Assembly: GCA_963847185.1 (NCBI GenBank)
Contig: CAWJYV010000007.1
Location: forward strand, 800,001 to 864,000
Length of the DNA: 64,000 bases
Direction: 5' to 3'
Origin: an uncultured Methanosarcinaceae archaeon
GTDB lineage: Archaea > Halobacteriota > Methanosarcinia > Methanosarcinales > Methanosarcinaceae
Both the position numbers and the translations under genes were made by a program. Below, in pieces: positions 1 to 64,000 of this stretch. The stretch's first letter is position 1. Every line of letters starts with the position of its first letter. Below the pieces are notes generated by a model. It searched no databases. It was given only the letters and a program-made list of their open reading frames with translations, and was not told where the DNA came from.

Positions 1-1168
1 GGGTTGATAAACGTAAAATAAGCGTTTGAACCTTTATTATTTGTGACCTTCCTTGCATTTAAAATGGGGTGATAATATTCACCTGCCCCCGCGGCATCAA
101 ACAATTTCCTTTTTTTGCACTAACTTTAGAGCCTCTTCTCATCCAGGGTAAGACACAAAGATCTACGGCGAAAGTCCAGCCTGCGAGCTCTCACGAGCTC
201 AGGCACATATCCTTTCCCCAATCTTTTAAATGATAGTTTCCGTACAGATCACACCCACTAACAAGCAAATAGAAAGAAGCTGCAACAAAAAGCAATATGC
301 AAAGCATCCGATGAAAATACCTGTTTCATTAAAAAATTGTTATTTGGTGTGTATATATAAAAATATTTAATTTGTAGTCACTGGCTTTCTTTTTCGGTAG
401 GAATGTGTTTGACAATGTCTACGACTTCCTTGTAAACCCTAACCTCTGCCTCTGCTTCAGCCAAATGCTTTTCTACATTTATTAAATTGTGTTCATAAGT
501 TGTAAGCAACTCGGTTTTTCTTAATTCTATTAGTATTTTCAGTTTATATCCCCTGATGTAAGTAAGAGGAACTGAACTTATATGATGCGTACATCGCCAT
601 TTATTTTAATAATGTATTATAAATGTTGAGATGTAGTTACTGATTTAATGGCTGGATTATAATGCGATTAAGAGGGAAACAGTGACTATCATGAATAGAA
701 TCCATGAGAATAATCAAATCTAAAAAAGTAACCATATGGGGAGCTAGTCCCGCTCAGTTTTGTAGTCAGTGACCTTATTGAACATCTAAAGATGTAGCTG
801 TCTCTGAACGTTGTTTTGAATCAGTGACTCTGAACCTCTCCACGATAGATAACCAAATTGCACAGACAACCATAAAACCCCCAATAAAGATCCATCGCGC
901 ACACTTTTTGAGTTTCATAATTAAAACCGGTGTTACTCCAAAGATTTTTATCAATATGTGACTACTATTTCTCCAGGCAATTGATTCAAGGCTTCATACT
1001 CAAAAAATACATAATGATCCCTATAATGAAACCCAATACAACAGACTCTTTAAACTCCATTAAACCCACCCCATAACTTTCCGATATAAGCTGCTTCCGC
1101 AGTAGAAATAGACAGATTGCAATTTATAGGAAACGAACAGCGCCTTTTATTTTAATTGAGTTATGATA

Positions 1169-1298
1169 GAGTTGATCCCAAAACTCAAAAACTACTTCTT
1201 TGAATCTCAACTTAAAAACATTTAATTGAGCTATTGATCAGGAAAGTAGTTATGAAATTCCTATGGATCTGGAAAAAAATAGGTTTTGGGATAGGCTC
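1169..1298. mobile_element. MITE-like miniature element (130 bp)
   Basis: Terminal inverted repeats GAGTTGATCCCAAAAC ... GTTTTGGGATAGGCTC (13/16 match), no ORF; the right end resembles the element at 57087-57213. Confidence 0.6.
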
Positions 1299-1427
1299 CC
1301 TGTAAATATGAACGAGTCGTATTTGCTCTGTTAAAGTTGTCCATCTATTCCAGTATAAATGGGTCTTCTCGGAGTTCATCTAATTCCATGCAAAAGCCTC
1401 TTGTTGAGATAAGTATATTTTATTTCG

Positions 1428-2120
1428 TCATAAAATATACCAGTCAGTGTCATCAACCGAAATATCTTCTTTAAGGCCTACTTCCCTCCTGGGAAGCTTA
1501 AGTGCGTCAGTAATCGCATCTGAAAAGTCCTGAAGGTACTCTCTTGAGGAGAGGCTGTTATAGATGAAAGGTTTATCTGGCTGGATCATTTTCTGAATCG
1601 TTGCTTCCCTGGGAACAATATCAACTTTTATATCAACCATTTCTACGGCTTTTTCCATCGCAGTTCGGAAATCTCCTATACAGTAAGCTATCCTGTGTTT
1701 GTAATTGTCCCTGGTCTTTTCAAGATAAGCAGCAAGCCTTTCACTTTCCATTTTTATGAAATCCCGTTTGATCTTTGTCACATTACATTTTCCCATCATG
1801 AAACTGTAATGCATGAAAGGATATTGCGTGTCAAGCTCTCTGGGAGTGATTCCGCAGGTTCCGAAAGTTACTATGTGTACATCCTCAGGTTTTGCAATTC
1901 CGAAGATTACCCGATCGAATTTTTTGTGAGAGGGGCTTTCGTGATAGGGTTTTCTTTTGGCACATGGGACGAAAATGCAGAGCTCTCTGAAGGGAGCTTC
2001 ATACTCGCTCAGGACCCATTCATTGGCTCTTATCATATCCGGATGATAGATTACCCTATCAGTATCAAGAGGCTCTTGAGAACGTTCATCTTCAGGAATA
2101 ATTGGTTTCATAAACGTCAA
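1428..2120 (-). CDS. DUF5591-like protein (related to the archaeosine synthase ArcS N-terminal region)
   Basis: 230-aa ORF with a VPCAKRKPYHESPSH motif resembling the PCSxxKPYSxSxSH motif of ArcS/DUF5591. Confidence 0.65.
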   Translation of the reverse strand: MTFMKPIIPEDERSQEPLDTDRVIYHPDMIRANEWVLSEYEAPFRELCIFVPCAKRKPYHESPSHKKFDRVIFGIAKPEDVHIVTFGTCGITPRELDTQYPFMHYSFMMGKCNVTKIKRDFIKMESERLAAYLEKTRDNYKHRIAYCIGDFRTAMEKAVEMVDIKVDIVPREATIQKMIQPDKPFIYNSLSSREYLQDFSDAITDALKLPRREVGLKEDISVDDTDWYIL

Positions 2121-2550
2121 GGTTAATTGAGCCTGGAGATTGTATATATAATTAACTAAATTCAGCCTGTTTTAGAATTCGTGAGCGTGTATGAAAAGAG
2201 CGTTCAGAGGTAGGTAAAGTAGAAAACATGTAATATAGAAGAAATGTAATATAAGAAGAGTAGAATATAAGTAGAATAATATAAAAAGAACAGGAAAAAA
2301 GGATAAGAAAAATAAATAAGTCACTAACCAGTATTGAATCGTCTCTACTTCATTTTTGAAATTTATTTGAACAAGAGAGATTAAATATAATTAAGAAGTA
2401 TAACCTAAATACAGAAAGTCATTTTGGAAATCTCCAATATAAATAAATAATCTATTTTCATATATTCCAATATCCTTTCATAAATTATTAGAATTCTCAA
2501 AAACGAGCATGTAGAATTGAACAAGGCAAACTGTCCAAAATAGTGGTCTT

Positions 2551-2913
2551 ATGGCAAATTCTATTCATGAGATGATCAGAGCAAGCTTCAGATGCGAAGA
2601 TATGGTAAAATGCGTACTGGGCTTGAAATCTCTTGACATTGAAGCATACAAGGCCCTGCTCCTGCATGGCTCCCTGACAGCCGAGAAATTAGGAGAAATC
2701 CTTAACAGGGAAAGAAGTACCGCTTACCGTGCTTTACAGAACCTCATAGCATGTGGAATTGTTTACAGAGAAACAAAATCTATTGAGAGTGGGGGATATT
2801 ACTATGAATATGTAGCCCTTGAACCCGAGGAAGTGAAGCAGATGGTAAAGAAAAACGTTGATGAATGGTACATTCAAATGAATAACCTGATAGACAAATG
2901 GATGATAGAATAA
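2551..2913 (+). CDS. TrmB-like winged-HTH transcriptional regulator
   Basis: LTAEKLGEILNRERSTAYRALQNL HTH followed by a GGYYYEY wing. Confidence 0.8.
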   Translation: MANSIHEMIRASFRCEDMVKCVLGLKSLDIEAYKALLLHGSLTAEKLGEILNRERSTAYRALQNLIACGIVYRETKSIESGGYYYEYVALEPEEVKQMVKKNVDEWYIQMNNLIDKWMIE

Positions 2914-3029
2914 GTGTTTTCATGCAGAGTGGACGAAAACTAAAGACAAAATAAAAATGAACTTGTGAAAATTAAATATAAAAAACTAAAAATGAGTATT
3001 AATAGAAAATTTTGGAAGACCAGGTAAAA

Positions 3030-4220
3030 TCAGCGTTTTAACCCGTCTACAAAATCTCCCATTCTTTCTATTGCTTTTTTAATATCATCCATGGACGCTG
3101 CATAGGCACATCGAAGGAAACCTTCACCTGACTCTCCAAAAACATCTCCTGGAATTGTAACAACCTTCTTTTCGTTTAGAAGGCGCTCTGAAAACTCTGA
3201 GGAAGAAAGCCCTGTGTTTCCTATATACGGGAAGGCGTAGAATGCGCCCTTGGGGTTGAAGCACTCAAGCCCTATGCTGTTAAAACCCCTGACGATAAAG
3301 TGTCTTCGCCGATCATATTCCCTGGCCATCCGCTCCATTTCCTCTTTGCCATTGCGGAGAGCTTCAATGGCACCTATCTGAGCAGTTGTAGGAGCACACA
3401 TCATTGAGTACTGATGGATCATCATCATGGAGTGAATAATTTCAGGAGAACCCATCGCAAATCCAAGCCTGAGTCCTGTCATTGCGTAGGCTTTGGAAAA
3501 GCCGTTTAGCATAACAGTTCTGTCTTTCATCCCATCAAGAGAAGAAAACGGAACATGAGTACCTTCATAGGTCAGACACTCATAAACCTCGTCCGAGATA
3601 ACAAATAGATCATTCTCTACAACAAGGTCGGAAATTTCCTCCATCCCTTCCTTCACCATAATGGCCCCTGTAGGGTTATTGGGGAAGTTTAGAACAATTG
3701 CCTTGGTCTTATCCGTAATTGCGGGCTTAAGAGCCTCTGCAGTCAGACTAAAGTTATCTTTCATGTAAGTAGGGACGATAACAGGCTTGCCACCTGCCAG
3801 AATAACGGAGGGGACATATGCTACATATGAAGGCTGGACTACAATAACCTCATCACCCGGGTTTGTAACTGCCCTTATTGCAATATCCAGAGCTTCACTA
3901 ACACCCGTTGTGACCAGGATCTCGGATGCAGGGTCATAGTCCAGGCCATAACGCCTGTAATAGGTTCTGCTAAGTTCGTCTCTAAGTTCAGGAAGCCCGT
4001 AATTTGAGGTGTATGAAGTCTCTCCCTTTTCCAGAGAGTGGATACACATTTCACGGATATGCCAGGGAGTAATGAAATCAGGTTCCCCCACACCAAGAGA
4101 AATTATATCTTCGAGTCCGGAAACCAGATCAAAAAAACGACGTATTCCTGAAGGCGGGATATTCTTCACAGCTTCGGCAACAAATTTTGAAGGATCGCAT
4201 GGAGGTCTCAAGCAAAGCAC
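3030..4220 (-). CDS. Class I/II PLP-dependent aminotransferase (aspartate aminotransferase family)
   Basis: SLGVGEPDF, NFPNNPTG, SDEVY and GFSKAYAMTGLRLG motifs. Confidence 0.93.
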   Translation of the reverse strand: MLCLRPPCDPSKFVAEAVKNIPPSGIRRFFDLVSGLEDIISLGVGEPDFITPWHIREMCIHSLEKGETSYTSNYGLPELRDELSRTYYRRYGLDYDPASEILVTTGVSEALDIAIRAVTNPGDEVIVVQPSYVAYVPSVILAGGKPVIVPTYMKDNFSLTAEALKPAITDKTKAIVLNFPNNPTGAIMVKEGMEEISDLVVENDLFVISDEVYECLTYEGTHVPFSSLDGMKDRTVMLNGFSKAYAMTGLRLGFAMGSPEIIHSMMMIHQYSMMCAPTTAQIGAIEALRNGKEEMERMAREYDRRRHFIVRGFNSIGLECFNPKGAFYAFPYIGNTGLSSSEFSERLLNEKKVVTIPGDVFGESGEGFLRCAYAASMDDIKKAIERMGDFVDGLKR

Positions 4221-4286
4221 CCCTGTAAAAATATGTGAGTAGAATGAATGTAAGCTGATAAGAGGATCAGGTCTTACAATCTCGCA

Positions 4287-4793
4287 TTAAAACGAGACTG
4301 GAAGCCTTTTTATCGCCTCAGGTTCGTGGAGAATTACCCCATCTTCTTTGTAGGTCTTCAGTACGAAGTGAGTTGACGTACTCTGTACCTGATCCAGGGT
4401 TGCAATTTTTTCTGCTACGAAAAAGGCTACATCCTTCATTGACTTTCCCCGGACGGTAAGAGATATGTCATAGTCCCCGGATAAGAGCCTGACAGATCTG
4501 ACTTCCGGGAACTTATAGATCCTTTCTGCAATTGCCTGATAGCCCTGATTGCGCTCGAGAGTGACCTTCAGCTGAATCACGGCATAAACATAGTTTTCCC
4601 CAACCAGATCCCAATCAACAATGGTCTTATAGTGCCGGATAACTCCTGTTTCTTCAAGTTTTGCGATCGTCTGGGAAACTTCCTTTGCAGACATATTTAT
4701 CAGTGCTGCAATTTCTTCAGGAGTTGCTCGAGCGTCATTTTCAAGAATTTCCAGTATATGTCGAATCTGTTCATCCATAGTGATCACCGGCAC
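4287..4793 (-). CDS. Lrp/AsnC family transcriptional regulator
   Basis: N-terminal HTH (ILEILENDAR...KLEETGVI) plus RAM domain (LSGDYDI); start likely the ATG at 4778. Confidence 0.92.
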   Translation of the reverse strand: MPVITMDEQIRHILEILENDARATPEEIAALINMSAKEVSQTIAKLEETGVIRHYKTIVDWDLVGENYVYAVIQLKVTLERNQGYQAIAERIYKFPEVRSVRLLSGDYDISLTVRGKSMKDVAFFVAEKIATLDQVQSTSTHFVLKTYKEDGVILHEPEAIKRLPVSF

Positions 4794-4850
4794 AAAGTTG
4801 AGAAAAATTTGGCAAAGAATTCCCCGTTTCCGAGGTTAGATTTTATCAAA

Positions 4851-5228
4851 TTATTCAATCAATACAGCGTTTACAACTCCGTCCTGTCCTGGTCTGCTGG
4901 TAACTTTCGCAGTTCCGAGAGCTGTCCTTATGACGGAGCCTTTTGTCAGAATGTTACGCCTGACATAGTGTTTATTAGCAGTGTTGTCAATAACTGTTTC
5001 AATGGCAGCAGAGACGGTCTTTCCGTCTTTTGGATTGGTTATGTTTGCAATGTTGCACTGAAGCAGCCTTACCTTCCTGTTGCCACCCATTGTGGAGATA
5101 TTTTTCCTCTTTACACCAGTTATACGGGTATCCGCAGATTCGCGGCCCATTTCAAACTTGCGCTTCCCGCGGGCAGCAATAACTTTCCCACCGGTCACTT
5201 TCCTTCTGGAGCTACCTTGCCATCTCAT
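4851..5228 (-). CDS. rps8e: 30S ribosomal protein S8e
   Basis: [14 protein letters not shown]...KRKFEMGR...[15 protein letters not shown]. Confidence 0.98.
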
Positions 5229-5750
5229 ATTAAAACCTCATATATAATGAAATTGTAAGCAGTGTTTTCATTTATGATTAACCTGTACTTTCCTATTGTA
5301 AATATTAATCCTGATGATCCTGATCTGATAATCTTGTCAGGGCAAAAGCACACCTATCAGTAGCTAATTGCTCTGATTATATATTAATTATATTAACAGG
5401 AGTGCTTGATTAGCATATATTAACAGGAGTACTGATAGCATATTTGCTATGGACTTATCAATACAAATAGAATCGTATATGAACTTTGCGATCAGGAAGT
5501 TAGAAAAACTCAATTTTGGGACTTTCCTGTTTACAGGCGCCTGTGCCTGCGAAAATGCCTTCGATAGTTAGAAATCGGGTATGAGAAAGACTCACAAACA
5601 GAAGGTAAAGAGATAGATATATAATACATTGCACTTTGACAACAGGGATTATATAACATACAGCAAATAAAATTAAAGAGATTTAAATCATAAAAAAGAA
5701 TTAATGCTGTAGTAATTGCTGTAATAATTGCTGTAATATTAGATATTTAC

Positions 5751-6107
5751 ATGTTTAATACAGTACGAGGAGAAACAGTAATGGTTACCGAAATTTCACT
5801 GAATACCATATGCGGACACACCACAAAGATCATTGCCACAAAGGAAGGAAAGAACACCCATGTGCATATAAAAACTTCATGTGAGAAACTAAGAAAATGG
5901 GGTACACACTTTGAGATGGGAATGAAAGATCTTATGGGTGGGCCAGATACGGTAATTGCTCAAAAAATGGCTGAAGCTCCCCTTACACCCACCTGTCTCG
6001 TACCGGCGGCGGTAATGAATGCTTGCTGGCTCGAAAACGGCATGATCTCCAAAAATCTTGCAAGGGGTATGGGGAAGATGGAAATTATATTTGACAAATT
6101 GGAGTGA
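5751..6107 (+). CDS. Small Cys-containing conserved protein (DUF6951-like)
   Basis: ICGHTT, TSCE and CLVP motifs; start likely ATG 5781 after GAGGAG. Confidence 0.6.
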   Translation: MFNTVRGETVMVTEISLNTICGHTTKIIATKEGKNTHVHIKTSCEKLRKWGTHFEMGMKDLMGGPDTVIAQKMAEAPLTPTCLVPAAVMNACWLENGMISKNLARGMGKMEIIFDKLE

Positions 6108-6337
6108 GTATCCTCCAACAAGCCCTTAAGTTCTTCGTTAAAAACAAGTGTACTGAGAGAAATATGAAAAATTAACAGTACTGTGGAAAATACTCTGGAT
6201 ACACATTAACTCAGGAATGCTTAAATTAAATTTCATTAAGTATAATTTATTCAATATCAGTAAAAATCGATCTCAAAATATTAAAATAGCATTGATCTCA
6301 TTTTTTAATAATAAACCACATAAGCGGGAATTAAAAA

Positions 6338-7042
6338 TTGGAGTTAGAAAATATGGATATAGAAAAAATAAACAGTTATGGTCAGGAATTGATCGACTGT
6401 TTGAAACTAAAAACTTCTCCTGTCGCAGTTAAACTGGTTCCAAAAGGAAACCCGGTTCCTGAGGGAATGAAGAAAGTAGACGAGACTATGAGGCATTGCC
6501 AGCTTGTTGATAGAGTGAGAAGGTCCGGCGAAGAGTTCTACACCCTCGGAGAAGATCAGATGTGCAAAGGAGGAGCCGGGGCAATGGGCCTTGGGGAACT
6601 GCCTCCAAAAGTAGCCACTGGGGAGTTCTATTTAAAAGGACTCAAACAATTCAGTACACAGGGTGCCGCAAGGCGTACTATTGACAGAGTCCCTAAAATG
6701 CCACCGAACTCAACAGAAGCTGTCCTCTACGCCCCCCTTGAAAAAGCCACATTTTCTCCGGACGTAATTGTAATTATCTGTACCCCCAAACAGGTAATGC
6801 TGCTCACACAAGCTTATATGTACAAAACCGGAGGCAGGCTTGAAACCAGTTTCGCAGGGAAGCAGAGCCTGTGTTCCGATGCTGTTGTGCAGGCTTACAA
6901 AGAAGGTAAAGTCGGAGTCACAGTTGGTTGCAGCGGCAGTAGAACTTACACTAAAATCGAAGACGAAGAAATGATAATGGGAATTCCGGTAGAACTTCTA
7001 CCTGATGTACTCTCAGGTCTCAAAGAGATCTGCCCCAGATAA
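6338..7042 (+). CDS. DUF169 family protein
   Basis: SPVAVK, MRHCQ, CKGGA..MG, QSLCSD and GCSGSR motifs. Confidence 0.85.
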   Translation: MELENMDIEKINSYGQELIDCLKLKTSPVAVKLVPKGNPVPEGMKKVDETMRHCQLVDRVRRSGEEFYTLGEDQMCKGGAGAMGLGELPPKVATGEFYLKGLKQFSTQGAARRTIDRVPKMPPNSTEAVLYAPLEKATFSPDVIVIICTPKQVMLLTQAYMYKTGGRLETSFAGKQSLCSDAVVQAYKEGKVGVTVGCSGSRTYTKIEDEEMIMGIPVELLPDVLSGLKEICPR

Positions 7043-7303
7043 AATCAATGTTTTCTCTTCAAAATAAAATTCCTTCGTGTTCAAGCCCTTTCACAAGATT
7101 TCCGAATTAAAGTTTCCTAATTCAAGAAAGGGCTTGTCAAATAATAAAAAATAGATTTTAAACGTTTTTAACCTCGAAAATACCTCTAATTTCATCTTTT
7201 TTGAACAAATCCTTTTTATTACTGTTATTCCAATGCGCCATTCGGGAAAGAATAGTCCTGAATTTTAAATAAATCAATTTAAGAGAATCAAACTTCTAAG
7301 TCA

Positions 7304-7395
7304 TGAATTAGTCTGCTTGAGCGAAGCGAAACAGACCCCGTGCTCCCCGGAAGCGGAACTCGGGAAGCGGAACTCGGGCGCAGAAGCGTAATTCA
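7304..7395. repeat. Intergenic palindromic (REP-like) element containing a GCGAAGC mini-hairpin
   Basis: TGAATTA...TAATTCA ends, GTCTG-N-CAGAC hairpin around GAGCGAAGCGAAA, 14-bp duplication GGAAGCGGAACTCG. Confidence 0.5.
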
Positions 7396-7458
7396 GGTGG
7401 AACTCAATGGAGTATATGAAGAGATGAATTATATACTAATAGAGAAAAGAGAAGGAAA

Positions 7459-7959
7459 ATGACCTGTTACATAGCAGATTCAGCGGTCTTTATAATGGGG
7501 AACTGCAATTTCGATAGTTCGCTGATGATTACCGTCCCTTCTGTTGCTGACGAATTAAAAAGCAGGGATTCGGTGCTACGTTTTGACCTTGCAAAAGAAG
7601 GAGGATTACGCGTTGAATGGCCTGAACCCGAAATGGTAAAAAGGGTTCGGGAAATGGCGGAGCATACAAGGGATTCAGAAGAACTTTCCAGAACAGACCT
7701 TGAAGTCCTTGCAAAAGCCTTTGAGCATAAGGACAGATGTATCCTGCTTACGGATGACTATGCAGTCCAGAATGTTGCCATACAGCTTGGGATTCAGGTT
7801 GAACCCATTGCTCAGAAAAAAATTAAGGATATAATAATCTGGCAAAAGCAATGTATTGGTTGCAGAAAAACATTTAAAGAAGGAGATGTCTGCCCTATCT
7901 GTGGCTCCCCTCTTAAAAAAAAGAGGAAAAAAACTATAAAAGAAAAGAGGCAATCTTAA
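7459..7959 (+). CDS. nob1: Nob1-family PIN endonuclease with Zn ribbon
   Basis: ADSAVFI, LSRTD and LTDDYAVQNVA PIN motifs; C-terminal CIGC...CPICG. Confidence 0.9.
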   Translation: MTCYIADSAVFIMGNCNFDSSLMITVPSVADELKSRDSVLRFDLAKEGGLRVEWPEPEMVKRVREMAEHTRDSEELSRTDLEVLAKAFEHKDRCILLTDDYAVQNVAIQLGIQVEPIAQKKIKDIIIWQKQCIGCRKTFKEGDVCPICGSPLKKKRKKTIKEKRQS

Positions 7960-8126
7960 ACTGAAGAAAAAGATATAACGCTTGATAGTGTAATATTGTC
8001 TTTAATTGAGTGAACAAATACACAAATATAATTTTCAATAAGTATTTCAGGCAAGATCCGCAAGTCGAATAAGTTAAAGTTCGCTGCGAAATACGGCCTG
8101 AAAAAATTTCAGGTGGGAATGGAGAC

Positions 8127-8741
8127 ATGAAGAATATAGAAGATTTAATTCAGAAAGCTGTGGAACTGCAAAGCAACGGGCTTGTTACCGGCCAGATTGC
8201 CGATGAACTCAACGTTTCAAGAGAAACAGTAACCTGGCTTTTAACCCGTTCGAAAAAAGAAGTAACAGCTCCGGCTCCAAAGGATATTTCCGTAAACTGG
8301 AGCAGCATAGGGAAAAGTGCCACACGTCTCCACTATATCTCTCTTGCACTCTGCGATATGGTGCTTGAGGTCCTGGAACAATCAAATACCGAAGTAGATG
8401 TGGTCGTTGGTGTTGCCGCAAGTGGTATTCCTCTTGCAAGCATGATGGCAAACGAACTTGGAGCAGACTTTGCTCTTTATCACTCCCGTAAGGGACAGGA
8501 TGTAGTTCAGCCTGGCCACAAAGGAACCATAAGCAGAAACTTTGGAACCGTCGCAGGCAAAAACTGCGTAATTGTAGACGACGTCATTACTACAGGTTCC
8601 ACTACCATGGAAGTAATTGAGCAGCTGAGAGAAATGGATGCAAAGCCAAGGGCTGTAGTGGTTCTGGTAGACAAAAAGGGTGCAGATACAATTGCTAATG
8701 TTCCTATCCGGTCACTCGTAAAGATTGTGCGTCTGGACTGA
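8127..8741 (+). CDS. gfcR: Orotate phosphoribosyltransferase-like protein with N-terminal HTH (GfcR/PyrE-like)
   Basis: N-terminal HTH ([18 protein letters not shown]) plus PRPP-binding [12 protein letters not shown]. Confidence 0.85.
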
Positions 8742-8781
8742 AAAATATAAATTGATAACTAAAATAAGACAACTTATTATG

Positions 8782-8812
8782 TGGAAAGCCTTTCAATAGA
8801 AGGGCTTTTCCA
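8782..8812. terminator. Putative hairpin terminator between convergent genes
   Basis: TGGAAAGCCTTTC-AATA-GAAGGGCTTTTCCA inverted repeat with T-runs nearby. Confidence 0.4.
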
Positions 8813-8918
8813 AAATTTATACCTTTTTGAAACTTAAATCAAATTTAAAAAGTTAGTATCTTTTTTATATGGTAAATACGGCAAAATGATGGAAGGAAAA
8901 GAGGCTTATTAAAGCCTT

Positions 8919-11063
8919 TTAATACTCTACTTCTGTAGATCCTATTTTTTCGGCAAGCTTTGATAAAACCTCAGTTCTCATTCCTTCTACAAACTTAATG
9001 CTCCCTACGACAAGGTGTCCTCCTCCGCTGACACCTGCGCCTTTCATTTCTTCCCTGAGCTCCCTGACAATTCTCGGGATATTCATAAGAACTCCTTTTG
9101 AACGGATGACCGCAAAGTCAGGACCATATCCTAAGGTAACCACAGGTTGGTTTGGATATCTTTTGGTAAGCACATCGTGAACTTCTCCAGATGTCTTTCC
9201 TGGTGGCGGGAAGGTAAATTTCTGGGCGTAGTTTTCAACGTCAATTACATTCATAATGGCCCCATTTGCCAGTTTCTGAGACTTGACATTGAAGAGGCAG
9301 GTCTCGAGCTGATCCTGAATCATGGTGTTTGCCTGTTCGCAGAGCAGGGAAACCAGATTTTTATGGACCTCATGATCGCCAAGGTCCAGGATATCATCAA
9401 TAAGACCTTTTCCACTGCTGAATTTCAACCAGAACTGTTCATAATCCAGAGCCAGAGCCATTTCCTTCAATTCCTTGAGGCTATAGCTGTCCGAGGCAAG
9501 GGATATGTACCTTCCAGCTTCCGGTGCCTCCGAACGGTCCCCTACTGCTGAAACTGCAGGCAGGTGTTTTATTGTATCACTGATGCTGGGATTGATCATA
9601 CGAGCGACCTCAGCACAGAGCATACCCGCAGTAACCCCGAAATCTCCTCCCACATGTGCAGGATTTACGTGCCCTATCAGATACTGGTCAACTATTTCAT
9701 CCGGATGATGGTGATCAATTACAAGCATATCAATGCCATAAACTCTGGCCTGCCTCATAGAAGGAACATCTTCTTCGGTTGACCCGTTATCCACAAGGAT
9801 TACAAGCGGCATTTTCTGTCCGTGTCTTGAAATATCTTCAAGCGCAAAAGAAATATCTCTTGTGACGTCCGCTAGCTCGTAAAAAGGAGCCTTCGATGGA
9901 GCACGCTTGTACATATAATATTCTGCATCCGATCCACCTATTTCGGTAATAATGGGTAGAATTGCCCTCTCAATTGCAATTGCTGAGGTAATTCCATCGG
10001 CATCGGCATGATGCCTGAGAATGATAGGAGTCGAATGGAAAATCGCTTTTTTGATTTCTTTGGCGACATGCATCATTCTGGGTTTGAGCTTTTCCATAAT
10101 CTCGCTCTCAACCAGGAAGGGGATATCAGCAGGAGCTGCTTTTGCCTCAATTACCCTCTCAACTCTTGCCCTGACAACTTCCTCCTTTTCTCCTTTAAGC
10201 AGCTTCATACTCATGACTTCGATCTGAATCTGCTCATCCCTCAGAGTCACTTCTCCAGTAATTGAAACAATCATTCCCGTGTCGATATGTGGATAGGAAC
10301 GCTTCCCCGCACTTTCAAAAGCAGCACAGGGAACAAAGCCTCCTTCATCGCTAATCGTGAAAATAGTAGGCCCGCTGGTCTGCTTAACCTGAATGACTTC
10401 GCCTTCAAGTCTAATCAGCCTGCCTTTCATACTTGAGTCTATTTCAGCTGAATTCTTAAGTGGAAGCTCTTTTTCAAGTTCAATAGTTTCATACTTTTTA
10501 AGAGTTTTAGGGATTAGATCCAGTTTTCCTCCGGCTTTGACGCTTTTTACCAGCACTATCACGGCTTCCCCAACTTCAGGCTGAGTCCCAATATTGCTGG
10601 AGTGCATAAGCCCCCTTACATGAGGATTAAGGTCCACAAAAACGCCAAAAGATGCTATACTGCTTACTATACCATGGTAAAGTTTTCCTGCCTCTACATC
10701 CTTAAGATCACAGGATTCATCGAGAGCATACACATACTGAGAACGAGAGCATGAATTACAGATTTCTTCATCGGTATCCTCTGGATCAGAAATATGCACC
10801 CCACAAACCTTGCAGATGTAGATCTTCCCGAGTCCCTTACAGGTTTCACAGGCTCTGGTCGTTTCAATAACTCCCTTTCCTTTGCATTTTTCACATTCAG
10901 TACTATTTTTCAAAAAGCTATCAATGTTTTTTTCAGAAAATTTCATCAAATCAATAGATTTTGACTTGCCTTTTCCCTTACATTGAGGGCAGATATCAGT
11001 TGAAATAATTTCATTGCCACGTCCGTGGCAATCTGGGCATTCCTTACTCATTAATATCAACAC
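8919..11063 (-). CDS. Archaeal RecJ-like DHH phosphoesterase with DnaJ-type Zn finger and S1/OB domains
   Basis: CxxCxGxG repeats, S1 motif (FGVFVDL), HHADADG, DNGS, IDHHH, GGGH. Confidence 0.92.
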   Translation of the reverse strand: MLILMSKECPDCHGRGNEIISTDICPQCKGKGKSKSIDLMKFSEKNIDSFLKNSTECEKCKGKGVIETTRACETCKGLGKIYICKVCGVHISDPEDTDEEICNSCSRSQYVYALDESCDLKDVEAGKLYHGIVSSIASFGVFVDLNPHVRGLMHSSNIGTQPEVGEAVIVLVKSVKAGGKLDLIPKTLKKYETIELEKELPLKNSAEIDSSMKGRLIRLEGEVIQVKQTSGPTIFTISDEGGFVPCAAFESAGKRSYPHIDTGMIVSITGEVTLRDEQIQIEVMSMKLLKGEKEEVVRARVERVIEAKAAPADIPFLVESEIMEKLKPRMMHVAKEIKKAIFHSTPIILRHHADADGITSAIAIERAILPIITEIGGSDAEYYMYKRAPSKAPFYELADVTRDISFALEDISRHGQKMPLVILVDNGSTEEDVPSMRQARVYGIDMLVIDHHHPDEIVDQYLIGHVNPAHVGGDFGVTAGMLCAEVARMINPSISDTIKHLPAVSAVGDRSEAPEAGRYISLASDSYSLKELKEMALALDYEQFWLKFSSGKGLIDDILDLGDHEVHKNLVSLLCEQANTMIQDQLETCLFNVKSQKLANGAIMNVIDVENYAQKFTFPPPGKTSGEVHDVLTKRYPNQPVVTLGYGPDFAVIRSKGVLMNIPRIVRELREEMKGAGVSGGGHLVVGSIKFVEGMRTEVLSKLAEKIGSTEVEY

Positions 11064-11589
11064 CAGTGGTTCTTCCGAACCTGCGTTTTCTTACTATACA
11101 GTTCTTTATTGCTCAGGATAAAGTTTTAAACCTGACAATACCTTTTTCTCTTTAATCTTAATGTATACTGATGAACTGGCTGGCTTTATCTAGCCCGAAA
11201 ATGGCATCCTTGTGATCCTTCTTGTTCTGTCCATCCACTTTTCCTGTTTTGTATTTATATTACTCTAGATATAAGTATTTTCAGAGACCAGATTTATCAG
11301 AGTTAGGTTCTGAACAGAATTGGTAGTTTCTCATAGTAAGCCAATATGTGCAGATCCGAAATTTACTTCGAAGTGTTTCTCAAAAAGCCGAAAAACTACC
11401 GTTCACAGAAAATCCGGAATATGAAAGGCATTAGATAGTTTTAAAGATATTCAGAGAGATACTAAACTACAACTCTTTGAAGTTGTATAATATTTATCCT
11501 CCAAAATTTCAATACGATTTTCTAGAGAAATAATACTTATTTATTATTAAGCATAAGATAAATATTAATGAAACAAGAGGTTACAAATT

Positions 11590-12384
11590 ATGGATATTAT
11601 TGCCAGTCAATTATCGCTTCCTGTATCTTTTCCTCTATTAATAATTGTATTATTAATAATCTCACAGTCAATAAAAATGGTTAATGAATATGAGAGAGTA
11701 GTTATTTTCAGGTTGGGCCGCCTTAGTGGTGTGAAAGGACCTGGAATTTTCCTGATTATCCCGCTTATTGATAAAGCTATGAAAATAGATCTGAGAATTG
11801 TTGCAATTGATGTCCCTAAACAGGCAGTTATCACTAGGGATAATGTCACGGTTGAAGTGGATGCCGTTGTCTATTACAAGGTAGTTGAGCCTGGGGCCGC
11901 TATCACACAGGTTGAAAATTATATGTTTGCAACTTCCACCCTTTCACAGACAACCCTGAGGGACGTGCTGGGTCAGATGGAACTTGATGAATTGCTTTCG
12001 GAAAGAGAGAATATTAACAAGCAGATACAGGAACTTCTGGATGCATATACCGACCCTTGGGGAATTAAGGTTACAGGGGTCACGATCAGGGACGTAGCCC
12101 TGCCTGAAACAATGAAGAGAGCAATTGCTAAACAGGCTGAAGCTGAAAGGGAAAAGCGTGCCAGGATTATCCTTGCGGAAGGAGAGTCTCAGGCTGCCCA
12201 GAAAATGACAGAGGCCGCCGCTCTCTATGAGGGAATACCCACAGCAATCAAATTGAGGGAGCTGCAAACTTTAGCCGAGATTGCCAGGGAAAAGAATCTC
12301 ATAGTGGTTACACAATCTCAGACTCTTGAAACCGGAAATTTAGCAGCTATATCTCAGGCTATTTCTAGAAGGAAAGAACAATAA
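11590..12384 (+). CDS. Slipin/stomatin (SPFH) family protein
   Basis: EYERVVIFRLG, QTTLRDVLG, QAEAEREKRA coiled coil; adjacent to nfeD. Confidence 0.95.
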   Translation: MDIIASQLSLPVSFPLLIIVLLIISQSIKMVNEYERVVIFRLGRLSGVKGPGIFLIIPLIDKAMKIDLRIVAIDVPKQAVITRDNVTVEVDAVVYYKVVEPGAAITQVENYMFATSTLSQTTLRDVLGQMELDELLSERENINKQIQELLDAYTDPWGIKVTGVTIRDVALPETMKRAIAKQAEAEREKRARIILAEGESQAAQKMTEAAALYEGIPTAIKLRELQTLAEIAREKNLIVVTQSQTLETGNLAAISQAISRRKEQ

Positions 12385-12436
12385 AGGCTAAAGAAGAGTC
12401 TGAAGAAAAGCAATGAGCAAGAAAGGATAGATAAAC

Positions 12437-13738
12437 ATGCCTGCTGATAGGGCTTCCCATTTCCCCTCTATTTTTTTCCTGTGTTTTATCCTTATAGCAG
12501 CTCTTGCACCAGCTGCCGGGGCAGGACCTGAAGGCAAGGTGCTTGTACTTGAAATTTCCGAAGCCATAACCCCGGCTTCGGATGATATCATAGCTAATGC
12601 AATCGAGAAAGCTGAAAATGAAAACTTTGAAGCCCTCGTAATCGGTCTGGATACTCCTGGGGGAGGGTTGGAGGAGACCCAGATAATTATAAAAAACATA
12701 GAGAACACCAGCGTGCCTGTAATAGGGTATGTGCCCGATGGCGGGAAAGCCTGGTCCGCGGGTACTCTGATCCTTATGGGAACAGATATTGCAGCAATGG
12801 CCCCATTTACGGTTATCGGGTCAGCTCAGCCAGTACAGGTATCTGCAGAAGGCACAAAACCCATTAAAGATGAGAAAATAATAAATGCCCTTGTCAAGTT
12901 TTCAGTTACGACTGCGAGCAAACACGGAAGAAACGAGACCTTTGCAGAAGAAGTCATAACGAAAAATAAAAACCTTGATGCACAGGAAGCCCTGGATACA
13001 GGCGTGATAGAGTACATTGCTCCTTCTATTCCAGATTTGCTTACCCGGATTAACGGGAATGAAATAAAAGGAAGAACTCTGAAAACCGAAAACGCACAAA
13101 CAGAGAACTACGAACCCCCCTTGCCTCTTTCTTTTTTAGGGCTTATCTCAAACCCGATTATATCCTCCCTTCTTTTGACCATCGGACTCTATGGAATAAT
13201 CTTTGGGATTTCGAGCCCAGGTGCAGGAGCAGAGGTAATGGGAATTATTTCAATAGCACTCGGGTTGATAGGCACGGGATTTGATATAAACATAGGGGCA
13301 CTCTTTCTCATTCTTTTAGGAATAGGACTTCTCATTGTTGAAATTAAGATACCTGGATTCGGTATTTTCGGGCTTGCGGGTCTTATCAGTCTAATAATAG
13401 GAAGTATACTCCTTGTACCTATGGGAGGCGAAAATATATACACTCCCGAATTCCGGAGGCTCATGACCCTGACTATTATCGCCCCTACAATCGTCTTCGG
13501 GTTATTCCTTGTCTTTGCAATATATAAAGTGGCCGAGATTAGAAAGAAAAAACCAGTAATTGGATCGATTATAGGGAATACTGCTCAAACTATAGATTCT
13601 CTTGGCCCGGGGAAATCAGGATTTGTTCGTTACAGCGGAGAATACTGGCAAGCCAGATCAGAGGAGGAAATAGGAGTTAAAGAAGAAGTTGAAATAATTG
13701 GAAAAGAAAGGGAAGTACTTCTGGTGAGAAAAAAATAA
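12437..13738 (+). CDS. nfeD: NfeD family membrane-bound ClpP-class serine protease
   Basis: LDTPGG, AWSAG and GSAQP motifs, TM segments, C-terminal OB domain (GEYWQARS). Confidence 0.92.
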   Translation: MPADRASHFPSIFFLCFILIAALAPAAGAGPEGKVLVLEISEAITPASDDIIANAIEKAENENFEALVIGLDTPGGGLEETQIIIKNIENTSVPVIGYVPDGGKAWSAGTLILMGTDIAAMAPFTVIGSAQPVQVSAEGTKPIKDEKIINALVKFSVTTASKHGRNETFAEEVITKNKNLDAQEALDTGVIEYIAPSIPDLLTRINGNEIKGRTLKTENAQTENYEPPLPLSFLGLISNPIISSLLLTIGLYGIIFGISSPGAGAEVMGIISIALGLIGTGFDINIGALFLILLGIGLLIVEIKIPGFGIFGLAGLISLIIGSILLVPMGGENIYTPEFRRLMTLTIIAPTIVFGLFLVFAIYKVAEIRKKKPVIGSIIGNTAQTIDSLGPGKSGFVRYSGEYWQARSEEEIGVKEEVEIIGKEREVLLVRKK

Positions 13739-13776
13739 TTATCCCTTCTTTTCAGATTCAAAACTAAATCTGCTTG

Positions 13777-15111
13777 TTACTTTTTTCTTATTTTTTCCAA
13801 AACTTTTTGTTTCTTTTCAATAGCTTCAAGAGCTGCTTTATCAATTGATTCTCTCATTTCTTCAAAACCCCTCGGATTTTCTTCGCCATGGACTTTTTTG
13901 ACAGGAGTATAGGCTGATTCTCTAAATCTGGGTGTAAAGTCTCTGCATTCTCCATTTACGAAAATCTCAGCCCCATTTCCGTTCTCCACACGACCTATGA
14001 TATCCATTTGAATGCCTGCAGCTCTGACAGCATCAAGAATCTCATTAGCGTATTCAGGAGGAGCAATTACAAGCAAGGCATCGAGAGAAACTCCAAGATA
14101 ATCAATTTTAAGAGTCTCAAGCATGGAAAGCACTTTAGGATTCACAAGAGCCCTTATTTTTTCTTCTTCAAAAACCAGTTTTACACCTGCTGTTTTTGAG
14201 ATTTCCTTGGCATCACCCCGGATTCCACCGTTTGTAACGTCAGTCATTGAGTGGACTTTCCGGTGTAATTCGGACTGCAGCAGAACTTCACAGGCTTCAA
14301 GGAAGCGAATATTGATGGTCTCTTCCACGACCTCATGCATTCTGTAATAGAGTGCAGTTGTAGAAATCGTGCCCCCACCTGCTCCTTCAGTCATAAGGAT
14401 AAGGTCTCCTACCTGCGTTTTGTTTCGGGAGGTAAGAGAAGAAGTTACCCCTACAGCGCCAACACCACCTGTCATGCGCTCACCTATGACCATGTCCCCC
14501 CCGATTCGAAGGGTGCTTCCGGTTATAAGAGGTATGCCTGTCAGTTCGGAAACTGTGGTTATTCCTGCAATATGATCAAATATTTTTGCCACGTCTCCGT
14601 CATCTGCTATATGAATATCGGAAAGCATGGCTAGAGGACGGGCCCCCATAGAATATACATCACGTAGAGCTGCTCTGGCTACATGAAAACCTGAGAGAAA
14701 AGGAAAATCGCTCAGACGGGAGTGAATTCCGTCAACGGTGACTACCAGGTAATTATCGCCTATTTTAACAACTCCTGAGTCGTCAAGCTGGGAACTATCC
14801 ACAACCGCACCTGTCTGACCTATTACTTCTCCAAGTTTGGCGTGAACGTAAAAGTCCCCGGTGCCCCTTGATCCTACTCCAAATTCTCCCATGGAAACTC
14901 CGGAGAGAGTAGGACTTAGTACATCTCCCTCCACATTAAGGGTTGCTTTTGCCTCACAAATGACCGCAGCCGCAATCTCACGAGCCCTTTCAGGGTTTAT
15001 ATTTTTGATTTCAAGAATTCTTGAAGCCAGCTGTAACTCAAGCCCTTCTTCATTCGAGGGATCTTTCCTGAGAGCCCTTTTTACATAACCTTCTATATCC
15101 ATAATTACCAT
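13777..15111 (-). CDS. AIR synthase-related (PurM/HypE-like) protein
   Basis: DDSGVV, DGIHSRL, MTDVTNGG motifs. Confidence 0.8.
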   Translation of the reverse strand: MVIMDIEGYVKRALRKDPSNEEGLELQLASRILEIKNINPERAREIAAAVICEAKATLNVEGDVLSPTLSGVSMGEFGVGSRGTGDFYVHAKLGEVIGQTGAVVDSSQLDDSGVVKIGDNYLVVTVDGIHSRLSDFPFLSGFHVARAALRDVYSMGARPLAMLSDIHIADDGDVAKIFDHIAGITTVSELTGIPLITGSTLRIGGDMVIGERMTGGVGAVGVTSSLTSRNKTQVGDLILMTEGAGGGTISTTALYYRMHEVVEETINIRFLEACEVLLQSELHRKVHSMTDVTNGGIRGDAKEISKTAGVKLVFEEEKIRALVNPKVLSMLETLKIDYLGVSLDALLVIAPPEYANEILDAVRAAGIQMDIIGRVENGNGAEIFVNGECRDFTPRFRESAYTPVKKVHGEENPRGFEEMRESIDKAALEAIEKKQKVLEKIRKK

Positions 15112-15206
15112 CTCGCAGATATCTCTGCCCTATCAGGTGCAGGGCTGAGCAAATTGGCACAAGTGTAATCCGTAGAACTATAAGTAATTTAAATGATTTA
15201 GGAGTC

Positions 15207-15288
15207 AGAACTCAACTACTAGAGTTCAACACTAGAATTCAACTACTAAAATTAAACTACTAAAACTTAATTGCTAGAACTTAATACC
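15207..15288. repeat. Degenerate ~14-bp tandem repeat
   Basis: AACTCAACTACTAG / AATTCAACTACTAA / AATTAAACTACTAA-type units, about 6 copies. Confidence 0.5.
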
Positions 15289-15350
15289 GAATAAAAATGA
15301 GAAAAATAAATCAAGTTTCAATGCTGAAAACACTCTCCAAATGATTCCTT

Positions 15351-15980
15351 TCAGCACATTTCCACAAAATTTTTCAGAATCTTCAGTCCGGTAGCTCCAC
15401 TCTTCTCAGGATGGAATTGAGTGCCCATCACATTGCCTTTTGAGTTTACGACAGAGGCTGAAAACTCCAGTCCGTAGTTACAAGATGCAAGGGTATTTTC
15501 AGGTGCTGAGTCCACGTAGTAAGAGTGTACGAAATATACGAAAGAATCATCAGGGACGCCTTCAAAAAGAGGGTGATCCTGTCTGGTTTCAATATTATTC
15601 CAGCCAATATGAGGAACTTTCAATTCCGATTTTGGAAAGCGCAGCACTTTGCCGGAGATAAGATTCAGTCCATCAGTCAGTTTCCCTTCCTCTGAGGAAC
15701 TCATCAGAACCTGTTGCCCGAGACATATCCCGAGAATCGGCCTTCCTGACTTTACGTAATCAGAGATAATTCCTTTTATCGGGGCAAGACACTTCATCGC
15801 ATCCACAAAAGCGCCGACGCCCGGGAGAATCACCCCATCTGCTGCAAGGATCTCCTCATGGTCCCCGGTGATTGTGGGACTGGCACCAACGTGTTCGAGC
15901 CCCTTTTGAACACTCCGGAGATTTCCAAGTCCGTAATCGAGAATCACGATTCTTTTCATAGCTGTAAAGAATAAGTTCAA
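15351..15980 (-). CDS. hisH: Imidazole glycerol phosphate synthase glutamine amidotransferase subunit
   Basis: DYGLGNLRSV, LPGVGAF, GICLG, QFHPEKSG; start likely ATG 15959. Confidence 0.97.
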   Translation of the reverse strand: MNLFFTAMKRIVILDYGLGNLRSVQKGLEHVGASPTITGDHEEILAADGVILPGVGAFVDAMKCLAPIKGIISDYVKSGRPILGICLGQQVLMSSSEEGKLTDGLNLISGKVLRFPKSELKVPHIGWNNIETRQDHPLFEGVPDDSFVYFVHSYYVDSAPENTLASCNYGLEFSASVVNSKGNVMGTQFHPEKSGATGLKILKNFVEMC

Positions 15981-16078
15981 ATAGATTAAGCTTACGAATA
16001 AAGAAAAATCAGAAGGGAAATTATAGAAAGAGATTGAAATTGGAAGAAAAATTAAAGGATTCTGTAAATCTGTACTGA

Positions 16079-16378
16079 TCAGTATCTGTCTGCAGAAAAA
16101 CTATAAGGTCTTTCCTCTCTTTCAAAAATCACCTTATGTTTGCCACAACGTATACATTTATAGCGCTTTTCAAGCACTGTTGGCAAAAAAAACAGCGCCC
16201 CAGTCTTTCGTTTCCATTTATGCAGTCCAATAAAACACAAGAAACTATGGTCATGGTCCGATTCACTTGAATCATCAGAACATTCTTGAGTCAAAAAACT
16301 TTTTCCCCTCGTTCTTGATTGATAAGCTGGCTTTTTGATGGTGAAAAGAATATGGATAAAACAACTATATAAATACAT
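16079..16378 (-). CDS. Small putative Zn-binding protein (DUF1660-like); start uncertain
   Basis: LCFIGLHKW...YKCIRCGK motif. Confidence 0.4.
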   Translation of the reverse strand: MYLYSCFIHILFTIKKPAYQSRTRGKSFLTQECSDDSSESDHDHSFLCFIGLHKWKRKTGALFFLPTVLEKRYKCIRCGKHKVIFEREERPYSFSADRY

Positions 16379-16522
16379 ACTTATTTTGAATAATTATAAT
16401 AATTTTCGACTATGGTAAATATAGAAGGTCAAAAAATAGAAATAAACTATAAATACAATAATGTGGCTATTGAATATTAACTGAATAAATTATTTTTTAA
16501 TGTCTATACGTGAGGTAAATTC

Positions 16523-17008
16523 ATGACTAAACTTACATTATTGAGAAATGATGAAAAAGCCATGGAACTCCCGATTAATATTGTTGTCATGCTTGTTGTC
16601 GGAATGGTTGCCCTAGCAGCACTTATTTCGATAATACCTACTCCAACAAAGGAAATGTCGGTATTTGTAGAAAGATCAGCACTGGGAGGAGGGACTCTTC
16701 AGCCAGGCAACTCTATAGTAGTAAATGCGAGAACTGCAGAAAATCCTTTTGCAATAACTGTATCGGTAAAGGTAACAGACAATGACGGAAACCCTGTCAG
16801 AAACGCAAATGTTATTCTCAGGGGACTTGGGGGTGCTGCATCCAATACTACGGATGCAAACGGGCTCAGTGTCCTGACAACACCTTCAACTTCACTTGTC
16901 AAGCTTGATCCGAATCAGAATGAGGGAACAATGGACCTGAAAATTATGGCAGATGGCTTTTACGACTATGAGAAGAAAGATGCAGTTATGATTATCAAGA
17001 CTCGCTAA
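16523..17008 (+). CDS. Archaeal type IV pilin-like protein with Ig/carboxypeptidase-regulatory-like domain
   Basis: Class III-like signal peptide RNDEKA/MELPINIVVMLVV; VKVTDNDGNPVRNANV beta-sandwich motif. Confidence 0.7.
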   Translation: MTKLTLLRNDEKAMELPINIVVMLVVGMVALAALISIIPTPTKEMSVFVERSALGGGTLQPGNSIVVNARTAENPFAITVSVKVTDNDGNPVRNANVILRGLGGAASNTTDANGLSVLTTPSTSLVKLDPNQNEGTMDLKIMADGFYDYEKKDAVMIIKTR

Positions 17009-17050
17009 ATCGAATATATGTACAGGTAAAGCTGGAGAAAGGAGACTGGT

Positions 17051-17512
17051 ATGCTGCCAGAAAAACTCAAAAATAATGAAACAGGAACTGTGGGGCTTCC
17101 ACTAAGGATACTAGTCCTTTCAATTGTCGGTTTAGTGGGGTTTTACGCAATACTTTCAGCTCTCGGTAGCGCTCCTGCTCCTCCCGAACCCATGTACGCA
17201 ACAGCTAATATAAGCTCATTTTCTTTACCTTCACCCGAATCAGGAAGCTCAGGGGAAACTAATCTGCATCTGCTTGTAAAAGTTATTGACAGGAACAACC
17301 GCGGCATAAAACAAGCAAATGTAATTGCCTGGAGCCCTGATAAGGGAAATGCATATTCAGGTATTACTGACTATAAAGGAAATGCAGTAATAAAAATATC
17401 CAACCCCAAAATACCTCAAGGAAAAGCCGAAGGATATATTTCAATAAAAGTTATGAGAAGTGGATACATAGATTTCACAAGTGAGTATTTTGTTAAAGTA
17501 GTACGAAGTTAA
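17051..17512 (+). CDS. Archaeal type IV pilin-like protein
   Basis: Class III-like signal KNNETG/TVGLPLRILVLSIVG; VKVIDRNNRGIKQANV domain similar to the upstream gene. Confidence 0.65.
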   Translation: MLPEKLKNNETGTVGLPLRILVLSIVGLVGFYAILSALGSAPAPPEPMYATANISSFSLPSPESGSSGETNLHLLVKVIDRNNRGIKQANVIAWSPDKGNAYSGITDYKGNAVIKISNPKIPQGKAEGYISIKVMRSGYIDFTSEYFVKVVRS

Positions 17513-17817
17513 AGTTTTCTGAGACTAAGATCTTCTGAAGAATTTCTGCTTCCTTTTGTAAAAGAACAGAAATGTAGCCTGCGTATACAATTTGTTAGCT
17601 GTCTTCAGATTCTGGCCAGAGGTTCTGGCTATTAAAAGACATAATCTGTAAATAAATAGCTGCAATGAAGAAAGCTTAGAAATGGATAAAAAGAAAGATT
17701 GAGTGGATTTATCAATCATATTTAAAACAACAAACATATCCTCAATTTTTAAAAGTGTAGAGATTTTATGCTTGCGGGTTTCAATAATTGACTTTCCACA
17801 AAACTACAGATCTTTAT

Positions 17818-18306
17818 TTATTCTCCGGCACCAAAGGCAGCTTTAAGCTTGCGTTCTTCTTCCTTGGATAGGGAAGTGCGCACTACTTTTGGATTGAATT
17901 TGCCCAATTCATCGAGAACCTTATCTTCAGTCCATTTTGAAATCAACAGGAAGAGGGCAGATCCTCCGGGTTCTACAGTTTCAGCAACCTCATGGATGAA
18001 GTCGTCATTAATTCCATAATCCGTTAATTTGGCAGAAATTGCACCTGTCACGGCACCAATTGCCATACCCAACCAGGGCATCCAGAAAAGTAGCCCTATC
18101 AGCATACCCCAGAATGCTCCACCAACCGTGCCTGCACCGACAAGGTTCATTGCCTGCTTTACCTTGACCTTACCATCGTGGTTGCGAATAACGATTGCAG
18201 CGTCATCAAGAGTTATCAACTGCTCTTTTTGAAGTTTTTTGATGGCTCCATCCATCTCAGAGGCGCCTTTGTCGTTCGAAAAGGCAAAAACTATCAACTC
18301 ACTCAT
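17818..18306 (-). CDS. DUF1269 family membrane protein
   Basis: LDDAAIV, GAFWGMLIGLLF, DYGINDDF, PGGSALF. Confidence 0.88.
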   Translation of the reverse strand: MSELIVFAFSNDKGASEMDGAIKKLQKEQLITLDDAAIVIRNHDGKVKVKQAMNLVGAGTVGGAFWGMLIGLLFWMPWLGMAIGAVTGAISAKLTDYGINDDFIHEVAETVEPGGSALFLLISKWTEDKVLDELGKFNPKVVRTSLSKEEERKLKAAFGAGE

Positions 18307-18854
18307 TTTTTAAGACCTCCTTTCTTATTTTCGATTTAATCTAAAATACGATGATAGCCTTAGTTTAAGAGAAATAGCCTTATCCGAAGTTCAATAGAAA
18401 GTAATCCATTGAGAGAACCAGGAGGTTTGAAGCCTCACAGGTAATAGATAATTCATTTAGAAAACCTGTCAGGATGCCTTTTAACTGGTTATTTCATTAG
18501 TTCATACCCTCTTTCCGGAAATGCAGATTTCCCCTTACTTATCACAGAAGCCACCGATAATAACAATCTCATAATATTATATATGTTTTACGCACTTGAA
18601 GATCAAAATTGATAACATAAGAGCGAATAAGAGGTATTTTAATTCGGAAATTTAGTAGTTCACAAGTATGGTTGGATAAAATATGATAGTAAATGAAAAA
18701 GAATTTTCAATCACCTTCAGAAAATTCATAAAGGCGATTGTATAACATTATGAGAGTGATTAATAGTATAGCAGATTCTGTGATTGCTCGCGAGAGATGA
18801 ATAATTTATACTTTTCTGAAAGAATAAATCATTAAGCAGCTGTTTTTGCCCGCT

Positions 18855-19766
18855 TTATTCAGGATCGGATAGTGATTTCTTTTTACGGTTTACCATGTAA
18901 AATTTCATGAGGACAGCCCCTGCCATCATGACTCCAAGACCCATAGGAAAATAAGGAGACCTTATTATATCCCACCTACCGGACCAGACAAGGAATCCGG
19001 CGAGGAAAAGAGCTGAAGACCCCACAATTCCTGAGATTTCCAGGGGAATTTTGATTGAGCCTAGGGTAAACCTGTTTTGATTCTCAAGAAATTCAACGCG
19101 AGACTCAAGTTTTTTCATGTATTCGTATTTCGCAGTCTCTTGATTCCTGAAATTCTGAACTTCTTTATCTATCCTTTCAATTTCCGGTTTCAAGTTGTCG
19201 TGAACAAAACCTGATAATTCGGAGAGTGAGGCCTGAAGAGCGCGAAGACTTTCGGAAAGACCGGAGAAGAGCTCATTTATACTCCTGATTTTGTAGCCAG
19301 TTCCTGAAGTTTCGGAAGAATTATCCACAGAGAGAATAGAAATATCCGAGGTGTTACCTGAAGGAAGGACTGCACTGAGAGCAAGACTAGAATTATTCCC
19401 CTCTGAAAATGATGGAACTGAATTAGAAAGCAAAGAATTTCCATGAAGAGGAATAGAAGATTCAGGAGACACAGAAGGCATCTGTGGAAAAACCGCGGAG
19501 CCTGCAACAATAGTCCCTGAATTTTCCTCAGGAAAAGGATCAGAGAAATTCCCAGAGAAAACTCTTTCAGTCTCCAGGGAAGGAGGAGTTTCCACTGAAA
19601 GGCGCCTTTCGACTGCCCTGAGCCTCTTTTCAAAACTCCTTATGCTTTGATCAAAAACCTCAATTCTTCCCTGTAGATCCTCCCTGATTTCTGGTTCTTC
19701 CTGATGTAACTTGTTCAATGAACCATTACCCCCACAAAATTTATTATAAAGAATCTGATCCGACAC
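18855..19766 (-). CDS. Hypothetical membrane-anchored coiled-coil protein
   Basis: 303-aa ORF with coiled-coil segments, Ser-rich linker and two C-terminal TM helices. Confidence 0.7.
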   Translation of the reverse strand: MSDQILYNKFCGGNGSLNKLHQEEPEIREDLQGRIEVFDQSIRSFEKRLRAVERRLSVETPPSLETERVFSGNFSDPFPEENSGTIVAGSAVFPQMPSVSPESSIPLHGNSLLSNSVPSFSEGNNSSLALSAVLPSGNTSDISILSVDNSSETSGTGYKIRSINELFSGLSESLRALQASLSELSGFVHDNLKPEIERIDKEVQNFRNQETAKYEYMKKLESRVEFLENQNRFTLGSIKIPLEISGIVGSSALFLAGFLVWSGRWDIIRSPYFPMGLGVMMAGAVLMKFYMVNRKKKSLSDPE

Positions 19767-21183
19767 TATATAAAAATTTTGAAAACATAAAATAATATTA
19801 TTTAGAATAATATTAAAAATGACAACATAAAGCTGATAGCAAAAAGAGAAAAATCAAAGGAGTCTGAAAAGGAAATTGAGAAAAAACGCACATTAAATTC
19901 TTCGAGTCACATGCCTGATAAATGAAAGTAATTTTCACTTACCTTTTTTGTTATTTGCTCCATCATTACCTCAGGACAGTAAGGTTTTCTTTTCTTCGGT
20001 TTTTCAAAATCGTGAAAACACGAATCTGTGAATTTCCACCGAAGACCCAAATTTGACTTTGATCAAAAATACCAATCACCTTTGAGGTAGTTTCTCTGTC
20101 ATTGAAACGATAGTAATGTAAATTGGCAGGAGAAATAAACAAATCTACCCTACTTGGTTTCCTCTTAATCTTTGGTTTGGATCGCAGGTAGGGTTTTGAG
20201 AATAGGGACTCAAATCTCTACCATCTACTTCTAAATTATTCTCAGAAAATAATCTCCTTTTGTTCGAACATAGACTCAGGTAAAAGCAACCGTGCATAAG
20301 CCTGTACATTTCTTAACGATCTTTTATTGCTTTGTCTGGATTTTTGAGGTGTATTCTTGCATCAGATACTCCTCAGAATGTGCGATCAAGAGGATAAATT
20401 CTAAAAATCTAATATCTCAATTTGAGACGCAATTGTGAATTCCTGGTTCGGCCCTATAATCATCTTAATATTTTGAAAAATGATATTGCAAATTGATCCT
20501 ATTAACCTATAAGTGCCCAAAACAATTACTTATGCAAAATTAAGTACCTAAATTACCTGATTACTGCAAATATCCGGGAAAAGAAATGCCTATCCTTGAT
20601 GCAAAAGCCTGGAGGGAAATATGAGCGAAATTCAAAGAAAATTCGATGAGGTTTCTAAAAAGTATGATGAGCAGAGAAGGAAGTTTATACCTTGTTTCGA
20701 CGATTTTTACAGATTATCGGCATCTGTGGCATCAGCTGATACGAAGACTCCTAATATTTTGGATGTAGGTGCCGGAACAGGACTACTATCGTCATTTCTG
20801 ATGGAGAGATATCCAGAGGCATCATTTACTCTTATTGATATCTCGGAAAAGATGCTGGAAATTGCAAAAGAGAGGTTTGGGAATAATTCAAACGTAAAAT
20901 ATATTATAGCAGACTATTCAAAGTATGATTTCGCAGAAGAATATGACCTTGTAGTGTCAGCACTGTCTGTCCATCATTTGGAGGATGAAGAAAAAAAGGA
21001 ACTATATAAAAAAACTTACTCCATACTTAAACAAAATGGAATTTTTATTAACGCAGACCAGATATATGGAGAAACTCCTTTTATAGAGAACTTAAATAAA
21101 ACAGTCTGGAGACAATATATTGAAAACAGTGGCTTGTCAAAAGAAGAATTATTAGCTGGTTATGAAAGAATTAAGCTTGATAA

Positions 21184-22776
21184 CCTTAGTTTGACATTAA
21201 TATAAAAATAAGTACTCTTATTTTCGTTAATGGTTTGATGAATATACTAACAAAAATAAGAGCATTTCCTACAATACCTAACAAGAATATATGTGTTCCT
21301 ATTGGATCGATGCTTACTGTTCAATACTTTTATGAAAAACTTAATTTTTTTGACATTTTTAGCAAACACAAAAGTAGAGGTTTAGATCTTAATAGTTTAA
21401 TAATCGGCTTGGTAAGCTATAAGCTCACCGAGAATTTCAGCATAAAAGAAGCTGGTAAATGGTTAAATCAGAAAGAAATTCTCGAGATTTTGAATCTCGA
21501 GAGTTTCCATGAAAAAGTGCTTTATAGAACTCTTGAGATCATAGGACGTAATAAGGAGAGAATTCTCTCGGAAATATTAGATAATCTTTTTTCTGTTTAT
21601 GATTTTGAAGAGACAGACATAAACCTTGACTGGACTAGTATAACTCTTTACGGAACAAAATCTAATCTTGGAAAGCATGGATATAGCAGAGATTATAGAC
21701 CTGATAAGCTGCAAATAACAGTTGGAATCAGTGAACTCAAAAAACCAATTAATATTCCTATTGGAATTACAGTAAATAGAGGAAACGTTCTTGATCTGCA
21801 ACATTTTCCTGAGACTTATAGCCAGGTAAAAAATAAATTAAAAAAAGAATCTCTTATTGTTTTTGATAAAGGCGCTAATACTGTTGACAACATTAAGCTA
21901 ATACAGGAAGATGAGATGACGTATCTTACTTCCATGAAACTGAATTCAAGCGATGATAAAATCATTGAGAATTTTGATTTAAAATTAGCGCAGTTAATAG
22001 ATCCCGAAAAAAGTATTTATGGGATAAAAATCGTTAAGCCAAATAGCATCAAGTATTTCTATTTCTCAAAATCATTACAAGAGAAGCAACTGGAAGCTAA
22101 AGCAAGAACTATTCTTAAAAAGTTAAAGGAAGCAAAAGAGATACAGGAAATAATAGCAAAAAACAAAAAGCTTCCTAAAAAATTCAGAATCAATAATGAG
22201 TTAATTGAAATTGATTACTCTTTTAAGACTAAGCTCGAAGAGCTTAGTGAGGAAGAAGCAATAGAACTCTTGAAAAGTTCCATAATTAATGGAAGAGAAG
22301 GATTTTTCTGCCTTAAATCAAACAAGAATTTGACACTTGAAAAGGCTTTGGAGATATATCGAGAAAAGGATTCTATTGAGAAAATATTTAACTCATTGAA
22401 AAACGAAATACAGATTAAGCCGTTAAGAGTTTGGTCAGATAATAGTATTTATGGGGCTCTTCTATTGGGATTTATTGCTCAATTATTCATATCGCTGATG
22501 CGATATGAATTTGAGGAAATCAAGCACAAATCCACAAAATTCATCAAAAAAAGCTTGAAGAATTTGACACTTACAATAAAGTTCGTGAAAAATGGAGTCA
22601 GAAATTATATTTTTGCTAATTTTGACAAGATCAATAGCTTAATTGTAACAAAAATGGGCACTATTCCATAGAATTTATTATAAAATTAAATGGATTCATA
22701 GCCTCCTGTCAAAACAGTTCGAGCTAAAAATAAGATAGATTTTCAATATCAATTAGTGAATACTGTCAAATTAGGG
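21184..22776 (+). mobile_element. IS1634-family insertion sequence
   Basis: Imperfect TIRs CCTTAGTTTGACA / TGTCAAATTAGGG; 6-bp TSD TGATAA at 21178-21183 and 22777-22782. Confidence 0.92.
21235..22671 (+). CDS. IS1634-family DDE transposase
   Basis: DWTSITLYG, GYSRDYRPDKLQ, VFDKG, YREKDSIEKIFNSLK. Confidence 0.92.
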   Translation: MMNILTKIRAFPTIPNKNICVPIGSMLTVQYFYEKLNFFDIFSKHKSRGLDLNSLIIGLVSYKLTENFSIKEAGKWLNQKEILEILNLESFHEKVLYRTLEIIGRNKERILSEILDNLFSVYDFEETDINLDWTSITLYGTKSNLGKHGYSRDYRPDKLQITVGISELKKPINIPIGITVNRGNVLDLQHFPETYSQVKNKLKKESLIVFDKGANTVDNIKLIQEDEMTYLTSMKLNSSDDKIIENFDLKLAQLIDPEKSIYGIKIVKPNSIKYFYFSKSLQEKQLEAKARTILKKLKEAKEIQEIIAKNKKLPKKFRINNELIEIDYSFKTKLEELSEEEAIELLKSSIINGREGFFCLKSNKNLTLEKALEIYREKDSIEKIFNSLKNEIQIKPLRVWSDNSIYGALLLGFIAQLFISLMRYEFEEIKHKSTKFIKKSLKNLTLTIKFVKNGVRNYIFANFDKINSLIVTKMGTIP

Positions 22777-23265
22777 TGATAAAGAGGCAAAATTAGATCA
22801 GCAATTAGATTGGCTTAAAGAAATTGGTTTTTGTGATGTAAGTTGCATATACAAGTTTTATCAGTTTGCAGTAATGTTTGGAAGAAAAACTGAATAATTC
22901 AGAGACATGTATGTATCCGAAAAATTATTTTGCATATTAGTACAAGAACCAGTTTGTACATCTGGCTAAGTTTAATCAATCTCATTCCCATGCTTACATT
23001 TGCATGGGTCTCTTTTCTTATCTCATTCATGATCCTTTTTAAGACAGCTGAGCATAATATTACCTAGATTTTTATTAAGTAACTTTCGATTGTAATAAAT
23101 ATTATCTTATGCAAAGTCTAATTGGATATATTTATAAAAAATATTATATATTGATGTTTTGATTTGGCTTTTTATACACATCCTGGTTTTCATTCAACAA
23201 AGTTTATTACATTAGAAGATTAATTATAAAGTTAGCTGGAAAATGGGGGTTAAATTCTGAATATA

Positions 23266-25848
23266 ATGTTAAAACTTCAGGATGCCGTCAGTAGCCTTAA
23301 AAGGGGTCATTTTTATGGGCAGGATAAAGAAGAAGAGGCAGAGGAAGAAAAAGGCTGCTTGTACAGAATAAAGCAAACAAAAAACAGGAAAACCATTTTC
23401 ATTAACTGCAAAGAATGTGAATTTGAATCTTCCTTAAATGATACACATTGCAGAAAGAACATTCTTTCTATCCTGCAAAAGGAAGTTCATGCCAACTGCC
23501 TGGTACTTTCGAGATTATATGAAAGGGATTACGAGGAAGAAGCACTGGCTTTACTCTATATTCTTGCAGGCTTCAATGAAATAATTGCAGCATATCGAAG
23601 TACAGAGATAGTTTCGGAGACCTGTTCCAGACCCGAGAAAAAAGAATGTGAACTTGAGAGGAAAGAGCTAATCGATTTTTTTGCTGAGATAGTAGAAACC
23701 GACCCTTTGAAAGCTCGATTGGAAATAAAAAGGTCTGTTCAGGGGAACATTTTAAAGAAAATCCCCAACATTCTTCCTGTTTGTTCTGGATGTTCCGAAT
23801 GTTTTTATCAGACGCTTCGAGAAATGGAAGAGAAATTATCTTCTTTTCCCGAAATTCCTGCTCTTAATAGAGCAGAAATTCGATTTTCTTCAGCAAACCT
23901 GCCAGGAAATTCAGGAAAATTTCTTAGAAACGGAGCAGAAACAAAAACAGAAGCAAAAGTAGAATCAAAAATAGAAACAAAAGCAAAAAAACTGATAGAG
24001 GATATTTCCGAAGAAGTAACCCTCTCAAAAATCTCAAAACATATTCCATTTGTTACCTCCAAAAGCAAGCCAGAAAATGAAGAAAATAATAACAATTCTA
24101 CAGGGGAGGCTTTCGACTACGAAAAAGTAATCAAACCTCATGTAAGGCCTCCTTTTTCCAGCTCTCGCATTTATGCCGAAGCCCCCGGAAATACCGAGTT
24201 TCTTGAGTGTTATGATATAAACGGCAGAGAAGGGAGAAAACTTGAGATTTCCATTTATAGTTACACTGACAGGCCTGAAAAGCTTTACATGATCCGGCCC
24301 CCTGAATATAATCTCAGGCAAGAAGAGCTCAGACTACTGGAGATAATCCGAAGACGGATGATTCAATACAGGCCAAAAGATCTTGCCTTTACAGATCCCA
24401 TAGATGCCAGGGAATATTTCAGGCGCATGGCAAAAGAACTTCTGGAAGAAGAACTCTTAGAAAGCCGGGAAACCTGCAGCCCGGAAGAACTTGAAAGTTA
24501 TGCAGACCTGCTTGCAAGATATACAAACGGGCTCGGGATCGTAGAGGATTTGCTTTCGGATTCGAGGATTACCGATGTATATATCAACGCCCCTGCCGAC
24601 ACAAACCCTGTTCATGTTGTCATGGACGGAGAGGAATGTGCAAGTAATGTTTTTCTCTCGCAGGACGACCTGGATGCTCTTGTGTCAAGGTTCAGGACGA
24701 TTAGCGGCAGGCCTTTCGGAGAAGCTATTCCTGTGCTTGAACTCAACCTTGAGGCTTTCGGAGTAAGGGTTTCGGTAATAGGAGACCCTCTAAGTGCGAA
24801 CGGTCTTGCCTATGCCTTTCGAAAACACTCCCTTTATCCCTGGACTCTGCCTAAACTGATTAATACAGGTTCTATTTCTCCATACGGCGCAGGGCTCTTA
24901 AGCTTTCTCATGGACGGACAGGCTTCGGTCCTTGTTGCAGGTGAAGTCGGAGCAGGGAAAACATCGCTGCTTTCCTCCATGCTCCTTGAAATTCCGCAGA
25001 AATACAGGATTCTGACAATAGAAGACACTAACGAACTCCCCATTGAAAAACTCCAGAGTTTAGGCTGGAAGGTCCAGGGAATGAGCTCGCATTCCTCTGT
25101 TCTGAAATCAGGGGCAGAAATGAGCCCTGAAACTGCACTTCGGGCTGCTCTGCGGCTTGGGAGCTCATCTCTCGTACTTGGGGAAGTCAGAGGTTCGGAG
25201 GTAAAAGTGCTCTACGAAGCCATGCAGGTCGGAAAAACTGGAAATTCGGTTATCGGGACAATTCATGGTTCTTCTATTGAAAACGTATACGAAAGAGTCG
25301 TGCATACTCTTGGTGTTCCTCCAGCCTCATTCAAGGCCACCGATGCAGTAATTATTTGCTCCAGCATCAGGCTTGAAGGAACCATGAAGAAACTGAAACG
25401 TGTAAGCCATATTGCAGAAGTTACCAATGTTGCAATCGAAAACCCTGAACCTTCTGAGATCTTCACGGATCTGATGGATTATGATGCCTCACAGGACTGC
25501 CTGCTTGCAGGAAAGGCTCTTGAACAGGGGCAGTCTGAACTGATAGGCAAAATTGCAGGGAAATGGGGGATTTCTATAGACAGGGCCTTAAAAAGCATCG
25601 AGCTCAGAACAAGGATAAAAGAAAAGATTGCGATTGCAGGCCGCAAGAAACCTTCCCTTCTGGAGGCGGAAGCAGTTAGCCAGGCAAACAATATGTTCTG
25701 GTTACTTTCTGACTCCATGACAAAAAGCAAAGCCTATCAGAAAGAACATGAAATAAACTCAGAGTCCGACTCGGAAGACGATCTGGAAATACTTTATCGA
25801 AAATGGGAAATCTGGTTTGAAAATTTTGCCAGGCAGGCAAAGGAATAA
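23266..25848 (+). CDS. Type II/IV secretion ATPase (TadA/VirB11/FlaI-like) with Cys-rich N-terminus
   Basis: Walker A AGEVGAGKTS, TIEDTNEL, LGEVRG, GTIHG. Confidence 0.92.
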   Translation: MLKLQDAVSSLKRGHFYGQDKEEEAEEEKGCLYRIKQTKNRKTIFINCKECEFESSLNDTHCRKNILSILQKEVHANCLVLSRLYERDYEEEALALLYILAGFNEIIAAYRSTEIVSETCSRPEKKECELERKELIDFFAEIVETDPLKARLEIKRSVQGNILKKIPNILPVCSGCSECFYQTLREMEEKLSSFPEIPALNRAEIRFSSANLPGNSGKFLRNGAETKTEAKVESKIETKAKKLIEDISEEVTLSKISKHIPFVTSKSKPENEENNNNSTGEAFDYEKVIKPHVRPPFSSSRIYAEAPGNTEFLECYDINGREGRKLEISIYSYTDRPEKLYMIRPPEYNLRQEELRLLEIIRRRMIQYRPKDLAFTDPIDAREYFRRMAKELLEEELLESRETCSPEELESYADLLARYTNGLGIVEDLLSDSRITDVYINAPADTNPVHVVMDGEECASNVFLSQDDLDALVSRFRTISGRPFGEAIPVLELNLEAFGVRVSVIGDPLSANGLAYAFRKHSLYPWTLPKLINTGSISPYGAGLLSFLMDGQASVLVAGEVGAGKTSLLSSMLLEIPQKYRILTIEDTNELPIEKLQSLGWKVQGMSSHSSVLKSGAEMSPETALRAALRLGSSSLVLGEVRGSEVKVLYEAMQVGKTGNSVIGTIHGSSIENVYERVVHTLGVPPASFKATDAVIICSSIRLEGTMKKLKRVSHIAEVTNVAIENPEPSEIFTDLMDYDASQDCLLAGKALEQGQSELIGKIAGKWGISIDRALKSIELRTRIKEKIAIAGRKKPSLLEAEAVSQANNMFWLLSDSMTKSKAYQKEHEINSESDSEDDLEILYRKWEIWFENFARQAKE

Positions 25849-25951
25849 AAATAATCTTCTGAGTCACGATTTGTGATCACTTGAATGATTCGTGATCACT
25901 TGAATGATTTGAGTAGTCATTTGAGGGGATAAGCTCACAATCTGGGGGAAC

Positions 25952-27892
25952 ATGTCAGAAGAAAGAAACTGGTATGTAAGAGCCTGTAAAACCACTGCAA
26001 GGAAATGGAAGTGGACTATTCCTGATCCTGTCGCCTTCAGCAGAAAATGCGAAAAAAGTGTCAGTCCGGAGTACAGAAATGCTCTTATATTTACAGGTTT
26101 TGACCTAGAAGCCTTTGAAACAGTGTTATTTTCTTATGTGGGGACTTTTGCGACTTTAATTATGCTTCTCGGGATAGATCTCCTCCTCCTTTTTTCCACA
26201 AGTTTTGATTCCAGGACACTTTTTGTTATGGGTACACTAACCTTTGTTGTTCCCCTTATTGTCCTCTGCTACCTGAGCGAGTACGTGAAAATCAGGGCAG
26301 GTTTTATGAAAATTTCTTCCCTTGGAGACATTCCTGAGATTCTGAGCTATATAGTCATGTACATGAAATTAGTTCCAAACCTTGAACATGCTGTCCTTTT
26401 TGCAGCCCGAAACTCCGAAAGGCCGCTTGCAAAAGATTTAAAAAAACTGACCTGGGATCTCAATCTCAGGATCTACAGCAGTATGGATGATGCCCTCCTG
26501 TCTTTTGCCGACCTATGGGGCAGAAACAGTGAATATTTCAAGCGTTCCCTGCATCTGATCAAAAGTTCAACATCAGAACCTGATGAAGCTCAGAGGGTTA
26601 TAACCTTAAACCGTGCTCTGGATATAAGCCTCGAAGGCACTGAACGCCTTATGGACTCTTTTGCGGCAAAACTGAAGACCCCAAGTTACATTCTCTACTC
26701 GATTTTCATTCTGATTCCTCTGGCCCTGGTAGCTCTCCTTCCTGCTGTCACGGTCGTGGGGATGAAACCAGAGCTCTCAGATCTTGTGCTCCTTTATGAC
26801 TTCGTTTTTCCGGCTCTTGCAGTACTATATTCGGAATATATTCTTATGCAGAGGCCGGTTGCCTTCATCCCAAAACAAATTCCTGATTCCCATCCTGACC
26901 TCTTAGATATTCAGCAGAAGAAAAGTTATGCCATAATGCTTTCGGCCCTGGTCTTCTTGCTGATAGCTCCGTCAGGATATTTCCTGCTATTATTGGGGAA
27001 TCCTGGAGAAATTGTTGCAACTGAACCCCTTGAAGGATACTTTACCCCAACTCTTCCACTCATTCTGGGAGGAACTGCTGGAATTTCGATTTACCTGTAC
27101 TTTTCCTCTGTTCCTTACAAGAAAATCAGAGATAGAATTAAACAGATGGAGATGGAATTTGCAGATTCCCTCTTTGTGCTAGGAAGGCGCATTTCAGAAG
27201 GAAAAGCCCCAGAAGAAGCTTTTGCCCATACAGCCAGGACAATGGAAGGTTCAAAAATCGGGGAGGCCCTTGGGGAAATTTCCATGAACCTTCTTAGCAT
27301 GAGAACAAACCTCAAGGATGCTATCTTTGATGAAGACTTCGGGGCCTTCAGGCATATTTATTCAGAAAGGATCCGAAATACCATGCTCCTCTTTACAGAA
27401 AGTGTGCACAAAAACCATGAAGCTGCAGGAGCTTCCCTTATCAAACTTGCAGACCACCTAAAAGAACTCAGTGAAGTTGAAGAACGAATTAAAAGTTCCC
27501 TTTATGACGTTACTTCAACCATGCGTTCTACTGCAGTAATTTTTGCTCCCCTTATTGCAGGGATTACCCTTGCCCTTGCCGAAGTCATTACAAAGATTCT
27601 GGGCCAGGTGGCTGAAAGAGTAAACAGGGTCCCTGCAGATCTGTCCGAAATGCCGGTTGAAATGGGGCAGGAAGCTTTTTCCCAATCCATTTCTCCGGAT
27701 CATTTTCTGCTTGCAATAGGGGTTTACGTTGTCTTCATCAGTGCGATTCTTACCCATTTTGCAGGTTCAATAGAATATGGGGGAGACCGCGAGCAACTAA
27801 AATACGACCTTGCCTGCATGCTTCCCATTTCAATCATTGTATTCGCAGTTTCTACCGCAGTCTCAAGAATCGTTTTTAGCGGGTTGGTATGA
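25952..27892 (+). CDS. TadC/FlaJ-like pilus assembly membrane platform protein
   Basis: Multi-TM protein with two T2SS-F-like cytoplasmic domains, directly after the ATPase. Confidence 0.8.
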   Translation: MSEERNWYVRACKTTARKWKWTIPDPVAFSRKCEKSVSPEYRNALIFTGFDLEAFETVLFSYVGTFATLIMLLGIDLLLLFSTSFDSRTLFVMGTLTFVVPLIVLCYLSEYVKIRAGFMKISSLGDIPEILSYIVMYMKLVPNLEHAVLFAARNSERPLAKDLKKLTWDLNLRIYSSMDDALLSFADLWGRNSEYFKRSLHLIKSSTSEPDEAQRVITLNRALDISLEGTERLMDSFAAKLKTPSYILYSIFILIPLALVALLPAVTVVGMKPELSDLVLLYDFVFPALAVLYSEYILMQRPVAFIPKQIPDSHPDLLDIQQKKSYAIMLSALVFLLIAPSGYFLLLLGNPGEIVATEPLEGYFTPTLPLILGGTAGISIYLYFSSVPYKKIRDRIKQMEMEFADSLFVLGRRISEGKAPEEAFAHTARTMEGSKIGEALGEISMNLLSMRTNLKDAIFDEDFGAFRHIYSERIRNTMLLFTESVHKNHEAAGASLIKLADHLKELSEVEERIKSSLYDVTSTMRSTAVIFAPLIAGITLALAEVITKILGQVAERVNRVPADLSEMPVEMGQEAFSQSISPDHFLLAIGVYVVFISAILTHFAGSIEYGGDREQLKYDLACMLPISIIVFAVSTAVSRIVFSGLV

Positions 27893-27910
27893 AACCGATT
27901 CTAAATATAC

Positions 27911-30038
27911 CTATAAATAAAAATTTAAGATTGTGATGAACAACAGAAACCCTATGACGACAGGCCAGTAAAGTATCTTAATGTAAATGTTGTCTTTTGT
28001 ATCAATAAAAGGGATATGCCTATTTGACGCAAAAGCTATAGAATTCAGAGAAACAACTATTATCCCAAGGTACAATGTCCAGTAGAAATACTCAAGGTAG
28101 ATGATATTGCCTACTGGAATTCTAGACCTGAAAGAAGTGTGGGAAATGATGAGAGTAAAAAGAAGGGTAGTGCAGTAGGCCAGGACTCCATGTGAACTGA
28201 ATCCGAAATGTTTTTTGTTTTCATCCTTGGTCGTTATCGTAAGTATTGCAAAAAGAAGAACGAATGCTACTATTATGAGTAGAAGATCAGAAACAAAAGA
28301 GGCCTTAAAATCCCTTTTGATATCTACTTTAAAGTGAAATTCGCTTGCACTCAAATTTGCAAAATTTTTTACTCCGAAAGTGGTGTTATAAGGATTTACC
28401 CTATAACTGAAAAAACTTTTTTCCAATTTCCAGCCATCAAGCATGAACGAATGTCCCAAACCAGGACGGGTTTCTGGAATCAAGCTGTTGTAGGAATCAA
28501 AGTCAGGAATAAAGATGTTTCCTGCAGGATTATTACTAACTATCCTGATCGATATTTCTTCCCTGGCAAAAGGATATCTTGAGTAATCAAATTGCTGGCG
28601 CAGAGTAGTCTTAAAATGCCAGCCTGTAATACCTTTGTCTTTATCCTCATAAGCTTTTTCAATTATGGTTTCTTTTGAATCAGGAAAAATAAAGTCCGGA
28701 AAATCCTTTTCAGCCTCTATTGCTGAAATATTTTGCCAGATATATCCGGTTATTATGACATCATTAGCATCCAAAAACTCTACGGACTGGAGAAGTAATC
28801 CTGTAGGAATTATGGGAGTTTTCGGGCTCGTATTGGCGTGTTGCAATACAGTAAAAACATCTTCCCTGCCGAAGACAGCGAGGTCACCGCTATTACTACT
28901 AAGAGTGGGATTATTCATGGCAAGGTCCCACATGAAGCCTATTCCCAGGATACAAAGTAATGAAAAAATAAGCGAGAGCAGCCAGAGCCCTCTGTGATTA
29001 TACATATAAATGGATACAAACAGCAGGCACAGAAAGAATAAAAAAGCAAAAGTTGTGAACACAACAAGAATAATGGAATGGATCTGCTCCATTTTTCTGT
29101 TTCTCAGAGTTTCTTCCTGAGGAAGAACAAGACCCAGAATCCAGTCTGTAGAGGGAATGTTTTTTTGAAATACCCAGTAGGATTTCCCTGTAAAAGAATT
29201 TGTTGTCCAGTAGTCTCCCTCTGTCATATTCTTGCTTATAAAGTAAATATTAGGGTCTTTTTTTGCAAAGTCGTGAATATTTCCGGCCAGATATTCCTTG
29301 ATAGGATAAGAAATAATCACTCCTTTCTCGGAAATGATGTAACCATAACCCGTATTTCCTAACTGAAGGCTTCCTACCCGTGCTCTCACTCCTTCAAGAG
29401 AGTAGCTTACACTTACTACTCCTGCAGCTTTGTGTCCGTTGCCGTATTCCGCAAGATAAAAAGGAACCGAACAATCTATCTGATAATTGGCGTCTGCAAT
29501 CCCGAAGTAAGGTGAAATCCATACTTTGGACCCTTTTTTCAGAGCATCATTGTACCATACAGTGCTTTCACTGTTCTTTGTATAGTCATATTTGACCGGA
29601 GCGTATATGACTTCCGAACCGTTTCTCATGAAGTGAGGTGCATAAAGCTTTCCGGCACGGGCATCAGGGGAATATGCAACGACGATACTATAAATATTGG
29701 GATTGTTTTTCATTTCACCCAGAAGGCGCTCTCTGAGCATGGAATCGTTTTTCAATTTCCCGGAACTCAGATCTTTTGCAATTCCTTCGGTAAGGGAGCT
29801 CGTATAAATTAAGGTCGTCATGAATATCTTTTATGGCATAATCAGCTTTTTGCTGTGCATCTTCCTTTGCCTCTTTTAGAATTATTTCATCTGTCTTGCT
29901 GCTTATGTACTCATACCCTACATGTACCAGTAGCAAAAAACTTAGCAGGCAGAGTAGTGATGCAATATAAACTGCTATTTTCCGATGCTTATTCTTGATG
30001 GTTTTTTTATCTTTAAAAATAATCATTATTATTCCCAT
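27911..30038 (-). pseudogene. Cache-domain pentameric ligand-gated ion channel homolog, frameshifted at about 29806-29808
   Basis: ORFs 29715-30038 and 27911-29821 join if one A of AAA 29806-29808 is removed; Cache motifs (WISPYF, GYGYIISEKG), FDYSRYPF Pro-loop, four C-terminal TMs. Confidence 0.7.
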
Positions 30039-30695
30039 CGTGCAAACGAATGTAATAATCTGGATTCAAGTGTTGCAAAATTCATGATTATTTTCTATTA
30101 AAAGACAGGTTAATTTTTAAACTACCGCCACATTGAGATAATATATTTCGTTTTTGTGTACATCTGCGAAAAGTCGGACTTAATATTAAGTTTATATATC
30201 TATTTTATATATCTCTTTTTATTTTAATTTGCGTCAAATCCAAGGTAAGTAAGAGCTTCAAAGATTCAGGTTCACTTAACCTTTCGATTTTATGTTCCTT
30301 AACTCCAGGCGAAGTGACAATATCATCATTTCTAGTAACAGTAAGCAACCTGCAGTCTCTCTGTCTGGTGAAATGTTACAGGTTTGAAAGGAATTATCCC
30401 TGGTAAATCCAGAGAATTTTTTGGATGCTGTCAAAACAGGGTTTCTATTTTCAATGGCTCTTTTAATGTGAAATTTTCTACTTAATTAATTTCTGAAATT
30501 TATAATTTTAACGAAAAATTGGCGTACTATTAATTTCGATTCTCATATTTTATGAAGTTGATTAAGTGTTGATTGTTAGAGACTTTGGACATAAGGAATA
30601 TATTATGTTTGAAAGTTGTAATGTTTGGAATTCAATCGGATGTGAAAGAAGCGATTGGAACCAAAAATCTCTAGCAGAGTAAAAAGTCAGAATTA

Positions 30696-30808
30696 GGACT
30701 TATGCAATTGGACTGGAAATATCAATGGAATTGACCCTTTAACTGTCTAAATCCGGATATTTACAGCAAACTTGTTAATGCTGATTTACTTTTCAACTGC
30801 ATAAGGAC
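30696..30808. mobile_element. MITE-like element (113 bp) with TA flanks
   Basis: GGACTTATGCAATTG ... CAACTGCATAAGGAC imperfect TIRs, flanked by TA on both sides. Confidence 0.5.
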
Positions 30809-30811
30809 TAT

Positions 30812-31252
30812 TTGGAGGTATGTAACATGTCAAAAAGCAGACTTGTATTTATAATTTTAGCGATTTTTACGCTAGTTGGAGCAGTTCCCCTTGTACTCGG
30901 TGATTCTGTTCAGAAAGCAACCTTATTGGAGGATAATCTAACAATTACACCAGATTTAGCAACTAAAGAAGCTAAATTATTGATAGCACCCACAATCGAT
31001 GTAGAATCATATTATGACTCGTATTTGTATGACGTGACAGTACAGACCATAGACACTGTAGACTATACAGGTTATACCAGTGTTGTTCTTGAAGATAGTG
31101 ATGGTAATTATCTAGGCTGGTTCTGGATTAAAGCTCCAAACTCAACCCAAGAAGAAGAAATATATGATACATTATTACTGTCCAGACAACTTCATGATCC
31201 AGTAACTGTATACACAGATTGTGAGGGTTATATTTACAGGGTAACGTATTAA
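30812..31252 (+). CDS. Hypothetical secreted protein
   Basis: N-terminal signal peptide; GGAGGT RBS suggests start at ATG 30827. Confidence 0.7.
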   Translation: MEVCNMSKSRLVFIILAIFTLVGAVPLVLGDSVQKATLLEDNLTITPDLATKEAKLLIAPTIDVESYYDSYLYDVTVQTIDTVDYTGYTSVVLEDSDGNYLGWFWIKAPNSTQEEEIYDTLLLSRQLHDPVTVYTDCEGYIYRVTY

Positions 31253-32025
31253 CACAAATCTGTAGAATCTTTGAAAAAAGTCTTTGGGGACTGAATAATC
31301 ATATAGGTTCGAGACTATCAGAAAAACAACTATAAGCCCCCTAAGACTTACTATCCAATTCCTTCAGAGTTATTTATTTTTTTCATTTAAATCACATAAC
31401 ATTTTTAAAAATTATCTAATGTAATTATAGACATTTTTGATTCTTCACCTGATTTCATTACTTCTTCAGTTTCGCTGATCCCCTGATTATATTATCCTTA
31501 CTCAGAAACTTAGAGGCAGTGAAGGTTCAGAGAAGGTCTTCAAATATTGATTTCAAAATGCATTCTGATCTTTAATTGTCTCAGAGTGGATTCGAAGAAT
31601 TTTCCTATTGACATTTTCCTACTGACGAGTATCTCCCATATCATGGAATCGCTTGAAATCTTTCCTTCTTGAATCACAACTTTGTCAATTGCAGACCCAA
31701 TTTATTCAATTGGATATCTGTATCTTAGTTTATAAAGGCCATTTGGCAGCGGAATCAAAAATCTAATTTTCAATCTTACAGTTTTTAAGCTTCTTTTTAT
31801 ACTGTTTATGATTCCTATAGGGAGTTATTACAATCAATCTAAAATCCTTAGAGTTTTTATTTATGCCTGCTTTAATTGGACCTACGTTCCTTTCAAGTTC
31901 TCTCTAATTTATATATTTTTAAAAATCTTAGGTTAAAAAGAAAAAATTTAAAAATAATTTGGAAAATTAAGATATCCAGCTTATATTTATCAAAGATATA
32001 ACGTAAACTACGGGGCATAAACTAC

Positions 32026-33759
32026 ATGAAAATGAAATATAAAACACATCGTATACTTTTAACTTCAATATCCTTTCTTTTGTTTTTGAGTCTATTTTCA
32101 TCTATGGTATCGACAGCTACTGCACAAGGTACCTCCTCTACAGCTACATATGCATATATTACGAATGGAGGCAGCAATAGCGTCTCTGTGATTGACACTG
32201 CCACAAACACTGTTGCAGCCACTGTAAGCGTGGGCAGTAGTCCTCAAGGAGTTGCGTTTTCTCCTGATGGAACCCTGGTATATGTGGCTAATTTTGGTAG
32301 TGGTACAGTCTCTGTAATCGATACAGCCACAAATGCTATTGCAGCCACGATAAATGCAGGGAAAAATCCTTATAGTGTTGCAATCACGCCGGATGGAACA
32401 AAAATATATGTGACAAACTACGGCAGCAGCACTGTCTCTGTAATTGATACGACAACAAACAAATTAATATCTACTCTGAGTGTAGGGGGTCAGCCTTTTG
32501 GAGTTGCAGTCACGGAAACAGAAGCATATGTGACAAATGACGAAGATCAAACTGTCTCTGTAATTGATACAACCACAGACACCGTTACATCCACTATCGA
32601 TGTGGAAAACGAATTCCCAGGTGGAGTTGCAGTTGCAGGTTCAGAAGTGTATGTGACAAGTGGGAGTACAGGCAATGTCTCTGTAATTGACATTGCCACA
32701 AATACTGTTACAGAAACCGTATCTGTAGGAGCTAAACCTCATGGGGTTGCAGTTTCTCCTGATGGAACAATGGTATATGTGGCTAACCTTGGTAGTAACA
32801 GTGTCTCTGTAATTGATACAGGCACAAAAGCTGTTGTAGCGACGGTGAAGGTAGGGAAAAGTCCTTACGGAGTTGCAGTTTCTCCGGATGGGAATGACGT
32901 ATATGCAGTAAACGACCACGATAACAGTGTTTCTGTAATTGATACGGACACTAATACAGTCAGAGCGACTGTAAAGGTGGGGGATCTCCCTAAAGCTCTG
33001 GGTCAATTTGTAGGTACTATCCCTGTACCCGAAAAAATCCCTGAAACAAAAGAAGATGAGGACAATTCAACAGAATCAGAAAAAAATACAGGATCAGAAA
33101 AAACTGAAATCACTCAAACGAACAATGTAAATTATTATAATAATACTCAAACAAATAATGTGAATTATTATAATAATCATAATGAAACAAATACTGTAAA
33201 TTATTATGACGATGAACCTGCAGAAAAGACTGGAAATTCAGGATCGGAACATGAAAACGACATTGAATCAGATCCTTCAAAAGCATCTTCTGCAAGTGTG
33301 AACCTTCACGGAGAAAAAACGAAAGTAGCTAAAGGAGAAGACATTTTGCTCAAGCTTTCAGCCGTGAATCTCATTACAAAACCTACAATGCACGTCCAGG
33401 CCATTATCATTCCTCCTTCGGGAATGAGTGTTTCTTCTACAGAGTTTGTTGAATCCGGTGCTGGTCAATATACGACTACATACGAGCTTGAACCCGGTAA
33501 GGGAAGGGATATTGAAGTCAGAATTGCAGCCAATCAGGTAGGAGATTTTAATGTTACAGGCAGGGTAGTTTACTACTTTGGAAATAACAAAAAAGATGGA
33601 GAAGATTATACACTTGATCTCCCAATTCAAGTAGAAGCTCCAGTTCCTCCAACCACGTATGAATCCGCTTCTGGACTCATTAATTCTATACCCGGACTTG
33701 GAGCGCCAGGCCTTGTATTCATACTAATGCTGGTGTTTATTTTAAGAAGAAATAGTTGA
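32026..33759 (+). CDS. YVTN beta-propeller cell-surface protein with C-terminal PGF-like anchor
   Basis: Signal peptide, about 7 YVxN...VSVID repeats, TQTNNVNYYNN repeats, IPGLG + TM + RR terminus. Confidence 0.9.
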   Translation: MKMKYKTHRILLTSISFLLFLSLFSSMVSTATAQGTSSTATYAYITNGGSNSVSVIDTATNTVAATVSVGSSPQGVAFSPDGTLVYVANFGSGTVSVIDTATNAIAATINAGKNPYSVAITPDGTKIYVTNYGSSTVSVIDTTTNKLISTLSVGGQPFGVAVTETEAYVTNDEDQTVSVIDTTTDTVTSTIDVENEFPGGVAVAGSEVYVTSGSTGNVSVIDIATNTVTETVSVGAKPHGVAVSPDGTMVYVANLGSNSVSVIDTGTKAVVATVKVGKSPYGVAVSPDGNDVYAVNDHDNSVSVIDTDTNTVRATVKVGDLPKALGQFVGTIPVPEKIPETKEDEDNSTESEKNTGSEKTEITQTNNVNYYNNTQTNNVNYYNNHNETNTVNYYDDEPAEKTGNSGSEHENDIESDPSKASSASVNLHGEKTKVAKGEDILLKLSAVNLITKPTMHVQAIIIPPSGMSVSSTEFVESGAGQYTTTYELEPGKGRDIEVRIAANQVGDFNVTGRVVYYFGNNKKDGEDYTLDLPIQVEAPVPPTTYESASGLINSIPGLGAPGLVFILMLVFILRRNS

Positions 33760-34430
33760 GATTAGATTGAATAGATTAGAATCAAAATATTCTTACATTT
33801 TTCTGCAGAAAATGAAAAGATTGATTACAAATATTTTTTTTCTCTCATTTTCTCAGGGATTAACTATTTTTCTTCTTTTGCAAATTTCCTGAAATTTTAT
33901 CTTTTTTTTGATGTTTTTAAAAGTAAAGCCATAATTGTGTTTTTGGAAGAATTAGTCCCCACACTTCAGAACAATCTCCTAATTTATACCTTGTTTTCTC
34001 GTATCTAATTACATTATAGACTTATTTACATTCTATTACTTTATTCAAGGTTGCCTCTAAAATTCAGACTCTCTAAAAGTTTATTTGCTCAAAATAAACT
34101 TTTTTAAAATTATAGGTATTAAAAGTAAGTTTATATTTTAGCCAGTTAATTTTGCGACTGTCGCCCCGCAGACAACCGGGAATACAATTGAAACAAAGTA
34201 AGACTCACTAAAGTAGGACTAACAATTTGTATATTTTCAGTAAAAATAAAACAAAACTTATGCAATTGAGTTGAATAAAATTAGCAGTTTGAACATCAAG
34301 TACTACAATTATCTCCAGGAATATCTTCAGTCATATTAAGAAATTAAGAAATATTTTAAATTTATAATCAGGATGGACTTGATCTGCTTTTTTCATATCA
34401 AATGCATAATTCCAACTAAAATTAAAGCAG

Positions 34431-34769
34431 GTGAATCTTGTGAAGATAAAACACATAATAGCTTTATGCCTTGTTCTCATTCTCGTATTACCGTCTACGG
34501 CACTTGCAGCCACAAAACCAAACGCGAGCTTCAAACCAAGTGTAACATCCGGTTATGCTCCGCTGAAGGTAACATTTACGTATACCGGAGGCAGTACAGC
34601 AGGTGTCATATCACATAAGTGGACCTACGGTGATGGAGCTACTTGCCAAACATGCTGGCATCCAACGCACAAATATACTAAACCCGGAAAATACAAGGCT
34701 ACTTTAACTGTGAGGACTGCTACAGGAAGCAATACAAAAACATGCTACATAATCGTAAAAAAGAGGTAA
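34431..34769 (+). CDS. Small secreted single-PKD-domain protein
   Basis: Signal peptide; SGYAPLKVTF, WTYGDG, HKYTKPGKY. Confidence 0.85.
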   Translation: MNLVKIKHIIALCLVLILVLPSTALAATKPNASFKPSVTSGYAPLKVTFTYTGGSTAGVISHKWTYGDGATCQTCWHPTHKYTKPGKYKATLTVRTATGSNTKTCYIIVKKR

Positions 34770-35031
34770 ATACTTAGGTGGTTCTCTACCACCAGGCTTT
34801 TTTGTAAATTGCTCTTGGATTGACGAAATCTTTCGATATTTCATTTAGTCTTATGATGCCGATTTCATAAATGACATCAGAGTTTATCTAACAGGAATTA
34901 AAAATTAAGAATAGATAAGAGGACTAAACCTCTTATCATCATTTTTCGTCTAAAGTTTTGAGATTTATTTTTATTCCAGCTTTGATTCTGCTTTTAATTT
35001 TGTTCTTGATTTTTCTTTTAATTCTACTTTT

Positions 35032-37293
35032 TTATTTTTCTTGTATTCTTTTGAATAACGATAAGCAAAGGACACAGGCCACTATAGATTCAACTTCGAA
35101 GCCTGGCGCACTTTGGCTTTCTTTCTGTTTTTCCTGTCCACCTTCCAGTTCTGCACTGGTAGTATTATTTTTATTAATTGCTCCAGTTTCTGATTCAGGC
35201 TGCATTCCTGTTGTAATTTCGTCAGAATTTTTTTCTGTTCCTGTTATTGCAAAGGAGGAATATCCAGACACATTGGCTGTGAAATACAGGAACTTTTCGT
35301 CTTCCCCTGAGCAGTTAACCGGAAACTGTTCCCATTTTTCCCCATTATACCAGTTCAAGGTTATTGAAGCCGGATCTATACTTTTATTCTGCAGCCATGA
35401 CTTTTCAACTTTGAAGCATACTACCGGGTTTTCGATATTTTTCGAGCTTGCAACTCCCCCGTTTCCGACCCATACATTGAAAGATTTATAGACCTCTCCG
35501 GCAGGCAGTTCTGAAACCAGAGTTGATGTTCCTTTCAGCATTTCGGCAATAGCTGTTGTTTTTCCCAAAGTTTTCTTTGCATCGAAACTCACATACACGA
35601 CACAGGTTACGTTCTTTGTGAAATTAAACTCTGTCTTTTTACCGCTTGTAATGAAAACCTGTGAAAGCTCTTTCACTTCAACATTCTTTGCAGGTTCGGG
35701 AGAGCCGCCTGCACCTCCACTACTTCCTCCACTGCTGTGGCTGCTTCCTCCATTGGAATCACTTCCGTCGCTGGAACTGCTTTCCTTAACAGTTATTATT
35801 GCAGTGTTTGAGGTGGTGCCATTTGCATTACTTACTTTCAGATTGACAGTATAGGTCCCTGGAGCCGTATATACATAAACCGGATTCGTATCTACGGAAT
35901 CAGCTTGTCCGTCGTTGTTGAAGTCCCAGATTCTTGATATTCCTTTTTGGGAATAATCATAAAACTGTACTGTCAGAGGGGCATAGCCCTCAGTAGTATT
36001 GCTACCAAAATTTGCAATCGGAACATTTGGATCTGCAACGGCAGGATCTGTAACGATTATGTAATTTCCTTTCATCACTGTAGCGTTATTTGTAGCACTT
36101 TTCATAGTTAGACTGACATTGTAATTTCCTGGCTTTGTAAATGTGTGTGTTGCGTTCATGGCATGTTCTGAAGTTATGCCATCGCCGAAGTCCCAGAGCC
36201 AGGAAGCGGGTGCTAATCCAGTACTCGTGTCAGTAAATAACACAACTAAAGGTGCTGCGCCGGAAGTCACATTAGCAGAAAAATCTGCTGCTGGTATGGT
36301 GGATTCGGCTGCAAGGTCATACACATAGATGCCTTTATCGCTAGTACCAGACCCAAAGGTGGTGTCGAAGCCCCAAACAACTATGTTCCCATACACGTCT
36401 GGTGTCGTATAAACTTCTCTCGGATTATTATATATTGGTGTACTTTGTCCGGTGGGAATATCGTATACATACACACCTGCGTAGCCAAACTGGTCATCGC
36501 CAGACTTTGAATAAACGATTTTGTCTCCATTTATATCTATGTGCGTCCCGGTATCATCGCCAGCATCAACGGCGTCAGGTATTAGGGTATTACCTGTATT
36601 GTCACTGGTGACATCTATAGTTTCTTTTGTATCGATGTTATACATCGAAATGTATCCCATTCTGGTGTAGAAATCCGACCAAATAACTTTGTTACCATAA
36701 ATGTGTGGTCGGTAAAGATTACCGTCACGATGTCGGGCTAATATAGTCTCATTAGTGAGAATATCGTATACATAGATACCTTCCGCGTCAATACCGTCAT
36801 AAGAATATGCTATCTTGGTATCGTATATGTCTGGGTCCGTACCATCTGTCACTCTAGTCTGTGTGGATGTAGATATGTCCCGCATATATACTCCACCGTT
36901 TGCACTCCACACAATTCTGTTGCCGTAAATAGCAGGTTTGCTCCAGCTGTCCACATCCTTTGTTATATACGTTTTTGCGGCAGTTGATATGTCATATACA
37001 GCAAGCCTTGGTGTTCCACTGCTGTTGTCATGCCATACTAAAATGTTTCTGTAAATGTCTGGATTGGATGCTGCAGAAGAGTCAACTATAGTGTCTGTTC
37101 TGGCAGTCAGGTCATAAACGTGAATAACACCGCTATCTGCCCACACCACTTTGTTACCATAGACAGCAGGATCAGATCCATTACCAACTTTAGTCACCTG
37201 TGCAGCTGACGCTGCTGAGGCTAAAATCAAAAATACAAAAACTAGGAGTGATAAAGCTAAAGCTGTTGAATATAGCTTCCCCTTATTTTTCAT
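35032..37293 (-). CDS. Cell-surface protein: beta-propeller + 2 PKD + PGF-pre-PGF + PGF-CTERM
   Basis: PxIYGNxIVW repeats, WDFGDG, GGAGGSPEPAKNVEVKE, APGF + TM + basic tail. Confidence 0.92.
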   Translation of the reverse strand: MKNKGKLYSTALALSLLVFVFLILASAASAAQVTKVGNGSDPAVYGNKVVWADSGVIHVYDLTARTDTIVDSSAASNPDIYRNILVWHDNSSGTPRLAVYDISTAAKTYITKDVDSWSKPAIYGNRIVWSANGGVYMRDISTSTQTRVTDGTDPDIYDTKIAYSYDGIDAEGIYVYDILTNETILARHRDGNLYRPHIYGNKVIWSDFYTRMGYISMYNIDTKETIDVTSDNTGNTLIPDAVDAGDDTGTHIDINGDKIVYSKSGDDQFGYAGVYVYDIPTGQSTPIYNNPREVYTTPDVYGNIVVWGFDTTFGSGTSDKGIYVYDLAAESTIPAADFSANVTSGAAPLVVLFTDTSTGLAPASWLWDFGDGITSEHAMNATHTFTKPGNYNVSLTMKSATNNATVMKGNYIIVTDPAVADPNVPIANFGSNTTEGYAPLTVQFYDYSQKGISRIWDFNNDGQADSVDTNPVYVYTAPGTYTVNLKVSNANGTTSNTAIITVKESSSSDGSDSNGGSSHSSGGSSGGAGGSPEPAKNVEVKELSQVFITSGKKTEFNFTKNVTCVVYVSFDAKKTLGKTTAIAEMLKGTSTLVSELPAGEVYKSFNVWVGNGGVASSKNIENPVVCFKVEKSWLQNKSIDPASITLNWYNGEKWEQFPVNCSGEDEKFLYFTANVSGYSSFAITGTEKNSDEITTGMQPESETGAINKNNTTSAELEGGQEKQKESQSAPGFEVESIVACVLCLSLFKRIQEK

Positions 37294-37832
37294 TTCTTTC
37301 TCCCCGAATAATTTCTATCTTTCAAAGATAGTTCAGTTTATATAATCTGCATATTTTTTCTTTCGATTTTCCACTATAAACTCAAACTAATAAAGTTAAG
37401 TGTGATTATATTTATATGTTTATGTTTTAAATATAAAATTATTGTCGTAGTTAATGGACAAAGGGCGCATATTACTGAGAACTTTCTTTTTTCAAATTCG
37501 CTCCTTTCTTTTTATATTGATTGTTTTTCTCCAAAGATTCATTTAAGCAGATATGTTATTTTCCGAAATTTTGGAGATGCTTTTTCTTTTTAATACAAAA
37601 TTAATATTTTTAGGACTCTTGATTGGGTTTCTCATTGATTCCTATTCCTAACTTGTGCAGAGTTGTGGAATCTTAATTTTTTGTGTTATGTATACATCTG
37701 GCGAGTAACTTAACCAAATATCCATAAAATATAGAAAAATATTAGTATTCATCATGAGTCTTTAACTTTAATTGTAATGATATATTCGATTTTATAAAAG
37801 AGAAAAAACTCAATCTCAAAGGGTAAAAACAT

Positions 37833-40586
37833 ATGAGTAATAATCAGACTCCGGAGCAGAAGGCCAGAAATGATATTGATAGAAAGCTAAAAGATGCTGG
37901 CTGGGTAGTTCAGGAAAAAAGCAAGATTAAGTGGAATGCTTCCAGGGGAATTGCTGTTAAGGAGTATTTGACTGACGTGGGGCCTGCTGATTATGTATTA
38001 TTTGTTGATAAAAAGCCCGCTGGGATTATTGAGGCGAAAAGAGATGAAGAGGGTCACCGGTTAACCGTTGTTGAGGAACAATCTTCCGAATATGCTGCAA
38101 GCAAACTAAAGTACCTTAATAATGACCAGCTTCCTTTTGTTTACGAGAGTACAGGGGAACTTACCCGATTCACAGACTTTCGTGACCCTAAACCAAGGTC
38201 AAGAACCGTTTTTTCTTTTCTCCGGCCTGAGACCTTTGACGACTATCTTAATAAGAGACCTTTGAGAGAAAGGCTACTGGAAATTCCTGAATTAAGGACA
38301 GAAGGGCTGCGGGACTGCCAGATAACAGCAATTTCAAATCTTGAAAAATCCTTTCAGGACAACCGCCCGAGGGCTCTGGTCCAGATGGCAACAGGTTCAG
38401 GGAAAACCTATACTGCCATAACCTTTATCTATAGATTGCTGAAATTTGCGGATGCTAAAAAGGTGCTGTTCCTTGTTGATACTAAAAATCTTGGTGAGCA
38501 GGCAGAACAGGAATTCATGGCTTACGTACCAAATGATGATAACCGCAAATTTACCGAGCTGTACAATGTGCAGCGCTTGCGCTCAAGTTATATCTCTTCA
38601 GACAGCCAGGTGTGCATTTCAACAATCCAGCGGCTTTACTCTATATTGAAAGGCGAAGAGCTGGACGAGAAAGTTGAAGAAGAAAACCCTGCTGAAAGAG
38701 GCTGGCAGCCAAAGGAGCCTCTTCCTGTCGTATATAATGAAAAGGTTCCCATCGAAGAGTTTGATTTTGTTGTCATAGACGAGTGCCATCGCTCCATATA
38801 CAACCTGTGGCAGCAGGTACTTGATTATTTTGACGCGTTTTTGATAGGCCTGACAGCCACGCCGGACAAACGTACTTTCGGGTTTTTCAATGAAAACGTG
38901 GTGAGTGAGTACAGTCATGAAGATGCTGTGGCAGATGGCGTGAATGTGGGTTATGATGTGTACATGATCGAAACAGATATCAGCAAAAATGGGGGAAAGA
39001 TACCTGCTTACGAATATGTAGACAGGCGGGAGAAACTCACCCGTAAAAAGCGCTGGGAACAGCTGGACGAGGATTTCACCTATACTGCTAAAAAGCTGGA
39101 CGGGGACGTGGTCAATCCCAGCCAGATAAGACATGTGATACGAACATTTAAGGATAATCTGCCTGAGATCTTCCCTGGCAGAGAGGAAGTCCCAAAAACC
39201 CTGATTTTTGCCAAGAGCGACAGCCATGCCGATGATATTATCAATATATTGCGGGAAGAGTTTGGAGAAGGCAATGCTTTTTGCAAGAAAGTGACCTACA
39301 AAGCGGAAGAAGACCCAAAATCAGTGTTGTCAGCTTTTCGCAATGATTACAATCCCAGGATAGCAGTTACAGTGGACATGATTGCTACGGGTACGGATGT
39401 CAAGCCTCTGGAATGCCTGCTCTTTATGAGGGACGTCAAAAGCCTGAATTATTTTGAGCAAATGAAGGGCCGGGGTACGCGAACCCTGGGATATGATGAC
39501 CTGAAAAAGGTGACAAAATCGGCTGTTTCTGCCAAAACGCATTTTGTAATCGTAGACGCCGTTGGCGTTACAAAAACCCTGAAAACAGACAGCCGGCCTC
39601 TGGAACGCAAGAAAAGTACGTCTCTTAAAGACCTGCTTGCAGCAGTAACTTTTGGCGCTCAGGATGAAGATCTTTACGTTTCCCTGGCAAACAGGCTTGC
39701 AAGGCTGGGCAGGCAGATAAGTGAGGACGAAAGAGTTACTTTTGCCGAAAAAGCGAATGGAAAAACCCTCAATCAGACCGTGAAGGACCTTCTCAATGCA
39801 TATAACCCTGATATCATCGATCTCAAAGCTTCCGAGATTAAACAGAGGCAGCCGGAAATTCAGGAAGCCGATGCAAAGAAAAAAGCGCAGGAGAATTTGA
39901 TTGATATTGCCAGATCCACTTTTTCCGGCGAGCTGAACGAATATATTGAAAACGTTCGCAGGGTCCATGAGCAGATAATCGATACCGTGAACACTGACAC
40001 CCTTCTAAGAGCCGAATGGGACAAAGACGCTGTAGTAAGGGCAGATGAGCTAATCAGCGACTTTAAGGCATATCTGGAAGCTAACAAAGACGAGATTACA
40101 GCCCTGAGAATTTTCTATAACCAGCCCTACCAGCGTAGGGAAGTTACTTTCACAATGATAAAAGAAGTGCTGGCTAAACTGAAGCTGGAAAAGCCCCATT
40201 TTGCCCCCTTCAGGATCTGGCAGGCTTACGAGCAGCTGGAAAACGTGAACGGAAATTCTCCGAAAAATGAACTTACAGCTCTGGTTTCCCTGATCCGCAG
40301 GATTACCGAAATTGACCCTGTGCTAACAGCCTACGACCAGACCGTAAACAGGAACTTCCAGGACTGGGTGTTCAAAAAACAGGCAGGAACCCTGAAATTC
40401 AGCGAAGACCAGATGAACTGGCTCCGTATGATTAAAGAATATGTAGCAACCAGCTTCCATCTGGAAATAGACGACCTTGATTATACTCCCTTTGATGCTT
40501 TCGGCGGGCGCGGCAGGATGTATCAGCTTTTCGGAGACGAGATGAATATGGTTATCAGTGAATTGAATGATGTTCTGGCGGCTTAA
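37833..40586 (+). CDS. hsdR: Type I restriction enzyme R subunit (EcoAI/EcoEI-like)
   Basis: ADYVLF...IEAK nuclease motif, MATGSGKT, DECH, TATP, QMKGRGTR helicase motifs. Confidence 0.93.
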   Translation: MSNNQTPEQKARNDIDRKLKDAGWVVQEKSKIKWNASRGIAVKEYLTDVGPADYVLFVDKKPAGIIEAKRDEEGHRLTVVEEQSSEYAASKLKYLNNDQLPFVYESTGELTRFTDFRDPKPRSRTVFSFLRPETFDDYLNKRPLRERLLEIPELRTEGLRDCQITAISNLEKSFQDNRPRALVQMATGSGKTYTAITFIYRLLKFADAKKVLFLVDTKNLGEQAEQEFMAYVPNDDNRKFTELYNVQRLRSSYISSDSQVCISTIQRLYSILKGEELDEKVEEENPAERGWQPKEPLPVVYNEKVPIEEFDFVVIDECHRSIYNLWQQVLDYFDAFLIGLTATPDKRTFGFFNENVVSEYSHEDAVADGVNVGYDVYMIETDISKNGGKIPAYEYVDRREKLTRKKRWEQLDEDFTYTAKKLDGDVVNPSQIRHVIRTFKDNLPEIFPGREEVPKTLIFAKSDSHADDIINILREEFGEGNAFCKKVTYKAEEDPKSVLSAFRNDYNPRIAVTVDMIATGTDVKPLECLLFMRDVKSLNYFEQMKGRGTRTLGYDDLKKVTKSAVSAKTHFVIVDAVGVTKTLKTDSRPLERKKSTSLKDLLAAVTFGAQDEDLYVSLANRLARLGRQISEDERVTFAEKANGKTLNQTVKDLLNAYNPDIIDLKASEIKQRQPEIQEADAKKKAQENLIDIARSTFSGELNEYIENVRRVHEQIIDTVNTDTLLRAEWDKDAVVRADELISDFKAYLEANKDEITALRIFYNQPYQRREVTFTMIKEVLAKLKLEKPHFAPFRIWQAYEQLENVNGNSPKNELTALVSLIRRITEIDPVLTAYDQTVNRNFQDWVFKKQAGTLKFSEDQMNWLRMIKEYVATSFHLEIDDLDYTPFDAFGGRGRMYQLFGDEMNMVISELNDVLAA

Positions 40587-40616
40587 ATTCAATTTTTTCA
40601 GTAGAACATCCTGATA

Positions 40617-42053
40617 TTAAACGAAATGATAACCTCCGTCACTATATCTTACCAGAGTTGCATTTAGGTTATCGTCCAGCATAAGATTCTGGTTATTAAT
40701 AGAAACGCAAACGTCCATGTGAGTTCCATAAGTACGTTCAAATGAAGTTCTAACGAATGTGCAGTTAGTTAAATTTATCTGTGGAAAATCTTGATAATTT
40801 CTTGAATAGTGCTTATAGGTTCCATTCCTGAGAAATGCTATTTTTTCAACCACAGGTGTGTTAATTAGTTCCTCTCCAGTATCATCAATTGCAAAGAGAC
40901 TGTATGTATATGAGTCGCTATTTTTTACTGGAAGTGTTGTTATGTTTATTTCAGGTTTGACTTCTAATGCATAGACAATTTTGGTCCATCTGATGCCATT
41001 GAGAGAGGAGGGAGAAGATCTCATCATGTTTTCCGAATCTGCTTTATTGAGGAATTCAAATACACTTCTGTTTACCCACTTGCAAAAAGATGGAGCACCA
41101 TCACGGTTTAAGTCATATGTTTCTTCTGAATAGCCAAAAGCCGTTGCGTAATTGAAGCGTTCTGCCAGTCTTAAAGCTTCAATACTTTTTTCGAAAGAGG
41201 CTGAAGAAACAGGAGTTCCTTTATACATCAGTGAAAATGATTCATTGTACAGCGAATTAACCTGAAAAACCGCAGATCTGTTTATGGTTTGTCCGGGAGA
41301 TAGAGTCGTACTTTCAATTTTGTTTTCTTCTTTGAGGCTTGAAAGCACCTCCAGATGTGATCTTTCATAAAAACCGTAAGGATCCAGATTTGTAGTATTA
41401 AATATATGGTCCCCATCACGCAAATGAAGTTCATTTAATTTAAAATCGAGGTCCTTTGAACCATTATTCTTTATTGAAAGACCATATACCACGTAATACC
41501 TTTCATTGAGATTATATCCGAGTTTGCTTTCTGCGGGGTCCCCAGCACCACTGTATTCTTTAACTCTGTATATGCAAAGCTTGCCATTTTCCTTTTTTAC
41601 TTTTAATTGGATATCATTGGGGGTTATTAAAGCAGTTTTTCTATTGTCTGCAAGTTTTAGTTCCAGAGAATTGTTGTGCGTAAAAACACGGATAGTATTA
41701 TTGTCATAGGTTTTAATTATCTGTGCATTACTTACCCAATCAATTCCCAGATCATTCATGAGGTATTCGCTGAGGTTGTTACTTTCGTTACCTGGAACAT
41801 TATCCCAGCTAAACAGGTATCTTAATACATTTTCCGAATTATCATGCATATAAATGCTTGAAAAGGATGTCACTTCGATTTCAGGGATATTTTCCTCTTC
41901 ATATGATAGGCTTTCAGATGACAGGTTTTCTGGTGTTATATTTACTGAATCTTGATACGTTGATTTATTTGATTGTACGGCATTCTTTTCTTCAATGCAT
42001 CCGCTAAAAATAAGAAATATTATCAGAACAAATAATAGCATTCGCAATCCCAA
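40617..42053 (-). CDS. Hypothetical lipoprotein (DUF4352-like Ig fold region)
   Basis: Lipobox FSGC after a hydrophobic stretch; LSIKNNG...TLSPGQT...VFQV. Confidence 0.75.
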   Translation of the reverse strand: MGLRMLLFVLIIFLIFSGCIEEKNAVQSNKSTYQDSVNITPENLSSESLSYEEENIPEIEVTSFSSIYMHDNSENVLRYLFSWDNVPGNESNNLSEYLMNDLGIDWVSNAQIIKTYDNNTIRVFTHNNSLELKLADNRKTALITPNDIQLKVKKENGKLCIYRVKEYSGAGDPAESKLGYNLNERYYVVYGLSIKNNGSKDLDFKLNELHLRDGDHIFNTTNLDPYGFYERSHLEVLSSLKEENKIESTTLSPGQTINRSAVFQVNSLYNESFSLMYKGTPVSSASFEKSIEALRLAERFNYATAFGYSEETYDLNRDGAPSFCKWVNRSVFEFLNKADSENMMRSSPSSLNGIRWTKIVYALEVKPEINITTLPVKNSDSYTYSLFAIDDTGEELINTPVVEKIAFLRNGTYKHYSRNYQDFPQINLTNCTFVRTSFERTYGTHMDVCVSINNQNLMLDDNLNATLVRYSDGGYHFV

Positions 42054-42264
42054 TCATCCCTGCTTAATTCCAATGTTACGATATTCCCGAGATGTTTTTC
42101 TTCGTTTGCGACTCTAATATAGCATAATATAGCATATATGCCTTTATACAGTTCAAACTTTTGATTTAATCCCTGAAACATTGATCAAGAGAGTATATAA
42201 CTGACAATTTACAGGCAGAATTGGCAAAAAAACGAACTGAATTTATTACTCTCGATAATAATAG

Positions 42265-42280
42265 CGCCAGTCTTATATAC
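42265..42280 (+). promoter_or_regulatory. Putative BRE/TATA promoter of RNA array 1
   Basis: CGCCAGTCTTATATA about 30 nt before the terminal stem; conserved at the same spacing before array 2. Confidence 0.55.
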
Positions 42281-42302
42281 AGGAACTTACATATTATATA
42301 TT

Positions 42303-42869
42303 GTTCACAAGGAACTAAGCTGTAAAATGAAGCAAATTCAGGATAGCGTAAAACCTGATCCCGCAATGAACTTCATTGACGTACAAGCTTAAAATGAAGC
42401 AAATGCAGGACGGCTTGAAAACCGATCTCGAAATATACTTCATTGACGTACGAGCTTAAAATGGAGCAAATGCAGGACAGCCTGAAAACTGATCCCGAAC
42501 TCTACTCATTGACGCGTAAGCTATAAGGTGGAGCAAATTCAGGACGGCTTGAAAACCGATCCTATACTATACTTCACTGATGCTTTACTGCGAGATGGAG
42601 CAAATTCAGGACAGTCTGAAAGCTGACCCCGCAATGAACTTCATTGACGTGCGAGCTTGAAATGAAGCAAATTCAGGACAGAGTAAAATCTGATCCCGTA
42701 ATATACTTCATTGAAGTGTAAGCTGTAAAATGAGGCAAATTCAGGACGGTTTGAAAACCGATCTCGCAATCTACTTCATTGACGTACTAACTTAAAATGA
42801 AGCAGATTCAAGACAGGTTAAATTCTTACCCGCAATAAACTTCATTGTTGCAGACCAAGCCTTGTGAAC
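42303..42869 (+). ncRNA. Putative modular structured ncRNA, array 1 (8 x 67-nt hairpin units)
   Basis: Unit starts 42327, 42394, 42461, 42528, 42595, 42662, 42730, 42797; compensatory changes in two stems; terminal stem GTTCACAAGG/CCTTGTGAAC. The repeat is certain; transcription is inferred. Confidence 0.65.
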
Positions 42870-43150
42870 CCTTATTCACTCTTTTAATCAAAGTTAAAGC
42901 GTATAAATCTAGTTTCTCTTCCTTTATTGTTTTCTTATCTTTTCTTTTTTAATGGACACATTGATCTCGATGGTTACATGGCCTGCGAGAGGGTTTTTAT
43001 CTGAAATCAACACATTCTTTTGATTTTAATCCTATTTAGGACGATATTCAAGCTTATATGCTAAAAGAGAAACTTAGCGGCATTATTATAGCATATAAAG
43101 GTATTTGGAGCCTCTTTAGAAGGATGAAATTTAGTGAAATACTTAGATTG

Positions 43151-43301
43151 TCAGAATAAATATTAACATTCACAATCCCAATCATCCCCGGTTAATTTTC
43201 AGTGCTACAATGTTTTCGAGACTCTTTTTCTTCGTTTGTGACTCTAATACATGCATATATGCCTTTATCAGTTTAAATTTTTGATTAAATCGCTGAAAGA
43301 C
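43151..43301 (-). pseudogene. Decayed copy of the 5' end and upstream region of the lipoprotein gene
   Basis: Aligns by eye with 42023-42180 (TCAGAAYAAATA...CAATCCCAATCATCCC...TTTTTCTTCGTTTG); stop codons in frame. Confidence 0.55.
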
Positions 43302-43445
43302 ACAAGTAGACAATTATTTAATCAACTGACATCTTAAAAGTACTCCAAAATTGATAGTAAAGGTTCGGAGAAAGGTTCGGAGAAAAGTGCGGGGGAAGGC
43401 TCGGAGAAAAAAAAGGAGAAAATTTGGGCGATGGTTGGGAGAAAA

Positions 43446-45620
43446 TTAGTTACTTGATTTGGAAAGATATTTCAAATCGTTCTTCAGCACATTTTTCTTT
43501 GATTTAAAGTATTCCAATGACTTCTCCGGTTCTTCAGTAGTGACCTGTGCAAGTTTATCAGCTTCAATGCATTGTTGCTGTAAATTGACAATTTTAAGAT
43601 ATTTTTCTAATCTACTTTCACTGCCGGTGTTGAGATCATCTATTGAAATTAAAGCATCGGCTGGATAAATGCTTTCTAAATTATCTTTTACTGAATCAAA
43701 ACGATAGTATCCATAATCATCCACATTCAGTAATCTCTTTGTGTTTCTTGAAATATTCTTCATGGATTTGAGTTTTTCGTAAAACTCGGGGTTTCTTTTA
43801 GGACCGGAATGGATTCCTCCAAGACTATCCAGACCATAACCAAACCCTAAAATATCCCTTGCTGATAGCACTTTCTGGTCATTAATTGATTTGCCATAAC
43901 TAACATTTACAAAATGAAATAGATGATTTTCTTCATATCCTCTTTTGGTAAGTTCTCTTTTCATTGCATTTAACATATCTATATGGGTTGTAATCATGCT
44001 GCTGTCAAAATCAATATAGTAAGCATTGATTCCTTTGTCAAGGTAATAATTTATGAGTTCCCTGCCGAAAAGAGGGGCTGTTGCAGGTATGTATCCCATA
44101 ATGTTTTTCTTGTTTCTGATTTCGATGCTATCGTAGCATGAATCTAAATATTCTATGAAAGCATCAAAGTTTTCAACGTTCAAATTTCTGGCTACTTTAG
44201 GAACTGAAGGAATTGGGGTTATATCCGAATGTGAGTATGCAAAGTTAGTCAGGATGTCAATTTCTTTTTCTGTGGGATATCTTATTCCTTGCTTATTTTA
44301 AAAAGAAGAGAAGAATGTTGATTGATGAGAGATTATATCTCCCACAAAAATGGATTGATGATAAGGTACGTTGTTTAAAGGCTAAAGTTCCTCTTGAAGA
44401 GATTAAATTCCGAACCAAGCATGAGCTTGGTCTTGAAATGATTGATAATGCAATAGAAGAAGGTATTCCTTTTTCCTATGTTACAATGGATGGATTCTAC
44501 GGTGAAAATCCGGAGTTGTTGACAGAACTTGAAATTAGAGGTTTAACTTTTGTTGCAGACATAGCTGTCGATACTCTTGTTTATATTGAGGAACCAGTTG
44601 CTGAGATACCTGCGAAAAAGGGAATAAGAGGAAGAAAACCCACTATCCCCAAGGTTTTGAATACATTATCAACAAGAGTAGATTCTCTTTCCAATTCAGT
44701 TGAGGGATGGGAACTTATCAATGTTAGAAAAACGGAAAGAGGGTATAAAAAAGTCTATTTTAAGGCTATAAAAGTTTGGAGACGTCAGAATAAATTACCT
44801 TGTGAGAAGCCGGTATGGCTTCTTATAAGTAAAGATTCAGAATCAAATGAAATTAAATATTCACTATGTAACGCCTCTGAAGATACATCATTCGATAAAC
44901 TTGCAAAAATGCAGAGTTCAAGGTATTGGATTGAGAGAGCATTTCAAGATGCGAAAGGAGACTGTGGAATGGCAGAATACATGGTGAGAAATTGGAATGC
45001 GTGGCACCATCATATGGCATTAGTAATGCTTGCAATGCTTATTTTACTCTCCTATCAGAAAAAATTCAACAAAATGTATAAGATGTCAATTCCTGGAGTT
45101 TTATGGATACTGAAGTACCATAATCCATTGAAAAGAATCGATGCTCGGGAAATTGCAGGAATCTTAAATCAAGATAATGAGTTGAGAAGGAAAGCAAGGG
45201 TTAGCAGATTAAGAAGTTCATAATAATTTTCTGATTGGAATAAATGGATTCGTGTTCCGACGACTGGTAAGTATACAATTTTGACAGGAAACTCCAATTT
45301 TCTCCTTTATTCTTAAATTCCAATAGGCAGAAGTAAGGGCACCCATTAGCTTTTTCTTTTTCCCTTTTTAATTGCTTGTTTTTGTCGGATGAGAATTTTA
45401 AGTCCTGATCTTTTTTTATTAGAGATTCCTCATCGAATTTCAAAAAGAGCTCCTGTAAGTCACAAAGTTCCTTTGGAAAAGAAGTATCTTTGTAGAAACT
45501 GTTTGTTGCAATCGCTTTAGTTGGTGTTTTCAGTTCTTTGTTCCCGATTTGCACCTGTAAACTTCTTAAATCAGTATCATCAGCAATCGAACACAGATGA
45601 ATTTTCGTTTCTTTTGTCAT
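43446..45620 (-). pseudogene. Hypothetical ~387-aa protein (possible TIM-barrel/TGT-like fold) interrupted by an IS701 fragment
   Basis: 45292-45620 + 43446-44280 = 1164 nt, rejoining in frame as ...ENWRYPTEKE...; ATG overlaps the PIN gene stop (ATGA). Confidence 0.75.
44283..45291 (+). mobile_element. 5'-truncated IS701-family element (transposase C-terminal part, ORF 44315-45223)
   Basis: FLAY...LIDERLYLP, DGFYG, RYWIERAFQDAKGDCG, WNAWHHHMAL; no N-terminus or left TIR. Confidence 0.85.
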
Positions 45621-46114
45621 CTTAACAATTCCTTGAGAATATCTTCTCTTATCCAGAAAGAAGAACATTTTATGCTGTCGTATATTTCTTTACACTCATC
45701 ACTTGTGAGCTCATTAAGTTTCTCTTTTTGCCATAAGAGTAAACCTATAGTCCCATTTACTTTTACACCATATTTTGACTTCAACTGCCTTGCTCTTTCA
45801 TCAATGATGCAGCGATAACTGTCTCCAGATTGTTCTTTTTCTATGCCGGCACAGAGGACACTGACCTCTCCATCATGCAACCAGGGATAACGCTTTGAAA
45901 TTTTTGATATGCATTGTTCATCAACGTTATCTATAACCAAAAAGCCTTCGTAAGCCTTGAGTAATTTGAATGTTTCAGGGTTTTTTCTAAGCTCTTCATA
46001 TACTTGCTTTGTAACAGACAAATTATACCCGTGTTTTTTGCAGATTTCAAAAGCTTTCGGAAAGTTAGCTTCCCGAAGCAAGCAGACAATTGAGGAGGCA
46101 TCAAATATTTTCAT
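45617..46114 (-). CDS. PIN-domain ribonuclease (DUF3368/COG2405-like toxin)
   Basis: IFDASSI, LHDGEVSVL, IIDERAR, VNGTIGLL. Confidence 0.82.
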   Translation of the reverse strand: MKIFDASSIVCLLREANFPKAFEICKKHGYNLSVTKQVYEELRKNPETFKLLKAYEGFLVIDNVDEQCISKISKRYPWLHDGEVSVLCAGIEKEQSGDSYRCIIDERARQLKSKYGVKVNGTIGLLLWQKEKLNELTSDECKEIYDSIKCSSFWIREDILKELLR

Positions 46115-46119
46115 GTTTT

Positions 46120-46692
46120 TTACCTCCTCTGCAAATCAAGAAAAGTTTCGATATTTACGCCTGCAAGAAAAGCAGCTTTTTCCAAACTAACGATTCCTTT
46201 TTTGTAGATGGAAATCGAGTTTTTAACCCTTGATTTCATTATTCTGCGATATTCGGTTGATTCAACGGTAAAATCAGGATATGAAGCATAGATAAAAAGA
46301 AGAATTTCGTCATTGGTGAGATTGCTCATAAATTCTTTGAAGTCTTCAATGGATTCTTTTTCTTCCGGTGAGAAGAGATCTTGCTTCAGACCCAATACCT
46401 TGATACCCAAAGGAGTGATTTTGTAAGTATTGCCCTCTTTTTTTTCAACAAGACCCATTGATACCAGGTTATCCATGCTAACTTCTGAAGCTTCACTATA
46501 TGGACCAAGAGAATGAGGAATGAATTCTGCCCTTTCATTCACTTTATCAATGTAATTCGATATCAGAAACATTTCTTTTTGAAAAGCAACGTTTCCTTTT
46601 ACCGGTTTTTCATCGTCCACTTTCAATAATTCAAGTATAGCAACGCTTAAAGGAGAAAGATCCTCTGCGATACTATCTAATGAAAATCTCAA
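46120..46692 (-). CDS. Antitoxin-like protein: YwgA/SocA(Panacea)-like wHTH fused to UPF0175 HTH
   Basis: FQKEMFL...FIPHSLGPYSE N-domain; C-terminal IYKKGIVSLEKAAFLAGVNIETF. Confidence 0.65.
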   Translation of the reverse strand: MRFSLDSIAEDLSPLSVAILELLKVDDEKPVKGNVAFQKEMFLISNYIDKVNERAEFIPHSLGPYSEASEVSMDNLVSMGLVEKKEGNTYKITPLGIKVLGLKQDLFSPEEKESIEDFKEFMSNLTNDEILLFIYASYPDFTVESTEYRRIMKSRVKNSISIYKKGIVSLEKAAFLAGVNIETFLDLQRR

Positions 46693-47167
46693 TCTGTATC
46701 CCCCTTAAGCTTTAATTCGATGCTCGTTGCTATTTGAAATAGTATTTTCTTTTTCAAAGGATATACGACTATATTTTATAATACTTCTCATTATTATATC
46801 TCTTACAAACTCTTGAGCGGAAACTCAATCCAACTTCAGCATTATAAATTATTTTCTCTCAAATTCTTCTTTTATTTCGTGTGGAATACTTTTTTACTCT
46901 ATTTTTGAGATTCTTTTTCTTCGTTTGTACTTGTAATACAGATATATATGTTGTATATTGTTTAAATTTTTGATTACATCTCAGAAAGTCACAAAAAGTG
47001 TTTTTTGCTCGAAATGTGGTTCGACATTTGAAAAACCAACGTAGAAATTTTAAAGAAAGTTATAGAGAAAAGAAAGAACCTCAAAATCATCTGTTTAGTT
47101 CAATGAAAGTTCCAAAAGAGAACTGTTATATAAATTAAGTTCTTTTAAAAACTCACGGAGAACTCAG

Positions 47168-48685
47168 ATGACTGATACTGAAAATTCACAGAAGCCCCCT
47201 GTAGGATGGCGCTGGACAACTATTGGAGATGTTAGTGAGGTAAAAGGTGGTAAACGTCTACCAAAAGGACATGACTACTCTGAAACTCCTACAGTTTTTC
47301 CATATATAAGGGTTACTGATTTCGAAAATATGAGTATCAATCTGGGATCACTAAAATTTTTGAATTCTTCTACTCAAAAACACATCAGTAATTATACGAT
47401 TTCAAAAAATGATATCTACATTTCCATTGCAGGATCAATTGGGAAAGTTGGATTGATTCCCGTAAAATTAGATGGTGCAAATTTAACCGAAAATGCAGCT
47501 AAAATTACTGATCTAGGAAGCATAGATAGAAAGTTTTTATGTTATGTTCTTACTTCTATACAATCCCAAGAGCAAATTAAAAAATTCACTATTTCATCAA
47601 ATCAACCCAAATTAGCTTTGTTCAGAATTAAGCAGATAAATATTCCTCTTCCGCCTCTTCCAGAACAATCCGCTATAGTCTCAAAAATCGAACAACTTTT
47701 CAGCGAACTGGACAACGGCATTTCCAACCTCAAACTGGCACAGGAGCAGCTCAAGGTTTATCGGCAGGCGGTGCTGAAGAAAGCATTTGAGGGGGAACTT
47801 ACCAAAAAATGGCGGGAGCAGCAGGCAGATTTGCCTGATGCAGAGGATTTGCCGGAGCAAATCAAAAATGAAAGAGAGAAAGTTGCCAAGGTCTCTGATA
47901 AAAAACAGAAAGCAATTAAATCGCTTAATGAAACTGAATTAGCAGAGTTGCCAAAAATACCAGAAGAATGGAAATGGGTAAAAACTGCTGATATTATTGA
48001 TCCAATAAACAATGGTTATACACCAAAAGCCAATTTCCTTTCATCTGGATCAGGCGAAGTTCCTTTCATCAAAGTTTATAATTTGAATTTTGATGGATCA
48101 TTTAATTTTCAAAAAGATCCAACTTTTATTCCAAAAATAATTCATCAAAAGGAGCTTGCAAGATCGGTTACCTATCCAGGAGATGTCCTAATAAACATCG
48201 TAGGACCACCTTTGGGAAAAGTATCTATTGTAAGTGGTCAATTTCCTGAATGGAATATTAACCAAGCTATTGTGCTATTTAGACCTAACAAATGGGTGAC
48301 AACAAAATTAATTTCATATTATCTCCAAAATTCTAAAACAATTCAATGGCTAAAAAATACATCTAAAGCCACAGCTGGCCAGTTTAATGTAAAGGTTTCG
48401 ACCTGCCGTGAAATCCCCTTTCCTCTTTTTTCAATTGAAGAACAAAAAGCCATCGTTCAGGAAATCGAAACCCGCCTTTCAGTCTGCGATAAGATAGAGC
48501 AGGATATCAAAGAGAATCTGGAAAAAGCCGAAGCACTGCGGCAGAGTATTTTGAAAAAAGCGTTTGAGGGGAAGTTGCTTAATGAAAGGGAACTGGCAGA
48601 AGTTCGAAAGGCAGAGGATTGGGAACCGGCTGAGGTTTTGCTGGAAAGAATAAAGGCTGAAAGAGCTAGAAATGGGAAAAACTGA
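47168..48685 (+). CDS. hsdS: Type I R-M specificity subunit
   Basis: PPVGWRW, PLPPLPEQSAIV and IPEEWKW conserved regions, two TRDs, QSILKKAFEGKL. Confidence 0.95.
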   Translation: MTDTENSQKPPVGWRWTTIGDVSEVKGGKRLPKGHDYSETPTVFPYIRVTDFENMSINLGSLKFLNSSTQKHISNYTISKNDIYISIAGSIGKVGLIPVKLDGANLTENAAKITDLGSIDRKFLCYVLTSIQSQEQIKKFTISSNQPKLALFRIKQINIPLPPLPEQSAIVSKIEQLFSELDNGISNLKLAQEQLKVYRQAVLKKAFEGELTKKWREQQADLPDAEDLPEQIKNEREKVAKVSDKKQKAIKSLNETELAELPKIPEEWKWVKTADIIDPINNGYTPKANFLSSGSGEVPFIKVYNLNFDGSFNFQKDPTFIPKIIHQKELARSVTYPGDVLINIVGPPLGKVSIVSGQFPEWNINQAIVLFRPNKWVTTKLISYYLQNSKTIQWLKNTSKATAGQFNVKVSTCREIPFPLFSIEEQKAIVQEIETRLSVCDKIEQDIKENLEKAEALRQSILKKAFEGKLLNERELAEVRKAEDWEPAEVLLERIKAERARNGKN

Positions 48686-48741
48686 GGGTGCAATTGAGGG
48701 TGCAATTGAGGGTGCAATTGAGGGTGCAATTGAGGGAGCAA
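48683..48741. repeat. 12-bp tandem repeat (TGAGGGTGCAAT) x4 + 1 imperfect
   Basis: Directly visible; the first TGA is the hsdS stop. Confidence 0.9.
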
Positions 48742-48795
48742 AAATATAGACTACAGAATAAAAGATACCTCCGGCTGGTCAAATGATACAGAAAT

Positions 48796-48903
48796 TACCT
48801 CTCAAGCTGCCCCCAAGCTACCCTGAAAGCTACCCCGCAAGTTACCCCGCAAGCTGCTCCCCAAGTTACCCTGCAAGCTACCCCGCAAGTTACCGAGCAA
48901 GTT
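48796..48903. repeat. Degenerate 12-bp tandem repeat (TACCCCGCAAGY), about 9 copies
   Basis: Reads as TPQV/TPQA repeats with frameshifts. Confidence 0.8.
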
Positions 48904-48979
48904 GTCAATAGATCTTGAAAATTAAGTTCCGTAAGGAAGTAAAAACAAAAATATCACTCTCATTTCAAGGATCCAAATC

Positions 48980-50476
48980 ATGTCTGAAAATACCTCATCC
49001 ATCGTTTCCAAAGTCTGGAGCTTCTGCAACGTCCTCAGGGACGGGGGCGTGAGCTATGGAGATTATCTGGAGCAGTTGACTTATCTCATATTCCTGAAAA
49101 TGGCTGAAGAGTACAGGAAGCCGCCTTACAACAGGAATATCGGGATTCCGGAAGAATACACATGGGATAAATTGAAACAGCAGAGGGGAGCAGAACTCGA
49201 TACTCACTACAAGGAGCTTCTGGAAGAACTGGGGAAAAAGCCCGGGATGCTCGGGCAGATTTTCCTCAAAGCCCAGAACAAGGTCAGTGACCCTGCTATG
49301 CTCTACAAGATCATTGATATGATCGACAAGGAAAGCTGGGTCATGATGGGTGTGGATACAAAAGGAGAGATCTACGAAGGGCTCCTGCAGAAGAATGCAG
49401 AGGATACAAAAAGCGGAGCCGGGCAGTACTTCACCCCCAGGCCGCTCATCAAAGCAATGGTCCAGTGCCTGAAGCCCGAACCCATGAAAACAATAGGAGA
49501 CCCCTGCTGTGGTACAGGCGGGTTCTTTTTGGCAGCTTACGACTTCCTTACATCACACCACCGGCTGGATCGGGAACAGAGCCGTTTTCTGAAAAACAAA
49601 ACTTTTGGCGGTAATGAAATAGTTGCAGGTACCCGACGGCTTGCTCTCATGAATATGTTCCTGCACAACATCGGGGAGATTGACGGAGAGCCCATGATCT
49701 CAAATTCCGATGCTCTCATAGCAGATCCTGGTTATCGTTACGATTACATCCTTACAAATCCCCCTTTTGGAAAAAAAAGTAGCATGACCTTCACAAACGA
49801 AGAAGGCGAGCAGGAAAAAGAAGATTTAACTTACAACCGTCAGGACTTCTGGACAACTACAAGCAACAAGCAGCTTAACTTTTTGCAGCATATCCACACT
49901 ATCCTCAAAACCGGCGGGCAGGCAGCAGTTGTATTGCCTGACAATGTCCTGTTTGAAGGTGGAGCAGGAGAAACCATTCGCAAAAAGCTTCTTGAAACTA
50001 CGGACCTGCACACAATCCTGCGCCTGCCAACAGGCATTTTCTATGCAAATGGCGTAAAGGCAAATGTGCTCTTTTTTGAAGCGAAATCCGCATCAAAAGA
50101 GCCCTGGACAAAAGAAGTGTGGATATACGACTACCGTACAAATGTACATCATACCTTGAAAAAGAATCCGATGAAATATTCGGATCTTGAAGACTTCATC
50201 AAATGCTACAATCCCGAAAACCGGCACAGCCGTACAGAGACCTGGAGTGAAGAAGCTCCAGAGGGCAGGTTCCGGAAATTCAGCTATGAAGAAGTTGCAT
50301 CAAGGGATAAAACGAATCTGGATATCTTCTGGCTCAAAGACAAAAGCCTGGCTGATCTGGACAACCTCCCGGACCCTGATATTCTCGCAAATGAAATTAT
50401 AGAGAATATGGAGGCTTCACTGGCAAGTTTCAAGGAGATTATGGCCACAATTAACGGGGAAAGTGAAGAGAATTGA
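48980..50476 (+). CDS. hsdM: Type I R-M N6-adenine methyltransferase
   Basis: GAGQYFTPR, DPCCGTGGF, TNPPFG, LRLPTGIFYA. Confidence 0.96.
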   Translation: MSENTSSIVSKVWSFCNVLRDGGVSYGDYLEQLTYLIFLKMAEEYRKPPYNRNIGIPEEYTWDKLKQQRGAELDTHYKELLEELGKKPGMLGQIFLKAQNKVSDPAMLYKIIDMIDKESWVMMGVDTKGEIYEGLLQKNAEDTKSGAGQYFTPRPLIKAMVQCLKPEPMKTIGDPCCGTGGFFLAAYDFLTSHHRLDREQSRFLKNKTFGGNEIVAGTRRLALMNMFLHNIGEIDGEPMISNSDALIADPGYRYDYILTNPPFGKKSSMTFTNEEGEQEKEDLTYNRQDFWTTTSNKQLNFLQHIHTILKTGGQAAVVLPDNVLFEGGAGETIRKKLLETTDLHTILRLPTGIFYANGVKANVLFFEAKSASKEPWTKEVWIYDYRTNVHHTLKKNPMKYSDLEDFIKCYNPENRHSRTETWSEEAPEGRFRKFSYEEVASRDKTNLDIFWLKDKSLADLDNLPDPDILANEIIENMEASLASFKEIMATINGESEEN

Positions 50477-50493
50477 AAATCAGAGTTTTGCCG

Positions 50494-50537
50494 GTGCACA
50501 CCATTGCAGGCAACGGGGTATGTTCGCTCCACCGCTC
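50494..50537. repeat. Short palindromic element resembling IS200/IS605-type end hairpins
   Basis: ACACCATTGC-AG-GCAACGGGGTAT imperfect hairpin followed by GTTCGCTCCACCGCTC. Confidence 0.35.
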
Positions 50538-50630
50538 AGGTCATAATGAACTATAAAAAATCGATTATTTTCATTTGTTTGCATGCTTCTGCAAAAAATG
50601 AATTGATTGAATAATCAGTAGTAATATAAT

Positions 50631-50646
50631 CGCCAGTATTTTATAT
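50631..50646 (+). promoter_or_regulatory. Putative BRE/TATA promoter of RNA array 2
   Basis: CGCCAGTATTTTATAT, homologous to 42265-42280. Confidence 0.55.
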
Positions 50647-50668
50647 TAATAATTCCATAATATATATT

Positions 50669-50932
50669 GGTCACAAGGAAGTAAGCTGTAAAATGGAGCA
50701 AATTCAGGGCAGATTAAAACCTGATCCCGAAATAACTTCATTAACGCGTAACTTCATTAACGCGTAAGCTGTAAATGGAGCAAATTCAGGGCAGATTGAA
50801 ACCTGATCCCGAAATACACTTCATTAACGCGTAACTTCATTAACGCGTAAGCTGTAAATGGAGCAAATTCAGGACAGATTGAAACCTGATCCCGAAATGA
50901 ACTTCATTGTTGCAGTTCAAACCTTGTGAACC
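50669..50932 (+). ncRNA. Putative modular structured ncRNA, array 2 (3 units)
   Basis: Unit starts 50693, 50775, 50858; same unit consensus and terminal stem (GGTCACAAGG/CCTTGTGAACC) as array 1. Confidence 0.62.
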
Positions 50933-51033
50933 ACCTTATCAACTCTTTTAATCAACGCTAAAGCGCATAGATATATCTTTTTTCATCTTTTTCCGTTTTT
51001 TCCATCTTTCACTTGCTTTTCTCACTTTTCGTT

Positions 51034-51387
51034 CCGGGCAGCTTTTCCTAAAGCTCAGAACTAGTGAAGGCGGATCCGGAGAAATAATCCGCAAAGAATT
51101 TCTTGAAAACACAGGCTTTCACACAATCCTGCGCCTGTCGACAGGTATTTTCTGTGCAAATGGCTAACGGCAAATATGCTCTTTTTTGAAACTTCAGTTA
51201 TGATGAAATTGTAGAAGGGATAAAACGAATCTGGATATATTCTGGCTCAAAGACAGAAGCCTGGCTGATCTGACAACATTCCAGACCGTGATATTCTCGC
51301 AAATGAGATTATAGAGAATATGGGGGCATTTCTGGCAAGTTTCAAGGAAATATGCCCACAATTAACGGGGAAAGCGAAGATAATTGA
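51034..51387 (+). pseudogene. hsdM: Internally deleted, degenerate hsdM relic
   Basis: Three segments match hsdM at about 49252-49283, 49954-50080 and 50277-50476, with frameshifts and stops. Confidence 0.8.
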
Positions 51388-51598
51388 AATCTGCTTAAGT
51401 AAATCTAAAACGGTAGTTAGTTAGATACGGTAGTTAGTTAGATCTGAGCCTCACTACCTTTTAACCTTAACAGTTAACCCCACTATCTTTTAACCTTAAC
51501 CATTTAAGTATTGATATAATTTTTCTTAAAATGCCAGAATTCTTCTTAAAATGCTAAATTTCGAGTTCTGAAAATTACCGTAAAAGGAAGGCAATCAT

Positions 51599-52510
51599 AT
51601 GAAAGAGAATCAAGCTAGCATTTCTGCAATGATGACCGCTTACATTCGTGCTCATCATTCAATGAATGATACTCCTAAAATTTTTGATGACTTTCTGGCC
51701 TATCGTTTGATACCGCCAGAGGTACGGACATTGATTGAACAGGGTTTTAAGAGGAATGAACATTTCAAAGATTCTGAACGTACTGAATCACTCTCTGGCC
51801 AGACGACTAATTATGCTTCCTTAATGAAAACAACAAACGTTCTCAGCCGTGCACGATACACGGAAGACGCTTTAGAGAAGGCTGTCACGCAGGGAGTAAA
51901 ACAATATGTGATCCTTGGGGCGGGAATGGATACCTTTGCATTTCGGCGGCCGGAAATGATGGATTGTTTGGAAGTGTTTGAGGTTGACCACCCAGCCACA
52001 CAGAATTTCAAGCTTCTTCGCCTTGCAGAGTTGGGATGGGAACATCCAGCAAAATTACATTTCATTCCTATAGATTTCACAAAAGAAAATCTAGTGACTG
52101 CACTCACTCGCTCATCAGATTATGACCCTAATGCTAAAAGCTTCTTTAGCTGGCTTGGTGTCACCATGTACCTGACTCGAGAAGAAGTATTTGATACACT
52201 TCGCTCTATCACTGATATTGCCCCCGAGGGCAGTATAGTTGTTTTCGATTACTTTGATGCAGATGCATTTATTCCCGAAAAATCATCCCCAATAATGCAA
52301 AAGAAGCAGGCCATTTTCCAAAAGATGGGTGAAAAAATGATTACAGGTTTTGATCCTTCTACTCTGGCCAAAGATATTGCAAGTTTAGGATTGCATATCC
52401 ATGAGAACTTGAGCCCGGAAGATATCGAAAAACGTTATTTCCAGGGACGCATGGACGGATATCATGCTTCTGAGCATGGACACATTGCATATGCAATAAC
52501 TGAAAAATGA
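51599..52510 (+). CDS. SAM-dependent methyltransferase (LCM/TIGR00027-like)
   Basis: QYVILGAGMDTFAFR, FEVDHPATQ, WLGVTMYL. Confidence 0.92.
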   Translation: MKENQASISAMMTAYIRAHHSMNDTPKIFDDFLAYRLIPPEVRTLIEQGFKRNEHFKDSERTESLSGQTTNYASLMKTTNVLSRARYTEDALEKAVTQGVKQYVILGAGMDTFAFRRPEMMDCLEVFEVDHPATQNFKLLRLAELGWEHPAKLHFIPIDFTKENLVTALTRSSDYDPNAKSFFSWLGVTMYLTREEVFDTLRSITDIAPEGSIVVFDYFDADAFIPEKSSPIMQKKQAIFQKMGEKMITGFDPSTLAKDIASLGLHIHENLSPEDIEKRYFQGRMDGYHASEHGHIAYAITEK

Positions 52511-52698
52511 CTTAAGAATTATGAATATTTAAAAATTATGAAAAGATAACAATTCCCAGGAAAAGTTTTGGTAATAGGGTTAAGATCTGTTTCTGTAACA
52601 CTGCAAGGAAAATAACGTGCGACAGATCCTGATCCCGTATGCCCATTACCTGCTGGCTCGAATCACTTTATTCATATAATGTGTTCACTTACCTGTGT

Positions 52699-53562
52699 TC
52701 ACTTACTTTTTACAATAATATAATTAGACATTGTTTTAGTATTATTTCCGGCAGCGTTGCCTACTGTTAAGCTGACAGTGTAATTTCCGGCTTTAGTGTA
52801 TTTGTGTACTGGGTTCATCTGTACTGAAGAAGTGTTATCCCCAAAATTCCATTTCCATGAAGTGTGAACGCCTGTGCTCTTGTCAGTAAACTGAACCTTC
52901 AGAGGTGCCTTCCCAGCTTTCGGATATGCATTAAAATTAGCAACCGGAGCTTTCAAAGCATTGACAACAATATAGTTAGACTTTGTTATAGTATTATTTC
53001 CGGCAGCATTACCTACGGTTAAGCTCACAGTGTAGTTTCCGGCTTTAGTATACTTGTGTACAGGGTTCTTTTCTTTTGAATAGGTCCCGTCTCCAAAGCT
53101 CCATTTCCAGGAAGTGTGAATGCCTGTGCTTTTGTCAGTAAACGCTACTTTCAGGGGTGCATATCCTGATGTCGGGCGTGCGGAAAAAGCAGCAACCGGA
53201 GCTTTCAGAGCATTAACAACAATATAGTTGGATTTTGTTTTAGTATTGTTTCCGGCAGCGTTCTTTACAGTTAAACTGACAGTGTAATTTCCGGCTTTAG
53301 TGTATTTGTGTACAGGATTTTTAGATGTTGAATAGGTTCCATCTCCAAAACTCCATTTATATGAATTATGAAGTCCTGTACTTTTGTCAGAAAACGCTAC
53401 CTTCAAGGGTGCGTACCCTGAGGTTGAATGTGCAGAAAAAGCAGCAACAGGTGCCTTTAAAAGAACTTTTGCATTTGAATTGTTCTGTGGGGCTGCAAGT
53501 GCAGTCGCAGACAATAAAATCATGCTAATTAATATAATGAAGATTTTCTGTTTTATATTCAT
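52699..53562 (-). CDS. Secreted protein with three PKD repeats
   Basis: Signal peptide; 3x APVAxF...WxFGD...NPVHKYTKAGNYTVSLTV. Confidence 0.92.
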   Translation of the reverse strand: MNIKQKIFIILISMILLSATALAAPQNNSNAKVLLKAPVAAFSAHSTSGYAPLKVAFSDKSTGLHNSYKWSFGDGTYSTSKNPVHKYTKAGNYTVSLTVKNAAGNNTKTKSNYIVVNALKAPVAAFSARPTSGYAPLKVAFTDKSTGIHTSWKWSFGDGTYSKEKNPVHKYTKAGNYTVSLTVGNAAGNNTITKSNYIVVNALKAPVANFNAYPKAGKAPLKVQFTDKSTGVHTSWKWNFGDNTSSVQMNPVHKYTKAGNYTVSLTVGNAAGNNTKTMSNYIIVKSK

Positions 53563-54093
53563 TTAATATCCTCCAAATTCTCGTTTTTAAATAAGGTTTT
53601 TCCATAGCGTCCACTCAACCAAAATTCCCCAAAGCAATTAGATATTAAATCCAATTAGCACTGGCACTGAAAATATAATCTTTCAGATTAAACCCCCCGA
53701 TTTAATAGAGAGATATATTTTCATATTATTGAGCGGATTTTACATATTTTTTAACAAACAGTTAAAACTTATAAATTCTGTTCTGTGCTTTTATGTACAT
53801 TCAACTTTTCCAAATATAGGTAGCAATCAATGTGTTTTCATCTCAAAACGCCTGAAAATTGCCCCCTGTACTTATATGAAAAAACAAAAATGTACATAAA
53901 GAGATAAGGTCTACTTTTATAAAAATATTTCTCCGTGATAGCTAAGAAACAGCTGATTTATGGGACTTCTTAAAAATAGTTGTTTTTCACCCTAACGTCT
54001 GCATGCTATCTGTTTTCTATATTGATTTATATATATTAGAAATATGGGAAATTTATGAAAAATTTGAAAGTAATAGAGAATAAAAATAGCATT

Positions 54094-54750
54094 TCATTCA
54101 ATTTCTGCTACTTTCTTTTTTGACGCTTTAAATGCTTCTTTTGCCCTTGATTCTGTAAGGCCGGCTCCCATTGCAATTTTAAGAGCTGTTTCGTCGGTAA
54201 TCAGGTTTTCAGGGGCATGGGTATCGGTATCCAGCACAAGAGTTGCTCCTATTTCGAGGGCAAGCCTTGCAACATGGCCATTTGTCCTGTTGTGGCCGTT
54301 TCTGGCGGTGATTTCAAGAAAAACGTTGTTATTCGCTGCTGTCTGGACGTCTTCCGGAGATATAAGGCCAGGATGGGCAAGAATATCCACATATTCACAG
54401 GCAACAGATGCTGCATTTGTTCCTGGGGCGACGGGCTCTGAAATGGTTTCCCCATGCACGACAACAATTTCTGCGCCCAGTTCTTTTGCTTTCTTTGCCA
54501 GGGGAGCGATCTTTCTTGGGGGCACATGTGTCAGTTCGACGCCAGCCAGAACACGGATGTCCCATTCTTTTTCAAGGTATTTTGCTTTCTTTGCAGCATC
54601 AAGGAGCTGTTCGAGATTTGTGTAATCAGCATGGTCTGTAAGTGCAATAGCTTCATAGCCGTGGATAACTGCCCGTCTGACAAGTTCGCTTGGAAGCAGC
54701 TCCCCGTCACTGAAAATTGTGTGAGTGTGAAGGTCAATCAACCGGATCAC
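54094..54750 (-). CDS. PHP-family phosphoesterase (histidinol-phosphatase-like)
   Basis: DLHTHT, TDH, HGET, AHPG, DTH. Confidence 0.9.
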   Translation of the reverse strand: MIRLIDLHTHTIFSDGELLPSELVRRAVIHGYEAIALTDHADYTNLEQLLDAAKKAKYLEKEWDIRVLAGVELTHVPPRKIAPLAKKAKELGAEIVVVHGETISEPVAPGTNAASVACEYVDILAHPGLISPEDVQTAANNNVFLEITARNGHNRTNGHVARLALEIGATLVLDTDTHAPENLITDETALKIAMGAGLTESRAKEAFKASKKKVAEIE

Positions 54751-54952
54751 CGTGTTTGAAAATCGTTTTAAACTCTTTCTTTTTACTGGTCTTTTTCACT
54801 GGTCGTTTTTGACTGCATGGCTTTTTCTTTATTAATCAATATTTCTATTGATGAATTATATATTGAATTGCTTAAATATATAGATTTCTTTACTGAAACT
54901 ATAGTTGTTAATTGGCTTAATTATCTGGATTTTTTGATTAAAGTTACAGACT

Positions 54953-55744
54953 TTACTCGGGCTGCTCGGATTTTCCAAGCCTTTCCGCAACTTCCGCAAA
55001 AGCGAAATTCGGCTTGACATCATCTATTCTGATCCTGACCTTTTCTCCGACCTCAACTTCCCTTACGAAAACAACGAAACCTTCAATAAGTATGGCTCCA
55101 TCCCCGCTTGAACCCAGTTTCTCTATATCTACAACGAATTCGTCTCCTTTGCGGAGGGGAGCTGTAAGGAACTTCTTTCCTATAACATAGATTTCTGCGC
55201 TCTGGGCTCTTGATGCCTTAGGAGAATAGGCTGCTGTTCGAACGAAATTTTCCCTGACTTTTTCCATGTAGTCGTTAAACATGTCTCCCTGGAAGACTTT
55301 TACAACAAAGTTTCCATTTGGTTTGAGAATCTTTCTGGAACATTCAAGTGCAGAGGTCGCAAGCTCAATTGAGCGTGCATGGTCATAAGACCAGTTACCT
55401 GACAGGTTGGGGGCTGCATCACAGAGCACCACATCAGCTCCTTTTGACCCCACGATCTGGATAATCTTCTTTATCGTAGAATCTGCGTTTATATCACCCT
55501 GGATAGTTTCGACTCCCTGAATTGGATCGATTCTCTGTAAATCCACGCCAAGGATTTTTCCCCCGGACAGTTCCTTTGCGACCTGCAGCCAGCCGCCAGG
55601 AGCTGCGCCTAAATCCACAACCGAGTCTCCACGTTTGATAATTTTGTGTTTTTCGTTGATCTGTTTGAGTTTGAAGGAAGCCCTGGAACGGTACCCTTCC
55701 TCTTTTGCCTGATGATAATAATAGTCTCTTCTGTCTCTTGCCAT
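54953..55744 (-). CDS. rlmE: 23S rRNA Um2552 2'-O-methyltransferase with C-terminal TRAM domain
   Basis: GYRSRASFKL, DLGAAPGGW, CDAAPNLSG, SAEIY; TRAM domain. Confidence 0.96.
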   Translation of the reverse strand: MARDRRDYYYHQAKEEGYRSRASFKLKQINEKHKIIKRGDSVVDLGAAPGGWLQVAKELSGGKILGVDLQRIDPIQGVETIQGDINADSTIKKIIQIVGSKGADVVLCDAAPNLSGNWSYDHARSIELATSALECSRKILKPNGNFVVKVFQGDMFNDYMEKVRENFVRTAAYSPKASRAQSAEIYVIGKKFLTAPLRKGDEFVVDIEKLGSSGDGAILIEGFVVFVREVEVGEKVRIRIDDVKPNFAFAEVAERLGKSEQPE

Positions 55745-55835
55745 TGCTACCTTCCCTGACCTGAAAGATGATATAGATTGCGCAAAAATAGTCTCATTTC
55801 GAGTCTTAATTTTTTGTCAATAAGCCACTGAATCT

Positions 55836-56561
55836 CTATACTTCAATATGAACATTCTTACTCTTATGTTCGTCTATACTGAACAAAATCACAGGGCAAA
55901 TTAACACAACTACAGTAACCCATAATGCTTTAACTCCAATAAACGACGTAAGCAACCCTCCCAGAATAGCTCCTGCTAGAAATGAGAGGTTAACCATAGA
56001 GAATCGGACTGCTTGCAAAGCCGATTCGCTGTCTTTTTTTGTGACAGCATTATAAACTTCGTGTATAGCTGACCGTAAATTTCCGGTGATCATAGTTGTA
56101 TTATATGGGGACCCGACAAGTTTGCGAAATGAAGAGACCTGGACTGCAGAGACAAATGAAATTGCAACAGTTACAATGATATTCGGGCTCGTATAGGGTA
56201 TAAAGCCTACAATAAAAAGGACTGCAATTTCAAGGATTAAAACTGCCCTTTCGGAATCCGGAATGAACAGGTGCATTGAGGGTTTTTTAATCATCTCGGC
56301 AACTAATACTCCGGCGACAAATGCCAGAATCGGAACTGCGTGAAGCACTGCTTGCCCCCATTCTCCTGTTGCAGCTTCTATGCCCATGAGTACGACATTT
56401 CCTGTCTGGGCATTGGCGAAAACCCCGCCTCTCCCTACGAACGTATAGGCATCCAGGAATCCTCCTACAATTGCAAGGAGTATTCCAAGCTCTACAGATT
56501 CGGAGGTTAATTTTTTAAAATGGATTTTATTTTCATTTTTCAACATTGATATCTTTGTCAT
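55836..56561 (-). CDS. YoaK/DUF1275 family membrane protein
   Basis: GGFLDAYTF...FANAQTGN, TTMITGNL. Confidence 0.9.
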   Translation of the reverse strand: MTKISMLKNENKIHFKKLTSESVELGILLAIVGGFLDAYTFVGRGGVFANAQTGNVVLMGIEAATGEWGQAVLHAVPILAFVAGVLVAEMIKKPSMHLFIPDSERAVLILEIAVLFIVGFIPYTSPNIIVTVAISFVSAVQVSSFRKLVGSPYNTTMITGNLRSAIHEVYNAVTKKDSESALQAVRFSMVNLSFLAGAILGGLLTSFIGVKALWVTVVVLICPVILFSIDEHKSKNVHIEV

Positions 56562-56848
56562 TCAAAATTCCAGAAATATATTTGAATCATAATTAAATCT
56601 ATTTAAATAGTAACAAGCCTGCCTCCTTATTATATTTAAGAGTATTTATATAATATATGAGAATTTCTTAAGTTATCTCAAAGTTAAAAGGCAGTGTGTG
56701 GATTTTTCTGTAAAACTACAAGTCTTAAAAAGTTGCTGAGTAGAAAATTCCATCTCGGAAGGTCAATTACTCTCATCATATACAAAAAATTGACTTCAAA
56801 TTTACAGCAAATTCAAATTAATTTTTTTCAGTAATCTAGCTAAATTCT

Positions 56849-57037
56849 TCATGACCAATTATCAACTTTAAAAGTGATCCAACAGACAATAAGCCCAAGA
56901 AGAAAAGATATCATAATTGAAAGCTTGATTGACATATAGTCATTTACTACATTTCTAGCCACAACTTCGCTAAGCACGAGCATAGCAATAACCAGAAAAA
57001 TTGAAATTAAAGCACTTAATATCCGTCGTCTTTCCAT
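56849..57037 (-). CDS. Small two-TM membrane protein
   Basis: GGTGA RBS before ATG 57037; two hydrophobic helices. Confidence 0.5.
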   Translation of the reverse strand: MERRRILSALISIFLVIAMLVLSEVVARNVVNDYMSIKLSIMISFLLGLIVCWITFKVDNWS

Positions 57038-57086
57038 GTTATCACCAAATAAAAGCTGCTGATTTTTAATCAGCCAATACTCAAAA

Positions 57087-57213
57087 GAGCCTATCTGAAA
57101 AGTCAATAGTGATATGTTGTAGAAGTTACCAAGGATTTAGGGTATCAGTGTCATTCCAGTTACGCATCTCTAATTGGAAATACACCAGCTCACAACAATT
57201 TTCAGATAGGCTC
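57087..57213. mobile_element. MITE (127 bp)
   Basis: Perfect 15-bp TIR GAGCCTATCTGAAAA / TTTTCAGATAGGCTC, no ORF. Confidence 0.75.
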
Positions 57214-57245
57214 TATGTCACCAATAATCCGGTTATCTAAGCCCG

Positions 57246-58163
57246 TTATCCTTTTTTCTTGAGCTTCCATCCGCCATACAGACATATCAAGCCACTTAAT
57301 ATTCCGAAACCTGGAATAGAGTTATTTTTGCTTGATTTATCCTCATTCTCAGATTTAGAATCATTAATGCTTGAATTATTGAGTATCCCATTATTCTCTT
57401 CTTCAGTTGTCGAGGAGTTTGCGGGTTCTTCAACTCTTATATTTTCAGTTGAATTAGAGCTTGCCCTTATATTTAGACCACTCATATTGGAATCTATAAA
57501 AGTTCCAATGGCAACTCCAGTAGGGTGATATATAGTATATTTTCCTGCATTCACAGTCGCTGTAACAGTGTTTGTAGCTGCGTCAATTACAGATACATTG
57601 TCACTTCCGGCGTTTGTCACATATACCTTTTTTCCATCCGGAGTGACTGCGATTCCCAAAGGAGTAGTTCCTACAGGCACGGTGGCTGTAACAGTGTTTG
57701 TAACTGTGTCAATTACAGAAACATTATTGCTGCGAGAGTTTGCAACATATACCTTTTTCCCATTTGCAGAAACTGCAACATCATAAGGATTCTCTCCTAC
57801 AGGCACTGTGGCTACAACATTGTTAGCTGCCGTGTCAATTACAGAAACATTGTTACTGCCTGAATTAGTCACGTACACTTTATTTCCATCAGGAGTGAAT
57901 ACAATCTCGCCAGGACTGTCACCTACAGACACAGTAGCTAAAACTTTGTTTGTAGTCAGGTCAATTACAGAAGTAGTGTTATTGAAACTGTTTGTGGCAT
58001 AGATCTTTTTTCCATCTGGTGTGACTGCAACGTCATGAGAAATCATTCCCACGTTAATCGGAGCCATTACAGTGTTTATGGATGCGCCTATTACCGTGTT
58101 AATTACAGAAATATTGGTGCTGTCACGATCTGTCACATAAACCCTTGATCCTTTTGGATTAAA
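57246..58163 (-). pseudogene. 5'-truncated YVTN beta-propeller surface protein with PGF-CTERM
   Basis: Begins mid-repeat (FNPKGSRVYVTD), no signal peptide, in-frame TAA upstream without ATG; IPGFG + TM + KKK end. Confidence 0.65.
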
Positions 58164-58580
58164 AAGTTTTGAAATAAAAAAGCGGTATACAAGAGGAAAT
58201 AGTTTCAGGATTAAAGCTTTTTACTATCAGGTCATTACTATCTTGATTTTGAATATATATAAAAAATAATGAGGATTTCGACATACCTCATTTTTTGGCT
58301 GGCCATTCTAAATACATACGACCGTTGGAAGGGTTTGGGAATGAGAAAAGAACTCGAATTAATTAAAAGAATATGTCTTACTTTATTCTCCCCGTCTCTT
58401 GTAATGAGTTTTTAAGAGTGATGTGCTTGAGTGAATAAAGTCCAGAGTATCTTAATCCATTTCTAAAGGAAGAGTTTGATGGTAGCGGTACTGAAGCCAT
58501 CAAAACTGGAATAAACAAATTCATCTGTACATTACATGTTTATCAGCCATTTTGGAATTTTAAAGAAAAATCCCCTGTAC

Positions 58581-59621
58581 TCAAAATAAATATCTTCTGG
58601 AGCTTAATACAGTTCTGAGGATCTCTTCTCCACCTGTTTTTTCGACCTTGATATCTGACGGCTTTTCAATTACTTCAAGGTTGAGGGGCAGACGCTTCTG
58701 GATTTCCTTTAAAAGCTGAGGGTCTCCGCTCATAATAATGCAGTCAATAGGGGAATTTTCTTCGAGAACTTTATCCAGGGTTTCAAAAACCTTGTTCATA
58801 TGATGTGCAATATCTTCTTCCCTGAGGCGTTCGAACCTGCGCTGACTGAAACCGCCTTTGCTATGCTTTTCTTTAACACTGCTGCGGACAAGTTCCTCAG
58901 TGTCAAAAACCCGCGCATCGGGAGCAAAACCTATGAAGGATTCGCCTGCATGCAGGACAAGAACAAGCATGCGGTAGTCTTTGTTCAAAATCTCTTCCAG
59001 GGAAGAAGTCCCAAATCTATCGCCAAGTTGCCAGGATGAAGACGGGATTGGAAAAGGAGGAACTAAGGCTTCACAGATCATATAATGAAGGTCATAGAAA
59101 AGTACAAAGCCGGTTTCAGGGTCAAGCCTTTCCAAAAGAGTTAAAGTCTCCTGTTCTATCCTTACAAGAGTTTTTTCGTTAAGTACATCAGAAAGGAGGG
59201 AACCGGGTGGAAGGTAAGCAGTAAGAAGATCCTCTACAGGAGAGCAAAAGGAATTGAGTTTAGAAAGGTAAGCCTGGACAGCAGAAGGACTAAGGTTTTC
59301 GATCTTTCGAAATTCCAATCTGTCCTGGGACTCAACCCTTATTGCTTCAAGCTCATGGGAAAGGGTCCGGGTTCGAACAATTTCCTGATTTAAACGGGAT
59401 TCGGCTTCCTGTCTGCCTGCAACTGCCTGCCTTGCAAGAGTCTCTTTCTTTTCCAACTGGGTTTTTGCATTTTGCAGGTCGTTTTCAAGTTTTGCTACCT
59501 GAGAGTTGAGCCTGTCAATTTCAAGCTCAAGCTGCCCTTTTCCTGAAATTTTTCCGATCAGTGTGCCCAAACCAGTTTTTGTCTCTTTAGCAGTTTCTTC
59601 TTTTACTTTTTTATTGGTCAT
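58581..59621 (-). CDS. VLRF1/Vms1-like release-factor family peptidyl-tRNA hydrolase
   Basis: RSSVKEKHSKGGFSQRRFER catalytic loop; N-terminal coiled coil. Confidence 0.82.
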   Translation of the reverse strand: MTNKKVKEETAKETKTGLGTLIGKISGKGQLELEIDRLNSQVAKLENDLQNAKTQLEKKETLARQAVAGRQEAESRLNQEIVRTRTLSHELEAIRVESQDRLEFRKIENLSPSAVQAYLSKLNSFCSPVEDLLTAYLPPGSLLSDVLNEKTLVRIEQETLTLLERLDPETGFVLFYDLHYMICEALVPPFPIPSSSWQLGDRFGTSSLEEILNKDYRMLVLVLHAGESFIGFAPDARVFDTEELVRSSVKEKHSKGGFSQRRFERLREEDIAHHMNKVFETLDKVLEENSPIDCIIMSGDPQLLKEIQKRLPLNLEVIEKPSDIKVEKTGGEEILRTVLSSRRYLF

Positions 59622-59977
59622 TTCCCTTACTTTCCTGTTCTTCCTGTTTCTAATCTTTCCTTGAGTTTCTAATCTTTCCCTTGAGTTTCTAATCTTTCTC
59701 TTGCTTTTATTTAGACTTATTGTACTCTTTAAAACTTATTATACTCTCTAAGCCTTATTATACTCTCAATTGAAATTTGGATCATACCTATGCACTTCCT
59801 AATAAAAAATACTTCTTTTGTCAGTACTGATCCTCGTATTTCGAAAGTTTTAATAATATCATATTTAATGTCACTTTGCTTCAGGAGTTATTTCTAAAAA
59901 GCAAACTATTTTCCATACATACTAAGTTTTTATAGAGCAGACAGATAAGATATCAGATAGATCATTCCGGTGCTTAA

Positions 59978-61333
59978 ATGAAAATCCCATTGAAAGATTC
60001 TAAAAGCCAGACAGACCAAAAGGATTCGAATAAGAAAAATTCCGATGAGAAAAAGCCGGATAAAGCAAATAAAGTAGATGAAGCAGACAGACAAAATCCC
60101 GCCAGATCCAGAGCAGAAAAGTTCCACCCCACGCTCTGGATTGAAGGACAGAGGAGCTCTTCTCTTGCCGAGAAAACTATAGTTCTTGGCGTTACAGGAA
60201 GTATTGGGGCAGTCAGGGTAGTCGAACTTGCCAGGGAATTGATCCGGAATGGGGCTGAAGTTCATGCGGTTATGACGGATGCTGCAAAGCATATCCTGCA
60301 TCCTGATGCCCTTCATTACGCCACAGGAAACCCTGTAATTACCGAACTTGGAGGCAGGGTTGAACATGTGGAGTTCTGCGGGCTCAAAGGCAGGGCCGAC
60401 CTTCTTTTAATAGCCCCTGCAACAGCAAACACCATAGGAAAAATAGCTTACGGGATCGACGATACAACAGTTACTTCCTTTGCGACAACAGCCCTTGGCT
60501 CAGGTTTACCTTTGATGGTTGTTCCTGCAATGCACGAGTCAATGTTCAGGCATCCGGCTGTCGTTGAAAATCTGGCAAAACTGAAATGCTGGGGAGTCTC
60601 TGTCGTAGGGCCCAAACTTGAAGAAGGTGTCGCAAAAATAGCATCAAATGAAGAAATAGTGCTTGAGGTAGAAAGGGTTCTTGGAAAAAAGAGCCTTGAA
60701 AAAAGAAAGGTAATTATTACAAGCGGCTCTACAGCTGAAAGTCTTGACCCTATCCGCATCCTTACAAACCGCGCTTCAGGAAAGACAGGCAGAGAGCTTG
60801 CCCTTGAAGCTTACCGCAGTGGAGCTGATGTAACCCTTGTACACAGGGACAGACTTGGGTTTTCGGGAATTAAGGAAATTTTTGCAGAAAGCGCCGCTGA
60901 AATGACTGATGCCGTGCTTTCCGAACTTGATAAAGGATACGATGTTCTTATAAGTTCTGCAGCAATTGCAGACTATACAGCTGAGCCTTCTCCTGAAAAG
61001 ATCAAATCTGGAGGAGAACTTGTATTAAAACTGAAACAGACCCGCAAACTGATAAAAGAATGCCGTGAGAAATATCCTGGCCTTGTGATCGTTGGTTTTA
61101 AGGCCGAAACCGGGGTTGAAATAAACGAACTCCTCAGGAGAGCAGCCGCAACCCTTGAAGGTTCGAAGCTGGACCTTATTGCAGCAAATGACGTCGGAAA
61201 AGGAGGAATGGGCACAGAAAAAAATGAGCTCTACCTGCTAGGAAGGAAAAGAAGTGAACCCAGGCTTGTAAGCGGGAACAAACGCAAACTGGCAGCCTGT
61301 ATTCTTGAAGAGGTTTCCGGCCTTTTAAAATGA
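59978..61333 (+). CDS. coaBC: Phosphopantothenoylcysteine decarboxylase/ligase
   Basis: GVTGSIGA, APATANTIGK, PAMHESM, DPIRILTNRASG, GFKAET. Confidence 0.96.
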   Translation: MKIPLKDSKSQTDQKDSNKKNSDEKKPDKANKVDEADRQNPARSRAEKFHPTLWIEGQRSSSLAEKTIVLGVTGSIGAVRVVELARELIRNGAEVHAVMTDAAKHILHPDALHYATGNPVITELGGRVEHVEFCGLKGRADLLLIAPATANTIGKIAYGIDDTTVTSFATTALGSGLPLMVVPAMHESMFRHPAVVENLAKLKCWGVSVVGPKLEEGVAKIASNEEIVLEVERVLGKKSLEKRKVIITSGSTAESLDPIRILTNRASGKTGRELALEAYRSGADVTLVHRDRLGFSGIKEIFAESAAEMTDAVLSELDKGYDVLISSAAIADYTAEPSPEKIKSGGELVLKLKQTRKLIKECREKYPGLVIVGFKAETGVEINELLRRAAATLEGSKLDLIAANDVGKGGMGTEKNELYLLGRKRSEPRLVSGNKRKLAACILEEVSGLLK

Positions 61334-61396
61334 CAAAAATTCTACTTACAATCGTTCTCTTGAACTCGTCATATTATATGTATTGAGCTGTATTTA

Positions 61397-61523
61397 AGCT
61401 GAATATTCATCAGGGCTAAATATTTATCAAGGCCAGATCTGCATTCGAGACTGAATATTTATCAAGACTAATTTGATTCAAGGCTGATATTTATCAAGAT
61501 TAAATTTGATTCAAGGCTGAATA
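61397..61523. repeat. Degenerate tandem repeats upstream of pantoate kinase
   Basis: Repeated CTGAATATTTATCAAG / TTTGATTCAAGGCTGA units. Confidence 0.5.
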
Positions 61524-61616
61524 TACGTGTAAAGTATTCTGTGGAACATTTTACAAATCATTCTGCACAGGAACGAACTTTGAAAAAATGATTAATATTG
61601 TAAAAAGGCGTTTTCT

Positions 61617-62519
61617 ATGTATATATATGAGAATGGAGGAGCAGACTTTTTGGCAAAAGCTTATGCTCCGGGACATATCACAGGTTTTTTCCAGATTCAC
61701 GAGCATGAAGACCCTCATCGTAAGGGTTCTACAGGCTGCGGGATTGTTCTCAACGGAGGAGTTACCACCGAAGTAAAGGTTGGGGAAGCCGTAGAGGAGA
61801 CCGAGATCTTTCTTAATGGAAAGAAGGTTGAAGGTAGAACCAGTCGGACAGTTGTAGATATGATGACTGACCTGCCTGTGCGAGTCAGGAGCTGGTCAGA
61901 AATTCCGGTAGGATGCGGACTTGGAGCTTCAGGCGCTGGAGCACTTGGGACAGCTTATGCCCTGAATGGAGCTCTTTCTCTGAACAAGACCGTAAAAAGT
62001 CTTACTGAATATGCCCATGTGGCAGAAGTTGTCAACTGCAGCGGACTTGGAGATGTTGCTGGCCAGTCCAACGGAGGAGTAGTAATCCGGCTCCAGCCCG
62101 GAGGTCCGGAGTTCGGGCTTGTAGATAGGATTCCGGTTCCCGAAGCCAGGGTTTTTTGCATTGTACTTGGCGAGATCTCCACTGAGTCTGTCCTTAAAGA
62201 CAGGGCCGCAGCCGAGCGAATCAATGCCGCAGGAAAAGCTGCAATGGCCGAGCTGCTTAAAAAACCTACTCTTGAAAATTTCATGTACCAGGCAAAAGAG
62301 TTTGCCAGCAAAACCGACCTCATGAGCAGCAGGGCAAAAGATGTTATTGAAGCTGCAAATGCAAGTGGAGGAATGGCTTCTCAGGCAATGCTTGGAGATA
62401 CGGTTTTTGCAATTGCCCCCTCTTATCACGAATTTTCCCTTTTTGAAGTCCTTCAGGAATTCGGACAGGTGCTGGAATATAACATCGGTACCTGTGTACC
62501 TAAACTGATGTACGAGTAA
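61617..62519 (+). CDS. pok: Pantoate kinase (GHMP family)
   Basis: APGHITGFF, GSTGCG, PVGCGLGASGA, QAMLGDT; lies between coaBC and pps. Confidence 0.93.
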   Translation: MYIYENGGADFLAKAYAPGHITGFFQIHEHEDPHRKGSTGCGIVLNGGVTTEVKVGEAVEETEIFLNGKKVEGRTSRTVVDMMTDLPVRVRSWSEIPVGCGLGASGAGALGTAYALNGALSLNKTVKSLTEYAHVAEVVNCSGLGDVAGQSNGGVVIRLQPGGPEFGLVDRIPVPEARVFCIVLGEISTESVLKDRAAAERINAAGKAAMAELLKKPTLENFMYQAKEFASKTDLMSSRAKDVIEAANASGGMASQAMLGDTVFAIAPSYHEFSLFEVLQEFGQVLEYNIGTCVPKLMYE

Positions 62520-62697
62520 GCCTCAATATGAGATCTGTTTATTAGAAATCATGTGAGGAAACGTGGGTCTTAAGAAAATTTTCTTCTAAGGAAGATGTAT
62601 AACTAAAATATAATAAAATGAAAATATAATAGCAAAACAACTCTATTCATAAATGGATTAATTTATCATTTAACAATTAAGGTGGTAAGCGATACAC

Positions 62698-63459
62698 ATG
62701 ACCGAGATTCCAAAAGACCACCCAAGGTACCAGTCCCTGCTCGCCCGTGAAAAGGTTACAGCAGGGGTAAAAATGGGAATTACAAGCATTCAGGGATTGA
62801 TTGCACAGGGAAGAGGAGAAAGCTTTGATTACCTTATAGGTGAGAGAAGCACCGAATCCGCCCTTAATGCAGAAAGAGCTGCAGTTGCTGCGATTCTTCT
62901 GGCAGAGAACCCTGTGATTTCCGTAAACGGCAACGTCGCAGCCCTGGCTCCTGATAAAGTTGTATCTCTTTCGGACATTACAGGGGCTAAGATTGAGGTA
63001 AATCTCTTTCACAGGACTGAAGCACGGGTACACCTTATAATAGAACAGCTGAAAGCTAATGGAGCTTCTGAAGTTCTCGGGAAAAATCCTGATGCGACCC
63101 TTGAACTTTCTCACGCCAGGCGGCTTGTGGAAAGCAAAGGAATCTATTCCGCAGATGTAGTGCTCGTTCCCTTAGAAGATGGAGACCGCTGCGAAAAACT
63201 TGTAGAAATGGGCAAAACTGTTATCTCAATTGACCTTAATCCCCTGTCCAGAACTTCAAGAACTGCCACTATCTCTATTGTTGATGACCTTACGAGAGCT
63301 CTTGGAAACATGGTAAAGTTTGCGGGGGAAATGAAGAAAGAGAGAAAAGAGGAGCTCGTGAAGATTATTACTACTTATGATAATAAAAAAGCCCTCTCAG
63401 AAGCTATTTCCGAGATTATGGAGCACTTGAAGGTAATTTCTGCTGAAATGGAGTACTAA
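62698..63459 (+). CDS. pps: 4-phosphopantoate--beta-alanine ligase
   Basis: IPKDHPRYQSL, GRGESFDYLIGE, VPLEDGDR, IDLNPLSRT. Confidence 0.95.
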   Translation: MTEIPKDHPRYQSLLAREKVTAGVKMGITSIQGLIAQGRGESFDYLIGERSTESALNAERAAVAAILLAENPVISVNGNVAALAPDKVVSLSDITGAKIEVNLFHRTEARVHLIIEQLKANGASEVLGKNPDATLELSHARRLVESKGIYSADVVLVPLEDGDRCEKLVEMGKTVISIDLNPLSRTSRTATISIVDDLTRALGNMVKFAGEMKKERKEELVKIITTYDNKKALSEAISEIMEHLKVISAEMEY

Positions 63460-63503
63460 ACAGGAGATTAATGGAGTACTAAACAGAATTAATGGAGTAC
63501 TAA
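63447..63503. repeat. Triplicated AATGGAGTACTAAA at the 3' end of pps
   Basis: Three copies directly visible. Confidence 0.7.
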
Positions 63504-63542
63504 AATTAAAAAGTGCTAAATAGGATATAAATGGGATTTAAA

Positions 63543-64000
63543 ATGGAGCTAATTGAAAAAACGAGGGAATTTGTCGCCTCTTTTCTAGAAGAAGAACCCA
63601 GTTCCCATGATATGGGACATATCAATAGAGTAGAAGCCCTCTGTCTGGAAATCCAGAAAGAAGAAGGAGGAGATCTATTCGTGCTTCAGCTCGCAGCCCT
63701 CCTTCACGATGTCGGAGTTGTCAGGGAACACGAAGAAGGAGGGGACCATGCTGTGTACAGTGCGGAAATAGCCTCGGAATTCCTCGGGAAAGCAGGTGTT
63801 CGAAAAGAGCTTATTGAAGCGGTTACAGGCTGTATTCTGACCCACCGTTTTAGTGGAGGAATAGTCCCTGAAACTCTCGAAGCCCGGATTTTGCAGGATG
63901 CCGACAGGCTTGATGCCCTTGGTGCAGTAGGAATTTTCAGAGCTGTTTTTTCTATGGGCGCTCTCAGGATGTTAAAACATGCAACAGGCTTGGATAAGGG
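63543..64000 (+). CDS. HD-domain metal-dependent phosphohydrolase (runs off the window)
   Basis: Manual translation: MELIEKTREF...SHDMGHINRV...AALLHDVG...ILQDADRLDALGAVG. Confidence 0.88.
   Translation, partial: MELIEKTREFVASFLEEEPSSHDMGHINRVEALCLEIQKEEGGDLFVLQLAALLHDVGVVREHEEGGDHAVYSAEIASEFLGKAGVRKELIEAVTGCILTHRFSGGIVPETLEARILQDADRLDALGAVGIFRAVFSMGALRMLKHATGLDK

Follow-up and report, generated by a model that had tools for sequence, protein, structure and literature searches.

A candidate family of modular structured RNAs built from tandem 67-nt hairpin units in Methanosarcinaceae

Two loci in the window, by which we mean the whole 64,000-nt stretch of DNA analysed here, are very probably genes for a structured non-coding RNA that has not been described before. 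The first consists of eight tandem units of ~67 nt enclosed by a 10-bp closing helix (42303-42869, + strand). The second, smaller gene of the same family (50622..51010, + strand) was recognised through repeat searches and matches to a covariance model. This conclusion is drawn from sequence comparison, namely from the anatomy of the two loci, from covariation in related genomes and from the coding and family searches described below.

Anatomy and range of the probable RNA genes

An earlier note on this DNA had described locus 1 as a tandem array of 67-nt hairpins inside a terminal stem, and both direct reading and Tandem Repeats Finder (42317-42816, period 67, 7.4 copies) confirm that layout. 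The closing helix pairs a 5′ strand, GTTCACAAGG (42303-42312, +), with a 3′ strand, CCTTGTGAAC (42860-42869, +), and the CTGTAA and TTGCAG elements that the note had matched to each other are read at 42320-42325 and 42848-42853. Within the closing helix, repeats and matches of the covariance model R1 in the organism's own genome place the eight hairpin units at 42324..42850 (+): units 1-4 occupy 42324-42390, 42391-42457, 42458-42524 and 42525-42591, and units 5-8 occupy 42592-42658, 42659-42726, 42727-42793 and 42794-42850. The base-pair exchanges noted earlier are likewise present, both in the inner stem (CGG/CCG in units 2, 4 and 7; CAG/CTG in units 3, 5 and 6) and in the outer stem of unit 4 (GTGGAG/CTTCAC).

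The sequence upstream of locus 1 has the appearance of a promoter. A TATA-like box, CTTATATA, can be read directly at 42272-42279 (+), ~25 nt 5′ of the closing helix, and the distance between the two is constant in all loci compared. Given the established spacing between TATA boxes and start sites in archaea, we infer that transcription of locus 1 starts at ~42298-42302. In an alignment of 15 loci of the long-array subfamily, conservation defines an upstream region (42176..42271, +) and reaches ~150 nt 5′ of the closing helix. This region includes an imperfect palindrome (~42244-42261), which in relatives reads ATTAC-N5-GTAAT, and at 42263-42270 the motif AGCGCCAG; the same motif, ACCGYCAG, is found 5′ of the TATA box in other genera too. 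The palindrome is operator-like, and both it and the ACCGCCAG motif are conserved upstream of the TATA box. At the other end of the gene, a conserved 3′ tail beginning CCTTATTCACTCTTTT is followed by a T-rich tract (together 42870..42950, +), an arrangement kept in the 15 loci and in locus 2. The T-rich tract of locus 1 spans 42914-42950 and is presumed to be an archaeal oligo-T terminator.

Locus 2 repeats this plan with fewer units. Its promoter region (50622-50668, +) precedes a closing helix (50669-50678 with 50922-50932, +) and three R1 matches (50690-50756, 50772-50839 and 50855-50922, +), after which come the tail and a T-rich tract. Promoter and tail, which the earlier note had called conserved at the second locus, do recur there, as does the closing helix (repeat families D4, D11 and D12). 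Two of the three units carry a 16-nt linker duplication, and Tandem Repeats Finder reported the array as 50681-50908 with a period of 83 and 2.7 copies. One apical loop of this locus (50700-50712) reads AUUGAAAC, as do loops of units in L020, L023 and L028, the consensus loop being only NNURAAAN; in many archaeal crRNAs, AUUGAAAC forms the 8-nt 5′ handle. When the complete 4.04-Mb assembly was searched with BLAST, only these two loci were found, and the element is therefore not a dispersed repeat. A miniature inverted-repeat element (MITE), which many dispersed copies would have indicated, was rejected on this count and for want of any inverted-repeat pair in 41500-52000.

A BLAST query with the 706-nt locus hit 66 of the 151 genomes that had been sampled within its taxonomic family, with 1-6 matches per relative genome: 28/34 in g1, 6/6 in g13, 20/34 in g4 and 7/11 in g16. 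Weak matches in g12 and g5 covered the T-rich tail only. The covariance search of archaeal genomes proposed in the earlier note was carried out with R1, which was built from 102 units. Of 151 genomes chosen from the whole order, 29 contained units; all of these belong to family f1 (28/48), against 0/102 genomes of five sister families. The titles of public records with arrays that match R1 name Methanosarcinaceae, Methanosarcina or Methanosarcinales. We conclude that the RNA family is confined to four genera of one methanogen family, as far as searched. A looser two-unit pattern matched 21 viral contigs, R1 matched 0/21 of these, and a viral origin was rejected. The same pattern matched eight times with a 132-nt period at 6275-7274 of L390, a record titled Emticicia soli; with 0 R1 matches, this array was set aside as an unrelated bacterial tandem repeat. 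Scans with single 15-mers gave, among the matches listed, mostly one-off chance matches.

Every locus examined has a TATA-type promoter preceded by a conserved motif, a closing helix, two-helix units whose loops are near-invariant, and a short oligo-T tail, and in the long-array subfamily the leader and tail are near-identical across species and across two genera. What differs is the number of units, from 1 to 12 per locus, in agreement with the variable copy number foreseen for the internal domain. The units at either end of an array are specific to their position, whereas the subtypes in its interior have been duplicated and shuffled; copy number varies through unit duplication and loss. Even single-unit genes retain promoter, closing helix and tail.

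Fold, covariation and strand

Each unit can be written as two helices, an outer one of 7 bp (AAUGAAG/CUUCAUU) and an inner one of 6 bp from which a single A bulges. The internal loop between them has 8 nt in its 5′ strand and 9-11 nt in its 3′ strand, and the apical loop reads NNURAAAN. RNAalifold, given 102 units from 31 loci, returned the same 13-pair fold that had been written down independently. In this alignment 97.3% of 1315 cells pair, a value reached by 0/500 shuffles, and sliding the partner by one column lowers pairing to 44-56%. The stem covariation first seen in the window holds in larger, cross-genus alignments: in a set of 70 distinct units drawn from four genera, both sides change in 9 of the 13 pairs and 0/500 shuffles equal this, with the caveats that the 70 units derive from 92 model hits, that their alignment (A2) was fitted to the model, and that related sequences can beat shuffles without any structure. 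Among close relatives, stem variation is mostly one-sided, from A-U to G-U, and only pair 22-34 strongly covaries (AU 61, GC 27); its changes track unit subtypes and are therefore not independent events. Conservation extends outside the helices, at least 13 unpaired positions being at least 90% conserved across the 102 units.

The predicted structure of whole RNAs agrees with that of single units. For 16 complete three-unit RNAs, RNAalifold returned three hairpins within a closing helix of 11 bp, and possibly a further helix between linkers, with 96.8% of cells paired and 14 of 53 pairs covarying. It also predicted the closing helix for four single-unit RNAs, genes of this kind being expected to fold into one ~120-nt rod; 99.4% of the closing-helix cells are paired.

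Thermodynamic folding of individual sequences counts against the structure. The eight single units of the window fold weakly (MFE -5.6 to -14.9 kcal/mol, z +0.01 to -2.67), and the consensus outer helix appears in only 4/8 of their MFE folds. For the whole array, the opposite strand has the lower MFE (-200 vs -161 kcal/mol for the + strand) and also the lower z-score. Such an outcome is to be expected where a repeat is rich in U and has many pairing registers open to it, but it does not support structure; since every unit can pair with every other, MFE folding of the whole array is uninformative. In the alignment, G-U combinations outnumber A-C combinations by 154 to 19 among the 1315 cells, A-C being what G-U would become if the opposite strand were the RNA. 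We conclude from this excess, from the TATA box upstream and from the T-tracts downstream that the + strand is the RNA.

The regular head-to-tail layout of the units, and the conserved ACGCGU-like core of the linkers between them, would also be expected of a precursor that is cut in its linkers into ~67-nt hairpin RNAs acting singly, in the manner of ToxI repeats, crRNAs or polycistronic snoRNAs; the role of the closing helix would then be only to stabilise or mark the precursor. Adjacent linkers can pair in the whole three-unit RNAs (96.9% of cells) and could form a processing helix. However, closing helix, leader and tail are kept at every locus, even in single-unit genes, where there is nothing to excise; at the first unit and at the last, one of the two linkers is incomplete; and no nuclease gene is consistently adjacent. 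We consider a precursor array unlikely.

Genomic neighbourhood and rearrangements

Both arrays of the window belong to a type I restriction-modification (R-M) island. Upstream of array 1 and on the same strand lies hsdR, which encodes a restriction subunit of 917 aa (37833..40586, +; Pfam ResIII, EcoEI_R_C and HSDR_N; PADLOC REase_I). Further downstream are hsdS (47168-48685, +; Pfam Methylase_S) and hsdM (48980-50476, +; Pfam N6_Mtase and HsdM_N), and array 2 begins ~190 nt 3′ of hsdM. A two-gene module between hsdR and hsdS (45617-46114 and 46120-46692, together 45617..46692, - strand) matches the PADLOC candidate defence systems PDC-S70 (E 4.9e-10) and PDC-M19A (E 4.2e-13), with weak DUF3368 (PIN-like) and UPF0175 matches. 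The earlier note had spoken of a neighbouring PIN nuclease; the ORF at 45617-46114 does match DUF3368, but weakly (E 0.0018) and below Pfam's cut-off. The PDC-S70-like pair is found again near 7-8 arrays, in one case at a distance of just 34 nt. Another neighbour, a 478-aa protein encoded at 40617-42053 (-), has an N-terminal hydrophobic segment and homologues that adjoin 5-7 arrays; it matched no Pfam, NCBIfam or PADLOC family.

To place the two loci in a wider context we compared the 20-kb regions round 41 chosen arrays, mostly from complete genomes, together with the window's two; these 43 are a non-random sample from match lists, and related genomes among them are not independent. Within this sample, 12 of the 17 arrays with at least five units lie within 3 kb downstream of a same-strand hsdR homologue (7 full-length, 5 fragments), whereas only 1 of the 26 arrays with at most four units lies downstream of an hsdR homologue, and that is an hsdR fragment. 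The usual order in the islands is hsdR, array, variable cargo, hsdS, hsdM. The cargo includes a secreted-looking protein of 450-480 aa without a Pfam family, the PDC-S70-like pair and a Schlafen/AlbA_2 protein. A second subfamily, with 1-4 units, is syntenic in six genomes, where the permease gene of an ABC-2 transporter precedes it by 208-1130 nt and a gene for a B12-binding domain faces it in convergent orientation; the genome under study has no ABC-2 transporter of the kind found at these loci. The loci of g4 and g16 have no neighbour in common, and no neighbour is conserved across genera. We conclude that the R-M link is real but partial: it belongs to one paralogous lineage, being a genomic linkage of the long-array subfamily with the hsdR...hsdS-hsdM island that is not family-wide. 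This is the outcome of the gene-neighbourhood comparison suggested in the earlier note.

This linkage, and the fact that the longest arrays are those of the islands, bear on a possible role in defence, as an antitoxin, decoy or controller of type I R-M or of the PIN-like/UPF0175 (PDC-S70-like) pair, the recurrence of which beside arrays points in the same direction. The wider comparison is harder to reconcile with such a role. There is no homologue of the window's R-M system within 8 kb of 26 of the 43 arrays, and a defence function leaves aside the ABC-2-linked loci of six genomes and the g4 and g16 loci. In g4, the RNA is present in 20/34 genomes and the HsdR type in 18/34, and the 9 genomes that have both are about what chance would give. 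Moreover, HsdS varies between loci (37-47% identity) whereas the array units remain constant. Nor did the organism's own genome contain a ToxN-family gene, a comparison in which the control genomes also gave no positive. We regard a defence-linked regulator as quite unlikely, and the functional ties to the R-M system and to the PIN-like gene that the earlier note had entertained are not borne out in that form.

The islands also bear marks of rearrangement. The 3′ third of hsdM is present again, in decayed form, directly after array 2 (51065..51389, +; direct repeats D5, D7, D9 and D13), where it is 81-97% identical to 49954-50478. Comparable C-terminal hsdM fragments occur no more than 350 nt downstream of four other arrays (L065, L067, L077 and L084), three of which have only hsdR fragments upstream. 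Recombination between direct-oriented arrays flanking hsdS-hsdM would leave such fragments. Array 1, for its part, sits between diverged copies of the 5′ region of a neighbouring gene (D6, D8 and D10). Three diverged copies of one promoter/5′-leader region, with 61-89% identity, were observed on the - strand, at 42019-42185, 43147-43305 and 46895-46994; the first heads the 478-aa gene, the second heads only a short remnant facing array 1, and the third is upstream of the PDC-S70-like pair. The remnant that faces the array is also present in L065, L069, L075 and L077, and may drive antisense transcription into the 3′ end of the array.

Other repeats were seen near the arrays. The 295-nt gap between hsdS and hsdM holds two 12-nt tandem arrays, TGAGGGTGCAAT (48683-48741, 4.9 copies) and CAAGCTACCCCG (48795-48901, 7.8 copies), which could affect hsdM expression or be slippage-prone. 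A further 12-nt tandem repeat, AAAGGTTCGGAG (43359-43409, 4.2 copies), occurs in longer runs beside the arrays of L081, L070 and L074; these islands may thus carry another type of repeat along with them. A 252-nt tandem repeat at 52712-53463 (three copies) is ordinary, corresponding to PKD-domain repeats of the ORF at 52699-53562.

Direct-oriented arrays on either side of cargo, hsdS and hsdM, the decayed hsdM fragment after array 2, the four further arrays with the pattern of an array-by-array deletion, and the position of array 1 between diverged copies of a 5′ region would all fit an element that acts at the level of DNA, as recombination handles or cassette boundaries for hsdS-hsdM or as tandem protein-binding sites, any RNA being incidental. 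Such an element would not account for the compensatory changes, for the fact that G-U exceeds A-C by 154 to 19, for the conserved promoter and terminator, or for the non-island and single-unit loci, and a second array follows hsdM in only 2 of the 4 loci where this could be judged. We consider an element of this kind very unlikely to account for the family.

Coding potential, proposed mechanism and known systems

In six of the eight window units, an ATG or GTG is followed by an in-frame stop 19-21 codons on. Across 329 units, however, an ORF of 18-26 codons is kept in 184 and broken in 145, and 32 units stop at codon 3, after two codons. Indels of a single base put the subfamilies in different frames although their nucleotides are conserved, and variable columns fall on all three codon positions. 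Because the per-unit ORFs are broken in so many units, we conclude that the units are not coding; that each is a mini-gene for a ~21-residue peptide (MKQIQD...FIDV.A in the window) is hardly credible, since a weak GGAG-like stretch precedes the first unit but the internal units have no Shine-Dalgarno-like sequence.

Searches for known RNA classes agree with the earlier impression that the array fits no recognised family. Rfam 15 gave 0 matches at gathering scores in the 64-kb window, and with permissive filters only four matches in 42200-43000, with E values of 2-9 and scores of 13.6-18.3 bits vs thresholds of 36-79. Units resembling tRNA were rejected, ARAGORN having found 0 genes in 42000-51500. 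The units are conserved over their full length and hence have no spacers, which upholds the view that this is not a CRISPR array; annotation of the ORFs around both arrays (35032-55744) revealed no cas gene, and a crude repeat finder detected no CRISPR array in the organism's own genome and none near its Cas1 fragments, which are decayed and lie elsewhere. A literature search of full texts found no description of such an RNA, though supplementary sRNA and small-ORF tables might list the transcript, and passages of PMC4152357 and PMC11456600 do not mention one.

Paired ends, a U-rich 3′ end, near-invariant unpaired bases, a variable number of modules and an operator-like upstream motif are together consistent with a multivalent platform. 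The RNA would start a few bases before the 10-11-bp closing helix that joins its 5′ and 3′ ends, continue through 1-12 modules of ~67 nt and finish with a short tail and oligo-T tract. It would act as a stable multivalent platform, a sponge or scaffold, in which each module offers one identical, putatively sequence-specific binding site to a protein or RNA partner. Module copy number would set binding capacity, and the conserved upstream promoter motif would make the level of the RNA subject to regulation. We scanned the organism's own genome for complements of three loop or stem motifs with up to two mismatches; each gave 215-355 background matches, with no pattern. As a whole, an undescribed family of structured RNA genes serving as a multivalent platform is our best explanation, to which we give a little less than even confidence. 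The sponge or scaffold mechanism by itself is possible but doubtful. More specifically, the island-borne arrays of 5-12 units might titrate a co-encoded nuclease or R-M component and so control type I restriction or the PIN-like/UPF0175 pair, with the arrays that flank hsdS-hsdM serving as homology handles for loss or exchange of specificity cassettes; we would give this proposal little weight at present.

Several known systems share features with the family. CRISPR arrays can have a similar tandem period of ~67 nt and a defence-island setting, but they have unique spacers, which are absent here, and no Rfam CRISPR-DR model matched at E <= 10. Box C/D sRNAs were considered and rejected: RUGAUGA occurs in 0/182 units, and CUGA, found in 119/182, lies mid-unit within the inner helix; Rfam C/D models reach only E >= 3 on array 1. 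Archaeal H/ACA guide sRNAs offer a closer architectural parallel, with one to several hairpins of ~65-75 nt, in each of which a large internal loop separates a lower from an upper helix. In the present units, however, ACA stands directly 3′ of the lower helix in only 10/182 and ANA in 12/182, the consensus being GACG. The count of 0/182 for the box C-like RUGAUGA applies here too, the geometry of a K-turn in the upper helix having been inspected by eye. The pockets are also near-identical rather than target-specific, with internal-loop bases at least 90% conserved, and up to 12 hairpins are joined in one RNA.

The ToxI antitoxins of type III toxin-antitoxin systems resemble the island-borne arrays in being tandem RNA repeats in a defence island. 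ToxI repeat units are ~36 nt long, whereas those described here are 67 nt, are enclosed by a closing helix and also occur as single-unit and non-island copies. No ToxN/CptN/TenpN-like gene is adjacent: the arrays have their own terminator, followed by convergent or unrelated genes, and no co-directional ORF is conserved downstream of them. The ToxN profile PF13958 gave 0 matches in the organism's own genome, and likewise 0 in the 14 control genomes.

The closest functional analogy, if the RNA works as we propose, would be with the CsrB/RsmZ-type protein-sponge sRNAs of bacteria, in which multiple GGA motifs presented in hairpin loops bind CsrA/RsmA. As in CsrB and RsmZ, the RNA described here has an independent gene with a regulated-looking promoter and a terminator, a single motif presented many times over on hairpins, more than one paralogue per genome, these differing in repeat number, and no coding capacity. 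Unlike CsrB and RsmZ, its unit consensus lacks a GGA motif in the loop, its modules are two-helix structures of 67 nt rather than short stem-loops and are enclosed by a closing helix, and its host is an archaeon; archaea are not known to encode CsrA. We know of few structured regulatory RNAs in archaea beyond guide RNAs and a handful of sRNAs. Against that background, this would be a family-wide archaeal RNA class that is unusual and naturally tunable in its architecture, with 1 to 12 identical modules in one closing helix, and that has a regulated-looking promoter as well as paralogues within type I R-M islands. Should the island copies act on defence genes, they would represent control of type I restriction at the level of RNA. 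Model Methanosarcina strains are genetically tractable, so the RNA family should be easy to test; and if its modules bind protein, it would be the first RNA of the sponge type known from archaea and would give access to a new regulator.
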